64,000 nt of DNA from Vitrella brassicaformis CCMP3155 (lineage: Eukaryota > Protista > Chromerida). Position 1 is the first letter of the stretch; the number at the start of each line of letters is the position of its first letter. Of the stretch, positions 1-64,000 are shown in pieces. The stretch covers positions 1-64,000 of the forward strand of contig CDMY01000508.1 in NCBI GenBank assembly GCA_001179505.1, written 5' to 3'. The notes under the pieces were generated by a model, which saw nothing but the letters and a program-made list of their open reading frames with translations, had not been told where the DNA came from and searched no databases. The position numbers and the translations under genes were made by a program.

Positions 1-65
1 GAAAGATGAAAGACTTTTCACTCGAGTCGCACCATCGCGCGGACAGATCTGGGCGAGTTTGGAGC

Positions 66-2779
66 ATGAGCTCATCAAAGGGCGGCCAGGCTGCCTGCCC
101 ACAGGTGAGGTGGGAAGAGGGAGCCAATTGAAAGCTCAACAGGAGACTGGGACGCAAGTCATGCCTCCAGCTGTCCTCATCTGTCTGCAGCCGGGCATCT
201 TCCGTCTGTGGACATGATTTCTCGTTGCTGTGTCAGGATGAGGTCGTTGGCGTTGGTTTGGCTCAGCTCGAGTCCGAGTGTGTGTATGAAGTCGGCGACT
301 TCCTCACCACCATCGAGCGCAAGCCGCTCTCACTCGTGTGCCACCAGCTGCACCAGAAGACCACCGACGCCACATACGGCATCCTGTACCGTGACCTCAC
401 CATCTCCATCCTCGAACACAACTACTGGAAGAAGATCAACCTCACAGGCACACTCAAAACACGACTGGTGGGTGGGGGGATGGGCGGGAGGAGGGAAAGG
501 CATGGATGGATGGATGGTTTTCTGTATGTATGTGTGGGTCAGAGTAAGATCGAGACGGCGTTCATCGACACCGACGGCAACAACAAGGATGTGCTGCCGT
601 CTGTAGTGGAGTGCATCGAGGCGTCCAACGCCACACTCGTCCACATCGGTGTGGACGACCCGAAGCGAGGGGGCTTCTCCAACGTGTCCGGCAATGAGAA
701 GGGCGCGGGCAGTGGGGGAGAGGGGGTGGAGGAGGGGGGTAAGGAGCCAGTGGTGTTTGAGAAGACCCAGCAGCTACACCTTACGGATGCAGGATACCTA
801 GACCTAGCCGAGTAAGGGGAGAGGGGCGGGAGGGGCTGCAGAGATGCAAATCTTTTGGTTTGTGGTGTGTGTTGGTGTGTCGTGTTAGGGATCGCAAGTG
901 GGCGTTTCCGAGTCTGGAGGTGCTGAGTGTGGGCAAGGTGGGCCGCGAGCGGATCTCCCTCCTGCCGGCCGTCACCCACATCGTGTCAGCTTCGCCGAAG
1001 ATCACCTCCATCACGGCCGATGTCATCGTCGTCAAGGAGGGGGACGAGTGGCAGGCATTCACAAGGTAGATGGAAGACTGGCGCGCCTCTGCTTTCGGTC
1101 TCACACACATCTTTCCTTGCCTCTGTGTGTCTGTATGCGCGTATGCGCGCGTGTGTGTCGGTGTCAGTTCGCTGAGCGGCTGCCCCAAGCTCACGAGCAT
1201 CAGCGGCCTCCACCTCGTCCCGCCCGAGAACGACTACGGTGAACCTAAGTGAGCGGGGCGGAAAGACAGATGGGAGGGAGGCAGAAACACACCGTGTCGT
1301 ATGCGTCTGTGGTGGTCCGTGTCAGTCCCGTTGAGTACATCTACGATCCGCTGGGCCGCCTCACCACGGCACTCGACACCAACTGGCGCACCGATGACAT
1401 GAAAGGTAGGGGGGTGGGCAGATTAACACCACACACAGGGAGGGACTCTTTGCTACATGTGTCATCTGTGCTGTGCAGGTGTGGACAAGACCATCATCAT
1501 TCACCATCGCTTCTCGTTTGGCGCCGACTTCAGCCGCCAGCTGACAGACCGCAGCGGCCCCAACCACTTCGTGCTGCAGGACCTGCTCAACTGGGCGGAC
1601 GAGACCAAATGCCAAATCGTGTGGATGCCACGGTCGGTGAGACCTGCAGGGGGAAACGAACCGCAGACAGAGACGAGCACATGATCCGTGTGTGTGTGTG
1701 TGTGTTGTGCAGTGAGGACGACCGGCTTGACTATGACAGAGACAGGCCGCCGCAGCATGACGACATCGTCATTGACTGCGGCAAGGAGGCCCCGGACACA
1801 ACACCTCCGGCCCCGCACGGACCTGTAGGCCAACTCATCGCCAATCTGACGAAAAAATGCGACGCGGTGAGAGAGGGGTGTAAAGGGGAGGGAGGTGCAG
1901 CACACGGCCTAGAGCAAAATGTCTGCCCTGCTCCCTTTTCCGTTCCTTCTCTCGCAGGTCAAGTTTGTGTACGGCGGTGCCCCCCTGCACGACACGTGGG
2001 GGCAGCTGCTGACATTTCCCGCGGCCACCAAGCTCTCCATCTACCCCCGCGACGACGACACTGCCGTCCGCCAGGTGGTGAGCAGCATCCCCGAGTGGCT
2101 CGTGGCCAAGGACCAGAACGGCAACAGCACCCATCTGCCAGCCATCCAGGACCTCTACATCGACATGTGCGGGTATTCCAACACCGGTGCCCACAACAAC
2201 TCCTTGCCGACCGGTGCTGAGGCTGGCAGGCTCGAGCAGCTGCTGGGGGGTCTGACGGGGGTGCGTAGGGTGTGGTGTATGGCGAAGAGCCTCCGCGCCG
2301 TGTCGCAGTGTGTGTCGTATCTGCATGCCCGTGAGCTGAAGAAGTTGCGGATCCGCCTGGGCGAAGAGTCAGATGCGCTGCCCGACTCATCTCACGTGCC
2401 GGTGCCTAGCCTAGCCTACCCTTCTGTCAACTCGCTGCGCGTGTCGAATAAGTATGAGGATATCAGCAAGGAATGTGCTCGGTCTGTATTGTCTCTGCTC
2501 ATGTCCATCAAGCCAGTTAAAGCCAGCATCGATCTGACGCTCAGCACAGAGTCACTCGCAGGCACGCGCCGTCGGGATCTGTGGGGCGACGCGGACCGTG
2601 CGCGTAGCTACGCCCTTTGGGATCTGCGGCTGGAAGCAGAGAGGAGGGTGGGGTCGGCCTACGATGTGGTGTCGGTAATGTGCATGCGCAACTCGTTGCG
2701 CATGGAGCTAGTGCGGAAGGAGGGGGGCAAGGGAGAGAAGGGCAAGAGGGGCAAGAGGGGAGGCAGCAAGGGCAAGTGA
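66..2779 (+). CDS. F-box-like, lineage-specific multi-exon protein
   Basis: ATG at 66. Exon 66-104 (MSSSKGGQAACPQ) splices in frame to 237 (DEVVG...). F-box-like segment LAQLESECVYEVGDFLTTIERKPLSLVCHQLH. About 8 exons with GT-AG borders. Last exon VKFVYGG...SKGK* ends 2779. Confidence 0.7.
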
Positions 2780-3295
2780 GTGAGGCGACGTGGGCGGTTG
2801 GTGCAGATGGTGGGCAGGTCGGTAGCATGCTTTGCGGGCGGAGGAGGAACCGACCGTCTCGCTCACTGGCATCCGTAGAATGGGCACAATCGCATGTCGC
2901 GTGCCCCCTGTTTTGTGTCTCCATGTCTGTCTGCGTGTATGTTTGCATCTTATCCCCACCCCTGTTCTAATTCGCCTTCCTGCGTATCTGAGAATGGCCT
3001 ACCACGGCTATTCAGCATGCCGCCATTCTACTGTTGACGTGCATGTGTGTGTGTGTGTTGTGTGTGTGTCTTTGGTGTTTGGTGTTGGGTGTGGGCATCG
3101 GACTGACTGCATGGGCAGGGAGGCGTTACACGTAGCTGATGTCATTGGATTGAATCTCTTTATCCCTAACATACAAAGTCAACTCACCATCCCGATCTAC
3201 CTGCCTAGCCAACTGCTGCCCACTGATGCGTTCCCATTACTCGAAACAAACAAGACACACGCATGGGAATCAGTCAAGCAATCATCGGCTACCTG

Positions 3296-5423
3296 TCACC
3301 ACCCAACAGACTCTGGCTGGCTGCCTTTGCTATGGTGTCTCCGCCTTGCCTGCTCGGCACCACCTTTCTGGTCAGCCGTCTGCCTCTCCAGCTCTCCCGG
3401 CTGCTTATCCTGCTCCTCTGCAACACCACCCGCAGCAGCAACACTCTCCATCGCGCTCATCCGTCTTCGCCCCAGCAACCGCCATGCAGCTGCATCATCG
3501 TGGGAGGGCTCCATGGCACATGGACGCCCCTCTTGTGAAGGATATACATGACCACTATGCCGGCGGCCGCCAGCAGGAAGACAGAGCCGAAGACGATCAA
3601 GGCGATGGCCGCAGGACTCGGCTCGGCTCGTTATACCAGAGAAAACCCTGTCGACAAACTGCACACGCATGCACACAGAGACACACATGGACGCCCGCAG
3701 ACTCTCTGTGCCGCCCACTGACATACCTGGAAGTTGCGAATGTGCAATCCGTCGTCAGTTTTTGTCTCTCACCATGGTCTCGAAGTACAGCCGGCCGGCC
3801 GTGAAGTGCGACGAGGGCAGGGAGCCGACGGACGGCGGCTGTAGCCCACCATGGCCAATGGCGGGATGGTCGTGGACGCGTTGACGCAGTAGGTGTTGTA
3901 GGTGGTGGGAACTGACCAGACAGGTCTCCAAGGACACTCTCGGCGGCCCGCTGACACACGCAGAGATATCACTACACACACGAGAATGCATTCAGCTCTC
4001 TCTCCATCTCTCTCTGTGTGTGTGCGTACCAGTCTGTCCTGATGTGATATTCGAAGGCCTCATCGACGTCATACTCGCTCCGCAGCTCCGCCCAGGTCGG
4101 CGGCACGAACCAAGATCTCGAGGTTCTGGGGCGGAGTGGTGGTGGTGTCGTTGCCGCTGCTGCCGTCGCCCATCTGCAGCCTCCTGTTTGGAGCGAGGTG
4201 GCCATCACTGCTGGTGCTGGTGCAGGTGTCGTTGTCATGCGAGCAGACGCAGGTGAAGCCGCCGGGATAGTTGACGCACAGCGACGGACATCTGACATGC
4301 ACACAGGCAGCGCCATGCAATGCAATACACTGGACACACCCATGGTGTCCTCGCCCACCCGCCGGTGTTGGTCGCGCACTCATCAATGTTTTCACACACA
4401 ACACCTGGACACTCACACCCACAGCTTCTCCACAATGCTCTCTCCCTCTCTCTCTCTCTCTCTCTTCCTCTCTCTCTCTCTCTCTCTCATGTCATCGTTG
4501 ATACGTACCGTCTCCCGCGTAGCCCGGCTCGCACAAAGACACGACCAAACCATTGGACACACTGCAGGTCGCCCGCTCGTGGCATCCTCCGTTGTTGACA
4601 TTGCAGAGGCCGGTGTTGCATTGCCGTTGTTTGTTTGTTTGAGTACCGATGTTTTGCGTCGCGCTGGCAGGGTCGTTTGCGAGGTCGGTCGCCGCGCTGC
4701 TGACGAGGCCAGGCCGCCCACATTTGTGGAGGCCATCAGGGGCGCAGACACGTCCACACCCAACCAAGACCAACGGAACAACACGGACCGATCCACATAC
4801 GTCCGCCTTTGCCAGCATCCGTTGCCAGACGAGGCACTCGGGCTGCACGTCCACCAGGGTGTACCCCGTGTTGTCGGCGCAGTTGGCCGTCGTGTAGCCG
4901 CACGACTCGAGAGCACGGGCCGAGTGTTGCGCCATCCACACCCCACGGAACTCTGGCAGATACCTGGGGGGAACGCATTCATCCACAGCCACCAATCCAA
5001 TCAGCCAGCCAATCAATATATCGATGATGCCTGCACGCACCTGTGCAGTATTTTCGAGAGGAAGTAGTACTGAATGCCGGTCAGCGGCTCGTTCAGAAAA
5101 CGCGCTTCCAGCTGCACCGTGTTCCTTCAGCCACCGCACACCACAGCACAGCACAGCACAGCAGGAAGATAAACCTCCACACTGTCCAATGCAGCTGCAG
5201 TGTTGCCGTGTTCATGGGTCGCGTACTTCTCGATGAGCACAAACGAGTCGACATCCACTCCATCGGCATTGAATTTCCTCGCCATGTTGTGCAGCTGTGC
5301 CACGGGGCTGAAGTCGGTCCTGGCGAGTCTGGCGTCGAGGTGTGGGGCGAGCGCCCGCTGCAGCGGAGGATGAGGGGCACCACCTTGCTGCGCTTGATGG
5401 GCCGGCAGGTCACCACTTCCCAA
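3296..5423 (-). pseudogene. EGF-like (calcium-binding EGF) domain protein, probably decayed
   Basis: EGF motifs CNVNNGGCHERATCS...CEPGYAGDG, CENIDECATNTGG and CVNYPGGFTCVC occur in different frames. Expected Cys residues are missing (SLC, GGW) and the frames do not splice together cleanly. Confidence 0.5.
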
Positions 5424-6380
5424 GGCCGCTCGTCATCCATTCAACCAATGGATCACGGACACACGAGGAGGGCCCCAGGGCTGCCCTTCAAGGCAAGCTG
5501 ATGAAATGCGCCGATGAGTCGGATGAAATCGCATTGGCGGATATCGGCCCTCATGCTTCAGCATCTCTATCAACACGTCCGTAACAGTTGCCAAGCTTGT
5601 GGAAACAATTGTTGCGTCCACAGCATATCGCACTCGCCGAAAGAGCAGAAGGACGCGAAAGTCTCCCCGAGTCTGACCGTGAGGCGTTCAGGTGACCGAG
5701 CTTCCTGCTGGCAGCCTGCAAGGGAAGACGCAACAGCCAAAAGTGAACGAAGAGATCTCACAGCGTGGGAAGCAATAGAGTAGATCTGTGTAAGTACTTG
5801 GATAAAAATGCTCGGTGGGCTGTCCTGACGGCCTTTTGTCTCCTCTGGCGGCTCAGCGGCAGTAGGCTCACCATCAGCAGGAGCATTGCGTCGGTCAACG
5901 GGGCCACGAGAGATCTTTGTCAGCTGCAGCAACGCGAAGCAGATCTGAAGCCCTCGAAGACTGTGCGTGAGGTGAGAGCCCATCTGTCCTCTTGAAAGGT
6001 GAGCTCGCATTTTGTGCCCCCGTCAAGCCCCCAGCCTTTTCCGCATTCCCTTCGCTTTTTTCTTTCACTTGTCGTGTCAATGGTCTCAGTGCGGAGCGGG
6101 AAAAGGAAAAAAAGAGGAAAAGGAATTTGCCAAAGTCGGTGATCGAGTGAGGATCGAATTGCCCTTTTTCTCACAGCTGACACTTCGCTCGTTTGATGTT
6201 GCTGCACGAGATTGTCCAGTGGGAGCCCCGAGGACCTTCCAGCCAGAGAAAGAAGGAAAGAAAGGGGAAAGACTTTTCACTCTAGCTCGAGCCATTGAGG
6301 ATGACCTCGTCAAAGGGTGCCGTGCATTCTGACTGCTGAGTGCCGACGGCGGAGCGTCACAATCAGCTGCTACTGGTGTC

Positions 6381-8901
6381 ATGATGGACGTGTCATCCCT
6401 GGATCATGAATCACCTGCCCGTCCCGCAGGCGAGAAGGTGCGGGAAGAAAAACACAATGGACGGCTTTGATTGCATCTGTTGTCGTTCATTCATTCATTC
6501 GTTCAGGTGCGGTTCACCGGCTTCCGCTCGATGCCCAACGAGGTGCTGTCCTACGCCGGCTCCTTCTTCAGCACGGCGGACGGCACCAAGCAGATCTCAG
6601 AGGTCTCCCGGCACTTCTGCACATGCGTCACCGGCGAGCCATCATCGAGCATCATGAAGCCCCACGCCGAGCGGGCAGGCGGTGCATCATCCCTCTACAG
6701 CCACCTGTACATCGACAAGAAGGTCTTCTGGGACCTGCCGGCCCAGGTCACGAGTCGGCTGCAGTGCACTCACCACCAGAGCATTGTGGTCAAGATGGAC
6801 CCCAAGTGGCCCGTCAATGAGATGGTCATCGCCGCCATCCGCCGCTCGCCCGAGGTGTTGCAGAAACTCGTCATCACCACACTCGACGGCAGGGAGACCG
6901 AGGAATTCCCTGCTGAAGGGCAAGTCATTGGCAGCCCCCCTGCCGTGACGCCTCCTTTCCCCGCCGACCGCATCGTGTTCCCGCACGTCAGGAAGCTGCA
7001 TGTGGATAGCCTGCGGTATTTTGTGCGCATGGTGACGGAGGGCTTCGAATGGTATGTAAGCCATCGATGGACCTACGACGGACAGGGGGACGTAGCTATG
7101 CGCCCGTGTTTGGTATGAGTGTGTTTGCAGGCCAGAGTTGACCGAGTTGAAGGGCAACATGTTCCTCGGTGCGGACTCTGATGAGGACACCTACGAGGCT
7201 GACCGGTTCACCGAGTCCTTCATTGACCAGCCCCTGGCCCACTTCCTTAGCACGTCCAAGAAGCTGCGGCGACTCTGCATCTACCCATTCACACCTTTTA
7301 AGGTGACACCCACCCAGACACAACAACCAGCGCCATTCATGTGTCGCAATGCCTGCCTTTGATCGCGTTTCAGATCCTCGCCGGCTGCCGCATTCCTTTC
7401 CCCTCCTCGTGACTATGACGCACCTGACCACTCTGGAATGGATCAACATTCAAGACAACCTGTCGCAACCCGACGCACCATTCGACGAGCTGTCGGAGCT
7501 GGATGTGCTGCGACGGCTGTGGGGCCGCAGGAACGACACCAGAAAGAAGAAGATAATACTGCTGTATGACTTATGCGTCAACGAGGGCATGCCTGGCAAG
7601 ATGACCAGCACTGCTGGACCGCACGGACTGAGCGGTGAGGAGAGCAACCACAGTGGGGCTGCGTTGAGACATCTATGTGGTGCCTGTGGTGTGTGCAGCT
7701 GTCGGATTCATCGAGCAGCTGGAGGCCATGGGCTGCCAGGTGGCATACAGCGGCGGCAGCACGTGAGTGACGGAGACACTCGACAACACACATAGCCCTT
7801 CATACGCCTTCGAGTGCAATGAGTCTGCCTGTCTTCAGGGTCAAGTTGGATTGCGTGAGGGTCGAGAACAATGTCGTCGATCCGCCGCCTCTCCATCCGG
7901 TCGTCCGCAGAATGGCCGAGGGATTCGCCGCAGCGTCAAAGCTCGGTGCCAAATGAGCCACCTGCTTGGACTGATGTGCATAGCCCATGTGACCTCTCTG
8001 TGTATGTCTGTCGATCATTCAGTGGACATCACCTACGGGGGTGTCCGCCTGCCTGAGGTCAGCCACAGCCACACAAACGCGCACGCGCATCAATGCGCCT
8101 ACAACTTGGATATGTGTTTCTGGTGCATTTGTCAGCGATGAAGCTTCCTCCCGCCATTCAGTAGGGCGTCGCAGCTAGGGATCGTCTTCAGCCGCAGCAA
8201 CGACGAGCTGCTTGACGTGCACGACGACGACTTCAGCACCATCCCGGCCTTCCTCACCCAGCCAGGCCGCTACCCTAACGTCGAGGACCTCTTGCTCGAG
8301 CGCATCGGCAGATCGACGGGCGGCAACAGCGTCATTGCCGCACCCCCCAACCCTCTCAGCCGCATCGTGACGAAGGCCCTGCCGTCCTTGCAGCGGCTGC
8401 AGCTTAGCCAGATTGCCCCGTCGATCAGCGCCAGCTGTCTCTACTACCTGAAGGTTCGTTAGAGGCACGGGCACAGCCATCCGTATCCACTTATTCATCT
8501 GTTTATTATACTGTCAGGATCGCACCGAGAAGCTGGAGGGAGTCGAGGTCCGCTGGCCGCGCCTGCCAGTGGAGCTGCCCCCTTTGGTGCTCGCCCCGCC
8601 CCTCGCCCCACCCGTCAAGCGGCTGCTCATCACCAACAGCCGGAGATCGAGATCCTTCACGAGAGCAGCCACCGTCACTTCGCTCTTCAGTCTGGCCTTC
8701 CTGCTCATGCCCGACACGGCCGACATCACGCTGCGGTTGGCAGATGCTGACACGGACCGGGGGGCGGCCTTGGCGCTTATGCAGTGTGTGCGGCGGTGCA
8801 TGCGGTACTACGACGTGCAGCTGCCCATGACCGACGAGGACCAGGGCGAGAACCCGCGGACGTTTGTCGTCAAGATGACCAAGAAGGCCGGCGTAGACTG
8901 A
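6381..8901 (+). CDS. F-box-like, lineage-specific multi-exon protein
   Basis: Exon 6381-6437 (MMDVSSLDHESPARPAGEK) splices phase 0 to 6507. F-box-like FRSMPNEVLSYAGSFFSTADGTKQISEVSRHF. Later exons have LRR-like LPSLQRLQLSQI. Ends MTKKAGVD* at 8901. Confidence 0.7.
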
Positions 8902-9559
8902 TGGATGGGTGCGTGGGCCAGGGAGGTCAGAGGAGACGATAGAGTAGCCAGCCGGCCACGACATGCAGCGACCTGTACAGATTTCGTCGCTGCTACTTTG
9001 TAGCCGACTGACTGACTTGAGACTCGGCCTACACATGAATGGATCCATGGATGGAACACATGGAGTTGGAACGGTCATTATTTCCCGGGTACATACCTGC
9101 ACACTGTTGAAAAAGGCCACACTAAAGTGTCCACCGTCTGGTCCCCCTCCCGCCTTGATGTTCGGACGGTGGTGTTGATTAATCGCACTCACTCACTCAC
9201 CATGCAGTGGTGACAGACAGACAGACACGTCAGCCAGTCAGTATCCATTCGTCCATTCATTCACACTGACTCAGACGGCCACTTGTCACTCACTCGCGCA
9301 TCCAGACCTCTCTCCCTGTCCCTGTCCCTGTCCCCCTTCGCTCCCTCCCTCTGTCTCTGTCTGTCTGTGTCTGTTGGTTGGTCGGGTCCATGTGTGTGTC
9401 TGTGTCTGTGTCGGTCGTTCACATTGAGTCCTTCTACCTCTCGATACCAGATCGCAGACATCCATGTGAACGAACGACACAGACAGAGGAGGAGGTAGCC
9501 TGTGTTTCCGTCTCTCTCTCTCTCCCTGAGTGTGTGTGTGTGTGTCATGTGGCCACACA

Positions 9560-12164
9560 CTGAGTGTCGTGATTGATGTGAGCATGTCTATTCATTTGGA
9601 CACCTAGGTCTCTCTTGGTTCCTTGCGCGAGCCGATGCACCTCATGAACAGCCTTCCACTCATCGAGGGTCAGTGCCAATGAAGGTGAAAACCATCACAC
9701 CACTCATACACACACATGCAAGCTCGACATGAAAGGGCTCAGCCGCTCGGCTACGCCTGCCTTCCCACCATAGTGCAACGACTCGACAGGTTTGGCAGGG
9801 TGGTGATGGCCTTGATGCATGTGGGAAACAGGCGAGACCAGACTAGCAACTCGCCCTCGTCTGCCCCCTATCTCCCTCCCCGCCCTCCGCAGCACCGTAG
9901 AAGGGTGGGGTGGCGAAGAATGCGCTGGCTGATGTGCCGGATGCGATGCTCCATGCCCTTGCCCTTCTCCTTCTCGCTGCTGCCCTTGTCGTCCCTGCCT
10001 CCCCCACCGACACATCCATCTCCATCTTGCCGCTGCGATCCGCCCCACCCGCCCCATCCTCACCGCCCTCATCTGCCGGCCCCTCCCACACCGACCAATC
10101 CCCACTGCCGTCACGGCACTTGTGAAACGCACACTTGATGCGCAGCAGTGGCCCCCCACTGTCTTGTACAACGGCAGGAAAAACGCCATGACAAGAGGGC
10201 TGCCGTGCGAACCGCACCGCCCGCAGCGATGGGAGGTCGTCTACCGTCTTGACGACGGCCTCCTCGCCCAGCTGCTGCGCCTTGCCCATGTCCATGGACC
10301 GCACCGATGGGAAGACGCGGCCGAGGTTGAAGAGCAGTGGCTGTGGGAGGGGGTTGTCGGTGTCCCTGGCCGGCTGCAGGGTGAGGGTGCGGGCTGAGCT
10401 GAAGACGAGCTTGTTTTAACGTGAGAAAGCCCGGATGATGTTGTCTTGTGCGATGCTGGTGGGGAAGCTCACCGATGTGGCGAGCGAGGCCGCCAGGGTG
10501 ACTGAGGGTGGACGATTCGGATGCGGGCGTCTCGCTGTCGTAGATGTTGCGTATGGGGCTGCCGGGGTTGGTGGGCCACAGGAGGGTGGTGAAGGGGAAG
10601 TCGAATAATACGCTGCTGCTGTAGTCCTTGTGAACCGCATTCAGCGACTGTGACACCAGCAGGCAACACATGGATGCATTGGGAATGATCACTTGTTGTT
10701 GTGTGTACATTGGTCACTCACAGATATGACGCTTGGGGTGATCTGTCTGACGTTGATCGAAGCTTCAATAATCAGCAACTCCAGAAGTCGACCGGCGTAT
10801 CGAAGTCGTCAATCCAGCCCTCTAGGTCCGGCTCGTCCGCCGTCACGCTGAAGCTCGTCACCGAGTCGATGCTCGTGAACTCGACAAGCAGCATCGCGTC
10901 GTGCGCATCCCACGCGAATGGGGGCGAGAGGGAGGCAGTTGCGCCCATACCTTGTGTCGTAACCGCCGAACTCGTTGTCGTGCGCCGTCTGCTCCTGCGT
11001 ACTCAGTTTGCGCAACTCGACGGTCTTAAGAGACATGTGGCACCCACACCCACACAACAGACAGGGGCGGATTGTGCGTAGGGACCTTTGGAAGGAACTG
11101 TCCTGGATTTGCACCCACCTGAGTGTCCAGGCGCGCAGAAACGAGGCCCACGCCCACCGCCCGCCCACCACTACTGTCTTCAACCGTGGGAACTCCCCCG
11201 GCTCCTTACCCCTGTCATCCGGAAAGGCTATCTCGCGCTGCTGGACGCTGTGGCTGTCAGCCTCCAGACTCTCGAGACTCTCACCGGCGCCTTCAATCAG
11301 CCGCACCATCGCCATGTTCATGTGACACCGCATCACTGCGCGCGTGGCTTTGGCCAGCCAGGGCTCGCTCGGTGGGGTCGATGTCGCGGTCGGCGAGGAA
11401 TGTGATGGTGGTGTGCATGTCGGGGCCGCGGGAGGGTCCCAGGTATGACGAATGGGCCCGCGAGAGTCGCCGATGATAGACTCGGTGCCGACGAGGGGGC
11501 CGAGTCGGTCAAACAGCAACGCGTCAGGGAGGGTGAGTAGCGACGGCGCCAACGACTGAACAGAGCACAGCACACACACACACATGTGCCATACACTCTC
11601 TCTCTCTCTCTGTTGTGTGTGCGTGTCCAACTGCAGGTGGGCGGCTGTCAGTTTGTGACCATCCTTACATCTAGGCGTAGGTTGCGTAGCACAGCAGTAA
11701 GCTTCTGCTGTGCAATAGTGATGAGGATGTCCTGAGTGCTGGGCGGGGCATCGGCTGGGGATATCTTGGACACACCGTAATCCAAACACACCATCTGCAC
11801 ACACCAATGCACACAGGCAGGGAGATGCAAAGCGGTTGGCTCCACGTGAATCATCTTGTGGTCTCTCACCTTGGCGCTACGTTTGGGCACATGTCTTGTC
11901 CCAATGTCCGCTCCTTGCTCCCCTTGAGCGTCAGCACCTCACCAGCCTGATTGCACAGGGAGGCCCACACAGAACGGTACGGGACACTAGGGGCCCTATC
12001 CCCCACAATTTCCCCCACATGTCGCTGCAGTGCGTTAATCTTCTCTGCTACGTCTCAACACGCTCACAATGGACTCGGTCTGGATGGACCATCCAGTGAC
12101 TGCGCTTCATCAGAGCACCTGGCCAGTGTCCTTTCTCACCTCTGTGCTTCGTCTGCGACTCCAT
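9560..12164 (-). CDS. F-box-like, lineage-specific multi-exon protein (3' end uncertain)
   Basis: Candidate start MESQTKHR at 12164. Exon with SLLTLPDALLFDRLGPLVG (F-box-like), then FPRLKTVVVGG and LFNLGRVFPSVRSMDM. Downstream exon structure is ambiguous. Confidence 0.45.
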
Positions 12165-12778
12165 CGCCGCGACGGGGAAGCAAAAGAGTGTCCAATATCA
12201 GAACATCTCGAGGCTATTGTCGTCAGATCCCAGCTGCGAGAGGACGCAGAGCGCCAATACCAACCAAAATGCTTTCGAAGAATTCCAAGTAAAGGGCCCC
12301 CGCAAGCGGGTGCCCTTAGAGCCGCGAATCGGGCGGGGAAGGCGGCAGTGGTGCTTGCAGTGGCAGTACGATGATGAGTAGCACGAGTGGCTCCAATGGC
12401 CGTCGAGAGGTATCATCGCTTCATCTCATATATGGTCAGGTCCGCAATGAGCTCAGTGAATTCTGTGGCGTGTCAAGTGCAGGAAGGAACTCGCTAGGAT
12501 TACACTCATGCCGACAGGCAGGCGAGTGAGACACGGGGTCAGTCCGAGAGAGCATGGAGTATACGTGTGAAGTATGTGTCTGAAGGATGTATGTGTCATG
12601 TGCATCTTACGATGTGCCCTCCCAACTCACACTAATGATATACCCACACAATAATTCATGATGGGATGGATTGAAACATAACATATCCATGTACACGTGC
12701 ACACAGGCAGGGGCACACAGTCATACGTCACACAGTCAATACGTCTTAGCTTGCAGCACTTCGACTGCTCCAATGACA

Positions 12779-13078
12779 NNNNNNNNNNNNNNNNNNNNNN
12801 NNNNNNNNNNNNNNNNNNNNNNNNNNNNNNNNNNNNNNNNNNNNNNNNNNNNNNNNNNNNNNNNNNNNNNNNNNNNNNNNNNNNNNNNNNNNNNNNNNNN
12901 NNNNNNNNNNNNNNNNNNNNNNNNNNNNNNNNNNNNNNNNNNNNNNNNNNNNNNNNNNNNNNNNNNNNNNNNNNNNNNNNNNNNNNNNNNNNNNNNNNNN
13001 NNNNNNNNNNNNNNNNNNNNNNNNNNNNNNNNNNNNNNNNNNNNNNNNNNNNNNNNNNNNNNNNNNNNNNNNNNNNNN
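12779..13078. other. Assembly gap (300 N)
   Basis: Run of N. Confidence 1.
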
Positions 13079-14218
13079 ATCCATCGAAATACACATGGGC
13101 ACGAGCAGAACAAACACTTCGTGCTCCCAGACACTTGACACAAACATCGGCTGCGCACACACGCGAAGGCGGTGGTCACTGGGTTGCGGGAACACCCACA
13201 TACAGGCCGGTTGTGTGTGCGGCAGACGGTCGATACACATCCATTCACTCCATGTCAACGTCCTCCTGTCTGTCTGCTCTACCTTCCTGTTCGTACGCAC
13301 CTTGTCGGAGGGATACACGGGACTCGCGACACAGATCCACAAAGACAAACACGATGCGAGATGTCCACGTCGAATCAAGATCAGATGTATTCTGTGATGT
13401 ACTTCCTCTCACCCTCCACAAAGCTTGAAAGCCACAGCATCAGACAGCCACGGACGAACACTGTTGCAGAGTTGTGTGTTACCGTCACTGCATGTGATGT
13501 GAGAACCTGTCATGTACACACAGACACCAACAACGTGTGCTGGAGTGATCACCACGTTGTGCGTCGCTCAATGTGGCACACGACAGGGATGACGGACAGG
13601 CACCGTGACATATATGAAGGTGGACCTCCATCTCCATCTGCACAACATATGGACACACATACGTACCATTCCAGCAACATGCATCAGTTGCCTCCTTCCT
13701 AATGTGTTTGTTCGTGTTCTTGCAGGCCCTCCGTCGCCGCGACCACCCTCATGCCTTCTTCGGACTCGATTGTTAATGCGCTGTCGCTTGTGATGCCAGA
13801 AGAAACACCTTTTCTGCCTCTTCTTTCCACTTGTCATCTTGGTCTTTACAGTCTTCGCTCTCCCTCAAGAAAAAGATCCGCAGCAAAGATCCGCAGCATG
13901 CAGCGGTTTCAGGAATTACCCTAGGCAGCCAGGCGGCAACAGTCCCGTTGTCAAACTCGGTGCCTTTTTTCCCGAGGTTTCAACGCGCTGGGTGAGTAGT
14001 GGGGGTGCCAGCAACAGCACTGGTGTGAGGTGACCTTCTGTTCTTTCAGTTCGACCGTGATCGACCGTTTTGTCTGACCGCACGCCTTCCGTCTGAGAAA
14101 GACGACGACCGTGCTGAAGTGTCAGCCCGATTCGCGGAATCAGTGAAGGCAGCAAAATGGGCGAAGAAGGAGCAGGCTGATCGCCTCCTGGCAGCTACAA
14201 GGCTCAACTTCTGTCGAG

Positions 14219-16551
14219 ATGCGTTTTCTCTTCCTGTTGCCGCTCTGCGCGGCCCTGTTTCTCCTGCCCGGCCCGTGCTCATGCGTCGGTCGTCCCGCAG
14301 AGCCCTTTCCTAACCCCCAGCGAGACCTCGAGCAGTGCGGTTTGGTGCAGCCGGCGTGGATCTGTGACCCTGACCACGTCCTGTCGTCGGTGACTGAGCG
14401 GGAGAAAGTGCAACACATCCTCAACGACATATACGAGAACGTGCAGGTGGAGTGCCCAGATGGATCAAAGAAAGGATTCCAGGTAGGGCAGGCAGCTGAC
14501 ACAATCAATGGTCATGTGTGTGACTGGTATGCGCTGATTGGTTGGTGCAGGTTGGCGTCGCATTGGTGGAGAAGATGATGATAGGCTGGGCGGACGTCGA
14601 GGACATGGCCTCAAAGTAAGGCAGCAGCATCTCTGGACGGCCGATGGGCAGGCCAGCAATTGCCTCCCTACTGTGTTTCCTGCTTGCAGGTATGCATCCA
14701 AGATCGGTCGCCAGTGGGGTGTGGGCCACGCCGGCTGTGACAACGAGGTCATGTTCTTCATGAGCTTAAGGGACCGGGTCGTGCACATCAAGACGGCGCG
14801 ACAAGCGGCCATGCGCGTCAGTGACTACGACATCGATGGTATCATCGAATCCATGAAGTGAGTGAGTGAGTGAGTGAACATTCGAACCTGTTGCAAGCCT
14901 GTCCTCCTCCGGTCACTTGACTTGATGCCTCTCTGCCCTGCCCTGCAGGCCGTCTTTGCGTGCCGGCAAGTACGACAAGGCGGTGCAAGGCGGCCTCATT
15001 CTGCTGAAGCGCGAGTTGCAGAAGCCCCCCCGCCAACCTGTGGACATTTCCTTCGTTTTCAGCGCCTGGGTGGTTCCCATATTCGTCGTGGTAATGGTGC
15101 TCGTCTGTGGCGGGTGGCGGGTGATCGCTGCCCTGCTGATCGGCATGTTCATGGGCTTGGCGAGTCTCATCGGACATGCCATCGCGACTGTGGCCGACTG
15201 CTGCAGGTGAGGGTGTGGCTCTGGGAGGAGTGAGTACATCTGTGGATGGGATGGATGGTGCAACTAACTGTTTGTGTGTCTCTTCCAGGAACATGCTGGT
15301 CAAGCGGGAGCGAGCCGAGGCCCAGGCAGCCCTCGACCGTGTGGCCAACGAGCTGGGCGTCACCCCCTCAGCCCCCCCTCTCGACCCAGACGCCCAGCCC
15401 TCACCAGTGACCGCCCCCTCTCCCTCTGACTCGCCCACCCACCAGTCGCAAGCCATCTACCACCTGGTGGAGGACAACACGTCGCACATCTGTCCCATCT
15501 GCTTGGAGGATCTCATCCCACCCCGCACGGACAAAACCGGCACGAAAAAGAAGGACCAGAAGGACAGCGGCAAGGGTGGGTCGGGCGGAGTGCGTGAGCG
15601 AGAGGTCAAGGCGCTGCCGTGTGGCCATCGGTTTCACAAGGTCAGCACGCATCCCGCCACATACACAGATCGTTCGCTGACTGACATGTCTCTGTCTGTC
15701 TGTGTGGGTGCGTCTGATAGGTGTGTGTGGATGAGTGGCTGCGGGCGGGCGGCGCCACCTGCCCCCTGTGTCGGGCCGAGGCAGGCGACGACGACACGGG
15801 ACCGCCGCTGGCACACGAACGACCTGACGAACGACGGTAGGCGTCTACCCGCACATCAAAAGATACTCACAACAAACCCATCCACTGACGCACCAATGGT
15901 TCCTGCAGGTATCGTCGTCGCGTTGAGTACTTCCTCCGTCGGCTTGCGGCTCGGTTTCCCCGCACGCTCGGCCGCTCCGACATGGGCGCCTATCGCACGA
16001 CATTCATGGGCGCCCGGCCACGGCCCACACCACACACGGGCGGGGGGGCGTGCTTCACGACCTACCAGCCGCCTGTTTTCATCCACGTGAGACAATAACA
16101 ACCGAACACACAACAGACAGACAGTCGAAGGACGGCTTGTGTTGTTGTCCACGTGTGTGTGTCCAGGTGCCCCCCGTCCCCCAGCCAGCCCCTCCCCCCG
16201 TGCGCGTGCCCCTGCCGACGTTTGAGCAGACATACAACAATGTAAGCACAGTACACACAAGAGAGAGATTCCAAACGCACAGGCAAGAGATACTCTTCAT
16301 TCACGTGTCCTCCCGCCCGTTAGATTCGCTGGGTGCTCACAACTCCTGTCGTGCCGCCCGATGCCTTCGCTGCCCCAACCACCACTCACCGCCCCGACAC
16401 GACGACCCAGACCACCCAGCCCCACCAGGCGCCGCATCAGGCCCACCGCCACCACGATTGGGGCGGCTGGAGCTTCGGCCACTCGAGCACTGGTTTCGGC
16501 GGTGGGGGCTTCTCGGGTGGGGGCGGGGGCGGGAGCAGCGGAACATGGTGA
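14219..16551 (+). CDS. Signal peptide + TPM (MOLO-1/YgcG-like) domain + TM segments + RING-H2 finger + Gly-rich C-terminus
   Basis: MRFLFLLPLCAALFLLPG signal peptide. FPNPQRDLEQCG...WICDPDHVLS and IGRQWGVGHAGCDNEVMFFMSLRDRVVHIKT (TPM). Hydrophobic segment 15050-15190. CPIC...LPCGHRFHK|VCVDEWL...CPLC (RING-H2). Ends GGGGFSGGGGGGSSGTW*. Confidence 0.8.
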
Positions 16552-17210
16552 AGAACGAAGGCATTGTATGCGGGTCGAGAGGGAGTCCAGGGGCAGATAC
16601 AATGATGGGGCGAGGGAAGGGGGGACGGAGGGTAGGTGCACTGTACAGGCAACAAATGAATGACGTGGGTCGGGTCGGAGGGAGCAAGTCTGGTATACAT
16701 GTATTTGTGCGAGTGTGGGCATTCATTCTTTTTGATGGAATCGAATCGCCTTCCCTGTATGTTGCCCGCCCTCGGTGCGGACGAGCACGGAAGAAAAGAC
16801 AAAGGGGAAGGGATTGCGAAAGGCGCGAGGCAGATTTACCGCTTTTGTGCAATAATTTGGTTCTGTGTGAAGAATCAGAGCCGTCAGTTCCGCTGGCAGT
16901 GTCGGAGGCCGCTGCTCACGGTTGAGACGGTGATGATGCTCCATACGTTGGACCAACTCAATGAATGCACAGCGACAGACGAATGGAATCGGGCACCAAC
17001 CCGTGACAGTGTGTGCACTACAGATTAGTGGCCACGTGTATGTGTGTGTACAGTAAGCACATTGCCTGCTATTTGATCAAGACTGACAGACAGACACTGC
17101 ACTGCTTCGTTCGTCTCAATGGTTTGTTAATAGCAGTCTGTCTCGATTCGATAAGTGTCTCATAATTCTCACACAAAGCATCAACACAGAGGTCTCTCCC
17201 GATTCACACG

Positions 17211-19840
17211 TCACACGTCAGTCACCACAACTGCGCGCTTCCGCCGCTTTGCCGGCGGCCCGCCTGCATCCCCCATCTCCGCTGTGTCCTTGCCCTGCTG
17301 CTCACCCCGTTTGTCGGTCCCGAAGCAGGACGTGAGTGGAGTGCCCTTGAGAAGTGGCTGGTTGGTGAAGAGGCCCACAACAGGCAGATGGCTCTCCACT
17401 TGGCCTCGCAGGATCATCTGCACACATGACATGCACGGACAACACCGACCGCACAAACAGGAAGGATGTCTGCCTGCCTCCATCCATGACACCACCCACC
17501 CTGCTTTGCTCACCTTCTGGTTCAGGTTGGTCTGCTCCGAGTGCCTCACAAAGCGGGCGGCGTTGCCAAAGTATCGCGTGTCGATGGCCGGCAGGGTCAA
17601 CTGCCAGTCGGGGTCAGCTCTCTCGACGTCTTCGGCGTAGCTGACTTGGATGAGTGGGTACCAGTCGTGTTCGTTGGCGGTGTATCGCGCGTAGCGGCAG
17701 TGGCTCTCGGCGACCGAGATGAGCTCACCAGCAACCTCCAGCACGTAGGTGTCCTTGTCAATGTCCTCCTGATGGACCCATACAGACACACAGATGTGTA
17801 CAAGTGCTCGCCTGTTTGCTTGGGTGGGCGCATGAGTGTGGTATGCTCGCTTACATCGGCGATGAGCTCCCACTTGCCGTCGTCTGTCTTGCGCACTGCG
17901 ACCTTCTTCTGCAGGCCAGGCTTGTACCCCCTGCGGACACCACAGAACCACAACCTGTCGCATCACGCATCCGCTGTCTCGCTGTCACGTACATGAGCTT
18001 GTTTGTCGGAATCTCATCGGTCCTCCGTCCGATGTCTTGCGAATCCGCACACCCGCCACATGCCCACTCACTGAGGTCATTGGCGGGCACCTGTGTGCTG
18101 GGTGGGCCAGCGAGCAGCTTGGTGAAGGCCACACACTGCGGCACATACCCATAGCCAGTGGGCACCTCGCCCGGCTCCCCACCGATGACACGCATCATGC
18201 CCCTCCTCTCTCGCCCCTGTGACGCATCTTTCTCTGCCTCCCAATCCCTCAGCGGCTCGGCGAGCAGCAAGCAGACGGCGGTGGGCGTGCGTTCGTCGAG
18301 GCCGCTCTCTGGCTGCACGATGGGCAAGTATCGCTCGATGACGCGGTTGGCGAGGGATCGTGGCACAGGGATGGTCTCCATGCGAAAGGGGTTCCCGTAA
18401 GTGAGGCACAGCTGGAACGGGAAGAAGCCGTAGCGACTCCAGTTGGGGACCTGAATCACAAATCAAGCGACGTACATCTGCTCGAATGCACAGACGTGTA
18501 CAGACGTGTCACGAGCATTTGGTCGCTCACCGTGTTGTCAGATGACGATGAGCTTCTCTCAGCCGCTCCTGCTGCTGCTGCTGCCGCGGCAGCTGGTGCA
18601 GGTGCGGGCTGGCCGCCTAAGTGGGCCACCACTCGGCCATGCCACTCCTTGGTCGGTCGAACATCCTTGCAGGCGGCGGCAAGCGCCTTGTCGAAGGCCT
18701 CCTGGAAGGTGTCCAGCCATATGATCTCCTTCCACTGCAAGGTCTTGTGTGATCCGTCCGACCGCCTCACGGCCAGCGACAGCCGTCTCGGCGAGCCTCC
18801 CCCGTTCTGATCGTGATCAGCCTTGTTCTTGGTTGCCAGCCTGCGCATGTGGCCGGGCTCATGGGCATCGGGCAAGCGCTTATCGTTGATGGGCGGCGTG
18901 TAGTCGGGGTCCTCCCCTGGCTGTGGCGTCAGATACTCCATGACAAACTTCCACACACGAGTATGCTTGACCGTGTCGCCCTCCTCCTTGTCGTCCTTCC
19001 TCGCCTTGATGATCTCCTCCCTGCCGACCTCGAAAGCCTCCTTGATGACATACAAGCCGTCATAACGATACCCCCAGCTGGACGTTGCCGAGGAAGGATA
19101 AGACACACACGTTGTGTGTGATGGATGTCCAGTGTACCTACCAGGGAGCGAATTTCCTTGGGTTGTCTTTGTAGCCCCGAATGACACGCACGGGGATTTT
19201 GTTTTTGGAGGACTGGAGCATGGCCCTGTTGCTCTTGTTGGTCATGTCTTGATCCGCCCCCTTGCCTTCGCCCGCGTACATGATGCGATCCAGCTTGTCC
19301 AGATCCTCATACATACTGTCCCCGCCCTCCCCGCCCATAGCCGCCACTGATCTGGTCACCCACTTGCCGTCCTCCCGCTGCAGGGTGCCTATGCCTTTCA
19401 TATTCTCCTGATGCAGACCCAAGAGCTTCAGAGTGGAACCTGAAACGCAGACAGACAGACGTAAGTAAGTCACAGTCTGTCAGCCAGGGTACGGTACACG
19501 GCACGTGTGCGCGTGACGGACGCTTACGGTAGGGCAGGATGGTGCCCGGTGGGACGGGGAAGTAGGGCAGCCCCACCACATGCCGCTCACTCGTCAGTCC
19601 GAGCTCCTCCTCAATCTCCCTGCACACAGCACTGTCGTTTTTCTTCTTCAAGCCCGAGCCAGCACCCTCCACGCCTTCCTCGTCGACCGCATCGGGGTTG
19701 CTGGCGTCCATCACTAAGGCGAACTTGCGATAAAGATATTTCCACTGGCCCTCCTTGTCGCCGCGCTCAACCAGATCATCCCAGATGGCTTTCTGCGCCT
19801 CATTGAATTCCGCCGTCACTTCTCTCACGCAATCATCCAT
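17211..19840 (-). CDS. SRA/YDG + SET domain protein (SUVH-like architecture)
   Basis: SRA motifs YEDLD..IMYAGEG..DQ..N.AM..S...PVRVIRG and YRYDGLY. SET motifs VLEVAGELIS, IDTRYFGNAARFVRHS and GLFTNQPLLKGTPLTSCF. C-terminal PPAKRRKR NLS-like tail. Confidence 0.85.
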
Positions 19841-20555
19841 TGGCTCCGATGCAATTCGCTTCCACCAGGAGCAGTCAGGCAGGATCCCTCACTCCTTCAA
19901 ACAAGACAGGCAGCATCATTTGGGTGGAACACTCGTCCCACCTCTGCTTCTGTTCACCTGTTTCCTTCCGTTCGATTCCTTCTTTCTCCGCGCGAGCTTA
20001 GCTCCGATCGGAGGGTAAATGGCGAAGGGAGGGCACAAGGAGGCCCTCTACACCACCAGGGGCACCCAAGGTCCCAAAAGAAGCCTCTCGGTCATCCTCG
20101 AATCCATGAGTTAAAGACGTACCAGTGGCGATGGACGAACGGAAGATGTACAATTTTTGAAGATGTACGGGACGCCCGTTGTGCCAAGGAGGAAAGCATC
20201 TGACAGATGAGCATCCTGCGAGCAAAACCTCACTTTGCCGGGTAAGTAGATAATCCATCCACGACCCCCACACCCCCCACTGAATGACACCAAGTGTGTG
20301 CGGTACGCGAAGATCTGTCGGCTGACAAGACAAAGCACTGCTCTTCACTTCACGTGCAGCAGCGGACCCACCTCATATAGCCACATGCACATGAAACAAA
20401 GTCCGTGCACAATCTCATCCACAGATCCTGCAGCATGTGGAGATTAAGATAAGTACACAACCTCGTAGGTATCAGTCGCTCTGTCATCGATCGTATGCAT
20501 GCATCCGATGCATCCGTCCATTGCATTCTCCCGCTCAGGGAAAAAAACGCCCAGG

Positions 20556-22105
20556 TCACAGCACTGTGGTTGAGTCCCAGCAGAATCTCCTTGATGCTGA
20601 CTGCTGCAGGCCATCCAGCACACCCATCTGCGCCTCACTCAAACGGAAATCATACACCTGAGGTCACATGTGCACCACCACACACGCGAATGAACGAAAC
20701 GTAGACAAAGGCGCCTCTCCGTGCACACCTGCAGGTTGCCGCGAATGCGGTCTGTGTGTGCGCTTCGCGGTATGACGGGAACTCCATGCTGCAAACTCCA
20801 CCTCAGCAGCACCTGCGCAGGAGTGCGATGGCACTCAGAGGCGACGCGCAACACAGCTGGATGGGTCAGGAGAGCCGAGTCGCCTGACCCAAGTGACGCA
20901 TACCTGCACACACAACAGACAGACACATGAACCAAAGCGTGACATACCGTGCAGTGCAGTCTGGATGCGGCCGTGTCTGTCTGCGTACCCCTGAATGACC
21001 AGTGGAGCGAAGGCAGGCGCGTCAGCGCCGCTGGTCTTGTCCCTCGGGGGCAGCCACGCGAGGAGGTCGCGGCGAAGGCAAAACGGGTGAAACTCTACCT
21101 GAACAAACCAAAAGTGATAGACACAGGTACCGACTAACTCATTTTGCCTTGTCTGATTGATGGACATGTACCTGGTTGACTGCCGGTGGGATGCCTATCC
21201 CGTCCTCATAAAGCGCATCTAGTGGGTGGAAGCGACGCAGGCAGATCATACCATGAAAATAGCAACCAACACATGTGCGGTGCGCACCGCACGCCATTTG
21301 TGTGTGTGTACCGTACCAAGGTGGGATGGGTTGAAGTTTGACACACCGATGGCACGCACCTTGTTGTCACGACACAGACACTCCAAAGCCTGACGGTAGA
21401 AGCCATGACTGGGCGATCGGGGGGTCCATCCCTTTCCTTGATAAGTGGCTAACCTTCCAGCTCTCATGGCGTGCCTTCCGATGCACTGCGTCCATGTGCT
21501 GCCTCTGAGGACACGACGGGCGCAAAAGGCAGCCGTGAGGCGTCGTAAATGGCATACGTGGACACGTGACAGCCCCCAGCACTCATCGCGTGTGTGTCAC
21601 CTTGGCCACGCCGGGCCAGTGCAGCAGGTAGAGGTCCAGCTGCTCAACGCCCAGCCGTCTCAAGCTCTGCAGGCAGGCCGCGTAGGTCTTGTCAAAGCCC
21701 TGAACACAAGACACGACCACACAAACATACATTAGGACCTCACCTCAGTGACTGGCGTGGCGTGAATCTCCCGCGTACAGTACCATCTCGTATGGCGATG
21801 CCTTGCTGGTGATACACACATGCTCACCACCATGACGCGACCGCCATCGACTCAGCGCAGCCCTGCATACAACACCAACAGAGGAGAACCAAACACGTAT
21901 CCAATTCACGACTCATGAGTGCCACTGCTTACTTGACATGTTCTTCATTCTTGTAGATGGATGCCGTGTCGATAAGGCGATAGCCGCACTCTAGGGCGGC
22001 CTCCACCGCCACCTCGCATTCATGGCCCTGCAGCCGATACGTGCCGAAACCGACTCGCGGCATTTCGATGCCTTCCCCGATGCAAACTGTCTTCCTTTCG
22101 TCCAT
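20556..22105 (-). CDS. Aldo-keto reductase family protein
   Basis: First exon MDERKTVCIGEGIEMPRVGFGTYRLQG...GYRLIDTASIYKNE. Then LDLYLLHWPG, VRAIGVSNF, VEFHPF and TPAQVLLRWSLQHGVPVIPRS. Last exon ...RFCWDSTTVL* with stop at 20556. Confidence 0.93.
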
Positions 22106-22114
22106 CCTGTGTCT

Positions 22115-22656
22115 TGTCGGATAAATAGCGTGCTCAGGTTGCTCGTAGAGTAGTTGATGACCAAGCAGATGGAGTCAGAGTCTTTTCGCTTTGGAAAGAC
22201 CCAGTGTGCCTAACGCTATGGCGTTGGGCTTCCGCTAGAATAGTAGGCTCCGTTTCACGAAGCTACCTAAGAAAGCGGGTATCTCCCTGGGCTCTGGCCA
22301 GGGGTAACTGGCCAGACGGTATTATGTTTGGTTCTGCTGCTCGTTTCACGTAGCAGCCTGGGCTAGGGCTTGAGTGCCCTTCGACACCCCCTCTCACTCA
22401 AGCCCTAGCCCAGGCTGCTACGTGAAACGAGCAGCAGAACCAAACATAATACCGTCTGGCCAGTTACCCCTGGCCAGAGCCCAGGGAGATACCCGCTTTC
22501 TTAGGTAGCTTCGTGAAACGGAGCCTACTATTCTAGCGGAAGCCCAACGCCATAGCGTTAGGCAGACTGGGTCTTTCCAAAGAGAAAAGACTCTGACTCT
22601 ATCTGCTTGGTCATCAACTACTCTACGAGCAACCTGAGCACGTTATTTATCCGACA
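22115..22656. repeat. 262-bp inverted repeat with 18-nt loop (palindromic putative 5' LTR, TG...CA)
   Basis: 22115-22376 is the reverse complement of 22395-22656 with 4 mismatches (22128, 22171, 22188, 22206). Ends are TGTCGGATAAATA and TATTTATCCGACA. Confidence 0.97.
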
Positions 22657-22676
22657 GGTTAAGAGCCGAAGCGCTT
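22657..22676 (+). promoter_or_regulatory. Putative primer-binding site, half-tRNA-iMet type
   Basis: GGTTAAGAGCCgaaGCGCTT directly follows the terminal CA. It is one mismatch from GGTTATGAGCC, the complement of the initiator tRNA anticodon arm used by copia-type elements. Confidence 0.65.
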
Positions 22677-23506
22677 GGTGACTGGCGGACACACAGCAGA
22701 AACCGAGAAAGACAACTGACTGACTGAGAGAGACAGAGGAAACAAACACAGTCTGGCCGTGTCTCACAAAGATGAGCTCAGGTTTTCTCTTTCGTCTGTC
22801 GTTGCGGCTGGGACAGTATCTGACTGACCCCGGGTTGTCTTTCTTTTGGCTGCTACTGGCTGCTGTGGGCCTCGACCTCTGCAATGGGGCACCCGGCACG
22901 CTTATGACTATCAAGGACACTGCTGTGTGGCTCATGAAGCTAGAGATACAGATAGGAGACGTCACTATCGACTGGCCGAACGTCCTGGCACTGGCGGTAA
23001 CTTACGTCACTGTCTAGCTGCTGATGTCAGAACAGAGGACACGGAGGTTCCTGACGTGGCTGAACAAAGTCGCACGAGGCTGCTACGTCACGTGGTGCTT
23101 TTTTATACTTCCTGTCTTCACAAGCTGTGTGGTTGTGATTATCGTCTATTATGTGGTCCATCTGCTGGTTGTTTATGTGGCTGTTTATGTGGCGTATCTA
23201 CTGACGACCCTGACGATCATGGTGACGCAGATGACTGCTATGACGCTATCACAATGGCATTCGTCAGCTCAGTGGCATCTTACTTAGGGTGCGCAGCAAC
23301 GTTTGCCGTCAACCTGACTATGACAGCTATCGTCTATCCGTCTATCGGTACCCTGGCTGTGTGGTACCTCAACCAGAGAGCAACAGGTCTGGGCTACACT
23401 GGACTACTCTTGCTCATCGTGTGCATGATGCTGCTACGAGTGCACGCGCTGCCAATCTCACCAGCCAACCTGACACACAAGGGATGCAGACACACACTCG
23501 ATTTAT

Positions 23507-24856
23507 TTGTCAAACTGCTCGTGCTCACAGGCATCCCTACCTTGCTGGTTGGTCGTTGGGTGGTGTGGCAATGAAGGCGAAAGCGACGACACTAGCTCAA
23601 AGATACGTCCATGGGCATTTCCTAGTGAGTTCAAGGCTTACGGGGATGATTTCCAGAAATGGAAGACGCACTTTGAGTCGTGGGCGTCGATCAATGGCTT
23701 GGCTGACGTCGTGGCTGACGAGGCGCTTCACGAGAGACCCCAGCTGACAAAAGTCGGCGACAGGCCTGAAGTAGAAAGCGACCCCGAGACTGGCCTGTGG
23801 ACTGATGCTTACAACCAAGAGCACGCGAAGTGGGAGACGCTGAGCAAGCAGCAGAAGGACGAGATCCACAAGCGTCATCTCATTCACGCTGAGCTCTTGA
23901 CTGCCTGCAATGGCAACGACACTGCCTTCAATCTGGTGAAAAACGCACAGATAGAGGCAGCAGAGGAAGACAAAGACCCACTGTTAAAGGTGGATCGATG
24001 GCTGTCTTGGCGAGCTCTGATAGCTAAGTACAACCAGGTGTCACCCTCTGAGTTGTCGAAGCTGCACACCCTTATCCGCACGTATCAGTGGAAGGGCGAT
24101 GCATCCAATCTCGAGCCAAACCTCGGGTACATGATCGGCAAGTTCGAGAAGCTGAAGTCCCTTGAGGCTCAGCGCGCCAAGATGGACGAACAGCACACAA
24201 AGCTGGTGTATGGCTTGGACGAAACCGACAAAATAGCTGCCGTCAAAGCCATCCTGCCCAAGCAGGCATACCAACAACCGTTGGCCTTCCTCAACCTGCA
24301 GCAACAAAACGAAGCAAACAATAACTTCGCTGCGTTTCAGCAATTGCTGCGCAACCACTGTGACCAGAACCTCCCAAGGTCTGCACAGAATGCGAACACG
24401 AGCAGCTCAGCTGCCGGCGCACAGAATGACATACTCATGACCAACAATGGCGAGTCTGTCGTGCCCCCCTTCGCTCACTCGGCAATGACCCGTGATGAGG
24501 TGATGGCCAAAAGCAACTCCACCAAATGCGAGATCTGTGGCATGACGAACCACACGACTGGGGAGTGCTGGCACCTGGGCATAGCTCGGGATGCTGTACG
24601 AGCCCACACAGGCCGTGGCAGAGGCGGTCACGGGACATCCCGAGGGCGGGGCGGACAGAACGGCAACGGCCGTGGCCATGGTGGTGGACCTAAGAAGGGA
24701 AACAACCACACCATCGGCAAGAAAAACCACAAGGTGAGTGCCAAAGGCACCACTGAAACAGACAGAGATGTGCATCGCACCCACCAAATGAGTGAGGATG
24801 GCGAGAAGCGAGCAAGAGCAGCACACAGCGCTGATGGGAATGTGTGGCCCCCCTAA
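23507..24856 (+). CDS. Copia-type Gag
   Basis: N-terminal FQKWKTHFESWASINGLADVV, WRALIAKY, zinc knuckle CEICGMTNHTTGECW (CX2CX4HX4C) and a GRGRGG basic tract. The ORF opens at TTG, with no in-frame ATG before about 24130. Confidence 0.88.
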   Translation: MSNCSCSQASLPCWLVVGWCGNEGESDDTSSKIRPWAFPSEFKAYGDDFQKWKTHFESWASINGLADVVADEALHERPQLTKVGDRPEVESDPETGLWTDAYNQEHAKWETLSKQQKDEIHKRHLIHAELLTACNGNDTAFNLVKNAQIEAAEEDKDPLLKVDRWLSWRALIAKYNQVSPSELSKLHTLIRTYQWKGDASNLEPNLGYMIGKFEKLKSLEAQRAKMDEQHTKLVYGLDETDKIAAVKAILPKQAYQQPLAFLNLQQQNEANNNFAAFQQLLRNHCDQNLPRSAQNANTSSSAAGAQNDILMTNNGESVVPPFAHSAMTRDEVMAKSNSTKCEICGMTNHTTGECWHLGIARDAVRAHTGRGRGGHGTSRGRGGQNGNGRGHGGGPKKGNNHTIGKKNHKVSAKGTTETDRDVHRTHQMSEDGEKRARAAHSADGNVWPP

Positions 24857-25543
24857 CGTGGCTCAGGACATCAGAATGCCCACAGCTGTAGCTAGGATTC
24901 CCTCAGTTGTGCAGTGCAATGTCGCAGCTGATGTTCACGCTGACGCTGTCGATGCTCTTCATATACATGATGAGGCACTGCTTGACTCAGGCTGCAGCTG
25001 GCACGTCTTCACTTCTCCTGATTTCTTTGTGCACCTCAGGCCGCTCCCACCAGCAACCAGCCAACTCAAGGTGGCCAACGGGGCAAAGGTGGCTACAGAG
25101 GGCGAGGGCGAGGTGGCCCTTAGGGTCAACCTGAAGCCAACAAACAGGACAAGACGCCTGTACAAAGGCACGGTGCCAAAGACGCACATAGTGCGATTGA
25201 CGAATTGTCTGTATGTGCCTGACCTGAAGTACAATCTTCTCTCAGTCAGTGCACTCGAGGACGAAGGATACAATACACGCATGGATAGCCGCACTGTGTA
25301 TAAAGAACCATACACACATTCATTTGTGCGGAAGGGGAGGCTCTACGTGCTTGATGTGTCACCTGCTGCTCACGCGGACAGGGCGACCAACGAATGCACC
25401 ACACGAGAGGCGCCTGCAGCTGCTCACGCGGCCAGGCCGCAAGACGCTACCTATCCTGTGTGTAAGGAGAAGGAAGAAACGAATGGGAAGTCAATGACAG
25501 GCATCATGAATGCAGTCAGCAAGTGCCGTTCCTATTTCTCGAA
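24792..25543 (+). CDS. Copia Pol N-terminus: aspartic protease / beta-barrel region
   Basis: LLDSGCSWHVF, LKVANGAKVATEGEGEV and NCLYVPDLKYNLLSVSAL. In the +1 frame relative to gag. Confidence 0.88.
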
Positions 25544-26488
25544 ACAAGGCGGCATGTATTGCGGCTACGCAGCGGCTGGGATATCGAGCACTGACGGCGA
25601 CACAACACTCTGGGCACAGAGGCAGCACGAGTAGACGAGTAGCATACACGCATGTCTGCGTTTGTGATGCGGCTGTCGTGAGTGCAGGCCGTTTTTCGAC
25701 ATGCTGCCGATCAACGGCGGGCAGGTGACGCAGCAGCATGCTCTCGGCGGCCATTCATATGCAGCGCCCGGCTCCAGCAAAATCGACATGCCGCTGGTGG
25801 GCGAAGAACGTGATTTGCGTGTGTAGCCATTTTTCTGTGACGATCAGCCGAACAGCGGTGATTTCATGATGCCATCGAGCAGCGACATTGAGGACGGTAG
25901 ACGAAACTAGCGAAACGGGAGACAAGTGTTGTTCATTTCTCGTCTCCGTTAGGTTTTCTTGGCCGTCCTTTTGTGCCAATTCTGAAGCGCTAGGTATGAT
26001 AAACACGTGAAACACGTGCACTGAGATGGGAAGGAGGGGGGCTGCGTGCGTCTGTTTCAGTTTCGGTCGATGGAGGAAGAGTTGCAGGACCGGTTGTCTG
26101 GCACTTGACCACTAAGACACGCCCGACACATTCCGCCCACGCCAGCCCTTTTTTTCTCGGCTGTGTCCTGTGTTACATTCATTCACATACTCAGCAATGC
26201 GCTGGACGTTTTCTTCTATACGTGTTGAGGGCGGTGGCGTTCTTTCTGCACGTAATTTTTCGCCGTAGCGGCCAGCCTCGGTGTGAGGCAACCAGACATG
26301 TTTGTCAGACGTGTATGTGATTGAGTGACTTAGGGACGCTATGTGCTTGAAAGCTCGTTTCGTGTATCACATCACGTGCATGTCTTTAAGAGGCATAGGT
26401 CTTTGCACAGCTACTTCAACACAGTAATCATGCCCACACGTATCCTCTGCCAATCACATCCCTCTCGAGATCCAATCGCCGCAACACC

Positions 26489-26697
26489 GTGTATATATAT
26501 GACCAATGTCTGTGCGCATACACGTGCACATGCACGTGTGAACTTGGAGTGCGTGTATATGATGAACGTCTGTGTGCGCACACCTGCGCATGCTCGTGTG
26601 GACTTGGTGTGTGTGTATGTGACGAATGTCTCTGTGCGCACACCTGCGCATGCACGTGTCGACTTGGAGTGTGTATATGTGACCAATGTCTGTGTGC
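26489..26697 (-). repeat. 60-bp satellite, about 3.5 units
   Basis: Reverse-orientation copies of unit TCCAAGTCGACACGTGCATGCGCAGGTGTGCGCACAGAGACATTCATCATATACACACAC. Confidence 0.92.
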
Positions 26698-26744
26698 TGT
26701 ATAATGAGTTAAAAGAGGGTACTGGGCCCTGCATGGGGATATGT

Positions 26745-29700
26745 TACTTCGCAATTCGTGTGTCCGGTATCTTTATCCGTGCCCAGGCATGCCTTCTTGA
26801 GCGGGCAAGAAATCACGACAGGCATACCTGTTTGCCCGGCAGCATACCTGCAAAAAGCGATACTAATTTCACGGATTCTATGCTTCTACTCAAGGCGCTC
26901 CTTACGTTGTCGTTTCCGTGTTGTGGGTATCTCTAAGCAGGTAGTACCCATTCATTGTGTGCACCATAGAGTGATTCACTATTGGTTCGTTGCAGTCGAT
27001 GCCCTCAGCGCAATTCTCGCATTTGAGCTTGTTTCTGTGCCTGCGAAAGAGACACACGCAGACAACGGTTTAAGTGTTGCTTGCCAACCTGTCGACCTAC
27101 TTGATGAAGCCCTTCAAGCAGTAACATGCATTTTCTCCTATGCTGCCTTCGGTCGAGTTGAGGTCCGCTCCACACTCTTTGCAAGTTGCCTTTCCTTTCT
27201 CCATGACACCATACTGGCCTGCAACACAACATATATAACGCGTCGTCTTGCGTCTCTTCCGCGTGCTTTCGCTTTTATTGCATCCGTGAGCAAATGCATC
27301 AACTGCCTACCTGCGGGGCACGACCGACACGTTTGGTTGAATAATTCAGAGCCAAGCTCACAGTCGAGCTGACACACCCCGGAGCTGTTCCGAAAATGGC
27401 CATCTTTACAGTAACACAAATCAGCACGAACCCCAGACGCTGAAGGGCCAGAACGAAAGAGAAATATATATGCCTGTTTCTTTCATTAGCTCACTCACTC
27501 TCTCCGTATGGACAGTCGTGGCACTTGGAGGTGTCGACATCGTTGTAGTTGTACCGCAGGTCGATGGAGCGGGCGAGCTTGCTCAGTGGCTCATTGCTCG
27601 TGTCGACCACTGTGATGTTGTTGGACGCAAGAGTGAGAATGCCGGTCGATGAGAGGGTTTCGAAGCTGTTTTTTGAAGTGACGGAACCCTTGTAAAGGAA
27701 CCAACAGACAGACAAAAAAAGAAAGACGCAACAGCAGTAAAACGCTGTAAGTGTCATACCACGCAACGGTTGGTGACCCATTCTTTCACTTCTTGTATGT
27801 CAAAGTGATGGAGCAGATCGCATGTCAGCTTCCCATATAGCTGACACCCGGTGCAGTCAAGGTGCGTCAGACTGCGCACACAGGACAAGAGACACAGTCG
27901 GCTGATGCATTGCGTCTCTCATTGACCATGGAAGTGCTCGAAATCCTTGTAAAAACTCGGTGACGTCGATTTCCAGCGGATTGAATGAGATATCGATTTT
28001 ACGCAGCTGCGGCCAATCGGGAGGGGGCAGCACATTTAAGAGCTCGTAGGCCACAGAGGGCGTCGCTGAAAGCACGAAGCACGGAGAGTCAAACAAGCAT
28101 TCGCACAAATAAATGTCCTGTCCTGCGCACATGCATACATATATGTGGATTATCGGCGCGGTATCCCCTGGCTGTCTCGAACCACTCCGGCCACGTGAAT
28201 GAATTGAATCTGTTGAGGCCCAGATGAAGCTCCTCAACGGCAGGTAGCTGATACCAGGTTTCCGGTATGGTATCAAGGCCGTTGCTGTGAACACTGATAT
28301 ACTCCACGCTAGAAAAAAGCAACAGTCAGGAAAACTTTGATACGTCTCAGACACAAGTGCTATTCCATACGGTGACCCTCTTGCTTACGTCTTGGGAAGT
28401 GATCCATTGCCAGTAAAGTTCTCGATACGATTGTAGCTCAGGTCTAGCGTTCTGAGTGACACGAGGGGCTGCAGAGATGGCAACGTGCCGGCCAGGCTGT
28501 TGTTGCTCAGGGAGAGTTTCGTTAGCTTCGTCCAATTTTCCAGCGAGGCCGGGAGGCCTGTGAGACTGCACAAAACAAGAGTGAGAGCATATGAGCAGTG
28601 TTGTGCCCGTTGGTTGACAAGAAGAGACTATTACCTATTGTCGTCAGCGATGAACTCTTTTAGTTCCGTGCATTCCCTCAGCCCCTCAGCCACCTGGCCG
28701 TGAAACTGCACACACACAACAGTAGAGCCGCAAGAGCCCCCTTGACTCAATCTCGTACCATGTTATGGCTGAGATACACTATTTTCAGCTTTCTCAGCGA
28801 TCCAAGGGCTTCCAGAGTCCCCGACAAATTGTTCTCATCCAAATGTAGCTCCTTTAATTCCTGCAAGTTGGCCCACTGCTTCGGGATGGTGCCGGTGAGA
28901 TTGTTGCTTCTCAGGTTCAGGTGTTCCAGCTTCGTCAGGGAGCCCCACTCAGGAGGAAGGCTGCCGGAGAAGCCTTCGTTTTTCCCCCTTTGGCCGTGGA
29001 GATCAATTAGACATATCTTTGCCGCCTTGCTGAGAGATGCAGATAGAGACGCTGACAGCTGCAATCAGAACGGCAAACCGCTTTCTGTTCTCCGCCTTTG
29101 TGTCTCTTCGCTGACTATTCGTGTGTTGTGACTTATCTCGTTTTCCTGCAACTCCAGCTCCTCGAGATGCAGCCAGGTCGACCCAAAGCCATCAGGCAGA
29201 CTGCCATTTAGGCGATTATTCTGCAGCCTCAGATGTCTCAGGCGTGTCAGATTCTTGACAAACGCCGGGATGGAGCCAGAGATATCGTTCCGCTGCAGAT
29301 CAAGGGTCTCGAGACCTGTCAGTGCTCCGAGAGACTTAGGTATAGCACCACTCAAGCCAACATCCTTGAGCACAAGGGACGTCAAATTGCAGCTAAGCGT
29401 GGTAGGAACGGTCGCAAGATGCACGCCGGGCCGCTCGAGGGTCAGATACTTCAGTTGCGCCATGTTGACGAGCTGTCCTTCCGTAAAAGATCCCTCGAAA
29501 GCTGTGTCGATGATGGAGAGCAACTCGAGGGAGAGAAGGTTCAACCCAGGCAGTTGACCTGAAAATCCAGGGCCATTCTTCGATGAGCCTGCGATGTCGA
29601 GAGCTCTAAGGAACGTCAGGTTGCTAGTCGAAGTTGGGAGGCCTCCATTCAGTTGTGTCTGAGATAGACACATTAAGCCCATCTCTCGTTGCTGCCTGTG

Positions 29701-30358
29701 CCTTTCCTGCCCTTGTTCTCACCCTCCGCAGACACAACAGCCGCAGCATTGTTAGATTGCCTATACCTTCCGTCAGTTGGGCCTCAAAAGGCACACTCGT
29801 AATGCACAAGCCCAGAATGGCCGAAAGCTCATAGGCTTCGGTGGGGAAAGGCACATTCTTTCTCAGGGACGCCCGCCATTTTGTCACCTGCCCGCCCTCA
29901 TGGTTGCCCCACAGCAGCAAGAGATACCCTTCAGCTCCGTCCGACAGGCGGATACAGACGATGAATGACACCGAGCAGAAGTCGGTTGCGAATATTGTCG
30001 CCTCAGTCTCATTCATCAGGCCGATCTTCACTGTCAGCCTGCTCAGTGCATCAGCGTCGGCAGTGCACGGCACATACTCAGAGCTTGACAGCTCGTCCAC
30101 TTTGTCCAGCGGCAGGATGAGTGATTGGGGAGATGACTTGCCCATGGGGGTGACGGTGGGCTGGGAGACCACTGAGGCGGACAGCAGATACCACTTGGTG
30201 CAGTCTGTCCACTTGCAGCTGCCATCGTAGCTCTCGTTGGCCTGCGGAGCCCGTCCAGGCAGCACACGCGGGGCCCGATGAAGTAAGTCCTGCGCAAGAG
30301 AAATCTGAATGGAGAAAAGAGCCACCCAAAGCTCCAAGGACACGAACCCATGCCGCAT
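26745..30358 (-). CDS. Secreted/receptor-like LRR protein with Cys-rich (GCC2/GCC3, TNFR-like) repeats; 3'-truncated at satellite
   Basis: Signal peptide MRHGFVSLELWVALFSIQISLAQ. Many RLK-type LRRs (LETLDLQRNDISGSIPAFVKNLTRLRHLRLQNNRLNGSLP). Cys-rich exons CYCKDGHFRNSSGVC, CRSCPAG and CENCAEGIDC. The last exon found ends near 26745. Confidence 0.8.
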
Positions 30359-30714
30359 CTTTCGCAAACAAGCAAGCGCTTCCTGACCGCGCGGCCCCCA
30401 CTCGAGACTGCGAGCTTAGCACGCGAGCGTGGAAGCGACGGCACCTGTCTGTGCGGGAGAGCTGCCATCTATCCCAGATGGAGTCAGCTCAAGCTCCACA
30501 AACGAACTCATCGCACGTCTCATCGCCTCCGCACATGCAGGTATGTGAGAGCGCTCATGCATCATTCAGACGCAAGATCGTAAGACTGCGACCGTCAGGT
30601 GAGGGAGATGCGAATGGCTGGCGAACGGTCAGTCCGGCCAGCGTCGCCAGAGGCTTTAGACTCATGGCGCACGCAATTGAACTCCTTGCGCACACAACAT
30701 CCTGTCGAATCTAG

Positions 30715-31660
30715 GCGACGTTCCTCTTTCTATCAACACGTTCACCTGGTGATGCCCCGCTCGTCAAGGATGACAGGACGACAGAGGCTGTCAGAAAGAC
30801 TATTGAGAAGGCCATCCAGTCATCAGATGTGGAGGGATTGCAGGAGGCAATAGGCAGTCTATCACTTGAACAAGCGGAGATAATCTTGAAAAGCGGAAGA
30901 TGGGGACCCAATTCAAGCGAGTCTGCCATTCATTTGGCTGCAGGTACGCGTAGTCCAACACATGATGAAAAATCATACGAACATGAGAGCTTCTTTGTTG
31001 TCAGCGGTTTCTTCAGATGCGAACATTTTTGATATGCTGCTGCAAGATCGACGACACTTCCTTTTCCTGAAAGATCCATTTGATGTACTTAATCAATATC
31101 TTTTGGTCAGTACCTTTATGCTTTGCTTCCTTTCTCCCAGAATGACAAGACATCTCTTCACATCCTTGCGAGACGAAATCAACCTCATCTTTTGAAGAAA
31201 CTTGTTGGCTCGGGTGAACTAGACCTGCTGAAAGTCAAGGTTACTCGATAATCAGAACCCTGCAGCTCGTAAAAGAGATGCCGCTTGCCTTTTCTTCTAT
31301 TTTAGGATGCTTCCGGTTTTACTCTATTGCATGTCGCAGCAGGTAAAGCATATGTAGGTTGCAAAGGGCCGTTCCATCCATCTAGCGTCCTCTTGTGTTA
31401 TGTCTCAGAGTGCGGCCAGGCAAATGTGGTGAGGACAATACTCAAGATGGACCCTGAGATATGGCGCGAAAAAAACAAAGTAAATCAACATACAGCCCTT
31501 TGTTTCACGAAAGTGCTATTCGCTATGTGGAACTCAACAGAAACGCAGGACTGTATATCATACAGCGGCCTATGAGGGCCAAGCTGAAGTGCTGGAGGCT
31601 CTCTTCGATGCGGCTGGGCTTGAGGGTTTTTTATGCAATTTGTTCGTCATTGGGTAGATC
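30715..31660 (+). CDS. Ankyrin-repeat protein (partial; 5' exons uncertain, 3' disrupted)
   Basis: SESAIHLAA, KTSLHILARRNQPHLLKKL, GFTLLHVAA|ECGQANVVRTIL and RTVYHTAAYEGQAEVLEAL on successive exons. Confidence 0.75.
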
Positions 31661-31983
31661 GTGGCTCACTCGCTGCCCTTCGCAATGTGGCCTATGCTCT
31701 CTTGCAATCCTTTACTTTGCGTCGCTTCAATGACTTGCAGCACATTCGTCGCTGTAATCTCAAGGATAAGGGCGTAGGCCATGGTTTTATTCCATTCGTT
31801 CAGAGGCAGAAGAATGACCCATTTGGTAAGGGTCTGTCAGTGCCGATTCCGGAGGGCAACTCTCTCCGCCTTTCTCTCTTACGTCTCTTACGTGCGTTTC
31901 TGCGTGTCGCCCCGGGTGGATGTGGCGACGAAGGAAGAGACGGACGAGCAGACAAGACAGACGAACCCAAGCCAAGAGGTTGA
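31633..31983 (+). mobile_element. Tyrosine recombinase fragment (DIRS/Ngaro/Crypton-like)
   Basis: LRNVAYALLQSFTLRRFNDLQHIRRCNL (box I Arg) and QRQKNDPFGKGLSVPIP (catalytic Lys hairpin). The HxxR and Tyr motifs are absent. Confidence 0.7.
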
Positions 31984-32769
31984 CCCAGTGCGGCAGCTAA
32001 CCTGTCCGTACTGGAGATGGTCGGCACGGCAATGGGCAGCTTAGAAGGCACGCAGATGTCATGTTTGTCGATCTGCATGTCGTCAACTGACCGGCGGCGG
32101 GCAACGAAGGGTGGGTGGACGGAAGAGATGAGCGGCCTTGGAGATAAGAGAAAAATGACGGGCCGCCTGCTTGCTTCAGACTCGGAATGAATGGCAAGCA
32201 GGCAAGATGGCAAGAATGGCAGGGATGGGACCGACAAGAAATACATTAAAAGCAAGACATGAGTCCGACAGACGAATGAACAACAAAGAGAACGACAGAA
32301 GGCTGACCGACAGGCCGCACCCCACCCACATTTGCCTGTCGATGGTGGGTGGATGGGAGGGACGAAAGGAAGCGACAAGAGGACTGCACTCGCTTGCGAC
32401 CCATCTGAGGAGAGCCGCAAGCAAGCAGACGAAACAGGACAAGACGGACAAGACAGCCAGCAGGCAGATTGTCGAAGACGCCTCACATACACCAACACCC
32501 CGCCCCAACACGCAATCCCCACACCAGTTGGACGACTTGCCTGCTGACGACGCAGGCAAGGTTAGAGGCAGGACACCGTCCGCTTGCGATAAACCTGGGA
32601 AGACAGCGCGAGCCGACAGAGACGACAAGAAAAATGGAACGACACACACATGCACCCACACGCCCACACACATCGCCACGCATTCACGAAAAATGCGCCA
32701 GGCCGACAGCCTCTCCCTCACTTGCCTGCTGACGACGCAGAAGGAGGGGGAGGCGGGGACTGGGACGAC

Positions 32770-33450
32770 GGGCGAGGCCTGAACGGACACAGGTCATAGC
32801 GATGAACGCAGTCAGCACGCCCAGCCCTCTCGCAGATGAAGCACTTGAGCTTCCAGGGGTCGGGGCAGCGACCGGCGCGGTGGCCGTGAGGGTATGCGCG
32901 ACCATAGCCGTAGCGTCAGTTGTCACAGAAGTCAGGGTCTCTGTCGCGACGCGCGTGCTGCTGCTGAGGACAAACAGGCGTGGCGCCGGCAGTGGGGGCG
33001 GGGGTGGAGGAGAGAGTGGGCGGACGAAGACGAGGCCGTGTGCGGCCTCTTGTGAGGCAATGACGAATCACTGAGGTAAGAAAAACAACACGAGCCACAA
33101 ACACATGCACTCGCTGATGGTCGGGTCAAGGCGGATGACGTTGAGCATCGCTCGCAACGTCTCAGAGTACACAGCTGGGTAGACATCCCACTGCATTGAA
33201 AACGAGCATATACACCAGTGAGACACACAGTACGTCCTTCTGTATTGTAAGTGAACGTTATCAAGTACCGAGACGTACGAAGGGTCTCCATTCTTGCTTC
33301 CCTTAGGCGGGCGCCACTCCTTTGGCACCGTCTTCTCCCAGACGTTGTTGCGTGCAGACGTCTCCGCAAAGGCCACCTCTGCAACCATGTCTTGAATCAG
33401 GGTGCCAAGCGAGGTGGCCCCGTCTATCACGTGAGGTTGGGGAAAATCGT
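32770..33450 (-). pseudogene. Gag-like relic with tandem CCHC zinc knuckles
   Basis: FCDN*RYGYGRAYPHGHRAGRC followed by CFICERAGRADCVHRYDLC. A TGA at 32916-32918 sits at the second Cys position. Confidence 0.5.
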
Positions 33451-33977
33451 CAGCCTCCTTGCGCGAGTCCCTGAAACACCGCGGCTTGAGCTTTGGCGAG
33501 TTCGTTCAGGGTGCTCTGCTTTCTCGTGTGGCAGCCGCCAATGTGGAGATCAGAGAGCACGCGGAGACGGTACTTCTTGGGAGGCGCACTTGCCGATCGG
33601 TTGGATACATGCGACGGGCTGGGGACTCCGTGGGCGTGAAGAAATGATAATTCTGAAGCGGATGCCAATCTCTCATCGATGTTGGAGCCTGAATGCACAG
33701 GAACATGCGATGTCATGTTGCGCTGTCTTCAGTGCAGCGGTTCATGGCACTCAGACGTTCCCAGCTGCAGCAGGCCTAAGAGCAGGCCACCCAAGGGCGA
33801 TGGCGAAGAGAATGGAAATGGACCGATTAGTCATCGGCTCTTCTTTGACGTGTGAAGCGTCGCTCGAGGAAAGGGGCTTCGAGGTCCGGCCCCCAAGCGA
33901 GCATCATGAGCTGTCATGCATATCTCAGACTGCAGCGATGTAATGATGCATACCTGCGGCATAATGTCCGATCCATC

Positions 33978-34057
33978 ATGCGCAGGGGTGCGGACACAGA
34001 CATTCATCATATACACACCCTCCAAGTCAACACGTGCATGCGCAGGTGTGCGCACAC
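33978..34057 (+). repeat. 60-bp satellite, about 1.3 units
   Basis: Matches the satellite unit. Confidence 0.85.
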
Positions 34058-34758
34058 GCCCCTTGACCTTGCCATTGGTCGCCTTTGTAGGATCCCCCTC
34101 GACAGGATGGAAAAACACGAATGCAGTGTTATTGCTGCAATGCTTGGTGGACCGGAAGGATGGGGCATAGCCGTCTTGCCGCTTGAGGCCCTGCGTGTCC
34201 AGATGTGGCCCACTCCACATGGTATTCTGACGCAACCATGGATCCTTCGTCAAGTGCTGCCTGCAATGAAGGACGGCATTGCAGCATTCTTGAGACATCG
34301 ATCCACATCGCCTGTCTTGCGCAGCCTCGATTGGTGTTCTCGCTTTCGCAGCTTGTGCCTTGCACAGGAGGGTGACCTCGCAGAGTAAGAGATTATACGA
34401 GGAATCATTCGAGGTAGGACCAAGAGAGCTGTCGTGCTTCGTGATTCTCCAGGGAACTTTCAGGCCAAGCAGACTGGATGGAGGTGAAAGGCAGATTCAT
34501 TCCGTCTGCCTGTATACTACAGTGTTGAATTTCTTCAGGCATTCTCAGCAAGTTTTTGCACCGAAATGGGAGAGAAGGAGTTCCGAGACTCGATCAGAGG
34601 CCATGAGGAAGAGCTCTTTGAGCGGCTCGAATCTGCTGAAGCACTTCAAGTGGTTACCAAACGTAGAGCGCACAAGACGTTTTTCCTGCTTGTCAGTCCG
34701 CTCCGATCTCCTTCAGCTAATTGCATCTCTCTGGTCGAACACCACTGGGCGAAACAGT

Positions 34759-35196
34759 ACTTTGCCGATGGGGCTGCTGGCGTTGAGCAACATGTTCACG
34801 GCCAAGGACAACCTGCCGGGCCTGATGATTGGCGGCATCGTCATCGTCGTCCTCATAGCCCTGGCCATCGTTGGATTCGCCGTCTGGTACTACCGCTTCG
34901 GCGGCCGCAAGTGGCTCACAGTCGAGGCCAGCGAGATCCGGCACAAGCAGAACAAGTTCGTCAAGTCGCTCACCGCCGAGCTGCAGAAGACCGAGCACAA
35001 CGAGTTTGAGGACGACTGGAAGGCCAAGGGCGTCGACGCCCTGTCGCCGTTCGCAACGCTGCCCAGTGAGGACGCCAAGTCGCCCCTCAAGGTGGAGGTG
35101 CACGAGGCCACCGACAACGGGGTCGAGGAGACCACCGAGACGGCCTCGGGACGCACTCACTCAGAGAGACCCAATGCCGGACATGTCGACGTCTAG
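34759..35196 (+). pseudogene. Orphan terminal exon of a type I membrane protein (TM + cytoplasmic tail)
   Basis: LPGLMIGGIVIVVLIALAIVGFAVWYYRFGGRK followed by an acidic tail and stop at 35196. No matching upstream exons are recognisable. Confidence 0.5.
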
Positions 35197-35750
35197 ACAC
35201 AACACACACATATGAAGGAGGGAGGGAGGGAGGAAGGCATGTCGGGAGTGCCGGTGCGGTGTGGCGGTTGTCGATGTCGTCTGTGTTTGACGTGACGTTT
35301 GCCTTTATAGTCAGCTGCCCTCCGATATGTGAGTGTGTGAGGTTCTTTGGCATTCATTCATTCACAGGGGCACTGGGATCGGATCGGATCGTCTGTGGAA
35401 TTCATAGTAGGTAGCGCTGGCTGACTGACTGACTGACTGTCCGGAAGTGCGTGGCCTGGCCCTCTTTTTTCCCTACCTCTCCCACACACACATACATACA
35501 GACAGACATACATACACACATACATACGCGTGGCTTTCTGCTCACATCCAGGAGTTGCTCGACGCATCGATCGACTGCTCTCCTGCTGCCCCCGCGAGCT
35601 GCAGCAGTGGCATCGTCTCGTCTGCTGTCATGTCTCTTGGAGCTCCTCGATGCGATGCTGCTAGCCGCCAGTACACACATGCCTCCATCGCCGCTTCAGC
35701 AGGCCTGTCCTGCAGTTTCTCGCCCCCACATCACACACACCCCCCCCCCC

Positions 35751-36050
35751 NNNNNNNNNNNNNNNNNNNNNNNNNNNNNNNNNNNNNNNNNNNNNNNNNN
35801 NNNNNNNNNNNNNNNNNNNNNNNNNNNNNNNNNNNNNNNNNNNNNNNNNNNNNNNNNNNNNNNNNNNNNNNNNNNNNNNNNNNNNNNNNNNNNNNNNNNN
35901 NNNNNNNNNNNNNNNNNNNNNNNNNNNNNNNNNNNNNNNNNNNNNNNNNNNNNNNNNNNNNNNNNNNNNNNNNNNNNNNNNNNNNNNNNNNNNNNNNNNN
36001 NNNNNNNNNNNNNNNNNNNNNNNNNNNNNNNNNNNNNNNNNNNNNNNNNN
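35751..36050. other. Assembly gap (300 N) flanked by poly-C
   Basis: Run of N. Confidence 1.
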
Positions 36051-38343
36051 CCCCCCCCTACACACACCCCCGCGGACGGGTCAGATGCCCATCTCCATGT
36101 CTATCGCGTCCAGCTGTCTGTCTGTTTGCCTTCATTCACGTGCACTCTGGCGGCCAGACATGACACGAGTCATCTGGCGCGCTATTTTTCGCCGTGTGTG
36201 TCAACACCCACCCGCAAAGCCACTCACCATCTCGTATCGTACGTGCCATCTCTTCTCTTTGTCCACGATCATTCTCGCTGGCGTCGGGTCGGGTATGGTG
36301 TCTCTCTCTGGGATGTGTGTCAATGGGTTGAGGATAAATACTACACGGTGCGGTGTGGGTTTTAAGTGAGGCGGACTAACTGATTGCATTGACTGACAGA
36401 TTGATTGCATTGGGTTGTGTCGATAATTATAGTGAGGGCCAGCTATGAGATATCGACTGACTGACTGACTGACGGTATGGGCGTCCCTCTCTCGGTCTGT
36501 CTGTCTGTCTGGACAGTCACCGTGTGTGTAGTCGTGTGTATGTGCTGACAGGTCTGCTTTATCAAAGGGTGTGAGCGGGGGGGTACACTGACTGACTGAC
36601 TGACTGACTGAGCGGCCAGTGGATCAGACTGACAGTGTAGTGCTTGCTATGCTATCTAGGAATGGACTACCCAGGACGAGAGCTCAATGCAATGGATCAT
36701 TGATTGCGGGATTGACTGTTGGTTCAATGGGGCCATCCATCCATCCATCCATCCATCCATCCATCGCGGCCCGGGATGGGAGAGAGAGATCAGTCAATCA
36801 ATCTGACTGACTGACTGACTGCATGGCATGTATGGGATGGACGAGTGCGTACAGGACATGTGTGTGCGTGTCTGGTGTGGCTTGGCTGGCTCCCCTCTCG
36901 CTGCGATACGATGCGAGAGGTTTCCGTGTACGCTATGGCATGGCGCTCATGTAACCTTTCTGTTCTATGATGTGGTGGTGTGTGGTTGTGAATGATCTGA
37001 TCCCACCAATGCATTGGTGGTCTATCTCCGCTGCTGTCAGTCGGCCAAACGACGGATGTATGCATGCGGAGTTTAATAGTAGGGCAACGGGCTCTAGGCT
37101 TGACATACATACATCCCTGGGTGTCAGAGGGAGAGGGGGTGTCTTCATTGGTGCATTTGCGCGTTGGGCATGCAAGAGGGGGAGGGACATCGATCGTACA
37201 ATCGATGGATGAGACAGACAGACAGACAGACGGCCACCAAGCCAGCCATCGCGATGCGTGCTTGCGCTTTGTTTTCTAGTCCTTCCTTTCCTGCACACTG
37301 GTGGGTGGGTGAATGGCGGCCCTCGACTCGAGCACATACATACTCATGTACCTGGCCTGACCTGGCCGCCCCGCATCAAGGCGGACCCCTAGGTGGTTTT
37401 GGGCGGTAACGTGCGTCCCTATGGTTGTGTGTGCAGCACGACCGGGCTGCCCAGCGCTGCACACACAAAGGATCAGCCCCGAACTCGTCGAACCCGTCGA
37501 GATTCGCGTCGATTAGGGTCAAGGGTTTTCAAAACCCGACACCCAAGAACCCTGCAAGCATGATTTTGATACCAAAACGACCGGGATAGCGTCCTGAACA
37601 ACATGCGGCTCACCGTTTGTCAGCACGAGGCCAAGATCTCGAGATCTGACCGTCATTAGAGGAGCTAATGGAACTCATTGCGCCTCAACCACGACTGATG
37701 AGCCCTCGCTGAGACAGCCATATTGACCGGGATGACGCACTCGTTCATCCATCTATAGCTACCGAGCCCTCCCTCCCTCTCTCTCCCTCTGCAGCACCAT
37801 CCCGACTGTCTGACGATCACTTCACCCCCTCTTGTACAGCAACCAAGGCTCGCCCAACCGCCACAATCCGTCAGTCATCTCTCTCTCTCTCTGTGTCTGT
37901 CTGTCTATGTGTATCTCGTATGTAGGTATCGGAAAAGTGGCACATTGGGGGTAGCAGACTGCATCGATGAGAGACATGTCGTCTGTTCATTGGAAGTCTT
38001 CATGGATCTGAATGCGCACACTGTTGTCAGCTCAAGTGGCACAGATTCCGGCAAGTTCCCAAGACTGATTCACTGACTCCAGTCAATAAGCCTGTCTGTT
38101 GATGACTCGACGTTGAATATTCCCGGCAAAAATGTCTTCACTCGATATCGTGCAACAGGAAAGAAATTCTCAACGAGACACACATTACGCATGAATCAGT
38201 GGATCCGTGTCTCTGTCTCTGTGTCGCGAATGACGTTCCTTCGGTAACTGCAGACAGTGATGATCATTGGGCCTGCATCGACCTCAAAATTCAAGCCCAC
38301 CTCTGCCCGCGAGACTGTTGAGTAGCTTAGATATGTCAGTCGT

Positions 38344-38728
38344 TGCGCAGGTGCGCGCACACAGACATTCATCACATACACGCACTCCAAGTTCACACGT
38401 GCATGCGCAGGCGCAGGCGCAGGTGTCGGTAGGTGTGCGCACAGAGACATTCGTCATATACACGCACTCCAAGTCGACACGTGCATGCGCAGGCGCATGC
38501 GCAGGTGTCGGTAGATGTGCGCACAGAGACATTCATCATATGCACGCACTCCAAGGCCACACGTGCATGCGCAGATGTGCGCAAAAAGACATTCATCATA
38601 TACACGCACTCCAAGTCCACACCTGCATGCGCAGAGGTGCGCACACAGACGTTAATCATATACAAACACTCCAAGTCCACACCTGCATGCGCACGTGCAT
38701 GCGCAGGGGTCTGCACAGAGACATTCAT
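38344..38728 (+). repeat. 60-bp satellite, about 6 units
   Basis: Tandem copies of the unit. Confidence 0.92.
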
Positions 38729-39070
38729 CGGCCCCATTGTCCAAGCCAGAGGCTTCCATTTTGTCCCCCTTGCTGCAGATACATTCAGCCGCTGGGCGTC
38801 CGCCATGCTTGCTTTTCTCAAGACGCTCGCCAAGAGGAAACCACGCACTTCGGCCATCCCAGCATCCGAAGATGTATCTTTGCGAGAGAGCGCCAGTAAT
38901 CATTGGAGCCAGCTATGGTGAAGCTGATGAAGTACCATGCATTCCAGGTGGCCAACCGCTTTCAGAGAGCAGTGACCGCGAGGGGACCTGCTAAGACCAG
39001 TGCTTTTGCGGAGGACTTCATCACCCGAGGCCCTTACAGGCCTCACATGAGGCCATTATGTGTTGGTGTA
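38729..39070 (+). mobile_element. 3' fragment of CRE-like (restriction-like endonuclease) non-LTR retrotransposon
   Basis: GFHFVPLAADTFSRWASAMLAFLKTLAKRK...HWSQL/VKLMKYHA resembles the post-endonuclease C-terminus (FxPLxxETxGxxG...SVxLQRxNA). Paralogous to 55860-56260. Confidence 0.6.
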
Positions 39071-39662
39071 GTTGATTCTATGTACCGCCGGGCAGACCAG
39101 GCCCACTCGCGGACCTGAACGCACCGCAGTGGACACACCACATCACCATGTGCAACGGTGCGTCACATCCATCCACACCCATCCACGCCTGCCTGTGGGT
39201 CTCCAAAGCTCTGCGCCCGTGTGCTGCTGCCGCCCCAAGGCTGGAACTGTCGCAATATACATAGGCTCACCGAGCAGCACTGCCCATAAATTGGCGAATT
39301 GCACCCAGATGGGGATGGTTCATTCCCAGCCCAGTGGCGATGAACACAGCTGGCAGAGAACTGTGCAGAAGGACGGACTCGTTAATGGGAAAAAGAAGCA
39401 CTTGAAAAAAGTAGGGTTTGCGGGATTTTGTCTCCGATTCTGTGACTATGTTTGATGGGCTGTTTGGTTCATGTCAGAGTGCTGCTGTCATTCATGTCGT
39501 ATGGTGCGCATGTGCTTCTGCGAGTGCCTGTGTCTTTGCGTGTGCGCAAATCCATACAGACTCTAGATCAGCCGTACTGGTCGCCCATGCTTCCGTGTAA
39601 GCCACCTATATTCTTGACCGACGAAAGTTGATCACAAGGTGTGATGATTCTTAAAAGACAAG

Positions 39663-42330
39663 ATGCGGATAGACCTCACAGATGACGCATCTGCCGGAAA
39701 CTCGCAAGATCTCGCCCAAGACGAAGCGTCCGACCTACTAGGGCCCGCTCCCAAGAAGGCGAGGGTGTGTCGTACTGCGTGGCTGTGGCGGTGTCAGCCC
39801 TTCTACCTCAACGCGATAGTCGACTACGGGCGCGATGGGGAGGAGAACGAGGGCTGCTTGAGCATTCGGGACGTTGTCGATGGGCCCGTGCAAGAGGTGC
39901 GTTGGTTGGCAGATGGTGCCTGAATGAGCCTCTGGGCGTTGCTGCAATGGGCTCCTTGATGTGTTGTCCTTTTGCAGATGTTGCTCACCAGCACGAGATT
40001 TGACCTGGTCGGTGAGATGAGAGAGAACAGGCAGTCAGCGCACACTGGTTCTGTTCCTCCTTGTGTCAGCCGTGGCTGGTGGATGAGTGTCCCGTGATGA
40101 AGACAATCCGGCGCATCGCCGTACTCACCGGCGACCCACGGACAGACGACCCGCAGGACCAGCCCAGCAAAGGTGACTGAGCCCAGCAAATCTGCATGCC
40201 ACTTCTGTGTGGGTGCATGCGGTGTGTGGATGTGAATGTGGTCAGAGGAGAGGCTCCGGTTGCTTGTGGAGGCGGCGAATGATCTATCGTCGTATGGGCC
40301 GGCCGTGACGGTAGAGGCGGTGCCGCTGACCGATCAGCATGGCCGGTTCCATCCCAAGCTGATTTTCCTGACGTATGCGGACCGCATCCGCGTGTGCATC
40401 TCGTCAGCCAACTTCACGCACAGCGACTGGTTGGCAGAGAGGAGACGAAGAGGCCCGTGTGTGGGTGAAACGGTCACCTGTGTGTGTTGTGTGTGTAGGT
40501 GGAGGAAGAACCAGATCATCAATGTGCAGGACTTCCCCCGCAAGCTGCAGCAGGGCAGCCAGCCGTCGACAGACATGGAAGGTGAGGCTGACTGATGGAA
40601 TGCGGCCATCCCCATGTGTATTCAACGCTGTGTGTTCAGATCAGCTGGCGGCTTTCCTTCGTGCAACCACCAAGGCGGGTGGCTGGTGTGACAAAATTCG
40701 CCAGTTCGACTACTCGACCGCCATTGGCAAGATAGTCGCGTCTGTGCCGGTGAGCCACACAGAGAGGGCGGGGTCATGACCGCACTCATCCAACACGTGC
40801 TGCTGTGTCACACGCAGGGCAGCCACGCGGGCTCGGATGTCCATCGGTGGGGCCACATGCGGATGCGCCGCCTGCTCAGTGGCCAGCCAGGCCCCAAGGG
40901 CCTGGAAGAGTGAGCAGACTGCATGGCGACTGCACCACTATGATGTCCGGCCGCTTTGTGACGGATATCTATTGTGTGTGCACGTATTTTGTTTATGTCG
41001 TGCGTCTGTCAGCCACGCTGTGGTGTGTCAAGTGGCGTTGCTCGACAGTCTCGAGGAAAACTGGATAGAGGAGTTCATCGGTCGGTCACCACACACAACT
41101 ACAGCTCCAGCTCTGCATGTGTGTGTGTGTGTATCCATCCATCCGACTCATCCCGTTTTTTGTTGCCTTCTGACTTGTGATTGTAGGTAGTTTGTGCGAG
41201 TGCCCATCCCACCCTGAGCTGGAGGCAGCCACTTACCTGGCGGCTCATCCTCCCGACCATAGACGAGGTGAGCTCATGCGCACCAAAGAGATGAACGTGT
41301 GAAGACTCACTCTCAGTGTGTCGTCGCTTTGCGTGCAGGTGCGGACCTCGCTGGAGGGATGGGCGGCGGACAAGTAAGCATAGGATAAATCTGGTCTACA
41401 CTGAACACATATCACGTCACATGGATGTCTGGTTCTACCCTCTTAGGGAAGTGCAAGTCATGGAGGAGCGTCTGATGATCGCCGACATGAGGGTCGGTAC
41501 GACGACGCCACTCCCAGAGGGCCTCCTGCACAGATGGGGCCTCCACAAAGCCAACGGCGAGCGGGCATGCTGCGGCGCCGCCATCCCCCATCCGCCGGAC
41601 AGGACGTCGGCGTCTCCCCACCTCGACACGTTCCTCAAGTGAGTGAGTCGCACACATGTAGCCAATGTGTGTGTGTATGTCGCTGTTGTGTTTTAGGTAT
41701 GGCCGTCGGTCGGGTGACGTCAGCAAGCGCCGGGAGGTGGCGTGGATATATGTCGGCAGCCACAACTTCAGCAAAGTGAGTGAGCCAACAGCCAATACGG
41801 CATACGTCGTCTCTCTCGCACTATCCTGTTGTGTGATGTGTGTGACACAAATGCAGGCGGCGTAGGGTGAGCTGCAGAGCAACCACTCCAAGCTGTTCAT
41901 CCGGTCATACGAGCTGGGCATCTTCATCTCGCCACACACACTCCGTGGCCTCACCCCGCCCCAACCACACACCACCCCACACACACAGCCGGCCGGCGCA
42001 TCGTCTTCCAGTGGCAGCAGCAGTGCCGCCACTCCGATGCGGTCATTCGTGTGGCACAAAAGCGATAACACAGGTCGGTCGACACAGACGCTATCGCGTG
42101 CTGCCTATGTGACGTGTGGGTGTTGGCCTGCCTGTGTGCACCTCAGGGTCCTCTTCCCTTCCCCGTATGTATGCGGCCACGGCTCGGTGCCCGAGCGGTC
42201 CGCCTGACGTGCCTGTGATCGGCGTGCCTCTGCCGTACCCCCTGCCTCCGGTGCCCTACGGCCCTTCCGACACGGTGTAAACCATGGACGGTCCACACAA
42301 CGTGCTCATCAACGACGTGCACACCGGGGC
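39663..42330 (+). pseudogene. TDP1: Tyrosyl-DNA phosphodiesterase 1 homolog with nonsense codons
   Basis: PFYLN, FHPKLIFL..IRVCISSANF, IVASVP|GSH, VRTSLEG, WIYVGSHNFSK and IRSYELG. In-frame TAG at 41863 (AA*GELQ) and TAA at 42278. The second HxK motif reads HLD. Confidence 0.88.
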
Positions 42331-42928
42331 GATGGCGGCTCTCAATGCCGCCCTCGCTCCTCAGCGATCGCTGGCTGCTCTGCTAACGCACCTGCTGCCG
42401 CTGGTCGAGCACAACGACGGCAAAGACCCCGCCCCCTCCCCCCTCTCATGCGGCCCACACGAGGCAGAGGCCATCGGCTGGAAGATCACCGCCATGTGCT
42501 TCAACATGCGGGCCGCCAATGAGACCATCACGAGCACACTGACCATTCGCAATAGCGTCATGGGCGACCGTGTGTGTGCGGCCGTCGAGCACTTCGTCAA
42601 GTCGGCTTTATATGCGAGCAGCAACAGGGAGGTGGTGGGCGGGGCGTCCAATGTGGGCGGCGTGACGATGCGGGTGCCGCTGCAGTGCTTCGCCATCAGG
42701 GCCGACAGCTGCCCACACCAGGTGGTCCACACACATGGGCGTGTGGGTGTGCGTGAGGTGGTCCACAGGGCTCGGCTGGACGAGGCGGCCCGACACGACA
42801 TAGAGGAGGGGGCCATCGACAAGGGCTTCAACGAGCATTTGGGCAATGCCGACTGTGAGTTCGGTGAGTGGCAGCAGCTGGGCCGCATCGACGAGCGGGG
42901 CCAGTGGGTGATACTCGGCATCAACTGA
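42284..42928 (+). CDS. Lineage-specific amplified domain (Vitrella-type), in frame with the TDP1 tail
   Basis: EAEAIGWKITAMCFN, HFVKSA..SSNREVVGG, VPLQCFAI, VHRARLDEAA and GFNEHLGNADCEF..WQQLGRIDE. Recognised from memory, not from a search. Confidence 0.6.
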   Translation: MDGPHNVLINDVHTGAMAALNAALAPQRSLAALLTHLLPLVEHNDGKDPAPSPLSCGPHEAEAIGWKITAMCFNMRAANETITSTLTIRNSVMGDRVCAAVEHFVKSALYASSNREVVGGASNVGGVTMRVPLQCFAIRADSCPHQVVHTHGRVGVREVVHRARLDEAARHDIEEGAIDKGFNEHLGNADCEFGEWQQLGRIDERGQWVILGIN

Positions 42929-43800
42929 CTCACTCGACTGACTGGTGGTTTAGAAGTAGAGAGACGGAGCTTGGGGGTTGTGGGTGTGGGGCATTTTAAG
43001 CTGCCGAATGTGTGGCTGGCAGTAGCTGAGTGGTGCAATTAAGAACCAGAGAGTGAGAGATAGAGTGACGGACGGAGAAGGGTCCATTATCCATGTGTGT
43101 GAAGAGGAGAATTTTTGCCGTGTTTGTCTTAGCTTAGCTGTGTGATTTCTGCCTCGACTTAGTGGATGAATGGACCAACCGTGCTGCATGACTTGGCGTA
43201 TTAGTGGATTGCCATGGTGGTCCACATCTGCGTACACATCCCATTACTATGTTTGCAGAGTATCCGTCATGCAGGCAGGCAGCCAGTCAATCGTCCATTC
43301 AACCATGTCACCGACAATTTTGGCTCCTGCATGATCCATCCCAAGATGGATGCATCAGTCTGTGAGTCTGTGAATCTACATGTTGAGAGCAGCTCATCCA
43401 CAAACACCGCCTGTGTGTCAGCGGCCCCCATTGCCTGCCGCGCCACGGACGGTCAGCGGAAGCCTGGCGGCACGCTTCGTCGTGTAGAGATGGGCGAAGG
43501 TACATGTGAGCCTTGAATGTTTGCCCCGCCTGCCGAATTGCATTTATTCACCTGGCCCCTGGCGACACTCGCGCACGCAGTATGATGCACGCATGAGAGA
43601 AATATCCACAGCTGGCGCACAATTAGGGCGGGATTGAGCACAGCGGCCACCCAATACAGGCCTGCAATGGGAAGAATCTTTGTTCTCATCGATCGCCTAT
43701 CTAAGCTCGCACCTCCGGCAGATCCGACTCTCCCCTAGATGCACTGACTCATCGTATCGCATTGACGCATCTATGGGTGCGAAGAGATGAGTCGAGTCTG

Positions 43801-45460
43801 ATGATGATTCACCTCTCCGTCGTCTTTTTTGCCCTCTGCTCGTCGCTGGTGGCGTCCTCGCCCCTGCAGCGGATCCTCCAGGCCGCCAATGAGACGGATC
43901 CATCCCCTGATGTCCCTCCAGGCTGGCGTGACCCAAAAAGGCTGAGGCTCCTCCAGCTCTCTCTCGTCTTCCGCCCGGCAGATGTGGTGACCGATGCAGT
44001 GGAGCGAGGCGACAACATCCTCCCCTACACCGAGATGGAAGAGCTCGTGAGCTGCGATTCGTGCCAAGAGGACGCGGCCGCATTGTTTGAGTGGACTCAC
44101 GACGCCGAGTTGGCGCCCAATGAGACAAGATCCATCTTTGAGGACAACCTGTGTGTTGTCCCCTTCATCACGTGCGTGCGGCTGAGCGAGGCGCTGGCGG
44201 ACGGCGGTCCGCGGAAGGGCTACCTTATCGTTCTGACGGGGTTTCCCGGCGACCGAGAGATATCGGTTGTGCCGTGGATCTTGCAGCAGCGAGTGGGGAG
44301 GCCTATCGTCTTTTCGGATGCTTTCTATCGGCTGCGGCACGTGATGTGCCTCTGGTCCTACCAGGCGCCCATGCAAGCGACGCTGTCCGATGAGCTTTCC
44401 AAAGTGACCTTTTTACGCGCCCTGTTCCTGTTGGGAGCGGTGAGCTGCATCCCGTACGCACATCCGCAGACTCACTCACCCACATGTTTGTGTGTGTGCG
44501 GTTTGTCATACCAGGGCCCCTTGGCAGGGCCGCTTCCCAGCACCATCGGAGAGCTGCCTTACCTCAAGGGCCTTTACATTCAGCAGCAGATGTATGCCAT
44601 CAACGGTCCCATCCCACCCTCCATCACCAGTCTACCGCATCTCGAGGCCCTCACACTAACATCTACGAGCTTCTCAGGGCCCATCCCTGAAGACATCGGC
44701 AATCTCAGACGGCTGCGCGTCCTCGAGATATGGGACAACAAGAAGATGAACGGAACCTTCCCCGCCAGTGTGACGTCTTGCCGCAACCTCACCCGACTGA
44801 AGCTCGATGGCACCGGCCTCTCGGGCCTTCTGCCCGACGACCTGGGCGCCCTTTCCCGCTTGGACGAGCTGACGCTGGCGAATAACGAGCTGAGTGGTGA
44901 GCTGCCCCGGTCGCTGGTGCAGCTGAGGCGGCTGCAGGTGCTGCTTCTGACCAACAATCGGTTCAGTGGGCCGCTGCCGGACGGGCTGGGGACCAAAATG
45001 GGCAACTTGCGACAGCTGGATGTGTCGTTCAACAGGGTAGGCAGAGCACAACCAGCTTGAGCGCAGATGCGTATTTGAGAATGCCTGTGTATGTCAATAA
45101 CTGCCTGTTTCTCTCTCTGTCATCAGTTTTCCGGTCCAGTGCCGGCTTCCCTGGGCAATGCGGCCAACCTGACGTTTCTGAGTCTGGAGAGGCAGTGGCC
45201 GGGCTTCAGCGGCCCGATGCCACCGGAGCTGGGGCAGCTCAGCAAGCTGCAACAACTCACGCTCGCATACAATCAGGTACACACACACGCACACAGACAC
45301 ACACACACACACGCACACACACGCACATGAACATAATGACGCACTCTCGCTGTCCACAATTGTTGTTTGTGTGTGCAGCTTTCCGGTATGCTGCCGGACA
45401 CGTTGAGTGGCTGGAGGTCGGTCAAGTATCTCGACTTGCGCAACAACAACTTTGACAAAC
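43801..45460 (+). CDS. Secreted/receptor-like LRR protein, 3'-truncated
   Basis: Signal MMIHLSVVFFALCSSLVAS. The N-cap NETRSIFEDNLCVVPFITCVRLS is homologous to the 26.7-30.4 kb gene. RLK-type LRRs (LTLANNELSGELPRSLVQLRRLQVLLLTNNRFSGPLP). Similarity stops after LDLRNNNF. Confidence 0.85.
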
Positions 45461-48400
45461 ACCTGCCGCTTCTCCTCTTGCACCAGGCCCCACTCACCAA
45501 AGCTCTCGCCCTCCTCATACTCACCGACTTGGAGACCAACCTGAATGCATATAGGTTTTTCACGTGAGGAGAGAGATACGCAGACAGAACATGCCTCATT
45601 TGGCTCACTCTTGTCTCATGTGTCCGACTGAGAGTCCCTTCGCTTGCTGGCCCAGAGAGCGCAGAGACGAGAGATCCTCTCGTCGATGACTGGCGCACAG
45701 CATGGATAGATGGAGACGTCCGACTCCTCTCGGCATACTGTCGCTTCTCCCCTCTCTCGACATGCTTCATGTCGTCAATCGGATCGATGGACACGCGCTT
45801 GCCCGACCTTTGCTGCGCTGTTTCTTCAGTGTCACCCTCTGGCCTTTCTTGCTCCTGCTTCTGCTCCATCCCGATGACAGAAGCAAAACGTTTGTAGCCT
45901 TTGTAGTCCCGCATCTTGTTCTCATCGATAGCGACAGACCGTCGTCTGTGTGTGACGACATCATCTGCTCTCTGAGAGGATCTCTCGGTGGTCACTTGAG
46001 GGCGATCGAAGGCGTGAGGCATCAGCTTGAGGATACGGCTGATCTTTCGTACTGCCTCCTTCCACTTCTCCCGCCAGTTGCGACGCTTGAAGACACCGGC
46101 TCGGCCACTGAGAAGCAGCTTAAGCAGGGATCAATCTGTGTATAGGAACATTCGGCTTACGCGAGGACGAGGAAGAACGTGTCGCCGATCTGCCCTCCCT
46201 CTGATAGAACCTCGCCTTTGTCGAAGATCCTTAGCCGCAATACTTTGCACAGCTCTCGTCTCGTGCGGCGCCCCAGCGCATTAAAGACGCGGCGCGTCTC
46301 TATCTGGAGAAAGGAAGCAAAGGTAGATTCTCGCGAGTGAGTGAGACACTCAAACTCTTACGAGGCTGTCGAAAAGCTCGATCTCTGGTGGTCCTCGTTG
46401 TTGAGGTAGCCTGTTTTTGAGTAGTGCTTCAGCTGCCTCCAGCAAGCACCGGCGGCTGCGATGGTGACGCAGATACCTGCAAGCAGAAGGAGGAATGACA
46501 TCTGCGTCTCGGGCATTTTGCATTATGCCTGATGTAGGTGACTCGATCGACCGTCAACACGATAGCTGACGTAATGGCCACCACATATCCCAGCCTTGGG
46601 CCTTCTCGAGCCAGTGCCCACTCGCCAAAGGCATCGCCTGATGGAGGCATTCCTGGATAACGATTCGGTCAAGACTTGGCCTTACCTTCCTCTAGTAGGG
46701 TGATAAGCTCGAGGGATTTTTCAATTGGCTCTCCCTCCTCTGTGTATGGCATCGGACCGGCAGCGCTGGCTGCCGATACACCAGAGACACTCGACGCAGC
46801 GTCAGCATGGTCCTAAATAACACACACAGGCCACACATCTGCGCAAATGTGCACAATTGTGTCCCTGCAGACCTCACCCCTTCGTTGTCCCTGCCCTTCC
46901 TCGCTCCAGAGATACTCTCCGGACTGATTTCCCCCTCGGTGCCTTCCTCCTCTCCGGCGCCGCTCAGGCAGCGATACGCGCCCAGGACGCCATTGAGCGG
47001 CAGATAGAAGAAGTCGGCTTGTGCACCGTCTTCTATGATCACATCATGCTCGCTCACGGACCTCACGCCCACGAACTTGGAGACCTCCAAAAGGGTTGAT
47101 CGGGGGATAGTGTCGAAAGGAGACATTGTCTCCAAAAAGTCAGACAGAAGCTTCAGGTCCTGCATTGCCCTGTGACACACGAAGTAAGGGGTTTCTAGAT
47201 GCCTCATCTCTCTTTCTGTCTCGTACCTGTCCTGGGGGGACCTTGATCTCATAATGTCCAGTGCAGCGCTCTTTTTGACGGCCAGGCTCCGAGCCTCTTT
47301 CAGCACAGACTGGTAGAAATCCTTGGACACCCACAAAAACTCACATCTGTCCAAGAGACGGGAGATAAGGGCCGATTTGCACCGATTTGCACGTTTACTT
47401 ACGGAGACAGAGTCCGAATGGTGGCCGCCCTTCTCTCGTTCCGAATCAGTGCCCATTCACCGAAGGAATCGCCCTCACTCAGATCAGCCAGATGCTTCTC
47501 GCCTTCCTTGGCTGCCGGGTGTAGCACTGCTTGGATATCTTCTCCCTCCATGGTCGCTTCATCATCGCCCTTTTTCTGCCTTGGCAAATCAGCAAACACA
47601 CCTACGGTGCCTAAGGCGAAAGAAACGCATAATGGCAAGGTTGATTTGCATTTTGCGGACCTTTCAAAATCAGAAAAAATGCATCTCCTTCATCTCCCTG
47701 ATGAAATAGCTCTTCCCGCTCTCGCTTTTCGAGAAACCTCAGCTCGCGACATACTAATTGACGCACGGCCACGCTCAAGGAACGAAAGAACTTATTGCCG
47801 CGGACAACCTTTGAAGAGAAACAAAAAAATCGTCAGAGTTCTCACGAGTGACCCTTTTTCCATTCACCATGAACAAGACTTCAATGTCGTCACGACTTCT
47901 CTCTTCGGGCGCCTTTGACCTCAGGATAGTCTTTGCCTCCTCGAGCACAGTTGCATCGATTTTCCTAAAGCCGCTGGGCCTTTCAGAGGCGCCAGTCGTC
48001 GCTTGTCGTGCGATGATCTTCTTGACCTGGCCCTCTTCGCCAGACTCAGCTGACGATCTCGTAGCTGCACCAAACAAGCAAATGCGACAAGGCAACCAAA
48101 ATGGAACAAGGGGCTGGATGCGGACCGGATGAAGATGATGACGGCAAGAAGGCGTGTTCATTGCACACTCGATGCGCTATGGTCGCCAGCAGGTCAGATT
48201 CCCAGGGCGTCGCGCTCTTGTCCTTAGTCAGCGCGAGAATTCGGTGTTGCAGGGCCAAATTCTAGACAAGCAAACGGCCAACAGGAAGGTCTTCACCGGC
48301 ACTGGACTTTCTCTCTTACCTGCCCACTGCTCGCCTTGGACCGCGTGCTGCCTTGTCGTTTCAACAGCGGTCGGTGTCCATCAGCTTGTGGATTTGGGGC

Positions 48401-48574
48401 GCCTGCGATGCGATGCGCTGATGCAACTGCTGAAACGAGGCCGCTGATGCGAGGGCTCCTCGGACTCATTGCCGGCGAGTGGACGGCCGGCAGTGACTCG
48501 GAAGTTTCATGATGCTGGGTGGGGGAAGAAGGGAGAGATGGCGAAGGACTGGGGGGCACAGGAATTCGCAGCAT
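45461..48574 (-). CDS. Protein with at least three cyclic-nucleotide-binding domains, 3'-truncated
   Basis: LFHQGDEGDAFFLILK, GDSFGEWALIRNERRAATIRT, IIEDGAQADFFY, GDAFGEWALAREGPRLG and GESFGEWGLVQEEKR. Start codon uncertain. Confidence 0.8.
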
Positions 48575-48875
48575 CTTAGCGGATGCCAGTCATAGATACG
48601 TCCAGAAGCAGGAAGGACTGATGTTAGGGACTTTCTCCGGGACAAAAAGCTCGCACCCATCCGCGATCCCCGCCAAGCCCAAATTGGGCTGATTCTAGTA
48701 GGCGGATGGTGTACTGTGATCCGCGCCCCATGCATCTGCACAGAAATTGATGACAAAAAAAGCTCTCCGAGAAGCGATCGGCGGTAGAAGACAACGTTAA
48801 CGAAAGACTGGCGGATCCGCACGACGACGGCATCAGATTCTGTGATTGTCAATCTGCTCGCTGAGACGACGGTCA

Positions 48876-51313
48876 ATGATGAAGAGTGCCGATCTCTCTC
48901 CCTCGGCTCTCCTCGACGCCGTGCGGGCACTGCTTGGTGAGGTGAAGATCCCTACATGGGTTCTGGTGGCAGCGTGCGGGACTGCCTCAGTGGCTGCCAT
49001 GTATGCGTATCTGCTGGACTTGAATCGGCGCAGAAGGGAGCATTTCAAGGTACGTGTGTGTGGATGACGGACAGACAGGCAGGCAGGCAGACAGACGGCC
49101 TTTCGATGCCCTGTGTGCCTGTGTGTGTTGTGGCAGGACACACCGCAACCAGATGAAGAGCACCCAATTCTGGCGGCGCTGCCCGTCACACGCAGGTGAA
49201 GTGCAATCGCCCTGACTGTGTCTTGGGGAAAAGGCCAGCCTCGGTTGTTCGTTTCTTTGCTCAGGGTGTTTGGGAGCCCGATGAACCATTCGCAGGGCGT
49301 CCAGGAACTAACGGACAAGCTTGGTCCAACATGGGGCGTCCGCATGCCTCTGTTCCTTCCTGGATTCGGCAAGCAAGGTACCGAGGGCGCCTTTTGCCCC
49401 GCCTGACTGACCTTGCGCTCACTGTCTTGCCTGCCGATTTCATCAGAGTTCCTTCTGTTCACGTCCGACCCGGCCATTATCAGCGAAGTGCAGGCCAAGA
49501 AAGACATCTTCCACAGCAGGCCAAGAACGGGCTTCGACACGATCATCCCTCAAGGCTTGCTGGCCCTCCGTGGGGACGAGAGGCAGTGGCAAACGCATCG
49601 GCGGCTCATTGCGCCTCTCTTCAGCGACAAGTTTTTGGCAGGTGAACGTTGCCGTTGCCAGAAGAGGAGAGAAGAGATGTGATGCAATTTCTTTGTGTGT
49701 GTCTGCGGCGTCTGTTCAGCGTATGGGCCCACACTGTACGAGAAGAGCGCGCTGCTGCATGATTCTCTTCTCCAGCACTTCAATGACAAAGTCAAAACGA
49801 AAGCGGTGCGTGCACTAGGAGAGATGAGACGACTGTGCATTGATGCACACACATTCCTTTTTGTATCTGTCGCGTCGCGTCGTGTCAGTTTGATGTGCAA
49901 GAGTGCCTGAATTTGGTCACATTGGACATCATCACGTCGATCGGTTTCGGTTTAGAGAAGGCTGACTCTGTGCGCGCGCTGCTGCCGCCGGATAGCCCAC
50001 AAGCACTCACGCCGAATGAGGTACGGATATATGTGCATGCGAGTGGGAAATCTCACCTGTACGGGTGTATGTGTGCGCGCATCAGTTGCGGTCGGCTCTT
50101 GCATTCAAGCGGTGAGTGAGTCGGTCGGAAGCACTGATGCGCCACTCGTGCACACATTCATGGGTCCCTGTGCGTCTGTCTTGGTAGGGCTTCTGACGTG
50201 TTCCTCGAAGAGGCCCATAATCGAGCCACAGAGCCATCAGTCGCACGGTGCGAGTTGCATTGAGCATACCACACCACACAGGCATCCACGAATGTGTCTG
50301 CTTCCCTCTCGGCGTGTGTCAGGTTTTGGCCGCCGAGATACATCCGCTACCTCTCTGCCTACGCAATGGCCACCAAGCGTGTGTACGAGGTGTATCGTCA
50401 CAAGGGTGACCCAGCCTCGCCTGCTGCATCGGGCCGCGGAAGCAAGGATCTCAACATGCTGATCGCTCTCAAGAATGCACAGGGTCAGTCAAGCAGCACA
50501 CACATCAACACAGACCCATCCACACACCCATCCACACACCCATCCATCCATGTGTGTGTGTGTGTGTGTGAATGTGTTTGTGCAGAGGGCGGAGAGCATA
50601 TGACTATGAAAGAGGTCAAAGATGAAATCATAAGCTTGATGCTTGCCGGTGAGTCGGTCGTTGGGAGGGAGGGAGGAACAGAGGCAGGCCTGGTGGTGGT
50701 GTTGTTGCTGTTCTCAGGTCATGAGACGACTGCCCTGACACGTCGTGGGCCTTGTATGAGTTGGCGGGCAACCCAGATGTCCAAGACAAGGTCTACAAAG
50801 AGGTCAGTCAGGAGATGCACACGTGGCCACGAGATAGGTGCACCGAGTGTGTTGCATCTGCGCATACAGGTCAAGAATGTGGATCTCAAGTCGCTATCGC
50901 TGATAGAAGTGAAAGACAAGCTGCCCTACACATACATGGTCTTGACAACGAAGCACCCAGCAGCCACACATCATTCATTTGTACGTCTCTCTTCCCAACA
51001 CAGACATTCCAAGAGGCTCTGCGCCTGCACCCCACCGCCCCCATATTTCCGCGAGAGGTACATGCACTTCGCTGCTTTGGCTTACAGGTCTGCCATGCTA
51101 CTGTTCCGTTGCAGGCGTCTGAGGATGTTGTGCTGGGCGGCAAGTATCGTCTTACTGCAGGGTCCCGCATTCTGTTCAACCAGCAGGCGCTTGCCTGGAA
51201 CACCGAGCTGTGGGGGCCCGATGCCAAGAAATTCAAACCAGAAAGGTGCGTGCGACAAAACAGACAGGGCAAAAAAGGAAACGAGCAAATGTGCTCCTGT
51301 GTGTGTGCGAGTG

Positions 51314-51362
<49 letters not shown>

Positions 51363-51658
51363 CTCTCAGGATGCAACGCCCCGATTTGGCCGACCTGGAC
51401 AACTACTTCCCTTTCGGCTTTGGCCAAAGGTATTGACCACAACGACGCATGTACTCTTCATGTGTGTGACATCATCCATCCAGGATATGCATCGGCAAGC
51501 GGCTGGCCTACGTCGAAGGCGTCTTCCTCCTTGCGCACTTCATCCAGGACTTCCATTTGGCCGTGCCGTCAGACTTTGCGCCGCGATATGAGGTGCGAGT
51601 GACGCTGCGGAGTGCAGACGGCATCACGCTGCTGCTGACGCCAAGGGCACACGATTGA
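48876..51658 (+). CDS. Cytochrome P450 with a 1-nt frameshift in the I-helix exon
   Basis: N-terminal TM, WQTHRRLIAPLF, AGHETTA, EALRLHP (ExxR), FKPER and heme motif FGFGQR|ICIG. Frame changes at 50741-50742. Confidence 0.92.
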
Positions 51659-52186
51659 ACCGATCCGACTGAGGCCTCGAGCGTTTGGTGTGCCTCGAGA
51701 GAGAGTCTGCAAATGTCTCCTTTTTCTTTTTGCGTAGCGGTAAGCGGGGAGTTGAGCTGCGGTTCTTAATGTTTACGCATGCACTGGTGCAGGCAGGACT
51801 CTACTCACTGGAAATTGGCAGAGACACGTTGTTTGGTGAATGGCATCATACAAAGACAAATCTGCTCGCTAGCTGCCCTCGTCTGCTCCCTGTGTGCTGG
51901 ACATCCATGCGCTGCGTATGTATTGTACGGACGGGCGGAAAGGAAGACGAGGCCGACAGTCACAGACGATCATGTCTTCGTCATGACGTGATCGTCAAGA
52001 ATGGTTTTTTCGTTTTGTCTGGGTCGGAAGACTCATCGATACATCACAGTGTGTGTGTGTCACGCAGGAAAGTCATGCGGAAGCGAACACCAGATACGTC
52101 GATGAGTTTCATGCATCCCCTAATTCCTAACGGCCAGCTTCATTTCACGACGTGTGTGGAAGAAGTATGCATATGTTTTCCTCCGC

Positions 52187-54148
52187 ATGGGTATTGCCCT
52201 GCGCGCCCTGGTGGGCGTCTGCTTGGGGTTCACGACCGTCGCCTTCGTCGGTGTCTTCATCCCCAGGGAGTTCTCGCGTGTGGAGAACAAAGCCGCTCCG
52301 CCCTCGTATTCTTTGCTCTCTTCGCCTGTCCGAGACTATATTGAGCAGCTGACACTGGGGCGCACAGCTGCAGAGTCACGAGAGGGCTGCCCATTCTTGG
52401 CCAAGACACCAGCCGATATTGGCGATGGGGGAAGCGGCATTGACGCGCTCCCCGGTGTGCAGCCTCCCATCGATTTGAAGGCTCTGGATGGCTTCTTGAG
52501 TGCCATCAACGACGACACCGATGCCGGCCTGCTAACGAATCACTGCGAGAGATACTGGGATGAGATTCTCGACGAGAACCCAACCCTTATCGCACTGGAG
52601 AAGCATAAGCCGTGGACCTCAGAGGAGGTGACGCTCCTCGCCAACCGAGGCGTTCGACTCAAGGGCGCTGTGCGGCTGCCGTACCACAATCGTTTGCCCC
52701 TTCGGCTGAGCATTACCAACGGCGCGCTGGTCTGCCACTCTATCAAGGACTGCCAGCCCCTCGAGACTCCTCCCAACGGGAGATTCGCAGTGGAACGGAT
52801 AAACGCGCGGCGCGTGGCCCGCTCTCTCGCGGATGCCGTTGATTGGGCGGCCAACAACAGCGTCAACTTGGGGGACGCGGCCTTTTCGATACCAGTCGAG
52901 GACTGCCCCAACTTCTGGTCAGTGGGACTGATATTGACAGACAGGTTCCCCATCTTGACACGTCCCGTCCGTGTGTTGTCTGCAGGCGTTCGAAGGTGCC
53001 GGTTGGCGGAGATTACATTGGGCCCGGCAGCCAGGAGCCGTGTGAGCGCGCCAGACCTCAGTACAAGCGAAAAGGGCCTCCCGCCCTGGTGCTGAGCGAG
53101 TCGTCGTTCACGGAGTACACCTGGGACATTCCCGGTGTCTGGTTCCACGAAAACGACGAGACCATGACACGTGAGATTGTCAAGGACCTCTATTACACCG
53201 CTGACGATGGGGATGGACACCCCAGGTTCTCAGAGGCGCTCTTCGCCGCCGAGTGGGCAAAGAAGAAAAACGAGGCCTTCTTCATCGGCCTCAACACAGA
53301 CGACAGCCGGGTGCAGCTGGCTTGCGAGCTCAGTATGATGGACCCGGAGCTGTTTCAGCACGTCTTCATTGCTGGTGCTGACGTCAGAATGAGACAACCT
53401 GTCAACTGCACCGACACAGCCCGCGAATTGGAGCGGTGAGTTGACCCTCACTTGGGCAGAGAAACATGCAGGTGTATCTATCGGCCTGCTGACCCGTGTC
53501 GGTCTTTGGCTTTTGTGTCCATGTGTGCAGAGAGCTGGGATGTTCCGCCTCTCACATCTGTCGGCGGAACAAGACTCTTGCCGAGGAGTTTGTGGAGCTG
53601 ATGCTTTCAACAAAGTACCACCTGGACCTGCCTGGCTACGGGCCCTGGAGCCACAGGTTGCGAATGCTGCTGCTCAGCGGCTCGGTGATATTCGAGCCGC
53701 CACGCAGCTTTGCAGCCACACAATTCTTCGATGCCCCTCTGAAGCGGCGAAACCTGATCGTGCGCTTCACTGACGCGACAGACCTCTATGAGAAGATCCA
53801 GTGGTTCAGGAGACATGACGACGTCGCGAGGAGGCTGGCGGCAGCGATGCACAAGATCGGATGGTACGCACGGCAGCAGACACGCACACAGAGACTCACA
53901 CCAGATGCGTGTGTGATATCTCCGGCCATAACAGGCATTGCCTGACGCACGAGAGTGTTCGTCAGTCCCTTGTCATGCTGCTGAAGCGCCTTGGAGCCCT
54001 CCACGAGCCGACGGTCGGCAAAGCAAGGCGACCTGGCAAGCGTCTGGATGACGACATCAGATGTGTGATCGGCGAGGGGACGCCTCTGCACGCGGCGATG
54101 GATGGCTTCGGCGAGGCTGCCGACGAGTGCTATCTGGCCGCCTTGTGA
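52187..54148 (+). CDS. Glycosyltransferase family 90 (CAP10-like), type II membrane protein
   Basis: N-terminal TM. KYHLDLPGYGPWSHRLRMLLLSGSVIF, QFFDAPLK and DLYEKIQWFRRHDDVARRLA. Confidence 0.8.
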
Positions 54149-55180
54149 AGAGATCCATCGCCAGGTGAGGCCATCCATTTATGTGTGGCCATGGAATTTT
54201 ATTCATTTAATCGTGGCAAAGCAGTGTGTGTCTCCATGCACGTACGAACCACACACGCGGCTGTCTGTCTGTCTGTCTGTCTGTCGATCGGATCCATTCA
54301 TGTGCATGCCCAACCAGTAGGTAGGTCTCTTTCTTTCTTTCTTTCTTTCCGTTGTCCGTGCCGTTTGTCGGTGGTAAATGGTACGTGCCTGACTGACTTT
54401 TCTGCTCTCTCTGCTGTGGGTGACGGCCGTGGATACCGTCTGTCTGTCTGTCTGTCTGTCTGGATCCACTGCATCCATTGGAGATTTTGACGCACACGTG
54501 TGTGAGCGTGTGGCTATGGTGATGTGTGATAGTAATTTGCTAGTGGCACGTGCGTCGATCGGTGGAGACTGACTGTGTTTGCGTTCTGTGTGCGTGAAAT
54601 CACGCACAGACGGACAGCGAGCCAGACTAAGGAGGGCTTCGACTAAGCAGTGTTTTGCCAGTAATCACCCACGAGTAGGAATATTTTGTGACATCTCCAT
54701 CCAGCCCACCGGTGGGTAGCATTCATTCAGGCGGAGAGGCCACGGACAGCCGCTCACAGTCGTTAAGCAGTCGCTGAAGAGGCCCAGCGGCACACAAGCA
54801 AACGTACACCTCGACACAGGGATATCTCCACTCGGTCACTCTCTTTGGGCCTCACACATACACACATCCTCCTGTCGCCCACTGAGGCACCACCCACATG
54901 GACAGCATAGCCACACAGCCACTGCGACAGACAGGCACACTGCGGCAGCTGAGGGTGTACTGATACTGATAGAGCACCAAAGTCACCGATCCTAGTCGAC
55001 TGGGCCGCTGTCACCGTGGCCCAAACCCAGACCCACTTTCACAGTCTGATCAATCGTCTCTCTGCGTCGGCTGGTCTGAATGGGCGGTCAGCGAGCACAT
55101 CAAATTGAGCGCTTCGGCCATTCAAACCATGACCTCGATCGATGTCGACATTTTTAATGAGGTGAGGAGACATGTCATGA

Positions 55181-55410
55181 CGCAGGTGTGCGCACACAGA
55201 TATTCATCATGTACACAGAGATTCATCATATACACGCACTCCGAGTCCACCCGTGCATGCGCACGTGCATGCGCAGGTGTGCGCATACAGACGTTCATCA
55301 TATACACATACTCCAAGTTGACACGTGCATGCGCAGGGGTGCGCACAGAGGCATTCATCATATACACACACTCCAAGTCGGCATGTGTGTATGTGATGAA
55401 TGTGTGTGTC
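55181..55410 (+). repeat. 60-bp satellite, about 3.5 units with a short inverted end (55383-55410)
   Basis: Unit copies, then a reverse-oriented partial unit. Confidence 0.88.
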
Positions 55411-55419
55411 ACTCGACCT

Positions 55420-55700
55420 CCATGAGATCTTTGGGTAAACGAGGGGCCACGAGTGATCGTCTTGAGTTTCATACGAGGGCATGCCGCAGCAGATGCATAA
55501 TCACAGGCAGCGCGTAACAGGCAAGCAACCATGCAAAGCCGGCACACACAAAAGCACGGTCCATACAGCCTCGCGAGTCGCACCCATAGATACACGCAAC
55601 ATACACGAAAATAGAGAGCGCCCATAGCGCGGCCGACGGTCCCACAGAGGTGTAGGATGGGGAGACGGCCTACAGTATGCATCTTTGCACTGAGAAGTGA
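55420..55700 (-). mobile_element. Probable 3' UTR of a related non-LTR element, reverse orientation
   Basis: The reverse complement shares CTGTAGGCC and CACTCGTGGCCCCTCGTTTAC with the sequence downstream of the ORF end at 56210-56410 (CTGTAGGCC, CATTCGTCGCCCCTTGTTTAC). Confidence 0.4.
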
Positions 55701-55859
55701 CGTTCTTTGACTGACGAGGCGAGCAAGCAAACCATACACAGCCAAGAATTCAACAGGCACGCGCCGAAGTTCTCCCTGTCATAGACAGGCACAACGCAAG
55801 CAGCCGGGCAAGCGAGCAAACACTCGAGTTCGAGCCGGTGAGATCCACCTTTGGTCCTC

Positions 55860-56460
55860 ACTGGGAAAGAGGGTGCCAGCCCCCGAAGAGGCGCTCAGCG
55901 CCTATGTAAAGTAGAAAAGATCGCCGGCCTACGTTTCGTCCGTCTCGCTGCGAAGACATTTGGCCGCTGGGGGCAGCAAGCGATTGAATTCGTCAGGAAG
56001 CTCGCCAAGAGGAAGGCCCGCCCCTTGGCCATCCCCGCCGCTGAATGCACATTGTCCAGTGAAAATATCATCAACCGTCGGGGCCGGCTCCTGCCCGTAC
56101 AGCTGGTAAAGCACAACGCGTTCCACGTGGCTAGCCGCGTGAAGCGTGTCGCATCTACCGGAGGACCCCGAAAAAAAAGGCTCCTTTCCAGAGGACTTCA
56201 TCAGCCGAGGCGCCTGTAGGCCTCACACAAGTCCCCCCTCTGGTTGGTGCGCCCGCGTGTCGCTTCATATCGTATGCATGCAGTTTCATGCTGTGTGCAT
56301 GCATGGGTATCTGGTGTGTCTTTGTTGCGTGTCTGTATCGTATGGTTGCGTTGCTAGTGCTCTACCGCTGGCATGCGTGCTTTTATCGACATTCGTCGCC
56401 CCTTGTTTACACTGGAGTACAAAGCATACCGTTGCACCCTCAAGTACTCTTTGACAGCGT
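55860..56460 (+). mobile_element. 3' fragment of CRE-like non-LTR retrotransposon plus 3' UTR
   Basis: GLRFVRLAAKTFGRWGQQAIEFVRKLAKRKAR...VQLVKHNA. DNA similarity to 38729-39070 (GAGGACTTCATCA..CGAGGC...AGGCCTCACA). Confidence 0.6.
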
Positions 56461-56479
56461 CCCTCTGCAATTATTCGGT

Positions 56480-56978
56480 AACAACGCCCCGTCAAACTAG
56501 GGAGCTCCCCGCTTATTGCCTTCACTGCGTCCGACTCTGGATGGCCTCATCGACGTATTTGCCTGTGTGTGCAACGAATTCGTCAGGTTCAGAGAATTCC
56601 GGTAAAAGAAGAGAAAGGAGGAATAAACGAGAAAGACAGATGGCATGCATATCTACACATAGAGCCGGCACATATATTCGGCGTCTGAAACTACCCTGGC
56701 CACCTGTGCGAACCAATATTGGTGTCGTTTAATTGTATGCTCTTCACGGCAGCCAGGCGAGACCAGGCTTTTGGGATAGTCTGAAGAGCGTTGCTGTGAA
56801 GATTGACATGCTCCACGCTAAAACCAGGCAAGGTCAGACGTGCCTCAAACACACTCGTATTTGTCTCACATCTCTTCATTTGCGTCTCCGGAAGGAATCC
56901 ATTGCAGCCGAAGCCTTCGATGCGATTGTAGCTGAGGTCTAGCCATCCGAGTGACGCGAGGGGCTGCAAAGACGGCAG
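56480..56978 (-). pseudogene. Internal fragment of the LRR receptor family
   Basis: LPSLQPLASLGWLDLSYNRIE and SVEHVNLHSNALQTIP match exons at 28200-28490. The 5' side is cut by satellite. Confidence 0.7.
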
Positions 56979-56980
56979 CA

Positions 56981-58550
56981 AACACATTCATCACATACAC
57001 GCACTCCAAGTCGACACGTGCATGCGCAGGTGTGTGCACAGAGACATTCATTATATACACACACTCCACGTCCAAACGTGCACAAACACATTCATCACAT
57101 ACACACACTCCAGGTCCAAACGTGCATGCGCAGGTGTGCGTACACAGACATTCATTATATACACACACTCCGCGTCCAAATAAGTATGATATAGACACAC
57201 TCCACGTCCAAACGTGCATGCGCAGGTGTGCGCACAAACACATTCATCACATATACACACTTAACATCGACACGTGCATGTGCAGATGTGCGCACTCATA
57301 TATTCGTCATATACCCACACTCCACGTCCAAACGTGCAAACAGACATTCATCACATACACACACTCCAGGTCCAAACGTGCATAGAGACATTCGTCATAT
57401 ACACATACTCCAAGTCCAAACATGCATGCACAGGTGTGCGCACATAGACATTCGTCATATACGCACACTCCAAGTCCAAACATGCATGCGCAAGTGTGCG
57501 CACACAGACATTCATCGTATGCACACATTCCAACTTTAAACGTGTATGCACAGGTGTGCGCATAGAGACATTCATCATATACACACACTCCAACTCCAAA
57601 CGTGGATAGAGACATTCGTCATATACGCACACTCCAAGTCCAAACGTGCATGCGCAGGTGTGCGCACATAGAGACATTCGTCATATACACATACTCCAAC
57701 TCCAAACGTGCATGCGCAGGTATGCGCACACAGACATTCATCATATATACACACTCCAAGTCGACGGGTGCATGCGCAGATGTGCGCACATAGACATTCG
57801 TCATATACACATACTCCAAGTCCAAACGTGCATGCGCAGGTGTGCGCATAGAGACATTCGTCATATACGCAGACTCCAACTCCATACGTGCATGCGCAGG
57901 TGTGCGCATAGAGACATTCGTCATATACTCATATACGCACACTCCAAGTCCAAACGTGCATGCGCAGGTATGCGCACACAGACATTCATCATATATACAC
58001 ACTCCAAGTCGACGGGTGCATGTGCAGGTGTGCGCACATAGACATTCGTCATATACACATACTCCAACTCCAAACGTGCATGCGCAGGTGTGCGCACATA
58101 GACATTCATCATATACACATACTCCAAGTCCAAACGTGCATGCGCAGGTGTGCGCACAGGCAGGTGTGCGCATGCGCAGGTGTGCGCATAGAGACATTCA
58201 TCATATTCACACACTCCAACTCCAAACGTGCATGCGCAGGTGTGCGCATAGAGACATTCATCGTATTCACACACTCCAAACGTGCATGCGCAGGTGTGCG
58301 CATAGAGACATTCGTCATATACACATACTCCAACGCGCAGGTGTGCGCATAGAGACATTCATCATATACACACACTCCAACTCCAAACGTGCATGCGCAG
58401 GTGTGCGCATAGAGACATTCGTCATATACACATACTCCAACGCGCAGGTGTGCGCATAGAGACATTCGTCATATACACATACTCCAACTCCAAACGTGCA
58501 TGCGCAGGTGTGCGCATAGAGACATTCGTCATATACGCACACTCCAGCTC
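56981..58550 (+). repeat. 60-bp satellite array (variant units, about 26 copies)
   Basis: Tandem TCCAA(G/C)TCCAAACGTGCATGCGCAGGTGTGCGCA.AGAGACATTC.TCATATAC variants. Confidence 0.95.
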
Positions 58551-58676
58551 CACTCCCCCAACACACACACACACACACACGCACACACCGGCCCCAAAGC
58601 GCCACCACCGGCCCCAAAGCGTCACCACCGCGATACTCCCTCCCTTCCCGGCTTGCCCTCTTCCGTCGAACCTGTC

Positions 58677-59312
58677 CTAATGAATGAGGAGGCGAGGCAG
58701 GAGGGCCAGCAAGATGTCCTGATCCACCTCAGCAAACACATCCTGGCCCAGCCGCCTGATCACCCCGCCGAACAGCACATACCGCCCTGCCCTGTCGTAG
58801 ACGTCCAGCCAAGAGCGCTTCATCGCCGCGGCCACGTCCTTGGTCTTGTCCCACACGTCACGACACTGCCTGGCCGCCTGCTTGTCGTCCATGGAGTCGC
58901 CGTACTTGGCGTGAATGGCGCGGAAGAGACGCTCAGCATGCGGCTCATCGATCTTGGACACGTCGAACACAGCCCTGCCCGCCGTCATCTGCCCTCCCTG
59001 CTCCGCCTTGAACTCCAGCTTGCGGCTGGCGAAGCCGTGCTCCTGCAGGACCTCGAGGACGACGTCAGTGACCTCCGACGAGCGGAATCTGGCGAGGGGG
59101 GAGTCTGGAAGAGGGTGGGTGACGGGTGACTGCTTGGCCAACGACTCGACAGCCTGGCGGAGAATATCGACCTCTGACTCGAGAGCATCAATCCGGTCAC
59201 ACACGCTCTCGGCTTGTAGCAGGGCAGGCGGCTCTCGCTCCACCGCGATAGACTCACGCGCAGCAGCAGCTGCTGCTTGGACGTCCGCAGCAGAAACACT
59301 CGGTTCCGACAT
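58677..59312 (-). CDS. Intronless hypothetical protein (coiled-coil N-terminus, possible helix-turn-helix)
   Basis: Clean 211-codon ORF with GC3-rich coding-like codons. DRIDALESEVDILRQAVESL coiled coil. ARQCRDVWDKTK weakly resembles a Myb/SANT-like third helix. Confidence 0.65.
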   Translation of the reverse strand: MSEPSVSAADVQAAAAAARESIAVEREPPALLQAESVCDRIDALESEVDILRQAVESLAKQSPVTHPLPDSPLARFRSSEVTDVVLEVLQEHGFASRKLEFKAEQGGQMTAGRAVFDVSKIDEPHAERLFRAIHAKYGDSMDDKQAARQCRDVWDKTKDVAAAMKRSWLDVYDRAGRYVLFGGVIRRLGQDVFAEVDQDILLALLPRLLIH

Positions 59313-59837
59313 CAGCACCACAAAACGATGTCAGGACAACACAGAAAAACGATGACAGACGATGCGGAGGTCCACTCCACGAAGGTGTCACACAGAAACA
59401 CTGACAGATCCCTGGGACAGAGGGATGACCCATCTCGCCGCGTCTCGGAACGCGTGATATCGCACGTTAGATCGTGCTCAGTGAGTGTGGATGTGGGCGT
59501 GGTCTGTGTGTGTGTCTTGCCGCCCTTCTGCCTTTCCCAGCGGTGATATGTGTATGGGCGTGCACTGAGGGTGTCTACGGGTCGGCCGCCTGCCGCCCCT
59601 CTCCGCCATGGAGGCTGGGGCGGCGGTGCGCTCTCATACACCCCCAGCACCCCGTGCGTGGTTGTTTTAAGGGCGTGTTTGTGTGTGACTGGGCGATCTG
59701 CATTGGCTGGCCGCCTGGGGATGGGCGGTATCTACGTATGGAGTCATGGTGCAGCACGCACGCACGCACGCCGCCTTCAAGCTGCTGCTGGGGTGGCGCG
59801 TGTGCGACGCTGTGTGCCTGCCCTGCGCACCCTTACG

Positions 59838-62335
59838 CCAAGTCGACACGTGCACGTGCAGGGGTGTGCACACAGATATTCATCATATACACGCACTCCA
59901 AGTCCACACGTGTATGCGCAGGGGTGCGCACAGAGACATTCATCATATACACGCACTCCAAGTCGACACGTGTATGCGCAGGGGTGCGCACATACACGTT
60001 CATTATGGACACACACTTCATGTCCAAACGCGCATGCGCAGGGGTGCGCACACAGACATTCCTCATGTAGACACACTCAAAGTCACAACGCGCATGTGCA
60101 GGTGTGCGCACTCCAAGTCGACACGTGCATGAGCAGGAGTGCGCATACAGATCTTTCTCATATACACACACTCCAAGTCGACACGTTTATGCGCAGGGGT
60201 GCACACACAGACATTCATTATGGACACACAATTCAAGTCCAAACGCGCATGCGCAGGTGTGCGCACTTTAAGTCGACACGTGCATGAGCAGGAGTGCGCA
60301 TACAGATCTTCCTCATATACACACACTCCAAGTCGACACGTGCATGCGCAGGGGTGCGCACACAGACATTGGTCATACATACACACTCCAACACCTGCAT
60401 GCGCAGGTGTGCGCACACAGACTTCATCAACATACCCACACTCCAAGTCGCGCAGGTGTTCGCACAGAGAAAAACATCATATACACACACTCCAAGTCGA
60501 CACGTGTATGCACCGGTGTGCGCACAGAGTCAGTCATTACATACACCCACTCCAAGTCCAAAAGTGCATGCGCAGGTGTGCGGACAGAGACACTCATCAT
60601 TTACAGCAGATGCACAGGTGTTCGCATGGACATGTGCGTGCGCAGGGGTGCGCACACAGACAGTCATCATATACAAACACTCCAAGTCCACACGTGCGTG
60701 CGCAGATGTGCGCACACAGACGGTCATCATATACAAACACTCCTCCAAGAAGACACGTGGGTGCGCAGGGGTGCGCACAGAGACATTCATGAGATAGACA
60801 CACTCCAAGTCGACACGTGCGTGCGCAGGTGTGCGCACAGAGACATTCATAAGACGCGCAGGTGTGCGCACAGAGACATTCAAGAGATACACACACTCCA
60901 AGTCCACACGTGCGTGCGCAGGGGTGCGCACAGAGACATTCATGAGATACACACACGTGCGTGCGCAGGTGTGCGCACAGAGACATTCATGAGACGCGCA
61001 GGTGTGCGCACAGACACATTCAAGAGATACACACACTCCAAGTCCACACGTGCGTGCGCAGGGGTGCGCACAGAGACATTCATGAGATACACACACGTGC
61101 GTGCGCAGGGGTGCGCACAGAGACATTCATGAGACGCGCAGGTGTGCGCACAGAGACATTCATGAGATACACACACTCCAAGTCCACACGTGCGTGCGCA
61201 GGGGTGCGCATAGAGACATTCATGAGATGCACACACGTGCGTGCGCAGGGGAGCGCAAAGAGACATTCATAAGCGCAGGGGAGCGCAAAGAGACATTCAT
61301 AAGATACACACACGTGCGTGCGCAGGGGTGCGCACAGAGACATTCAGTATGCACGTGTGGACTTGGAGTGTGTGTATATGATGAATGTCTCTGTGCGCAC
61401 ACCTGCGCATGCTCGTGTGGACTTGGTGTGTGTGTATGTGACGAATGTCTCTGTGCGCACACCTGCGCATGCACGTGTGGACTTGGTGTGTTTGTATCTC
61501 ATGAATGTCTCTAGGTGTGCGCATGCACGTGTGGACTTGGTGTGTTTGTATCTCATGAATGTCTCTGGGGGGCACATGCGCACGCACGTGTCGACTTGGA
61601 GTGTGTGTATCTTATGAATATCTCTGTGCGCACACCTGTGCATGCACATGTCGACTCGGAGTGTGTGTATATGACGAATGTCTCTGTGCGCACACCTGCG
61701 CATGCACGTGTGGACTTGGAGTGTGTGTATCTCATGAATGTCTCTGTGCGCACACCTGCGCATGCACGTGTGTACTTGGAGTGTGTGTATATGACGAATG
61801 TCTCTGTGCGCACACCTGCGCATGCACGTGTNNNNNNNNNNNNNNNNNNNNNNNNNNNNNNNNNNNNNNNNNNNNNNNNNNNNNNNNNNNNNNNNNNNNN
61901 NNNNNNNNNNNNNNNNNNNNNNNNNNNNNNNNNNNNNNNNNNNNNNNNNNNNNNNNNNNNNNNNNNNNNNNNNNNNNNNNNNNNNNNNNNNNNNNNGAGT
62001 GTGTATATGACGAATGTCTCTGTGCGCACACCTGCGCATGCACGTGTGGACTTGGAGTGTGTGTATATGACGAATGTCTCTGTGCGCACACCTGCGCATG
62101 CACGTGTGGACTTGGTGTGTGTATCTCATGAATGTCTCTGTGCGCACACCTGCGCATGCAGGTGTCGACTTGGAGTGTGTGTATATGATGAATGTCTCTG
62201 TGCGCACACCTGCGCATGCACGTGTGGCCTTGGTGTGTGTGTATATGACGAATGTCTCTGTGCGCACACCTGCGCATGCAAGTGTGGACTTGGTGTGTTT
62301 GTATCTCATGAATGTCTCTGTGCGCACACCTGCGC
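59838..62335. repeat. 60-bp satellite array with orientation switch at 61346-61349 and internal gap
   Basis: Forward units to 61346, reverse units from 61349. The period is exactly 60 at 62041-62100. Confidence 0.96.
61832..61996. other. Assembly gap (165 N) within satellite
   Basis: Run of N. Confidence 1.
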
Positions 62336-63352
62336 ATAGTGCGACTGACGAACTGTCTGTATGTGCCTGACCTGAAGTACAATCTGCTGTCAGTCAGCGC
62401 ACTTGAGGACCAAGGATACAATACACGCATGGATAGCCGCACTGTGTACAAAGAACCATACACACATTCATTTGTGCGGAAGGGGAGGCTCTACGTGTTT
62501 GGTGTGTCACCTGCTGCTCACGCGGACAGGGCAACCAACAACGAATGCACCACACGAGAGGCGCCTGCAGCTGCTCACGCGGCCAGGCAAGACGCTACCT
62601 ATCCTGTGTGTAAGGAGAAGGAAGACAATGGGAAGTCAATGACAGGCATCATGAATGCAGTCAGCAAGTGCCGTTCCTATCTCTCGAAGTGGTGTGCTGA
62701 CCGGTCAGGTTCCTCCTTTCTCGGCTTCACATTCTCGGGAGGTTTCGGTGCTGGTCGTACCGATGCCCCAGGTCGGGGTCAGGACAGCCCAGGGCGGGCT
62801 GAGGTGACTTGTTGCCACTGCAATTCTCCACATGTGGAACCGCCTGCAGAGCGACGTTTCCTGCACACAAAGAAAGGAACGATTGACCTCTGGCAACCAC
62901 ACACACTGCATGACTGTCATGTGTGCGGCAAGAGTTTCAGTACTGGTGTACCGACTCTTGGACGCCTTCCTGACTTCCACCAGTCTGCAGCGGATCTGCT
63001 GAGTCAAGGGCAACCTGCTGGTGCTGTCGAGGCTTCAGATCAGCCCGACGCTGCTGGTCCCTCTTGCTCGACGGACGAATCGGATCGACACACGCCAGAC
63101 GATCCACAAACACACACTGGCCATCCTGCAGGACAACCAAATCAACACATGGGCCATGATCCGTTTGCATCTCCTGTGCAGCCTGCTGTGCAGATACCTG
63201 TTCCACCCGAGGACGGAGATCCAACTTTCTGGCTACAACACAAGCGACTAGCACACCTCAATCGCCGCGACATGGATCTGCTGAGAAAAGACCTCGGTGA
63301 AGGGCTGCCTGTGTTCGACATCCCTCCATCCGACTGCCAACCCTACGGGTGA
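62335..63352 (+). mobile_element. Second copia pol fragment (protease C-half to GAG-pre-integrase)
   Basis: 62335-62688 is closely homologous to 25187-25543. It continues to WLQHKRLAHLNRRDMDLL...GLP...CQPY (pre-integrase). Confidence 0.88.
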
Positions 63353-63439
63353 GTGAGTGCAAATATAATACACTCTTCTTCATTCATCATGGATGTATTA
63401 TTATATCGTCGTGTGAAGGTGGACGTCTCAGTAAACATC

Positions 63440-64000
63440 TCGGCTCTTTGTCGATGCATCCCTGGTTATGCTGGTGAAGGGCAAAACTGCACCAAGTGCG
63501 AGGCAGGATCATTTTCCAATGACATTGTCGGCACCTCTCAATGTCATCGCTGCGGCGTTGGATCCAGTGAGAGGAAACAGCCAATAAGAGAGCCTAAAAA
63601 GAGCTGTCGCATCATCTGCACACCATCTGTTCTCTCTCTCTCTGTCTTGCCTTTAGACTCTCCGGCCGGTGCTAGAGGGTGTGGGTGCATTGAAGGCTAC
63701 TTCAACGACACCGACGGCATATGTCAGCGGAACTGTGTCAAGGGCTCTTTCTTGAACGAGTCTGGAATATGTCAGCCGTGCCCTGCAGGTTAGCAGATTG
63801 TGCATCGGCTCTGACGAATGCAATAAAAGAAAGGCACCCAAGAAGAGACATAGAGCATGGAGAGTTGCATTATTTGCAGGCCAGTATGGCGACATACAGC
63901 CGAAAGACTTGGGAAAGGCAATTTGCAAAGAGTGTGGAGCGGATCTCAATTCGACTGAAGGCAGCTCAGGAGAGGACGCTTGCTACTGCACGAAGGGTTT
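63440..64000 (+). CDS. Cys-rich (GCC2/GCC3-like) exons of the LRR receptor family; runs off the window
   Basis: CRCIPGYAGEGQNCTKCEAGSFS, CIEGYFNDTDGIC and CKECGADLNSTEGSSGEDACYC. Exon and intron sequence is paralogous to 27120-27450 (minus). Confidence 0.72.

What the first reader, a model, noticed from the sequence alone, without database searches (positions are those of the whole stretch)
17211..19840. SUVH-like SRA-SET protein with an apparently dead SET domain in a non-plant genome
The SRA methyl-cytosine pocket motifs look intact (YED, YAGEG, DQ, PVRVIRG, YRYDGLY). Every SET catalytic signature is altered: GWG to KWE, EYxG to EVAG, RFxNHSC to RFVRHSE (SAM-binding Asn to Arg), and ELxYDY to PLTSCF (catalytic Tyr to Phe). 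There is no post-SET Cys cluster. SRA+SET is the plant SUVH architecture, and SUVH2/SUVH9 are known inactive readers of DNA methylation. Inference: an independently evolved pseudo-methyltransferase reader, implying a 5mC-linked silencing pathway in this lineage.
Basis: partly seen in the sequence, partly recalled or inferred. Interest (0 to 1): 0.75.

Follow-up and report, generated by a model that had tools for sequence, protein, structure and literature searches.

The report
SRA reader with dead SET domain
An expressed gene of the alga Vitrella, a photosynthetic relative of malaria parasites, joins a domain that reads chemically marked DNA bases to a histone-methylating domain that has lost its catalytic residues, so it probably works as a reader or adaptor; papers describe this design only in green plants, and its function here is untested.

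Summary
Window 17211-19840 (minus strand) is a 7-exon gene. All six coding introns appear in spliced transcript contigs from two studies, and one cDNA contig carries the whole reading frame. The product is the public 717-aa protein CEM18749.1 / A0A0G4FVW6 of Vitrella brassicaformis, auto-named "YDG domain-containing protein". Pfam finds SAD_SRA (residues 96-220, E 1.6e-19) and SET (559-681, E 7.7e-8), with no Pre-SET. No cysteine follows residue 680, and no other frame or intron in the locus encodes the canonical motifs. The SRA keeps the base-pocket motifs but has a very short finger loop. I found no close relative in any search. The most likely reading is a nuclear, non-catalytic SRA reader or adaptor, analogous to plant SUVH2/SUVH9 but degenerated differently. 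Not shown: that it reads 5mC, that Vitrella DNA carries 5mC (a survey lists only DNMT4-like and DNMT2 genes), or where the SRA-SET fusion came from. Earlier notes of this scan report other SRA-SET loci elsewhere in this genome. This is a new variant of a known kind, of moderate interest.

The parts
17211..19840 (-). Whole coding region of the 717-aa SRA-SET protein (7 exons, 6 introns), equal to CEM18749.1 / A0A0G4FVW6
19528..19840 (-). Exon 1 (aa 1-104): N-terminal helical region and the start of the SRA domain
   Evidence: Spliced contigs. Two helices at residues 2-47 in an otherwise poor model. The SUVH9 alignment starts at residue 34.
19142..19439 (-). Exon 2 (aa 105-203): SRA core with Y148-E-D150, Y159-AGEG and PVRVIRG
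18531..19077 (-). Exon 3 (aa 204-386): end of the SRA domain (YRYDGLY 207-213), then a spacer with an Ala/Ser low-complexity run
17993..18450 (-). Exon 4 (aa 387-538): spacer with no Pfam family and only six scattered Cys, so no Pre-SET cluster
17855..17930 (-). Exon 5 (aa 539-564): SUV39-type lead-in GLQKKVAVRK and K558-W-E560 in place of GWG
17514..17768 (-). Exon 6 (aa 565-649): SET core with EVAGE (17724-17738) and RFVRHSE (17535-17555)
17211..17417 (-). Exon 7 (aa 650-717): SET C-terminal part with PLTSCF (17322-17339), an NLS-like KRRKR (17235-17249) and the stop codon; no post-SET cysteines
19029..19555 (-). SAD/SRA domain (aa 96-220), spanning introns 1 and 2
   Evidence: Pfam E 1.6e-19. 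Best solved relative is the SUVH5 SRA, E 5e-12.
17322..17872 (-). Degenerate SET domain (aa 559-681), spanning introns 5 and 6
   Evidence: Pfam E 7.7e-8. EHMT1 E 3e-6. The Atlas model of residues 540-717 matches SET clusters at TM 0.63-0.69 by query.
19894..19956 (-). Intron in the 5' UTR (about 63 nt)
   Evidence: Joint 19893 to 19957 in an X8 contig

Best explanation
This is an expressed nuclear chromatin protein of Vitrella brassicaformis. Its N-terminal SRA domain binds DNA by flipping out a modified base, most likely 5-methylcytosine. Its C-terminal SET domain keeps the fold but can no longer bind AdoMet or methylate lysine. The protein would therefore act as a reader or adaptor: the SRA docks it on marked DNA, and the SET-like module plus the roughly 300-residue spacer serve as a binding surface for histone tails or partner proteins, such as active SRA-SET paralogues or a DNA methyltransferase. 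Plant SUVH2/SUVH9 work this way in recruiting Pol V. Shown here: the gene model, its expression, the domain identities and the loss of catalytic motifs. Inferred: lack of activity, the ligand of the SRA, nuclear localisation and the adaptor role.
For: The gene is transcribed and precisely spliced in two studies, and a full-length cDNA contig exists. SRA is found at E 1.6e-19 and SET at E 7.7e-8. The SRA keeps the Y-x-D ... Y-x-G-x-G, DQ, PVRVIRG and YRYDGLY motifs and is closest to the 5mC-binding SUVH5 SRA. In register with EHMT1, SETD2 and SUVH9, the SET domain has N to R in the NH motif, the terminal catalytic Y to F, the active-site Y of EYxGE to V, the F/Y-switch F to S, and both Gly of GWG lost. 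All Pre-SET and post-SET zinc ligands are absent. From established knowledge of DIM-5, SUV39H1, G9a and SET7/9, these Asn, His and Tyr residues are needed for AdoMet binding and methyl transfer. No alternative frame or intron encodes the canonical motifs. SUVH2/9 give a precedent: a diverged NH motif, no post-SET, no AdoMet binding, yet required in vivo (PMC2582956). The 717-codon frame is intact; by my estimate, random 58% GC sequence would carry about 0.035 stops per codon. The SET fold is still recognised by profile and by the Atlas model. A KRRKR motif at residues 706-710 fits nuclear import. A candidate DNA 5mC methyltransferase (DNMT4-like CEM15752) is listed for this genome.
Against: There is no biochemical evidence. 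Some PR/SET enzymes such as PRDM9 are active without an NH motif (from my own knowledge), so motif loss does not prove inactivity. There is no orthologue in any database searched, so conservation of the degenerate motifs, and therefore selection on them, cannot be shown. The first pocket Tyr is ambiguous in the alignments. The finger loop between GEGKG and DQ is about 3 residues, against 10 or more in SUVH5, TagI and UHRF1, which could weaken or change DNA binding. 5mC has not been reported for Vitrella. CpG observed/expected in the window is a flat 0.85, with no clear methylation footprint. Both AlphaFold runs were uninformative.
Confidence: 0.55

Rival explanations
1. It is still an active lysine methyltransferase with an unorthodox active site, possibly acting on a non-histone substrate or only in complex with a partner that completes the pocket.
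For: The SET fold and the His of the NH motif are retained. PR/SET enzymes such as PRDM9 work without a canonical NH motif (own knowledge). Johnson et al. also could not fully exclude activity for SUVH2/9.
Against: Five separate catalytic or cofactor positions are changed non-conservatively at once, including the invariant terminal Tyr. The post-SET module that closes the AdoMet and substrate channel in SUV39-class enzymes is missing.
Confidence: 0.12
2. It is a decaying, functionless paralogue: a transcribed gene on its way to becoming a pseudogene within a lineage-specific SRA-SET family.
For: It is an orphan with no detectable orthologue. Earlier scan notes, unchecked, describe another SRA-SET-RING locus in this genome as frameshift-broken.
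Against: The 717-codon frame is intact, six introns are spliced exactly, and a full-length cDNA exists. The SRA motifs and the hydrophobic SET core are kept while only the catalytic positions changed, which is the pattern of a pseudoenzyme rather than random decay.
Confidence: 0.15
3. The SRA reads a base other than 5mC (5hmC, 5hmU, 4mC or a damaged or mismatched base), so the protein belongs to a pathway other than cytosine-5 methylation.
For: The residue that contacts the methyl group in UHRF1 and SUVH5 (Ser/Gln of YTG-S/Q-GG) is Glu162 here, and the finger loop is almost absent. The second-best solved match is the bacterial modification-dependent endonuclease TagI. No DNMT1/3/5 or UHRF1 is listed for Vitrella. 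SUVH5 and UHRF2 SRAs also accept oxidised 5mC (PMC4740795 title and abstract).
Against: The best match is a 5mC-binding SRA, the stacking-Tyr and Asp motifs are of the 5mC type, and a DNMT4-like gene is present.
Confidence: 0.15

Closest known systems
Arabidopsis SUVH2 / SUVH9 (SRA-SET proteins without detectable methyltransferase activity, acting in RNA-directed DNA methylation)
   Same: SRA lies N-terminal to a SUV39-class SET. The Asn of RFxNHxC is replaced while the His is kept, and there is no post-SET. The predicted role is a reader or adaptor rather than an enzyme.
   Different: SUVH9 keeps the Pre-SET and the ELxxDY tyrosine and has CYxSHS rather than RFVRHSE. The Vitrella protein also lost GWG, the EY tyrosine and the Pre-SET cluster. 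Its spacer between SRA and SET is about 165 residues longer. It comes from a different eukaryotic supergroup. No Pol V/DDR pathway is known outside plants (own knowledge).
Arabidopsis SUVH4 (KYP) / SUVH5 / SUVH6, active SRA-PreSET-SET-postSET H3K9 methyltransferases
   Same: Same domain order. The SRA is most similar to SUVH5 among solved structures (E 5e-12), and SUVH6 gives colinear two-stretch matches.
   Different: The catalytic motifs and both zinc modules are absent. The SET part scores far better against animal EHMT1, SETD2 and SUV39H2 (24-30 bits) than against SUVH6 or SUVH9 SET (5-8 bits).
Chlorophyte SRA-SET proteins lacking Pre-SET (class IV-1B of Chlorella and Micromonas pusilla)
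   Same: SRA followed directly by SET with no recognisable Pre-SET (PMC5725981).
   Different: These are green-lineage proteins.
UHRF1 / UHRF2
   Same: Same SRA fold and base-flipping motifs. The KFAPxxGYRYDGLY and DQxxTNxxNRA segments resemble UHRF1 more than SUVH.
   Different: There is no UBL, tandem Tudor, PHD or RING domain. The NKR finger loop is missing. A published survey scored UHRF1 as not detected in Vitrella.
Other inactive SET proteins (for example KMT2E/MLL5)
   Same: The SET fold is retained without a competent catalytic site. KMT2E appears among the weak PDB matches.
   Different: Unrelated architecture with no SRA. That MLL5 is inactive is from my own knowledge and was not checked here.

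Membership tests
SAD/SRA (YDG) domain proteins | Significant match to the SRA profile, with the YxD...YxGxG, VRVxR and YDGxY motifs | tested here: met
   Pfam PF02182 at E 1.6e-19, 70.5 bits against a cut-off of 30.7. SUVH5 SRA at E 5e-12. Motif positions.
SAD/SRA (YDG) domain proteins | Binds DNA with a flipped modified base (5mC) | not testable with these tools
   This needs binding assays. The pocket motifs are present, but the alignment of the first Tyr is ambiguous and the finger loop is about 3 residues.
Plant SUVH (SRA-PreSET-SET-postSET) | SRA N-terminal to SET in one polypeptide | tested here: met
Plant SUVH (SRA-PreSET-SET-postSET) | Pre-SET Zn3Cys9 cluster | tested here: not met
   No PF05033 hit at E up to 1. 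Only six scattered Cys lie between residues 250 and 558.
Plant SUVH (SRA-PreSET-SET-postSET) | Post-SET CxCxxxxC plus the Cys of NHSC | tested here: not met
   No Cys after residue 680, and NHSC is RHSE.
Plant SUVH (SRA-PreSET-SET-postSET) | Phylogenetic placement inside the SUVH clade | not tested
   No homologue sequences could be retrieved. Pairwise scores are mixed: SRA is closest to SUVH5, SET is closest to EHMT1 and SETD2.
Active SET-domain lysine methyltransferases | NH motif (Asn-His) that binds AdoMet | tested here: not met
   R639-H640, in register with INH of EHMT1 and SUVH6.
Active SET-domain lysine methyltransferases | Catalytic Tyr at the end of ELxF/YDY | tested here: not met
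   F681 in PLTSCF.
Active SET-domain lysine methyltransferases | GxG motif and active-site Tyr of EYxGE | tested here: not met
   K558-W-E560 and E575-V576.
Active SET-domain lysine methyltransferases | SET fold | tested here: met
   Pfam PF00856 at E 7.7e-8. The Atlas model of residues 540-717 gives TM 0.63-0.69 by query to SET clusters. My own AlphaFold run failed.
SUVH2/SUVH9-type inactive readers | Conserved CYxSHSxxPN replacing RFxNHxCxPN, with Pre-SET retained | tested here: not met
   The sequence is RFVRHSEQTN and there is no Pre-SET. It is analogous to this group, not a member.
UHRF1 family | SRA combined with RING (and UBL, TTD, PHD) | tested here: not met
   Only SRA and SET are found. 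The RING gene next door is a separate, convergent gene.

The most novel reading that the evidence does not exclude
Chromerid algae have their own circuit linking DNA modification to chromatin. It would be built from a lineage-specific family of SRA-SET proteins, some active and some pseudo-enzymes like this one, together with orphan reader-fused cytosine methyltransferases. It would have been assembled independently of the plant SUVH/CMT loop and lost in the parasitic apicomplexans. This protein would be its non-catalytic targeting subunit, possibly reading a base other than 5mC.
Probability: 0.12. Interest if true: 0.8.

Novelty: new variant of a known kind. Interest (0 to 1): 0.5.

Why it matters
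In the papers I could search, SRA-SET proteins are described only for green plants and green algae. There they couple DNA methylation to H3K9 methylation, and the inactive SUVH2/9 pair couples it to Pol V recruitment. An expressed SRA-SET protein with an independently degenerated SET domain in a chromerid suggests one of two things: either coupling a base-flipping DNA reader to a SET scaffold is older or more widespread than thought, or it evolved twice. It also gives a concrete handle for asking whether the free-living relatives of Apicomplexa use modified DNA bases in chromatin control, something the parasites largely lack. The gene is short and has a full-length cDNA, so binding and activity assays are straightforward.

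Tried and rejected
1. The word-index protein search was run three times: on the SET piece, on the whole protein, and on SRA residues 85-245 at E up to 10. Each returned nothing or only the protein itself.

2. The exhaustive HMMER search of 1.84 billion representatives with the exon 6-intron-exon 7 reference returned only the protein itself. E-values there are for the whole library, so relatives below about 40 bits, including divergent paralogues in the same genome, would not be listed. This is not proof that none exist.

3. Scans of metagenome and viral contigs found no relative.

4. Single-sequence AlphaFold2 of residues 440-717 and 1-250 gave mean pLDDT 31 and 34. I did no fold search on these models. 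No alignment could be supplied because no homologue was retrievable.

5. CpG observed/expected was tried as an indirect 5mC footprint. It is 0.85 and flat across genes and the retrotransposon, which is uninformative.

6. I checked whether an alternative exon or frame could restore the motifs. No NH[S/C], [FYL]DY, GxG, EYxGE or CxCxxxxC is encoded in any minus-strand frame of 17100-18100, and contigs show a single isoform.

7. Rfam found nothing in the window.

8. Literature: I found no paper on SRA-SET in chromerids or alveolates. The Iyer/Aravind comparative reviews could not be reached, and one search was a poorly chosen search.

9. I rejected the idea that the neighbouring RING gene is part of this protein. 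It is a separate convergent gene whose transcript merely overlaps at the 3' end.

Full report
**What is in the sequence.** The window is GC-rich (about 0.58) eukaryotic DNA with short GT..AG introns. On the minus strand, five overlapping ORF fragments between 17211 and 19840 join into a 7-exon gene:
- 19840-19528
- 19439-19142
- 19077-18531
- 18450-17993
- 17930-17855
- 17768-17514
- 17417-17211

Laying public run contigs on 17100-20000 showed each of the six predicted introns skipped exactly, with CT..AC ends on the plus strand, in runs X1, X2 and X8. It also showed a seventh intron in the 5' UTR, with no sequence differences. X3 is an unspliced genomic contig and is probably the source assembly.

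A look-up by exact protein returned two records. One is the GenBank contig CDMY01000508.1 of assembly GCA_001179505.1, where the gene sits at the same coordinates as in the window. The other is a 4697-nt Logan cDNA contig (L002) with the uninterrupted 717-codon frame at 75-2228.

In a script I joined the exons only to test identity with the database protein. They are identical. All searches and folds of the full-length protein used the database's own entry P0001, not a model I had joined.

**Identity.** P0001 came back from the exhaustive HMMER search. It is CEM18749.1 / UniRef100_A0A0G4FVW6 of Vitrella brassicaformis CCMP3155, auto-named "YDG domain-containing protein". The genome is therefore an alveolate (chromerid) and not a plant, as earlier scan notes had already suggested.

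**Domains.** Pfam finds SAD_SRA at residues 96-220 (E 1.6e-19) and SET at 559-681 (E 7.7e-8). There is no Pre-SET or any other family at E up to 1.

Against solved structures, the SRA matches rank as follows:

| Structure | E-value |
|---|---|
| SUVH5 | 5e-12 |
| Bacterial endonuclease TagI | 2e-7 |
| SUVH6 | 4e-7 |
| SUVH9 | 6e-6 |
| UHRF1 | 6e-5 |

The SET part matches EHMT1 (3e-6), SETD2, SUV39H2, SETMAR, NSD2 and DIM-5.

With the whole protein as query, SUVH6 and SUVH9 give colinear two-stretch matches, SRA then SET. Their SET stretches score only 5-8 bits, against 24-30 bits for EHMT1 and SETD2. The distance from SRA to SET is about 165 residues longer than in SUVH6 or SUVH9. This spacer includes an Ala/Ser low-complexity run.

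The ESM Atlas places the whole protein nearest to streptophyte SRA-PreSET-SET clusters (score 0.93). Its own model of residues 540-717 superposes on SET-domain clusters of the SUV39 and ASH classes at TM 0.63-0.69 by query. These are leads that agree with the profile hits.

**The SET domain is degenerate.** In register with EHMT1, SETD2, SUVH6 and SUVH9:
- GWG is K558-W-E560.
- EYxGE is E575-V-A-G-E.
- RFINHxC is R-F-V-R639-H640-S-E642.
- ELxFDY is P676-L-T-S-C-F681.

From established work on DIM-5, SUV39H1, G9a/GLP and SET7/9 (my own knowledge), the Asn-His pair and the terminal Tyr are needed for AdoMet binding and methyl transfer. The EY tyrosine and the Phe/Tyr-switch residue line the lysine channel.

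The protein has only 11 cysteines and none after residue 680. The Pre-SET Zn3Cys9 cluster and the post-SET zinc site of SUV39-class enzymes therefore cannot form. No other frame or intron of the locus encodes the canonical motifs. Only one splice form is seen, although contigs cannot exclude rare isoforms.

The hydrophobic framework, the SUV39-type lead-in (GLQKKVAVRK) and the spacing between motifs are all kept. This pattern is typical of a pseudo-enzyme rather than random decay.

**The SRA domain.** By analogy with SUVH5 (Y416, D418, Y428; numbering derived from the 3q0b construct and my recollection of that paper), Y148, D150 and Y159 would sandwich and hydrogen-bond the flipped base. M118 sits at the thumb position of Q392 in SUVH5 and V446 in UHRF1.

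Two caveats apply:
- HMMER aligns the first Tyr of all references to E141 with a 5-residue insertion. The Y148 assignment needs a different gap placement.
- The loop between GEGKG and the conserved DQ is about 3 residues, against 10 or more in SUVH5 and TagI, and UHRF1's longer NKR finger. UHRF1-type hemi-CpG discrimination is therefore not expected.

The C-terminal SRA segments (KFAPxxGYRYDGLY, DQxxTNxxNRA) look more like UHRF1 and TagI than like SUVH. The SRA is thus not clearly of the plant type.

**Relatives.** No close relative was found. The three word-index searches returned nothing or only the protein itself. The exhaustive HMMER search returned only the protein itself. The metagenome and viral scans found no relative. 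Library-wide E-values hide anything under about 40 bits, so divergent paralogues are not excluded.

Earlier notes of this scan do describe several other SRA-SET loci in the same genome: a head-to-head pair, a Tudor/Agenet-bearing one, a broken SRA-SET-RING locus, and a note on altered SAM motifs in two paralogues. They also describe orphan cytosine methyltransferase genes. I could not reach those sequences, so I treat them as leads only.

**Literature.** SRA-SET architectures are described for Streptophyta and Chlorophyta, including SRA-SET without Pre-SET in Chlorella and Micromonas (PMC5725981).

SUVH2/9 have a diverged NH motif (CYxSHS), no post-SET, no detectable AdoMet binding or activity, and methyl-DNA-binding SRAs (PMC2582956).

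For Vitrella, Funabiki et al. 2023 list a DNMT4-like protein (CEM15752) and DNMT2 (CEM37813). They find no DNMT1, DNMT3, DNMT5, UHRF1, CDCA7 or HELLS, and leave the 5mC status blank (PMC10538959).

The chromerid genome paper, a eukaryote-wide chromatin survey preprint and a dinoflagellate histone survey do not mention SRA-SET in this lineage. I could not access the Iyer/Aravind reviews, so earlier mention there is not excluded.

**Interpretation.** The most likely reading (about 0.55) is a nuclear, non-catalytic SRA reader or adaptor. The nuclear part rests on the KRRKR motif at residues 706-710. The protein is functionally analogous to SUVH2/9 but degenerated independently: different replacements, more motifs lost, and Pre-SET also gone.

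The rivals are residual or unorthodox activity (0.12), a decaying paralogue (0.15), and an SRA that reads a base other than 5mC, which is compatible with the adaptor reading (0.15).

The origin of the fusion is open. It could be shared with the green lineage, transferred from it, or convergent. The SRA leans towards SUVH5 and the SET towards animal-type SUV39 and SET2 enzymes.

**What did not work.** Both AlphaFold2 runs, made without an alignment, gave pLDDT 31-34, so I attempted no pocket modelling or fold search. CpG observed/expected is a flat 0.85 and says nothing either way.

**Verdict.** This is a new variant of a known kind (an SRA plus pseudo-SET reader) in an unexpected lineage. The protein is already in public databases under an automatic name, but I found no paper that discusses it. 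Interest is moderate.

Noticed in passing
window 17418-17513 (minus strand): Intron 6 is 96 nt, in frame and free of stops. If retained, it would insert 32 residues rich in Cys (CLCGRCCPCMSC) between the RHSE and PLTSCF motifs. No contig shows retention.
   Followed up: partly
window about 14219-16551 (plus strand); L001:13290-15622, L002:2888-4591: A convergent neighbour encodes a 567-aa protein with MOLO1/TPM_phosphatase and RING domains. Its transcript overlaps the 3' end of the SRA-SET transcript, so assemblers merge the two into one contig.
   Followed up: partly
window about 20556-22063 (minus strand): The upstream neighbour is an aldo/keto reductase gene (288 aa in the public gene call).
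   Followed up: no
window about 22800-25650 (plus strand): A retrotransposon-like stretch with a Pol polyprotein beta-barrel domain (PF22936, E 1e-15) lies 3 kb from the gene. Other first-reader notes on this window concern its LTR and its gag-pol junction.
   Followed up: no
window 12001-14000: An AT-rich island (GC 0.446 against about 0.58 around it). It has a 243-aa ORF with no Pfam match.
   Followed up: no
window 1-64000: TpG+CpA observed/expected is high (about 1.4) while CpG observed/expected is only mildly low (0.85) and uniform across the window. I did not interpret this.
   Followed up: no

Follow-up and report, generated by a model that had tools for sequence, protein, structure and literature searches.

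In vitro, minus-strand DNA made by retroviral reverse transcriptase is known to prime its own extension at hairpins, a reaction usually deemed a dead end (PMC6088434). In the cTAR-dependent self-priming of HIV-1, the growing minus strand folds back on a hairpin at its 3' end and the enzyme then copies that strand itself, so that an inverted duplication joined by the hairpin loop arises; this is an in vitro reaction at the end of strong-stop DNA, in the R region, and the dead end is suppressed by nucleocapsid (PMC6088434). Terminal repeats in inverted orientation are also seen in the DIRS-type elements, which use a tyrosine recombinase and make no target-site duplication (TSD). At the junctions of 2-LTR circles a short palindrome forms where two LTR ends meet, U5 being joined to U3 in direct orientation with only a few terminal bases palindromic. 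The literature searched offered no account of an integrated palindromic LTR of the type presented here.

The palindrome lies in a stretch of 64,000 nucleotides from Vitrella brassicaformis CCMP3155 (positions 1 to 64,000 of contig CDMY01000508.1, here C508), which is the whole stretch that was analysed and is called the window. Genome-wide searches covered the CCMP3155 assembly, 72,700,666 bases in 1064 scaffolds, and the other contigs named below (C577, C806 etc.) come from the same assembly. Public sequence data were compared with window positions 21700-23100 and consisted of Logan contigs only, which break in repeats.

The longest inverted repeat within the 64-kb window has its arms at 22115-22376 and 22395-22656. 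They are 262 nt each, match at 258 of 262 positions (98% complementary) and are separated by an 18-nt spacer. The whole unit, 22115-22656, is 542 bp long, starts with TGTCGG and ends with CCGACA. The arms, the 18-nt loop, the perfect inner 170 bp or so and the two unit ends are all as the first-pass annotation had described them from the letters alone, but the 542-bp LTR that it had proposed for this unit is, by alignment with other copies, an LTR of 272 bp in inverted orientation (22115-22386). A second copy of the 542-bp unit, as a 3' LTR or a solo LTR, was not present in the window, and an empty pre-insertion site was absent from the assembly. The parts of the locus are as follows.

21947-22105, minus strand: first coding exon of an aldo/keto reductase gene (Pfam Aldo_ket_red match).
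22110-22114: TGTCT, left copy of a candidate 5-bp TSD; the same 5 nt are at C577:236-240.
22115-22386, minus strand: complete inverted 272-bp LTR, U5 end outward and U3 end inward, containing the left arm 22115-22376; collinear with all other LTR copies over its full length.
22377-22394: 18-nt loop, from alignment with five 3'-LTR copies.
22377-22386: loop part, last 10 nt of the inverted LTR, from alignment with the 3'-LTR copies.
22387-22394: loop part, CCCCCTCT, complement of the 3' end of the polypurine tract (PPT), from the same alignment.
22395-22402: 8-nt joint CACTCAAG, which is LTR positions 11-18 and also the complement of CTTGAGTG upstream of the PPT, from alignment.
22395-22656, plus strand: right arm, sense LTR positions 11-272 with the first 10 nt (TGTCGAAGGG) missing, from alignment.
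22657-22674, plus strand: primer-binding-site (PBS) position, GGTTAAGAGCCGAAGCGC, conserved in all 5'-LTR copies and assigned by position only.
22675-25543, plus strand: copia internal region, gag position and then Pol_BBD, degenerate and in several frames, from domain search and copy comparison.

When the 542-bp unit was used as a query against the genome, about a dozen other copies were found, and each of them matched one arm only. The LTR of the family is 270-272 bp long (a diverged subfamily has 255 bp, and one copy that contains an insertion has 281 bp) and reads TGTCGAAGGGCACTCAAGCCC...TATTTATCCGACA in the sense direction. Five 5' LTRs, on C69, C778 (at 8113), C756, C709 and C403, are followed by GGTTAAGAGCCGAAGCGC and by internal sequence as from window position 22657. 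Five 3' LTRs, on C554, C464, C778 (at 1594), C806 and C475, are preceded by ...GGTCTTGAGTGAGAGGGGG, a polypurine tract, and in these copies the tract GAGTGAGAGGGGG stands directly upstream of TGTCGAAGGG. The sequence that follows 22656 in the window is 88-95% identical to the copies on C69, C778, C756, C709, C403 and C651. In the C778 copy, gag_pre-integrs, rve and SH3_retrovirus are found in an ORF upstream of RVT_2 (E=4.7e-41), the order of Ty1/copia, and of such domains the window copy has kept Pol_BBD alone (24792-25634), because the element stops at 25543. Judged from these comparisons, the family is Ty1/copia with an ordinary single LTR of 272 bp.

The copies of this family are fragmented in the short-read assembly, split over many contig ends and N gaps. 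Perfect 5-bp TSDs nevertheless made it possible to re-pair three split insertions, whose LTRs have TGTCG...CGACA ends:

C554:52126-52414 with C69:125-394: TSD GATGC.
C464:71145-71433 with C756:23463-23743: TSD AGGGA.
C475:5306-5579 with C403:1133-1387: TSD TTGCG.

Re-joining split insertions by their TSDs would be useful for scaffolding the CCMP3155 assembly.

The palindrome had also been reported to be followed by a copia PBS and gag. It is indeed followed by a Ty1/copia 5' internal region, but a tRNA gene matching the 18 nt at the PBS position, GGTTAAGAGCCGAAGCGC, was not found in the assembly, and the ORF at the gag position, split over several frames in the window copy, had no Pfam match. 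The complement of the PBS position 22657-22674 resembles an anticodon stem-loop with the loop CTCTTAA, in the style of the half-tRNA priming of copia and Ty5. Another fragment of the same family, about 1 kb of pol that is 94-95% identical to other copies, was observed at 62332-63340, flanked by a 60-bp satellite. It overlaps the part which is also present at 25184-25543 and thus belongs to a different copy. The same contig carries, outside the window at C508:68945-69592 (minus strand), a degenerate RVT_2 from another copia family. Repeats abound in the right two thirds of the window, with arrays of the 60-bp satellite in both orientations (26429-26771, 33971-34097, 38349-38766, 55203-55388, 56955-58626, 59763-60647 and 61248-62397) and a 140-bp tandem repeat at 60813-61273.

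The alignment with the normal copies reveals how the palindrome is put together. The five 3'-LTR copies read ...CCCTTCGACA CCCCCTCT CACTCAAG ACCC..., and the left half of the palindrome is collinear with them through CACTCAAG; it consists of a complete inverted LTR and 16 nt of PPT-side sequence. The left, inverted copy, which carries the loop in its own orientation together with these 16 nt, is the complete one of the two. The divergence comes at 22403, where normal copies have ACCCTCTACGA and the window has CCCTAGCCCAGG, which is the LTR from position 19 onwards in the sense direction, and the right half then runs into the 5' internal sequence of the family. The joint CACTCAAG is the stem of a native hairpin, CTTGAGTG-18 nt-CACTCAAG, that is found in all five normal 3' ends. 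The inverted repeat of this hairpin is 8 nt, or 11 nt with one mismatch, and its folding energy as single-stranded DNA is -10.5 kcal/mol in the window, compared with -8 kcal/mol for a normal 3' copy. Read 5' to 3' from 22115, the plus strand is a minus-strand cDNA, then the loop, then its own complement and then the PBS. The word at the palindrome junction, CCCCCTCTCACTCAAGCCCTAGCCC, occurs once in the 72.7 Mb with 3 mismatches allowed.

The reading that we favour, and hold to be rather probable, is that the locus is one aberrant insertion of an ordinary Ty1/copia element, the minus-strand cDNA of which snapped back at the PPT/U3 hairpin and was then integrated. The minus-strand cDNA would have copied U5, R, U3, the polypurine tract and 8 nt more, and its 3' end, CACTCAAG, would have paired with CTTGAGTG 18 nt upstream on the same strand. 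Extension by the reverse transcriptase along its own strand would give the sense LTR from position 19 to 272 and after it a copy of the primer, which is the PBS. A 3' end of this kind is like that of plus-strand strong-stop DNA, which makes a second strand transfer and completion possible, and it is conceivable that the snapped-back strand was transferred to a second minus strand and completed there. The double-stranded cDNA, with a U5 end on both sides, would finally have been inserted by the integrase with a 5-bp duplication, TGTCT. The first-pass annotation had offered, as one of its two alternatives, that the U5 half was copied by a fold-back event. The anatomy, the hairpin and the polarity all argue for fold-back copying, but more than the U5 half was copied, as LTR positions 11-272 occur in both orientations at the locus.

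It is likely, from the sequence of its end, that C577 holds the right end of the same integration event. This contig starts inside a sense LTR (1-235), which ends ...TATTTATCCGACA and is followed by TGTCT (236-240) and unique DNA. Between the C577 LTR and the left arm of the palindrome the identity is 99%, and the flanks to the left of the palindrome and to the right of the C577 LTR are both CT-rich and share TTTCGTCC. The TSD match is 5 nt only and would arise by chance with a probability of about 1/1024 for each of a handful of candidate ends, and the two ends are on different contigs. A normal 5' LTR preceded by TGTCT was not found in the assembly, and a U3-type end with TGTCT, that is CCCTTCGACA+TGTCT, was absent genome-wide. 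If C577 is the right end, then both outer ends are U5 ends, and TGTCT on either side suggests a single integrase event, which would exclude a fusion of independent insertions, an integrase-free capture at a break and an internal inversion. The identical attachment ends that had been ascribed to a palindromic LTR family would, with C577 as the right end, be a property of the whole insertion, both of its ends being U5.

Other candidate ends and matches were rejected. C358:94776 has TGTCT and the LTR start with 2 mismatches, but it is not an LTR. The match at C806:14817-14893, 99% identical to the loop region, is a normal 3' LTR/PPT border beside an N gap. A PPT-like word with TGTCT at 37131 was considered as a 3' end that lacks the LTR, and its upstream sequence is unlike the family. 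Three matches to TATTTATCCCACATGTCT (C430:24495, C647:15403 and C761:11979) belong to an unrelated repeat, which shares this 18-mer with the LTR end and flank of C577 and may be a separate LTR family whose U5 terminus is similar.

The continuation of the window on the right side conflicts with the C577 pairing. Two other copies go on with GTGGTGTGC at the point where the element in the window breaks off, 25543, and 25544-26428 is single-copy DNA in the genome. With C577 as the right end, C508 would have to be a chimera formed within the repeat, unless the insertion was rearranged at some later time. Contig C806, which at its end shares 25449-25543 (94/95) with the window, also contains the remainder of pol, the PPT and the beginning of an LTR, which fits a chimeric C508 without proving it.

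The differences between the arms also speak against the snap-back, since copying predicts identical arms, yet there are four differences (22128/22643, 22171/22600, 22188/22583 and 22206/22565). They are unevenly placed, all within 92 nt of the outer ends, and the inner 170 nt are perfect (p about 0.015). At 22188 the left arm and the C577 LTR share a derived state which is absent from all other family copies, and the right arm has the family-majority base at the partner position 22583. This is not what one would expect had one arm simply been copied from the other; possible causes are a chimeric contig, a template switch in R, and errors. At 22600 the right arm of the window has a T, and every contig aligned there (four runs) has a C. 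That the four mismatches argue against a read chimera, as had been maintained, carries little weight with all of them in the outer 92 nt and the T at 22600 read as C in every contig aligned there.

The main rival to the snap-back is an assembly artefact, which we regard as unlikely, if still to be taken seriously. The joint would then come from the repeat resolution of velvet, from gap closing by GapFiller or IMAGE, or from a few hairpin-chimeric library fragments, and the true junction behind the inverted LTR would be a different one. The CCMP3155 assembly was made from Illumina reads only, with SGA correction, velvet at k=75, SSPACE, GapFiller, ICORN, IMAGE and REAPR (PMC4501334), and a short-read-only pipeline with several gap-closing steps bears on how far contig C508 can be trusted inside repeats. 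The scattering of the family over contig ends and N gaps points the same way, as does the possibility that C508 is chimeric at or before 25543, and the perfect inner 170 nt could be a single collapsed repeat node that was used twice.

Comparison with independent data separates the two junctions of the inverted LTR. Where the reductase flank meets the inverted LTR (21700-22144), the junction is real; it was bridged with 0 mismatches by contigs of three culture studies and of one marine-sediment metagenome. The fold-back joint at 22394-22403 was not bridged by any contig among the Logan contigs listed, and the T of the right arm at 22600 was never seen in them, both of which are in keeping with an artefact. 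Neither the fold-back joint nor the flank/LTR junction was present in JGI metagenome contigs. Against an artefact, however, k-mers of at least 11 across 22394-22403 must derive from reads, velvet having been run at k=75, and the 9 kb on either side of the palindrome are free of N gaps. Furthermore, the joint is placed exactly at a real hairpin and gives a biochemically coherent single strand, and the C577 TSD pairing independently calls for an inverted LTR on the left and a sense LTR on the right. The sediment metagenome, of 2025, matches window 21940-22144 without a mismatch, which implies either that the Vitrella insertion occurs outside the culture collection or that DNA of the strain was in the sample.

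A rearrangement after integration is an improbable explanation. A microhomology-mediated deletion at CACTCAAG could have joined two head-to-head copies, or the interior of the element could have been inverted between short inverted repeats. The 8 nt of microhomology at the joint would be typical of MMEJ, satellites and fragments of transposable elements are abundant to the right, and the element is truncated at 25543. But independent insertions would differ in their TSD and both outer flanks, with C577 as the right end, are TGTCT, and a deletion that hit exactly the pair of sites yielding a perfect palindrome would be a coincidence. An inversion, on the other hand, would leave CTTGAGTGCCCTTCGACA and the TSD at the other end, whereas CTTGAGTGCCCTTCGACA is found only once in the window and CCCTTCGACA+TGTCT nowhere in the genome.

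Short inverted repeats seed palindromes after double-strand breaks. A chromosomal fold-back during replication or repair, in which a break beside an integrated LTR leaves a 3' tail that forms a hairpin and primes synthesis, would profit from a hairpin that folds well as DNA. We nevertheless find it very improbable, since such a product would run into an inverted copy of the aldo/keto reductase flank, while the right arm is instead followed by the PBS and gag, and since the PPT sequence in the loop places the template in the context of a 3' LTR or a cDNA. The first alternative of the first-pass annotation, a copia lineage with genuinely palindromic LTRs, has hardly any probability left: nothing beyond the palindromic locus in the window speaks for it, and it is refuted genome-wide, by the comparison that the annotation itself had proposed, as some 12 other LTR copies are single (255-281 bp, three TSD-verified insertions included) and the junction word is unique.

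The snap-back insertion would have placed an LTR next to a gene. The Aldo_ket_red match at 21947-22105 on the minus strand has E=3.2e-05 on 53 aa and 23.6 bits, just under the 24-bit cut-off, and the AKR-like motifs LDLYLLHWPG and QVEFHP in downstream minus-strand segments suggest a multi-exon gene that extends to about 20800. Its ATG (22105-22103) and the outer end of the inverted LTR are 9 nt apart. The LTR sense strand is without any ATG, and the start codon of the reductase is thus the first ATG downstream of the left LTR. With their U3 regions back to back, the two LTRs face outwards, and the left one points into the reductase gene. This geometry fits the symmetric bidirectional promoter that had been predicted, and an LTR-driven expression of the reductase is possible from the arrangement of the sequence; among the public runs on record with matches to 21700-23100 none was an RNA run. 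As both LTRs point outwards, the long hairpin RNA predicted along with the promoter would need read-through from outside. We propose only tentatively, and with less confidence than the snap-back insertion as such, the full course of events: that a self-primed cDNA, usually taken for a dead end, was completed by a second strand transfer, integrated via two U5 ends and became a fixed 542-bp head-to-head palindrome, the left LTR of which may drive the reductase gene.

If the snap-back reading is true, the locus is a natural, chromosomally fixed record of an error of reverse transcriptase that is known mainly from test-tube work with retroviral enzymes. It would also imply that a cDNA with U5 at either end is an acceptable substrate for insertion by a Ty1/copia-type integrase. 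The reductase gene, with two back-to-back LTR promoters at a distance of 9 nt, would be a concrete case in which to look at LTR-driven expression. For the annotation of this genome, the message is that the LTR of the family is 272 bp long, that the palindrome is found at a single locus and that most copies of the family are split over several contigs.

Among the known systems, the self-priming of HIV-1 is alike in the fold of the nascent minus strand on a hairpin and in the extension along its own strand. It differs in place and outcome: at the window locus the first strand transfer would have preceded the fold, which would lie at the PPT/U3 border, and the product was seemingly completed and integrated into a chromosome. 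With the DIRS-type elements the locus has in common the inverted orientation of the terminal repeats, but the family has a DDE integrase (rve) and 5-bp TSDs, which rule against a DIRS-like identity, and the inversion at the window locus would be an accident at one place. The palindrome of 2-LTR circle junctions is likewise of another kind, because in the window whole LTRs are inverted, U3 to U3, around a loop that contains PPT sequence. With an ordinary Ty1/copia insertion the locus has in common the family sequence, the 272-bp TG...CA LTR and the PPT, and the family also has the 5-bp TSD and the integrase before the reverse transcriptase. What sets the locus apart is the additional, inverted LTR, fused to a 5' LTR short of its first 10 nt; both outer ends of the insertion would be U5, and its 3' LTR is not on the same contig.
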